Positions 1 to 14,330 of a stretch of 14,330 bases of DNA are shown here, in pieces. The notes under the pieces were generated by a model. That model did no database searches and was not told the origin of the DNA. It saw nothing but the letters and a program-made list of their open reading frames with translations. The position numbers were made by a program, and so were the translations under genes. The first letter of the stretch is position 1. The number at the start of each line of letters is the position of its first letter. Origin of the DNA: a virus (taxonomy: Duplodnaviria > Heunggongvirae > Uroviricota > Caudoviricetes); the IMG/VR virus record IMGVR_UViG_3300009169_000014, positions 172,741-187,070 of that record; one strand, written 5' to 3'.

Positions 1-3000
1 CGACGCTGATGCCCTCGTGAATCGAGAAGGTGCGCCCGGTCTCTGTTGGGGAGAAGAGCGTTGAACCCGTACCCGACGGTGGACCAACGGTAATCTGTGT
101 GGCGCTCACTCGAGAGAGGATTCGGTAGTACCCCGCGTTCGTCCCGTCCTGGACCCACAGGAATCGCCCCGGCGTGGCACTGGCAGGGAAGTCCGAACCG
201 GCGGAGTTGAACGTATTCCCCCCGTTGATCGGGTTACCGTCCGTTTTCGTCGGCCCCACCTGGAAGCCGAGGAACTTGTTTCCGCCGGTTGTCAGGGTGA
301 GCGTGTCCCCGTTTGCTCCACCGAGGTCAACGTTCCCGTTGACACCGGAAACCCCGGTCATGGCATCGTTGGCGGACTGAATGAAGTCAGCCCTGTTGAT
401 GTGGTTGAAGAGGAAGTCGGCGTTGGTCCGTGCCTCATCCACCACAGTGTTCTTGCTCGTCGCGAGTCGGTTTCCGGCTACGTCGTAGAACTCCCAGGTG
501 GAGATGTCGTGGTCAGCGCGGCCGCTATCAGTCGCGAACCGGGGGATAGCAGTCCACTTCCAATATCGTCCTGTCCGTGCGGAGGATGAAAGGTCGCTGA
601 AGTCCGAGTAGACCTTTACGTCTTGGTTGGAATAAATCTCTCGTCCGTCACCGCTCAACCACGTCCCGTTGTTCTTGACGTCGGGAGGAGCCGCGTCTGC
701 GCTGTAGGAGATGCGCTTCACCAAGTCCCAGGTCGGCTTCACGCAAATCCAACTCTGATTCGTGATGAGCGCGTTCGGAGGAATCCGAAGCTGCATCGTT
801 GTGGGCGTGAGCAGACGCTCAACGCACAGTCGGTGCCCGCCGTTGGCCACGACGATCATGTCCTCTTCCCGCACGGCATCCTTGATGCGGTAGGTGACTA
901 CGGCGCTCGAAAGCGTCCACGTCTTCGCGGTTTGGTCCAGGTTCTGAACCGTGATGACCGAAGGGCTGGTGTACCCGATGACGCGGAAGGCATTGTTCGG
1001 AGCGGTAGACTCCGCGCCAGCACCCGCCGTGAGCTCTACAACCTGCCCCACGTGGGACGCCAGGAATTGGGCGTTGGTCGTATCTGTGAGGGTATTCCCG
1101 CCTGACGTGATGAGCCCCACCGCCGGAGTCGTCGGCGTGAGACTGATCGCGCCTAGGAAATCGCCAGACAGCAACGCATTCGTGTTAGCGACGTTCGCTG
1201 TGCAGTTGAAAGTCCCTGCGCCGGATGTTCGGACACCCGGGGTTGGTACAACGAACCAGGTAGCGGCGTAGTTGTTCTGAGTGGCCCCAGAGGCGTTCGT
1301 ATAGCTGATCGACGACGAGCTGTTGAAGGCCGTGATGGTGAACGTCCCGTTGTTGGCCGCTACCGAAGCACCAGTGATGACGATGTACTTTCCGACATCC
1401 CCCGCCACAAACGGCGTGCCGGTGGCGTTCAACGTCATCGTCGGTGTGGAGAAGGACAGCCCCGTCGTTCCGTTGCCCACACCAGACTTCGTGGCGGAGC
1501 CCAGAGGAGTTCCCCCCGCGTCCGTCGCCTTGTAGATGTTCCCGATGAGGCCGCAGCTGGTAAGCGTGTTCATAATGCGCGCTTCGGCCGAAAAGGTGTG
1601 GACCCGCAGAACGGCGTAGCCGACCTGTACGTCCTTTCCGAAGTCGACCATCAGCGAGTAGCCGAGGACGGTGTTGGCGGTGATGCCATTCCAACCCGTG
1701 TCACTGCCAGTATTAGAGTAGGCAGTTCCATGTCCGACCACGCCGTCCATGCGCTTCCCGATGATGCCGTCGAGAATCTGGCGGCCGTTGGTCAACTCGG
1801 CCGCGGGAAGAGCTCGGTGGTGCGCGAGAGCCGCGTCGTACTGCCCTGTTTGTTCTGGGTAGTTTTCGAAGTACACCTTCGAAGCAAGACTCCCAGGGAC
1901 GGCCAACGGATTCGCGGTGGCGAACTTTCGGGGCTCGTCATTCTCGTGGAGGCGAGTCTTGAAGTGGTACGCCTCGTACGTGAAGCCGGTGATGTCCTGC
2001 GTGTTGTCCTTGCCCACGCCATCGGCCAGCATGATGGTCATCTCTTCTGGTCCGGCGTTTGAGCCAACCGAGCCGTAGTCCCAGACGGTGTACGTCAGCG
2101 ACCCCGCCGTGGCCAGGGCCGAGAACGTGGCTCCGGCCATGGTCTTGAGCGTCACGGAGACGCCCGGAGTGACTACGTTGATCTTGTAGATGCCTGCGTC
2201 TGTTCCAGTTTCGATGCGCAGCGTACGACCCGCGTCACCAGAAACGAAGCCGCCATCTGTGAAGACAGCGGAGCCGGTGGTGGTTCCGCCGCCAGAAGAA
2301 GTGACGCGCACCTGGGCCATACGCCCCAGGAACTCATTGTTGGCGGGCGTGGCCGGAACAAGGATGCCTTGGCGGTAGAAGCCAATCTTCACGCCGTACA
2401 TCACCTCTTCGTGCGCGGAGTGAATCGGCTTGGCCGCACAGAGGGGATTCGTCGTGTCGGCGAAGGACTTGTTCGGCGTCCCCGCGAGAGCCACTTCTCG
2501 TGGAGTCCAAGCGGAGCCGGTCCACTGGTAGGTGACCTCGACAGCGCCAAGCCACATACGTGGCCCCGCGTTCCATGCACCGTAGCTAAGGTCCAGGAAC
2601 CATCCGACGCTGTCGAAGACTTTGTTCCGCCCGGTGCTGCCCGTGGTCTGGTTTGAGACATTCTCATCCCGCCACACGAATGTGTCAGCTTCTCGGGAGT
2701 AGTACGCAGTGTCGACGTTCCCGGTGCTCCCGGCCCATAGTTGCGTTTGAACGCGTCCGTCTGGGTGTTCGAAGAAGTTTCTTGTGATGCGGCTGTTCTG
2801 GGGGGAGTACGAACCATCAGAGCGCGGAGCGTAGGAGGAGACGATGAAGAAGGTTCCGGCGTAGTTGGCCTGGGTCGCCATCGTCGCGCCGGTGTTGTTG
2901 TTGTAAACGATCTGCGACGAGCTGTTGAAGGCCGTGATGGGGAACACCCCGTTGTTGCCCGCAGTCGACGAACCCGTGATGACGATGTACTTGCCCACGT

Positions 3001-5545
3001 CACTGGCCACGAAAGGCGTCCCGGTGGCGTTCAATGTCATGTTGGGCGCGGAATACGTGAGAGCAGTGGAAGCGCTCCCGGTCCCCGTCGTCAGAGGGGG
3101 CCCCGCCCAGTACGCGGTGTTTTCTGCGCCCCAGTACCGCTTCATCGTCGCGGGAGCGAACGTGCTCTTGACGATCTTGAGGTGGCCGTTGTCCGAGCCG
3201 ACCCAGATTTCATCGAACTTTGAATTCACCAAGATGGCGTTGAAGCTCGTCGGAGTCGCCGGGTTCACTGAAGTAGCCGCAGTTCCACCAACGAGAACGC
3301 TCCCAGGAGTCGTCAAAACGTTAGTGTCAGTGATGAGAATGGCGGTGTGCGCGTTGGTCGCGACGTTGTACTTGTTGATTTGCTGCGTCGTGTCGTTGGA
3401 CAGCCAGTAGACGTCGCCGTTGGCGGGGTCGATGGCTACTCGCTGGTTTTCGCCGTGGATCGCCTGCACATTGCAGTCGGCCCCGAGGCCCGCCGTTGAA
3501 CTGAAGGTCCGGTTGAGGAACGTGCCAGGAGCCAGCGACTCGAAGTAGTTGATCTTGTTCAGCCCGGTCGTGGCGTTATCGTAGAACATGTACAGCCGGT
3601 CGCCGATGTCCAGGTCGATGCCTCCGTCACCCCCGAAAGTGACCGCGTCCCCGGCGAGCGTCGTAACGGTGATCGTGTCCGCGTCTACCACCGTGGCGAT
3701 TTTGTAGATGCCTGCGTCCGCTCCGGCTACGCGGATAACGCGCCCAATGTCAGAGCTCGTCATCGTAGTACCTACGATGTTGTCGATCTGATTCGACGCG
3801 CCAACAGTGTCTCCGGCGAATGCGCGATTCGCTGTTTTATCAGCGACGATACCCGCGACATTGGAGTCGGGAACGCCAAGGCGCGTCCATGTCCCAGTGA
3901 ACGCCTCAGCTACGCCTGCGTGGTTCTGGTACGTGATGACCGTTGGGCTGGTGTACCCGGTGATGAGGAACGTCCCATCATTTGCGCCCGTAGTGGCGCC
4001 TGAGATGGTGATCGACTGCCCCACCATCCGCGCGTTGAACACCGCGCCAGCGTCAGTCAGCGTCATGCTCGGCGCGGTTCCGCCGATGGTATCGCCCGTC
4101 CCGGTCCACGCTGCGCCGCCCTGGTCCTCGGTGTACTGACGCGTTGTCAGGTCCGGCTTGATGATGATGACGCCGCCGTTGCCCAGGGACGGGTGCTGCA
4201 CAGCGAAGTAGACCCAGTTGCCGGTTCCTTGAGTCCCACCACGAATTCGGTCGCCAGAAGCAAGGACCAGTGGCGGAGACAGGAAGGACGAGTGGCCCGC
4301 CGTACCAAGGTAGTTTGCCACCTCACGTGGAGACTCAATAGTTCTCCACCGCCAGTGCATGATGCACGAGTCGTTGTTGGCGTTGGTGTGGCCAATCCAG
4401 CAGCGCTGGTTGGCTTCATCCAGGACCATCGCGTTCGCGCCTCCCGCCCCTGTACTGGTGTACGGGAACGTGTGGCCTGGGAAGTTGGCGCTGCCCCCTT
4501 CGTTCACGGTATTCTTGTACAAGGCGAAGTCGTAGCCCAGCCCCTGGTCGTAGTCGCCGTGAGTCCACGGCTTCATACCGATGGTGTAGCTCCCTTGTTG
4601 TTCGGCGGCGGCGGCGACTTCTGTGGAGCCAGTCTTCTCGATCTTCACCTTCATGATGAAGCTTGACCGGATTGGTTGAGTCGTTCCAGCAAAAAATCCG
4701 GGCTGGAATCTCCCGCTGGTCTCGACCTGTCCCGCGGACAGCGGGATGATGCTTATTTCGTTGAAGTAGGTCGTGCGGCCGGGACCGATGTACAAGTCGT
4801 TTCCCGCGATAGTCGCCGCGGCTTGCCCCACAAAGGGCGTACCATTCAGATTTCGCAGCCAGAGCTTGTTATTGGCGAAATCGACGTGTTGGATGAAGTA
4901 GAACCCAGCATCGGCGCCTGTGGCGATGCGCAGAACTTGCCAGCGACCAGGCGTGACGTACTTGTTGTCCCAGAATCCAGCATTCGTGAAGGTGACGTAG
5001 TCCCTACCTACAAGCGTCGTGAGGGTGGAGTTGGCAGCGCCTCCGGCGAGGTACATCGGGTGGGCGTAAACGATGCCGATCTGCGTGTAGTCGGCGGGTA
5101 GGTCCGACGCCGAGACGAGCGAGTCTCCTCCCCAGGCGCTTTTGTCTACGCCAACTGTGTTGTCGTAAGCAGAGATACCGGCGTGGACTCGCGAAATAGC
5201 GGAAGACGCGATTGCGGCGATGCTCCCCGTGGCCCTAAACTTGAGGTAGTCCAGCGTCGATATGGCCGTCATCTGAACCGGGTACGCGGTAGGCTGAGCC
5301 GCCGCCCAGTCAGCGTGCCCGACGGTGATGTCGTTGTCGTCCAGCAACCCTCCTTGTTTGAAGGGGTACAGGCGCATCTGGTAGCTCTGCCCAGCGCTGT
5401 TGGTGTCCCAGAAGTTAATGGTCCGGGCGAGGGTGCGGCTGCGGAAGGCGATGTTGCCCGCCTGCAGGTCTTCCTTGTTGGATGACTTCGGATTCTCCTT
5501 GTCGGGAAGAATCGTCATGAGCCCGGTGATTTCTTTGACTGACAT
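1..5545 (-). CDS. Giant modular virion structural protein (tail fibre/baseplate-associated, probable receptor-binding), partial at the 3' end, >=1848 aa
   Basis: Manual translation from ATG at 5545 (MSVKEITGLMTILPDKENPKSS...) reads without a stop codon to position 2 (...TFSIHEGISV). A GAGG RBS precedes it just after the upstream TAA. It is rich in T/G/A/N/S and has 8 internal beta-repeat modules, propeller-like blades and a discoidin-like motif. It lies downstream of tail-type genes in the same operon. Function is inferred from composition and context. Confidence 0.9.
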   Translation of the reverse strand, partial: MSVKEITGLMTILPDKENPKSSNKEDLQAGNIAFRSRTLARTINFWDTNSAGQSYQMRLYPFKQGGLLDDNDITVGHADWAAAQPTAYPVQMTAISTLDYLKFRATGSIAAIASSAISRVHAGISAYDNTVGVDKSAWGGDSLVSASDLPADYTQIGIVYAHPMYLAGGAANSTLTTLVGRDYVTFTNAGFWDNKYVTPGRWQVLRIATGADAGFYFIQHVDFANNKLWLRNLNGTPFVGQAAATIAGNDLYIGPGRTTYFNEISIIPLSAGQVETSGRFQPGFFAGTTQPIRSSFIMKVKIEKTGSTEVAAAAEQQGSYTIGMKPWTHGDYDQGLGYDFALYKNTVNEGGSANFPGHTFPYTSTGAGGANAMVLDEANQRCWIGHTNANNDSCIMHWRWRTIESPREVANYLGTAGHSSFLSPPLVLASGDRIRGGTQGTGNWVYFAVQHPSLGNGGVIIIKPDLTTRQYTEDQGGAAWTGTGDTIGGTAPSMTLTDAGAVFNARMVGQSITISGATTGANDGTFLITGYTSPTVITYQNHAGVAEAFTGTWTRLGVPDSNVAGIVADKTANRAFAGDTVGASNQIDNIVGTTMTSSDIGRVIRVAGADAGIYKIATVVDADTITVTTLAGDAVTFGGDGGIDLDIGDRLYMFYDNATTGLNKINYFESLAPGTFLNRTFSSTAGLGADCNVQAIHGENQRVAIDPANGDVYWLSNDTTQQINKYNVATNAHTAILITDTNVLTTPGSVLVGGTAATSVNPATPTSFNAILVNSKFDEIWVGSDNGHLKIVKSTFAPATMKRYWGAENTAYWAGPPLTTGTGSASTALTYSAPNMTLNATGTPFVASDVGKYIVITGSSTAGNNGVFPITAFNSSSQIVYNNNTGATMATQANYAGTFFIVSSYAPRSDGSYSPQNSRITRNFFEHPDGRVQTQLWAGSTGNVDTAYYSREADTFVWRDENVSNQTTGSTGRNKVFDSVGWFLDLSYGAWNAGPRMWLGAVEVTYQWTGSAWTPREVALAGTPNKSFADTTNPLCAAKPIHSAHEEVMYGVKIGFYRQGILVPATPANNEFLGRMAQVRVTSSGGGTTTGSAVFTDGGFVSGDAGRTLRIETGTDAGIYKINVVTPGVSVTLKTMAGATFSALATAGSLTYTVWDYGSVGSNAGPEEMTIMLADGVGKDNTQDITGFTYEAYHFKTRLHENDEPRKFATANPLAVPGSLASKVYFENYPEQTGQYDAALAHHRALPAAELTNGRQILDGIIGKRMDGVVGHGTAYSNTGSDTGWNGITANTVLGYSLMVDFGKDVQVGYAVLRVHTFSAEARIMNTLTSCGLIGNIYKATDAGGTPLGSATKSGVGNGTTGLSFSTPTMTLNATGTPFVAGDVGKYIVITGASVAANNGTFTITAFNSSSSISYTNASGATQNNYAATWFVVPTPGVRTSGAGTFNCTANVANTNALLSGDFLGAISLTPTTPAVGLITSGGNTLTDTTNAQFLASHVGQVVELTAGAGAESTAPNNAFRVIGYTSPSVITVQNLDQTAKTWTLSSAVVTYRIKDAVREEDMIVVANGGHRLCVERLLTPTTMQLRIPPNALITNQSWICVKPTWDLVKRISYSADAAPPDVKNNGTWLSGDGREIYSNQDVKVYSDFSDLSSSARTGRYWKWTAIPRFATDSGRADHDISTWEFYDVAGNRLATSKNTVVDEARTNADFLFNHINRADFIQSANDAMTGVSGVNGNVDLGGANGDTLTLTTGGNKFLGFQVGPTKTDGNPINGGNTFNSAGSDFPASATPGRFLWVQDGTNAGYYRILSRVSATQITVGPPSGTGSTLFSPTETGRTFSIHEGISV
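86..211 (-). repeat. Internal module G (FNSAGSDFPASATPGRFLWVQDGTNAGYYRILSRVSATQITV)
   Basis: Divergent copy showing the TPGR...G.[DN]AG.Y.I pattern shared with module H. Confidence 0.65.
941..1090 (-). repeat. Internal module D (LTDTTNAQFLASHVGQVVELTAGAGAESTAPNNAFRVIGYTSPSVITVQN)
   Basis: Shares the F..xxVG and GYTSPxVITxQN motifs with module C. Confidence 0.75.
1295..1438 (-). repeat. Internal module B of the giant protein (MTLNATGTPFVAGDVGKYIVITGASVAANNGTFTITAFNSSSSISYTN)
   Basis: Near-duplicate of module A, 534 codons downstream and in the same frame. Confidence 0.95.
2147..2263 (-). repeat. Internal module E (FTDGGFVSGDAGRTLRIETGTDAGIYKINVVTPGVSVTL)
   Basis: Belongs to the DAGxYxI subclass. 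The 17-mer TTGTAGATGCCTGCGTC is identical at 2184-2200 and 3702-3718. Confidence 0.8.
2897..3040 (-). repeat. Internal module A of the giant protein (MTLNATGTPFVASDVGKYIVITGSSTAGNNGVFPITAFNSSSQIVYNN)
   Basis: 39/48 aa are identical to module B. A 26-nt exact DNA match links 2915-2940 and 1313-1338. Confidence 0.95.
3665..3778 (-). repeat. Internal module F (IVGTTMTSSDIGRVIRVAGADAGIYKIATVVDADTITV)
   Basis: Shares DxGRxxRx..G.DAGIYKI with module E. Confidence 0.8.
3923..4066 (-). repeat. Internal module C (MTLTDAGAVFNARMVGQSITISGATTGANDGTFLITGYTSPTVITYQN)
   Basis: Aligns without gaps to modules A/B and shares GYTSPxVITxQN with module D. Confidence 0.85.
4856..4990 (-). repeat. Internal module H (FTNAGFWDNKYVTPGRWQVLRIATGADAGFYFIQHVDFANNKLWL)
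   Basis: Divergent copy containing LRIxTGxDAGxYxI, as in module E. Confidence 0.65.
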
Positions 5546-5559
5546 GTTCGTTGTCCCTC

Positions 5560-6156
5560 TTAGTAGATGGGGCTCATGCTGATCTTGTAGATGACTTCCA
5601 GCGTCTGAGTGTTCGTCTGAGTTTTGGGTGGGGTCATCAGCGCATACGCCATCACCCATTTCGCGTACCCAGTACCGAGGCCAGCGCTCCACCCCGACAA
5701 GAAGATAGTCCCGAGGTTTCGGTTGCCTTGCCCAGAGCCGTAGTTAGCCGAGATGGTAGAGTTGCAGGTGAACGTCTTGGTGTGGGTTACCACGTTGTTC
5801 GTCGGTGTCAGGTTTCCGGAGACAAAAAGTTGGGCGCTGTCGGATGCGATGCTGCTTCGCGCGGACATGGGCGGCTCGGTGGAAGAGGAAAACCCGAGCT
5901 GCGCTATATTGAATCGGTAGTCCATCCAGATGCGCCGCCCAGAATCCGTGATGAGGTTCTCCCCTTGGTGAGACCAAGCAACCTCGCCAGATTCCGCGTC
6001 CTTCGCGACAATTTCGAAGGAGCCTTTCATCTCAATGCCGCCCTGAAGAATCGCCTCTCTCGTGGCGTTTCGGTTTTCAGGTCCTCCGCGACGAAGACGA
6101 GCCAATACCTCTCGGGCTTCCTCTGGGTTGACAACAGACACCTTGTAGTCGCTCAT
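5560..6156 (-). CDS. Putative tail-collar fibre/baseplate-associated structural protein, 198 aa
   Basis: The start overlaps the upstream stop (ATGA) and has a GAGGA RBS. The pattern GSFEIVAKD..SGEV...ENLITDSG...LGFSS.TEPP...AYALMTPPKT....TLEVIYKI resembles, by eye, phage proteins that precede tail fibre genes. Confidence 0.65.
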   Translation of the reverse strand: MSDYKVSVVNPEEAREVLARLRRGGPENRNATREAILQGGIEMKGSFEIVAKDAESGEVAWSHQGENLITDSGRRIWMDYRFNIAQLGFSSSTEPPMSARSSIASDSAQLFVSGNLTPTNNVVTHTKTFTCNSTISANYGSGQGNRNLGTIFLSGWSAGLGTGYAKWVMAYALMTPPKTQTNTQTLEVIYKISMSPIY

Positions 6157-7934
6157 ATGATCCTCGTCGTTCCTGCCTGAGTCCAGGTGCCTGCGCCGTC
6201 TGCCTGTCCGCTACCGCCAGGGCCACCGGCCCCATCGCTGAGCAGGTTTGTATCAGGGTCGACAGCTGAAAACTTCACCGGCGCTCGATTCACGAAACTG
6301 AAGTCGTCACCCCTCGGCTCCCGCTGAGCAGTCCCCTCACTAACCCACGCAAAGTCTGTGAGGTCTCCGTCTCGGCCGAAACTCAACCAGTAGTCGGTGA
6401 AGAGTACCCCCTCATTGAAGCGGTCCACAATGACGCTGGAATACACCCCAGACGGGCGCCCCATCACGTCGAGAGCTTGGGCGAAGTAGCCGCGTCCGTA
6501 CACCCGCGTGGCGACAGGCACGAAGAAGGTGTCCGCCCCAGGGAAAATCAGCGTTGGAGCCGCAAGGGGAACCGCCACGCCGCCGTCCAGCCGGTACACG
6601 ATGTACCCCGACGTCTCAGAATCGTTGGGGCCGACGAAGACACCGAACCCATCCGGAGAAGGTCTCTCAACGAAAGCAATCGACACGGGGCTTGGTGTTC
6701 CAAGCGTGTACGTCCCTTGATCTCCAGACCCCTCACCAACCAGGTTTGTGTCTGGGTCCGTAAAGCCAATCTTGACGGGCTGGCGGTTGACGTACGAGAA
6801 GTCGTCGTCTCTTGGATCTCTCTGCGCAGAACCTTCTCCGACGCGCCCACCATCGACGTTTTCGAGCGACTTGATGATGCCGCCTGTGTCCGCCGTGAAA
6901 GGCATGTTCATGGTGGCGGGGTCATCTGTGCTGTTCGCCGTCAACTTGAAGATACGGTTCCCCGCGAAGAAGAAGACGTACAAAGTGTCGGTGGCGGCGT
7001 CGTAGAGAAGCTCGGGACGCCCTGTGTTTGACGAGTTGCCTCCACCTGGGGTCGTCAGCCGTGTCTCTGGACCGAACTGCCCGAACGGGCTCTCTTTTAC
7101 GACATAGAGATCCCGGTCCCTCTCGACGCACCACCATCGAGTTCCAGAGCCCATCTCGTACGAGGACACCGCAACGACATTGTCTGTAGCGGTGAGCTTC
7201 GTCGTCGCGGAACGAAGAGCGGCTTGGTAGTAGGCCGCGATGAGATACGGTTGGTAGGGGCGTGAGACATCGTGAACTGAGACCTCATCCGCCAACCCAT
7301 CCCAGAAAGCGGAGTCCGCGACCCTCTGTAGCCGCCCTACGCTGAACACCGCCGTAATGTTCGTCACGGGCGGCGGAACTGGCAGCGATGAGGGAATCCC
7401 ATTCACCGTAACGGACGCCGCAGGCACCAACTGATTGTCGATGTAGATCTCGATGTCGCGGTTTACTCCGTTTACGCTCCGACGCACGGCGATAGAGTAA
7501 AACTGGTTCAACTTGATGGTGGCCGCGGCGGTCGTGACCAAGACTTCGCCCGCAGCGGCGGTGTGCCGGTACTCCAGAGCCCCGTTCGATTTGACCGAGA
7601 GGGCGTAGAGAACGCCGTCACTCGTAGTGGGGCCGCCACAAGAAACAATGCAGCGCAGCTGAGATCCGGTTGGGTTGATGGAGTTCATCTTCACCCAACT
7701 GATGAGAGTCAGCCCCGCGGTAAGACGAAGAAGAGGGTTCGAAATTGAGGCAAAGGACGATGTTCCGTTCAGGCCTCGCGCTCCACCAACTCGGCCAAGA
7801 GTCGCGGAGCTCGCGCTTGTGACCGTCAGGTGAAGTGCGTTCGCCGTCGCATCGCGCGCAGCATCAGTCTCCAAGGCCTCATCGAAGCCCCAGTAGCCGA
7901 TGAGATTGGCGTCGAGCGAAAGGCGAACAGCCAC
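6153..7934 (-). CDS. LamG/concanavalin-A-like lectin domain virion protein with an FN3-like segment and a duplicated 36-aa motif, 593 aa
   Basis: The N-terminal motifs LIGYWGFDE, GRVGGARGLNG, LTLISWVK and FWDGLADEVSVHD are typical of LamG-like jelly-roll domains. SGYIVYR...YFAQALDVMGRPS matches the C-terminal strands of FN3. It has a GTG start 3 nt after the upstream TGA. Confidence 0.85.
   Translation of the reverse strand: MAVRLSLDANLIGYWGFDEALETDAARDATANALHLTVTSASSATLGRVGGARGLNGTSSFASISNPLLRLTAGLTLISWVKMNSINPTGSQLRCIVSCGGPTTSDGVLYALSVKSNGALEYRHTAAAGEVLVTTAAATIKLNQFYSIAVRRSVNGVNRDIEIYIDNQLVPAASVTVNGIPSSLPVPPPVTNITAVFSVGRLQRVADSAFWDGLADEVSVHDVSRPYQPYLIAAYYQAALRSATTKLTATDNVVAVSSYEMGSGTRWWCVERDRDLYVVKESPFGQFGPETRLTTPGGGNSSNTGRPELLYDAATDTLYVFFFAGNRIFKLTANSTDDPATMNMPFTADTGGIIKSLENVDGGRVGEGSAQRDPRDDDFSYVNRQPVKIGFTDPDTNLVGEGSGDQGTYTLGTPSPVSIAFVERPSPDGFGVFVGPNDSETSGYIVYRLDGGVAVPLAAPTLIFPGADTFFVPVATRVYGRGYFAQALDVMGRPSGVYSSVIVDRFNEGVLFTDYWLSFGRDGDLTDFAWVSEGTAQREPRGDDFSFVNRAPVKFSAVDPDTNLLSDGAGGPGGSGQADGAGTWTQAGTTRII
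6231..6338 (-). repeat. 36-aa repeat, copy 2, in the LamG protein (EGTAQREPRGDDFSFVNRAPVKFSAVDPDTNLLSDG)
   Basis: 24/36 aa are identical to the copy at 6729-6836. Confidence 0.9.
6729..6836 (-). repeat. 36-aa repeat, copy 1, in the LamG protein (EGSAQRDPRDDDFSYVNRQPVKIGFTDPDTNLVGEG)
   Basis: 24/36 aa are identical to the copy at 6231-6338. Confidence 0.9.
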
Positions 7935-7937
7935 GGG

Positions 7938-8414
7938 TCACGCCCCTGCCTGAATGTACGTCCCGCCCCGCTCTTTGAAATTGGGCTCCATGGCGTAGTT
8001 GCAGTGATCTTGGTGTAGCGCTGACGAGGTCAGTTGATTGGGCACGAGCTCGAGCCGGTACCGCTTGGCCCAGCGCTCCCCGCTCCCCATTACGAAGAGT
8101 TCAAGTCGACTGACCTCTGGTACCCAAAGCGCAGAGCCTTGGAAAAAACCTCCCTCCGCGGTGTCGAAGGGGAGGCAGAGTTCTGGGTCCTTGCCCGAGA
8201 GCTCAAGGGTGTCGGCGTCGGCACCGAGCTCAAGGCCCACAGACACGATGGATCCGTTCGTTTTCTTTTGAAGGCGAAGAAAAGCTCCCGCGCCATTGGT
8301 CAGAATGACGTCGCTCACGTTGAGGGAACGAGCAACCGTCCACCCGAGGGACGTCATCAAGAAATTCTTCAGCGCTGAGTGAAAAAGCAGAACGCTGGCG
8401 AAGGTTTCGTTCAT
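7938..8414 (-). CDS. Hypothetical protein, probably virion-associated, 158 aa
   Basis: A GGAG RBS lies 5 nt before the ATG. It is the first gene of a tightly packed run leading into the tail-type genes. Confidence 0.75.
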   Translation of the reverse strand: MNETFASVLLFHSALKNFLMTSLGWTVARSLNVSDVILTNGAGAFLRLQKKTNGSIVSVGLELGADADTLELSGKDPELCLPFDTAEGGFFQGSALWVPEVSRLELFVMGSGERWAKRYRLELVPNQLTSSALHQDHCNYAMEPNFKERGGTYIQAGA

Positions 8415-8432
8415 TGCGTCTCCACGGTGGAC

Positions 8433-8448
8433 CGCCTGAGTATAGGCG
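8433..8448 (-). promoter_or_regulatory. Putative promoter: TATACT -10 box inside a 5-bp inverted repeat (CGCCT-ATACTC-AGGCG)
   Basis: TATACT occurs on the minus strand with GTGACG 16 nt upstream. The 9-mer CCTATACTC recurs upstream of the endolysin. Confidence 0.5.
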
Positions 8449-8462
8449 AGGAGGCGCTGTCG

Positions 8463-8627
8463 TCACTCCTCTTTTGCGTACCTGCGTTGAAAAATACGGT
8501 CATCGCGCAGACCCCGCATCTCGTCGTGTACCTCCGCGTGGCAGTTAAGGCACAGCAGGTCGCACTTTTTGATCTCTGACCGCAGACTCTTATGCGTGTA
8601 GGAAACTTTTGAGAGGCCGATTATCAC
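8463..8627 (-). pseudogene. C-terminal remnant of an HNH endonuclease (54-aa ORF)
   Basis: A GTG overlapping the endolysin stop (GTGA) opens IIGLSKVSYTHKSLRSEIKKCDLLCLNCHAEVHDE. This matches the EIxKCxLLCxNCHxExH tail of phage HNH nucleases. The N-terminal CxxC and the catalytic HH segment are absent. Confidence 0.7.
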
Positions 8628-9115
8628 AAGCCTACGGCGTACTGGAAGTGCATCGCGTCCTTCGTGCCCTTCCAAGCACCGCCCCAGTTCCACCCCTGCT
8701 CCGTGAAGGCTGCGACCCACTCAGGGGGGAGGTCCGTCACGAGGGTCTTGGCGACAGGGTTCTTGTCCCAGTTGACGTCGAAGGCGCAGCCCCAGGAGTG
8801 CGTGCTCAGCGGCTTCGAGGGGTCGTGCATCATGTGCCGGGCGCTGTGGCCTCCCAGCATTCGAACCTTGTACTTGGGAGCCCGCTTGATCGCTTCCTCG
8901 AGGCAGACCTCGAAGATTGGTGCGACGAGACGATGCAGCTGGATGTTGCAGCCCGTTTTGCAGACGTTCCGCAGGACCACCAGGTTGTCTTTCTCCCAGG
9001 TGTCATCGATGTCGACCTCACCCTTGGAGAGCTCGGTGAACTTGAAGTCGCCGTAGCGGGCTTTGAGTTCCTTGAAGCCGTTCGGCGGGATGAACTGGTA
9101 GGGGATGAGGGGCAT
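8624..9115 (-). CDS. M15-family zinc metallopeptidase (L-Ala-D-Glu/D-Ala-D-Ala peptidase type), probable endolysin, 163 aa
   Basis: It carries the motifs GGHSAR...LSTHSWGCAFDVN and GWNWGGAWKGTKDAMHFQY (SxHxxxxAxD...WGGxW...DxxHF). The ATG at 9115 is preferred over the GTG at 9139 because it avoids overlap with the divergent gene. Confidence 0.92.
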   Translation of the reverse strand: MPLIPYQFIPPNGFKELKARYGDFKFTELSKGEVDIDDTWEKDNLVVLRNVCKTGCNIQLHRLVAPIFEVCLEEAIKRAPKYKVRMLGGHSARHMMHDPSKPLSTHSWGCAFDVNWDKNPVAKTLVTDLPPEWVAAFTEQGWNWGGAWKGTKDAMHFQYAVGL

Positions 9116-9133
9116 GACCCTAGAGTATAGGGG
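9116..9133. promoter_or_regulatory. Putative compact bidirectional leaderless promoter
   Basis: The 18-nt gap holds overlapping TAnnnT boxes: TAGAGT (+, 9121-9126, 7 nt before ATG 9134) and TATACT (-, 9129-9124, 8 nt before ATG 9115). Neither gene has a properly spaced SD. Confidence 0.5.
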
Positions 9134-9316
9134 ATGCACTCTGACGAAAAGGCGAGACTTCGACTCATCCGAGAGCTGGAAGAGCGTCGACGGAAGCCCC
9201 GAGGGCTAGGGGACGTCGTTGCGAAGATGACGACGGCGCTGGGTCTCAAGACCTGCGGGGCCTGTCAACGCCGACGAGAAGCGTTGAACCGGCTGTGGAA
9301 GCTCAATCGGGAGTAG
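9134..9316 (+). CDS. Small basic CxxC protein, 60 aa
   Basis: GLGDVVAKMTTALGLKTCGACQRRREALN resembles a GLGD...GIKxCxxCxxRxxxLN motif I recall from uncharacterised phage miniproteins. Confidence 0.75.
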   Translation: MHSDEKARLRLIRELEERRRKPRGLGDVVAKMTTALGLKTCGACQRRREALNRLWKLNRE

Positions 9317-9548
9317 GTTGACACTCGCCGCAGGCGCCCTCGTGCTCCGGGTCTTTCGCAGTCCCGCCGCAACGACCGCAAGTGATCCGGGCCTTCACCG
9401 TCTTCCGTTCGGTTCTCACTTTACCGGGTAAATAGTCAGACGCCTCGAAGAGGCACTTTCCGTCCACGTGCTGGGTCACATCCAGCCCGCAGTTCCCGCA
9501 GGACCGCTGCATCACGGGCATGCGTATCTTGTAGATTCGTTCACTCAC
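9303..9548 (-). CDS. Small zinc-finger protein (C-x2-C-x6-H-x4-C plus a DnaJ-like CxxCxG...CxxC motif), 81 aa
   Basis: It contains CGNCGLDVTQHVDGKCLFEASDY and TCGRCGGTAKDPEHEGACGEC. The GTG start overlaps the upstream gene end by 8 nt. Confidence 0.75.
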   Translation of the reverse strand: MSERIYKIRMPVMQRSCGNCGLDVTQHVDGKCLFEASDYLPGKVRTERKTVKARITCGRCGGTAKDPEHEGACGECQPTPD

Positions 9549-9762
9549 CGGGCGTAACCGAAAAACTCCGAGTAGTCGGAGCCTCCTCTACGATCATCTC
9601 GCAGTCGCAGTCCGCGAGCAGGTGCTCTTGAATCGTTTCTTTCCGGAAGGACGTAGCGTCGAATAGACACTTGTCCTCAACGTGGGTCCTGTGCGGCAGC
9701 TTGCAGTGGCCGCAGCGGTCTTCACAAGCCCCCTGCACCTTTCCCTTCCGGCTGGCGTGCAT
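9541..9762 (-). CDS. Small zinc-finger protein (C-x2-C-x6-H-x4-C), 73 aa
   Basis: It contains CGHCKLPHRTHVEDKCLFDATSF, paralogous to the neighbouring gene. The ATG at 9762 has AGGG 7 nt upstream. Confidence 0.72.
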   Translation of the reverse strand: MHASRKGKVQGACEDRCGHCKLPHRTHVEDKCLFDATSFRKETIQEHLLADCDCEMIVEEAPTTRSFSVTPGE

Positions 9763-9802
9763 GCGCAAACCCTACTCGTTTCTTCGCCCGAAAGCCAGGG
9801 TT

Positions 9803-9820
9803 CTATTAGGGTATCAGGAA
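9803..9820 (+). promoter_or_regulatory. Promoter-like motif, partial copy (TTAGGGTATCAG)
   Basis: It shares GGGTATCAG with the copy at 10263-10271 and lies 13 nt upstream of ATG 9825. Confidence 0.45.
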
Positions 9821-9824
9821 TGAC

Positions 9825-10013
9825 ATGACCCATCTAGACGAAGACGCTGAGAAGTACCTGGCGCAGGCCATCAACCTGCTCAACAAGACGGTCGACGTCA
9901 TCCGCGTCGGCCACCCCTACGCCCACGAGCTTTTAGGGATCATCGAGAAGCTCGAGAACTCGGAGTACATGAAGTGGCTGGCCAAAGCTCGCTACGAGGA
10001 GACCCACAAATGA
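9825..10013 (+). CDS. Hypothetical helical protein, 62 aa
   Basis: An AGGA RBS lies 5 nt upstream, codon third positions are strongly GC-biased, and the stop overlaps the next start (ATGA). Confidence 0.8.
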   Translation: MTHLDEDAEKYLAQAINLLNKTVDVIRVGHPYAHELLGIIEKLENSEYMKWLAKARYEETHK

Positions 10014-10228
10014 AGGCGAAACAGGATGAACTCAGCCGAAGACGGCGGCTCAACAAGGGCCAGTGCCCTACGCACGGTACCGGCCTCGAGCAAACGGGCG
10101 TCGCTACCGACAAACACGGCGTCCCTTTCGCGGACGTCGTGAGCTGCCCCCGGAAGGACTGCGACTACTGGACCGAGGTACGCCCTGGAACGAAGCTTTG
10201 GGACGCCCTCAAGGCCAGCGGAAGTTGA
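10010..10228 (+). CDS. Small zinc-ribbon-like protein (CPTH...CPRKDC), 72 aa
   Basis: The ATG at 10010 overlaps the previous TGA. It has C-x2-H and C-x4-C ligand pairs and is followed by a terminator. Confidence 0.8.
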   Translation: MKAKQDELSRRRRLNKGQCPTHGTGLEQTGVATDKHGVPFADVVSCPRKDCDYWTEVRPGTKLWDALKASGS

Positions 10229-10236
10229 TCGCCGCC

Positions 10237-10261
10237 TAGCCCCCGAAACGGGCTGTTTTTT
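10237..10261 (+). terminator. Rho-independent terminator
   Basis: TAGCCCCCGAAACGGGCTG forms a hairpin followed by T6, starting 9 nt after the stop codon. Confidence 0.65.
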
Positions 10262-10281
10262 GGGGTATCAGACTTTGAGCC
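10256..10281 (+). promoter_or_regulatory. Repeated promoter-like motif TTTTTTGGGGTATCAGACTTTGAGCC
   Basis: Related copies occur at 10976-11002, 11314-11338 and 11695-11718, all intergenic and in the same orientation. Confidence 0.65.
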
Positions 10282-10315
10282 ATAGATCTCTAACCCAGCT
10301 CAAAAGGAAAGAAAC

Positions 10316-10540
10316 ATGCCCCTCAAGAAAGAGACGGTCATTTTCGCGAAGGAATTCTTCATCGCCAGTTGCGCCGTACACCAGCGGGCCTGCCGGGTGG
10401 ATGACCCTGAAAGCACCTTTCGGGCACTGGCGCGATTGAGCTTGGACGCCGCGGTCATCTTCGAGCAGGAGCTCAAAGAGTACACGCCGTTCCCCGAGCC
10501 AGAAACTTCGGATGAGCCGGAGGCGGCCCGTGCCCAATAA
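10316..10540 (+). CDS. Hypothetical protein with an acidic tail, 74 aa
   Basis: An AAGGA RBS lies 7 nt upstream and codon third positions are GC-biased. Confidence 0.8.
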   Translation: MPLKKETVIFAKEFFIASCAVHQRACRVDDPESTFRALARLSLDAAVIFEQELKEYTPFPEPETSDEPEAARAQ

Positions 10541-10919
10541 GCCCGTCTACACGGCGATCTTTCTGGATGAGGGGTCCAAGGAGGCCTTGCTCAAGGCCTT
10601 TCCGCCCCTCCACCCCAAGGTGTTTGGGCACCACGTCACCCTGGTCTTCAAGCCCAACCCCGCCATGGTCCAGGCCTTCGACCCCTACCTCGAGAAAGAG
10701 GTCGAATTCGAGGTCGTTGGGGAGGCTTCCGACGCCCTCGGGCAGGCCGTCAAAGTCGCCCTTCCGGCCCCCTACCCGGACTTGAACCCGGAACAGCTGC
10801 ACCACGTCACCATCTCTTGCGTGAGCAGCCCGGTCTACTCGAACGAGCTGCTCAAACGGGGGTATGGGAAGGCTCCCCAGATCAAGCTCCGGGGGGTCGT
10901 CCGCCACTTTACCAAGTAA
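10530..10919 (+). CDS. 2H phosphoesterase superfamily protein (cyclic phosphodiesterase-like), 129 aa
   Basis: Two HxT motifs (GHHVTLVF and LHHVTISC) are followed by PVYSNELL, reminiscent of the Trl1 CPD-like branch. The GTG at 10530 has GGAGG 6 nt upstream. Confidence 0.85.
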   Translation: MPNKPVYTAIFLDEGSKEALLKAFPPLHPKVFGHHVTLVFKPNPAMVQAFDPYLEKEVEFEVVGEASDALGQAVKVALPAPYPDLNPEQLHHVTISCVSSPVYSNELLKRGYGKAPQIKLRGVVRHFTK

Positions 10920-10926
10920 CGCCGGT

Positions 10927-10955
10927 CCGGGGGCCCCCTAAAAGGGGGTCCCTGG
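10927..10955 (+). repeat. Conserved GC-rich hairpin H1 (CCGGGGGCCCCCT-AAA-AGGGGGTCCCTGG)
   Basis: It is a 13-bp stem with G-U pairs as its only non-Watson-Crick pairs, starts 8 nt after a TAA, and has no U-tract. Confidence 0.8.
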
Positions 10956-10964
10956 AAGGGCCAT

Positions 10965-11002
10965 AAAAGTGATCATTTTTTAGGGGTATGAGTCTTTGAA
11001 CC
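10965..11002 (+). promoter_or_regulatory. Palindrome AAAAGTGATCATTTTT plus promoter-like motif TTTTTTAGGGGTATGAGTCTTTGAACC
   Basis: The palindrome has one mismatch to the perfect 16-bp version at 11303-11318. The motif precedes the AAGGAG RBS of the gene at 11021. Confidence 0.65.
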
Positions 11003-11020
11003 CTAACAAAGGAGTCCGCC

Positions 11021-11257
11021 ATGCTGAAGAACCCTGAAGTGATCGCTCTGAGGTCGAAGCTGCTTAAAGCCCTGAAAGACGACCCTCCCTTTACCGGTTT
11101 CTTGCCGGGGCTGTTTTTCACGATCTGGCTGGCCCGGCGCCTTGTTCCGGTGGAAACAGCTCTCATCCTGCGGATAGAGGAGGCGCTGGGGAACGAAGGT
11201 TTGAGCTTGTGGCTGATCGAGCTCGTGGACGAGAGCGGTGTCGCCGAGAAAAATTAA
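11021..11257 (+). CDS. Hypothetical protein, 78 aa
   Basis: An AAGGAG RBS lies 7 nt upstream. The gene is flanked by the promoter-like motif and hairpin H2. Confidence 0.8.
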   Translation: MLKNPEVIALRSKLLKALKDDPPFTGFLPGLFFTIWLARRLVPVETALILRIEEALGNEGLSLWLIELVDESGVAEKN

Positions 11258-11263
11258 ACGCCC

Positions 11264-11293
11264 TCAGGGACCCTTCTTCGGAGGGGTCCCTGA
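11264..11293 (+). repeat. Conserved GC-rich hairpin H2 (TCAGGGACCCTTC-TTCG-GAGGGGTCCCTGA)
   Basis: It is a 13-bp stem with a cUUCGg tetraloop and one G-U pair, starting 7 nt after a TAA. Confidence 0.8.
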
Positions 11294-11302
11294 TGAATTC
11301 GT

Positions 11303-11338
11303 AAAAATGATCATTTTTACGGTATTAGACTATGAACC
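11303..11338 (+). promoter_or_regulatory. Perfect palindrome AAAAATGATCATTTTT plus promoter-like motif TTTTTACGGTATTAGACTATGAACC
   Basis: It has the same architecture as 10965-11002. Confidence 0.65.
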
Positions 11339-11350
11339 AGGATTCTGTCG

Positions 11351-11479
11351 ATGTCACAGGACAGGTCGCTGTACTGGTCCCTCTTCGTAGTCTACCGGTG
11401 CAAATACGGGAAGAGGGCGGGGATAGCTCGGCAGTTCCTCGATGAGGGCGATAACCCAAAGAGCCTCTTGGAGTCCTGA
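11351..11479 (+). CDS. Candidate 42-aa miniprotein (MSQDRSLYWSLFVVYRCKYGKRAGIARQFLDEGDNPKSLLES)
   Basis: It is below the ORF-track size range. AGGA lies 8 nt upstream, it follows the promoter-like motif, and 33/41 third positions are G/C by hand count. It conflicts with the antisense 79-aa ORF. Confidence 0.4.
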   Translation: MSQDRSLYWSLFVVYRCKYGKRAGIARQFLDEGDNPKSLLES

Positions 11480-11593
11480 ATAGGCCCCGCCGGGCCTTGA
11501 GTGTGTGACCGGCGAAGAGTTCAAGTAAGTCCTCCAGAGAGCCCCTGAACCTGGGGGTGTCGCGGCTAGAGGAAACTGCTTGATCTTGGGCAT
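11354..11593 (-). CDS. Candidate hypothetical protein, 79 aa
   Basis: AAGGA lies 10 nt upstream and the N-terminus (MPKIKQF) is plausible. GC3 is only about 58% by hand count, and it is antisense to the apparent local transcription unit. Confidence 0.4.
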   Translation of the reverse strand: MPKIKQFPLAATPPGSGALWRTYLNSSPVTHSRPGGAYSGLQEALWVIALIEELPSYPRPLPVFAPVDYEEGPVQRPVL

Positions 11594-11634
11594 GGAGTGG
11601 TTGTCCTTAAGGTAGGGGCGGTAGACCCCGTAAC

Positions 11635-11670
11635 GAAAAGTACCCCCTCCGCCGGGGGTGCTTTTCTTTT
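11635..11670. terminator. Rho-independent terminator, probably bidirectional
   Basis: GAAAAGTACCCCC-TCCGCC-GGGGGTGCTTTTC is followed by TTTT on the plus strand. The minus-strand reading is also followed by TTTTCGTT. Confidence 0.75.
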
Positions 11671-11694
11671 GCCTCCGATGATCAAAACCCCCTC

Positions 11695-11718
11695 TTTTTT
11701 GGGTACAAGATCTTGAGG
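11695..11718 (+). promoter_or_regulatory. Divergent copy of the promoter-like motif (TTTTTTGGGTACAAGATCTTGAGG)
   Basis: It has the T-tract, GGGTA, AGA and TTGAG elements, with a TGATCA core at 11679-11684, and lies upstream of the methyltransferase-like gene. Confidence 0.5.
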
Positions 11719-11746
11719 TTCAACTTCACTCAAGAGAGGGGAAAAC

Positions 11747-12622
11747 GTGTCGAAACCAAACCAGTATCCGGGGGAAACCGACGCAAAACGTCTTGCTCGA
11801 CTCGCCGTGTACCGGCGGGTAGAGGCGTTTCAGGCGCGGAACCTTCGGCAGGACAACGCTACTATCGTACTCGCAGGCCCTGAGGCCGGCGATCAAGGGT
11901 GTCTTCAGCATTTCCTCAAGACCCCAGCGGAACAGACGTACTTCGTGGACGTGAAGGAGAAGCAGGGGCTGACCCGAGCGAAGAAGCAGTTCCCCGGTGT
12001 CACGACGTACCTGGGGGACGTCAACGAGCTGCTCAAGGCCAAGCTGGAAGACCCCGCGGAAAAGGCAGCGCTTATCAACCTCGACTTCTGCGGGTATCTA
12101 TCCAAGGAGCGAGAAGAGATCGTAGCGAATGCCGCCCTGTCCCTCGTCGACTGGGGGATGATCTTCTACACCTTCTTTCGGGGGCGCGAATCCAAGGTTC
12201 TTCCCTTCTGGGACGACATCCTTCAGGCCCCCGCGAAGACCATGGACGGGAAACGGATGATCGGTACCGCCCAAGTCATGCAGAAGGCTCTGGGGCCCCG
12301 CTTCATCCTCGTCTTCTCCCTGCGGTACACCGGGGTTACTCCGGTAGGCCCAGGGAAGGTTCGGCTCGGGAGCATGGGCATCCTCGGATTCCAGCGGGTC
12401 CCTGCCAGTGCACAGCAGAGCGCCAACTGGACCCGCATGCTCGCAGCGCCGTCACCGTACGGCGGGTACGTCCCGAGCGACAAGAAGTTGTTGCAGGCGA
12501 ATTTGCGCGTTGAAGCTCTGGCCCTTCGGGACCGCGGCCTCAACTCGCACGAAGTAGGGGCTGTCTTGAACACTAGCCCTGGAACAGTAGCAGCGTGGTT
12601 TGCAAATCAGCACCGGTCGTAG
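11747..12622 (+). CDS. Class I SAM-dependent methyltransferase-like protein with a C-terminal helix-turn-helix, 291 aa
   Basis: The Rossmann-MTase motif order is present: IVLAGPEAGD (degenerate motif I), YFVD (acidic end of beta2), YLGDVNELL (GD) and LINLDFCG (motif IV). The C-terminal ALALRDRGLNSHEVGAVLNTSPGTVAAW is HTH-like. The GTG start has a GAGAGGGG RBS. Confidence 0.75.
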   Translation: MSKPNQYPGETDAKRLARLAVYRRVEAFQARNLRQDNATIVLAGPEAGDQGCLQHFLKTPAEQTYFVDVKEKQGLTRAKKQFPGVTTYLGDVNELLKAKLEDPAEKAALINLDFCGYLSKEREEIVANAALSLVDWGMIFYTFFRGRESKVLPFWDDILQAPAKTMDGKRMIGTAQVMQKALGPRFILVFSLRYTGVTPVGPGKVRLGSMGILGFQRVPASAQQSANWTRMLAAPSPYGGYVPSDKKLLQANLRVEALALRDRGLNSHEVGAVLNTSPGTVAAWFANQHRS

Positions 12623-12671
12623 CAGTCCAACCCGTATGGAAACGCCCTGTAGGGCGAAAAAGGAAATGGCC

Positions 12672-13424
12672 ATGGCCAATGGAGTGACTGGATTGTCAGG
12701 AAAGAACTGGGGCGAAGAACTGGCGAATCAACGGATCGACTTTCTCGGAACGGAACTCAAGAATGGGGGCCGTGGTCTGACCTTCAGTGAACTCCGGGAT
12801 CTGACCGTCGAGAAAGTTCCGGGGGGCCCTCGGATGTCGGAGAAGCTTGTCAAGAAGGTCGTGTACGGCGTCATGACGACCGGCAAGGTTCCGATGACGG
12901 CGAAGAGCGCCTGGGAAACGTTGCTTCCCACAGGGAATGGGGCGCGCAAATGGGAAGAGGAGCGGGAGAAGGCGCGCCTCTCCTTCCTGAGTCAGAAGGA
13001 CTCCCGAGCTCGATACAGCCAGAAGATCAAAAAGCTGGGGGTGAAGACGCTCTCGGAGGCTGGGGTGAAGCTCTGTAAGCGTGGGCACGAGCGCACGCCG
13101 GACAACGTCAGTAAAGGCGGCGGCTGCAAGAAGTGCAGCTCCATGCTGGCACAGGCGCGGTACGGCAAGGCCCCTCGGAAAGCGAAGAAGACGGTCTCCG
13201 AGGCTCGCATGGAGTCGTTCGAGGTCCTGCCGGAGAACATCCGGCGGAAGATGGCGGTGGCGCCCGGCGAGATCGCCGAGTCCGTGCTGCTCCAGGTGGA
13301 CAAGCTGCGGAAGCTGATGGAGCTCCAGCAGTACAGCCGCATCGAGATCGTCATCACGGGCGAAGGACAGCCCGCTGTCATCAGCATCCTGCCCGCGGCT
13401 ACCCCCATCGTGGTACACCGGTAA
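12672..13424 (+). CDS. Basic putative DNA-binding protein with a C-x3-H-x12-C-x2-C zinc motif, 250 aa
   Basis: The ATG at 12672 has AGGA 7 nt upstream, avoiding overlap with the previous gene. It contains CKRGHERTPDNVSKGGGCKKC at 13074-13136 and is Lys/Arg-rich. Confidence 0.75.
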   Translation: MANGVTGLSGKNWGEELANQRIDFLGTELKNGGRGLTFSELRDLTVEKVPGGPRMSEKLVKKVVYGVMTTGKVPMTAKSAWETLLPTGNGARKWEEEREKARLSFLSQKDSRARYSQKIKKLGVKTLSEAGVKLCKRGHERTPDNVSKGGGCKKCSSMLAQARYGKAPRKAKKTVSEARMESFEVLPENIRRKMAVAPGEIAESVLLQVDKLRKLMELQQYSRIEIVITGEGQPAVISILPAATPIVVHR

Positions 13425-13425
13425 A

Positions 13426-14280
13426 ATGGTGGCCTATTCCGTCGATGAGGTGACAGAGTTCGTTCAGCAGTTCTTTCTCGACGATGACAAGGCCTCGATC
13501 CATGCGTGTGTCCGGGATGCCCTCGACTTGGGTATCCCGGTCACACCGGAGCAGGTCTCTGGGATTCGTCGAACGATGCGGCAGAAGGGCGTGACCAAGC
13601 TGTCGCTCGTTACCGCCGGTCCTGCCGCAGACAAGCCTCCCGTGGGGATGAAGGTTGGATCCGTTTCCGGGTATGCCCGGAATCCACCCCAGCCTCCTCA
13701 GTGGTTCATCGATAAGCAGAAACGGGAGGACGAGCTTTTCCTGCGTCTGCAAGCCGAGCCGGACGAGCCGGATGAGCTCCCCGTCGAAAAGAAGGTGAAG
13801 AAGGCAGCCACCGACGCAATGCTCGAGCGTCGGCGGTACTTCGAATCCGTTCTACTGGAGGACCCGCTACAGACGGTGGTGGAGGCGATGACCAAGGTGA
13901 AGGTGAAGTTCGGAACCAGTGTGGATCCAGGCTTCGCTGTACGCACCTTGAACCTGGTGAGGGAACTCGCCCAAGTCACAAAGGAGATGGTCGTGAAGAA
14001 ACGCGAGAACAAACCCCTCACCCACCGGATCAGTCTCCCGGACGTCAAAGTGAACCCGCCGCCAGCGACGGTCGTGCCACGTCCGCTGTCGAAGGAGCCG
14101 CCGAGACCGGTGGAAGACGAGCTGGTAGCCCTCATCTACGGGGCAACCAGGCGAATCATCACGAAGGAGGAGCTTGGGGAGGAGGTCCAGAAGCTCACCC
14201 AGAGCGGGGTCACCGGCATCCGGGTCTACGCCCTCAAGGAAATGAAGATGACGACCAAAGTCGTCATCTCCTTCGAGTAA
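13426..14280 (+). CDS. Hypothetical protein with possible tandem helical DNA-binding domains, 284 aa
   Basis: The ATG lies 1 nt after the upstream TAA, third positions are GC-biased, Pro-rich linkers separate folded segments, and hairpin H3 follows. Confidence 0.8.
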   Translation: MVAYSVDEVTEFVQQFFLDDDKASIHACVRDALDLGIPVTPEQVSGIRRTMRQKGVTKLSLVTAGPAADKPPVGMKVGSVSGYARNPPQPPQWFIDKQKREDELFLRLQAEPDEPDELPVEKKVKKAATDAMLERRRYFESVLLEDPLQTVVEAMTKVKVKFGTSVDPGFAVRTLNLVRELAQVTKEMVVKKRENKPLTHRISLPDVKVNPPPATVVPRPLSKEPPRPVEDELVALIYGATRRIITKEELGEEVQKLTQSGVTGIRVYALKEMKMTTKVVISFE

Positions 14281-14287
14281 TTCGACT

Positions 14288-14317
14288 CCCGGGGGCCCTC
14301 GAAAGGGGGTCCCTGGG
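14288..14317 (+). repeat. Conserved GC-rich hairpin H3 (CCCGGGGGCCCTC-GAAA-GGGGGTCCCTGGG)
   Basis: It is a 13-bp stem with a GAAA tetraloop and G-U wobble pairs only, starts 8 nt after a TAA, and is nearly identical to H1. Confidence 0.8.
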
Positions 14318-14330
14318 GAGGAGTAGCCGC

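Follow-up and report, generated by a model that had tools for sequence, protein, structure and literature searches.

How does a phage exchange accessory genes without losing the signals that express them? The locus described here raises this question, as its small genes are separated by repeated elements that each combine a hairpin with a promoter. Comparable elements, the promoter-early stem-loops (PeSLs), have been described in the T4-like myoviruses RB49/phi1, PST/T4 and nt-1/KVP40 (Arbiol et al. 2010, PMC2839356; Comeau et al. 2014, PMC4122927). We analysed a window of 14,330 nt, the final 14.3 kb of the 187,070-bp contig of an uncultured phage (genome G000). An earlier note had proposed that positions 10229-14330 hold an independent PeSL-like system of unrelated sequence, and had named it the best candidate in the window for a system not described before. 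The unit-to-unit junctions and the boundary test presented below support the first proposal. The second did not hold, since the principle is the one already published for PeSLs.

We consider it likely, judging from sequence comparison, that a lineage outside the T4 group here carries a PeSL-like system, in which hairpin-promoter units built from unrelated sequence would serve both as expression boundaries and as portable homology. The region would then be part of a hyperplastic early-gene array of a polymerase-encoding phage.

Anatomy of the hairpin-promoter units

The hairpins, promoters, terminators and ORFs that had been claimed for this region were all found where they had been placed. Between 10229 and 14330 all elements are on the plus strand and enclose modules that contain one to three genes, and each module ends in a canonical terminator or a very stable sense-strand hairpin. 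The features are as follows.

9809-9824, plus strand: promoter core in a weak copy (GGTATCAG), followed 8 nt later by the ATG of a 62-aa ORF
10237-10262, plus strand: terminator T1, with a 6-bp stem, a 7-nt loop and a six-T run
10243-10281, plus strand: promoter P1, with GGTATCAG at 10264-10271, then ACTTTGAGCC
10316-10540, plus strand: 74-aa ORF of no known family, overlapping the start of the 2H ORF
10512-10919, plus strand: predicted 2H-like phosphoesterase domain protein, with two HxT motifs (phrog_36523)
10927-10955, plus strand: hairpin H1, 7 nt past the TAA stop of the 2H ORF, with G.U pairs on the plus strand only
10963-11002, plus strand: promoter part of unit U1, with TAAAA, GTGATCA, a T-tract, GGTATGAG and TCTTTGAACC
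11021-11257, plus strand: cassette 1, encoding a 78-aa ORFan that matched nothing in G001, G002 or any further related contig in the comparison
11264-11293, plus strand: hairpin H2, with a UUCG loop and a 13-bp stem
11300-11338, plus strand: promoter part of unit U2, with a perfect palindrome at 11303-11318 and GGTATTAG at 11321
11339-11634, plus strand: body of cassette 2, with a 42-aa candidate ORF on the plus strand (11351-11479) and a 79-aa antisense candidate ORF (11354-11593)
11635-11675, plus strand: terminator T4, a 13-bp stem followed by a T-rich tail
11679-11719, plus strand: promoter P4, with a TGATCA core at 11679-11684, a T-tract and GGTACAAG at 11702
11747-14280, plus strand: cassette 3, a conserved three-gene module encoding proteins of 291, 252 and 284 aa
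14286-14320, plus strand: hairpin H3, with a GAAA loop, the right boundary of the three-gene module

The hairpins share the arm GGGGTCCCTG, found at 10945, 11283 and 14306 (0.06 copies expected). As plus-strand RNA, H1, H2 and H3 folded with -35.8, -26.1 and -29.9 kcal/mol (z -4.5, -4.6 and -3.0). The complementary strand reached only -27.0, -21.5 and -19.0 kcal/mol, because the stems contain G.U pairs. For fifteen hairpin copies the folding energies lay between -26 and -37 kcal/mol. G.U pairs occur in these hairpins, and most have a UUCG or GAAA loop; their 3' arm, GGGGTCCCTGG, is nearly invariant and the 5' arm variable. Hairpins of this H type have stems of 11-14 bp, start 5-8 nt past a stop codon and carry no U-tract. 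By their predicted folding, they are sense-strand RNA structures. An Rfam search gave nothing above the gathering score. Terminator T1 is a weak hairpin (-8.5 kcal/mol) that is conserved in the related contigs L146 and L147 and in G001, and its T-run is used a second time as the T-tract of P1. Terminator T4 is stronger (-24.3 kcal/mol, z -6.2). The partner promoter of H3 was found at bases 92-194 of the contig start.

The promoter-like motif GGTAYNAG-N4-TGA occurs at 10264, 10985, 11321 and 11702, all on the plus strand of the 10229-14330 region. Against these four copies 0.03 were expected, and none of 200 shuffles reached four. In three complete genomes the strand counts were 9:0, 15:0 and 0:8, and the reversed pattern did not occur in G001 or G002. 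All copies are intergenic and oriented like the next gene, and all strong copies lie within the early array, which spans the contig ends. The consensus reads C-n-TAAAA-N7-TTTTT-nGGG-TATnAG-wcTTTGArCC, with TAAAA-N16-TATnAG as the frame of the position matrix (44 sites), and modules start about 15-20 nt past the promoter core. The weak core copy at 9809-9824 marks the left edge of the plus-strand early block and has orthologous copies in G001, G002, L144 and L145.

The earlier note had counted a palindrome as a further element. This sequence, AAARTGATCATTTT, is indeed present at 10966 and 11304 (0 expected), but it is part of the promoter rather than separate from it. Across the 44 sites only its A-tract and T-tract are conserved; the GATC centre is restricted to the H-type subfamily and elsewhere sits at a variable register. 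We rejected a separate operator as the preferred reading, since the palindrome is mostly the A-tract and T-tract of the promoter.

Hairpin and promoter together form a unit of roughly 75 nt (14 aligned copies, 78% mean column identity). Units are 58-89% identical within and between related genomes, with exact runs of 10-25 nt in common. Within one genome they are 58-77% identical, so the usable homology is short. The array runs on from the contig start to about 7.4 kb, and some 11 promoter units were counted in roughly 12 kb. Complete units of hairpin plus promoter are limited to two or three copies in each genome. The opening ~150 nt of the contig are homopolymer-rich junk.

Gene content between the units in related phages

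The phage encodes an RNA polymerase beta ORF and a sigma factor; it has its own multisubunit RNA polymerase (beta/beta') and sigma factor. Among cultured phages, Salmonella phage Arash and Vibrio phage D69 are the closest to it, and a search with T4 Gp23, made without a positive control, gave no match in it. A nucleotide search of the phage collection with window positions 9700-14330 found no match, and pattern-based IMG/VR searches with the 291-aa and 284-aa proteins found no relatives. The composite hairpin-promoter pattern matched only G001 and G002 in IMG/VR, apart from six single hits that were discarded, as the stricter promoter pattern was absent or, for L018, the sequence was unrelated and AT-rich. 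Six of 119 metagenome hits were kept; most of the 119 were chance matches.

We compared ten related genomes or contigs at U1. The 2H gene upstream of U1 was homologous in 45 of the 45 pairs, while the 330 nt downstream were homologous in 2/45. Over the 20 nt at the promoter core, conservation dropped from some 0.8 to 0.25, and homology with the relatives stopped at 10999-11003. The breakpoints of gene gain and loss therefore fall in the elements, as the earlier note had predicted. In the closest relative, L147 (89.4% identity to the window over 1173 nt), homology was lost at +15 of the U1 promoter core, and the next stretch of this contig was 89% identical to a gene of G002. Inside the variable array, the only islands common to the genomes were the roughly 75-nt units, running exactly from the 5' arm of the hairpin to TTGARCC. 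A synteny map of G000, G001 and G002 showed different gene content between the same units. The content between the elements was thus highly variable among relatives where the opposing view called for invariance, so that most of what the note had named as speaking against its proposal was not what we found.

Natural unit-to-unit junctions were seen in three relatives. L085 lacks the promoter-199aa-hairpin cassette of G001. The left flank of its single hairpin is 75% identical to the flank of the second G001 hairpin (background 55-57%), and on the right the identity is 96% with the flank of the third (background 50-54%), so that the junction crosses inside the hairpin. L142 has one extra cassette at this same locus, which therefore holds zero, one or two cassettes in the three genomes, each with a complete unit. 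In L152, 2H-H-TAAAAGTGATC is joined to P4 and the methyltransferase gene at the shared TGATCA, from U1 to the fourth promoter; window positions 10976-11684, that is two window cassettes, are missing. The apparent crossover points differ in their position within the unit, lying in the hairpin, in the TGATCA core or at promoter position +15. A published case that matches this pattern is ORF192 of RB49 in comparison with phi1 (PMC2839356).

Among the genes themselves, the 2H gene is the conserved left anchor of the variable array. Its 2H label is best kept as provisional: it is based on the two HxT motifs and on one distant homologue with PF08302, the protein having 32 homologues. For the "MTase" label, the predicted fold of the 291-aa protein (pLDDT 88) matched class I SAM methyltransferases only, but Pfam gave no hit; the protein also has a C-terminal HTH. 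PDB sequence searches with the 2H protein and the methyltransferase profile gave nothing clear. The three genes of cassette 3 recur together in the 204-kb contig L140 (53, 44 and 36% identity). In L145 the promoter and terminator of cassette 2 are conserved while the body has diverged, with no gene called there; a structured RNA in cassette 2 was unsupported (fold z -0.88). No hits were obtained for six cassette proteins in PADLOC, and no Pfam or PHROG functions for the array genes.

L147 carries a counterpart of the same length as the 74-aa ORF in the 89%-identical stretch, and the ORF has no homology with the N-terminal parts of the G001 and G002 2H proteins. We therefore rejected the idea that it and 2H are a gene split by a frameshift. 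The 2H domain has different N-terminal partners among the genomes, and there is no unit at that junction.

Proposed exchange at the units and other explanations

In the PeSL-like reading, each accessory module of one to three genes would be a separate transcription unit, and each hairpin-promoter unit, by its anatomy, would end the upstream transcript and start the next one. The same unit would double as portable homology. When two units of one genome recombine, or replication slips from one to the other, the cassette between them would be deleted, and recombination between units of co-infecting relatives, as the natural junctions suggest, would insert or swap cassettes along with functional signals for their expression. 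Exchange between neighbouring units may also release mini-circles, as it does for PeSLs of the T4 type. Against this reading, searches of the phage gave no recombinase of the RecA, tyrosine or serine type. Breakpoints beside units would also be left if selection acted on intact expression signals alone.

This last point leads to an explanation that we regard as unlikely, namely that the units are regulatory signals only. Illegitimate or microhomology recombination would then occur at any gene boundary, selection would keep intact promoters and terminators, and the units would mark the junctions that survived. In line with this, 4/5 indels in the closest genome pair (G001/L085) lay at unit-free boundaries (RBS, ATGA overlap, stop codon) with only RBS or ATGA microhomology, so the units are not the sole route of change. 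The ORF before the 2H domain was likewise exchanged at a unit-free boundary with such microhomology, and the modest identity of units within one genome points the same way. It is more difficult to reconcile with three junctions inside units at exact common sequence (hairpin arm, TGATCA core), with complete units accompanying zero, one and two cassettes at one locus, and with breaks at U1 that many independent genome pairs share to within a few bases.

The near invariance of the 3' arm in 15 hairpins, beside a variable 5' arm, and the addition of cassettes one at a time at a single locus could also suggest attC-like sites of an integron-like, site-specific system with a dedicated recombinase. 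Integrons too are arrays of small cassettes between imperfect hairpin-forming repeats, with a cassette number that varies at one locus. We nevertheless consider this very improbable. Pfam searches in which positive controls were detected showed the tyrosine and serine recombinase families PF00589 and PF00239 to be absent from the complete genomes G000, G001 and G002. The crossover points vary among three unit positions, and a promoter-like unit precedes every cassette here, whereas integron cassettes are mostly promoterless. Chance similarity or an assembly artefact can be practically dismissed. The window does lie at a contig end that opens with junk sequence, but shuffle controls gave only 0.03-0.06 expected copies, and the same units are present in independent assemblies (two circular genomes and eleven metagenome contigs).

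The reading enzyme and known systems

Like PeSLs, the units are composites of a stem-loop and a promoter, about 75-100 bp long, that lie in hyperplastic regions upstream of ORFans. The stems in both systems are G/C tracts with G-T pairs, differential genes are flanked by units, and one chimeric unit is left where a gene is missing. In both, expression signals come with the cassette, as predicted here from the motifs. The two systems differ in that sequence and phage lineage here are unrelated to the T4 type, with a beta/beta' polymerase and sigma of the phage's own. The hairpin here stands upstream of the whole promoter, with UUCG or GNRA loops and no U-tract, while the stem-loop of a PeSL is defined as a transcription terminator or attenuator. 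PeSL promoters fit the sigma-70 consensus of the host and are strong early promoters. The promoter here departs from TTGACA-N17-TATAAT, its -10-like box having G as the last base, and a scan with the sigma-70 consensus found no sigma-70-type site at the units.

Phages of the phiKZ-like and N4-like groups have conserved early promoter arrays that are read by virion-delivered phage RNA polymerases. The array here resembles these in its highly conserved, non-host-like motif repeated before many small early genes. We therefore entertain, as a tentative idea with somewhat less than even prospects, that the motif is a promoter read not by the host enzyme but by the multisubunit RNA polymerase of the phage itself, delivered in the virion, together with a phage sigma. 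It is favoured by the -10-like box ending in G and not in the near-universal T, by the abundance of beta and beta' subunits and a sigma factor in virions of the relative Arash (PMC10585845), and by the polymerase ORF itself, which lies on the minus strand among late genes behind a different, leaderless TATACT-type motif (CCTATACT-type site). The motif at 61,111, once considered as the driver of the polymerase operon, is for this reason not its promoter. It is disfavoured by the motif not being enriched in Arash or D69, which sets the array apart from the phiKZ-like and N4-like ones and left a lineage-wide polymerase promoter unsupported. If the idea is true, the cassettes would be host-independent plug-in expression modules exchanged among members of the lineage.

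Within the literature searched, PeSL-mediated modular shuffling is documented in T4-like phages only, and most uses of the term are in the two papers that introduced it or in citations made in passing. The present case suggests that unrelated sequence has given rise to this architecture in a very different, polymerase-encoding lineage, and it provides natural intermediates in which cassettes were gained or lost at units, among them the deletion of two at a 6-bp core. It supports terminator-promoter units as a general route by which large phages could trade accessory genes without breaking expression. For an uncultured lineage it also yields a precise promoter consensus, and it offers a defined hot spot for collecting new accessory genes from metagenomes, genes that probably act in counter-defence or host takeover.

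Repeated elements of the array

The GGTAYNAG-N4-TGA motif occurred four times in the window, every time on the plus strand (0.03 expected), the hairpin arm GGGGTCCCTG three times (0.06 expected) and the palindrome AAARTGATCATTTT twice (0 expected). These copies had been observed in the earlier note, and its gene layout was also correct when the ORFs were checked. As RNA, the plus strands of the hairpins H1, H2 and H3 folded at -35.8, -26.1 and -29.9 kcal/mol; the complement strands folded clearly worse, because the stems hold G.U pairs. Fifteen related hairpins from eight sources had stems of 11-14 bp, most with UUCG or GAAA loops. T1 and T4, next to the first and fourth promoters (P1 and P4), are ordinary terminators, each a hairpin with a T-run.

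A position matrix of the promoter was built from 44 distinct sites in eight sources. Outside the search pattern it conserved a C at -23, TAAAA at -21 to -17 and TTTTT at -9 to -5, and downstream a T at +9 and rCC at +13 to +15 (positions relative to the promoter core). Since both tracts are conserved, the palindrome, although present twice as described, is mainly the A-tract and T-tract of the promoter rather than a separate element; its GATC centre was kept in the H-type subfamily only.

The window is bases 172,741-187,070 of a linear 187,070-bp IMG/VR phage contig (G000; 60% G+C). The contig starts with G and C homopolymer runs (bases 1-150 or so) that look like an assembly artefact, after which an array of the same type resumes. 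H3, at the contig end, and a promoter at bases 160-195 are together orthologous to one long unit of the related genome G001, and the contig ends therefore adjoin in the real genome. About 11 copies of the promoter-like core lie in the roughly 12 kb spanning this end and start, with isolated copies at 19.7, 61.1 and 153.5 kb, and every copy was co-oriented with the next gene. Searches with a covariance model built on the whole hairpin-promoter unit gave two high-scoring copies per genome, and weaker terminator-promoter variants, all within the array region.

Gene turnover at the units

The neighbouring 593-aa protein led us to two circularly assembled genomes (G001 and G002; 188.6 and 190.3 kb; 76-77% identity), in which the promoter motif was confined to one strand (15:0 and 0:8) and the reversed control gave 0. 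Six related fragments came from a pattern scan of metagenomes. Seven further sequences were reached through homologues of three proteins, namely 2H, the 291-aa protein and the product of one gene in a G001 cassette.

Between the 2H gene and a 161-aa gene, both conserved, every genome carried different genes, and the only shared islands were the units of ~75 nt. The number of genes from U1, the unit following 2H, to the unit preceding the 161-aa gene ranged from one (contig L146) to about nine. Pairwise comparison of 10 genomes or contigs showed homology in the 300 nt before U1 for 45 of 45 pairs, and in the 330 nt after it for 2 of 45. Mean pairwise identity anchored on the core was ~0.8 through +19 and 0.24-0.36 past that. 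The breakpoints of gain and loss among relatives, which the earlier note had proposed to look for in the elements, thus fall at the unit. Over 1,173 nt, spanning four genes, T1-P1 and U1, the contig L147 matched the window at 89.4% identity; the similarity ended entirely at +15 of U1 (window 10999), and the following stretch was 89% identical to a G002 gene. L147 is therefore a mosaic.

Junctions were also seen inside units. Where G001 has a promoter, a 199-aa gene and a hairpin, the contig L085 has a single hairpin, whose left flank was 75% identical to that of the second G001 hairpin (background 55-57%) and whose right flank was 96% identical to that of the third (background 50-54%). A further contig, L142, has the 199-aa cassette, an additional unit and a 63-aa gene, so that three states exist at one locus. 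In L152 the order was 2H, hairpin, GTAAAAGTGATC, the window P4 sequence and the methyltransferase-like gene; the switch point is a TGATCA common to U1 (10970-10975) and P4 (11679-11684), and L152 consequently is without the 78-aa cassette and cassette 2. The published picture for ORF192 of RB49 versus phi1, both T4-like phages, is the same (PMC2839356).

The cassettes compared were the following:
window 11321-11675, cassette 2; counterpart L145:5675-6030 in a 171-kb relative
window 11747-14280, genes for the 291-aa, 252-aa and 284-aa proteins; conserved
L140:10001-12321, the same trio in a 204-kb contig (GCA_040384205.1); 53, 44 and 36% identity

In cassette 2 the promoter, the last ~45 nt and the terminator were conserved, the terminator with a stem of different sequence; the body had diverged nearly past alignment, and no gene was called there in L145. 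The 291-aa protein had only a weak C-terminal HTH in Pfam, and its predicted structure (pLDDT 88) matched class I SAM methyltransferases only. The 252-aa protein gave a weak HNH-endonuclease PHROG match (E 0.005). The remaining cassette genes are ORFans.

The U1 comparison and the unit junctions support the earlier PeSL-like reading of the array. The principle is the known one of PeSL elements, so the system is not of an undescribed kind; what is new is the lineage, the sequence and the promoter type.

Exchange away from the units

Four of five indels between G001 and L085 were at gene boundaries without a unit. In one (G001 ~19048-19838), the replacement comprised exactly one ORF, flanked by a ribosome-binding site and a stop codon with terminator that were both conserved; this is a gene-precise exchange without a hairpin-promoter unit. 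The 2H domain also had three different, unrelated N-terminal partners:
window 10316-10919, 2H domain (~130 aa)
G000 and L147, separate overlapping 74-aa ORF before 2H
G001, fused 79-aa N-terminus
G002, fused 128-aa N-terminal part with many charged residues

The shuffling point was the domain start, where there is no unit. Units of one genome were 58-77% identical to each other. A search of the phage found no RecA, tyrosine recombinase or serine recombinase. A SNF2-family helicase, a PD-(D/E)XK nuclease and a ParB-like protein, encoded in a row elsewhere in G000 (64.4-69.6 kb; L141:4403-9610) next to the sigma factor gene, are possible parts of a phage recombination or replication machinery. 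The units would function as promoters and terminators, and circular intermediates may occur.

The polymerase reading the promoter

G000 and two relatives each have an open frame of 1,600-1,900 aa that contains an RNA polymerase beta region of the bacterial type; all three also encode a member of the sigma-70 family. By polymerase, the nearest cultured relatives were Salmonella phage Arash and Vibrio phages D69, D181 and D148 (36% identity). T4 Gp23 gave no match in a search of the phage made without a positive control.

We give the host polymerase about an even chance of reading the motif, and consider the phage polymerase a serious candidate, at about one chance in three, with the rest unassigned. 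The core TATnAG mismatches the sigma-70 -10 consensus at the last base, and a consensus scan placed no sigma-70-type site at the units. In Arash virions, mass spectrometry found the beta subunit as the most abundant protein, together with the beta' subunit and a sigma factor (PMC10585845), which makes it plausible, by analogy, that an injected phage enzyme carries out early transcription in this phage. Against reading by the phage enzyme, the motif was not enriched in Arash or D69. A variant, GGGATAAGAACCTTGA, was present in L140.

A second promoter-like class, CCTATACT, had 16 copies in G000 (13 on the minus strand, 12 intergenic). An ATG follows 6-8 nt on, implying leaderless mRNAs. The copies include:
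window 8439 and 9124 (genome 181179 and 181864), with 14 others genome-wide
genome 61094, minus strand, directly before the RNA polymerase ORF

As a separate observation, CGATCG was absent from the whole 187,070-bp genome (~114 expected by a second-order Markov estimate), which suggests that a PvuI-type restriction site is avoided; GATC was mildly under-represented overall (809 found, 1088 expected).
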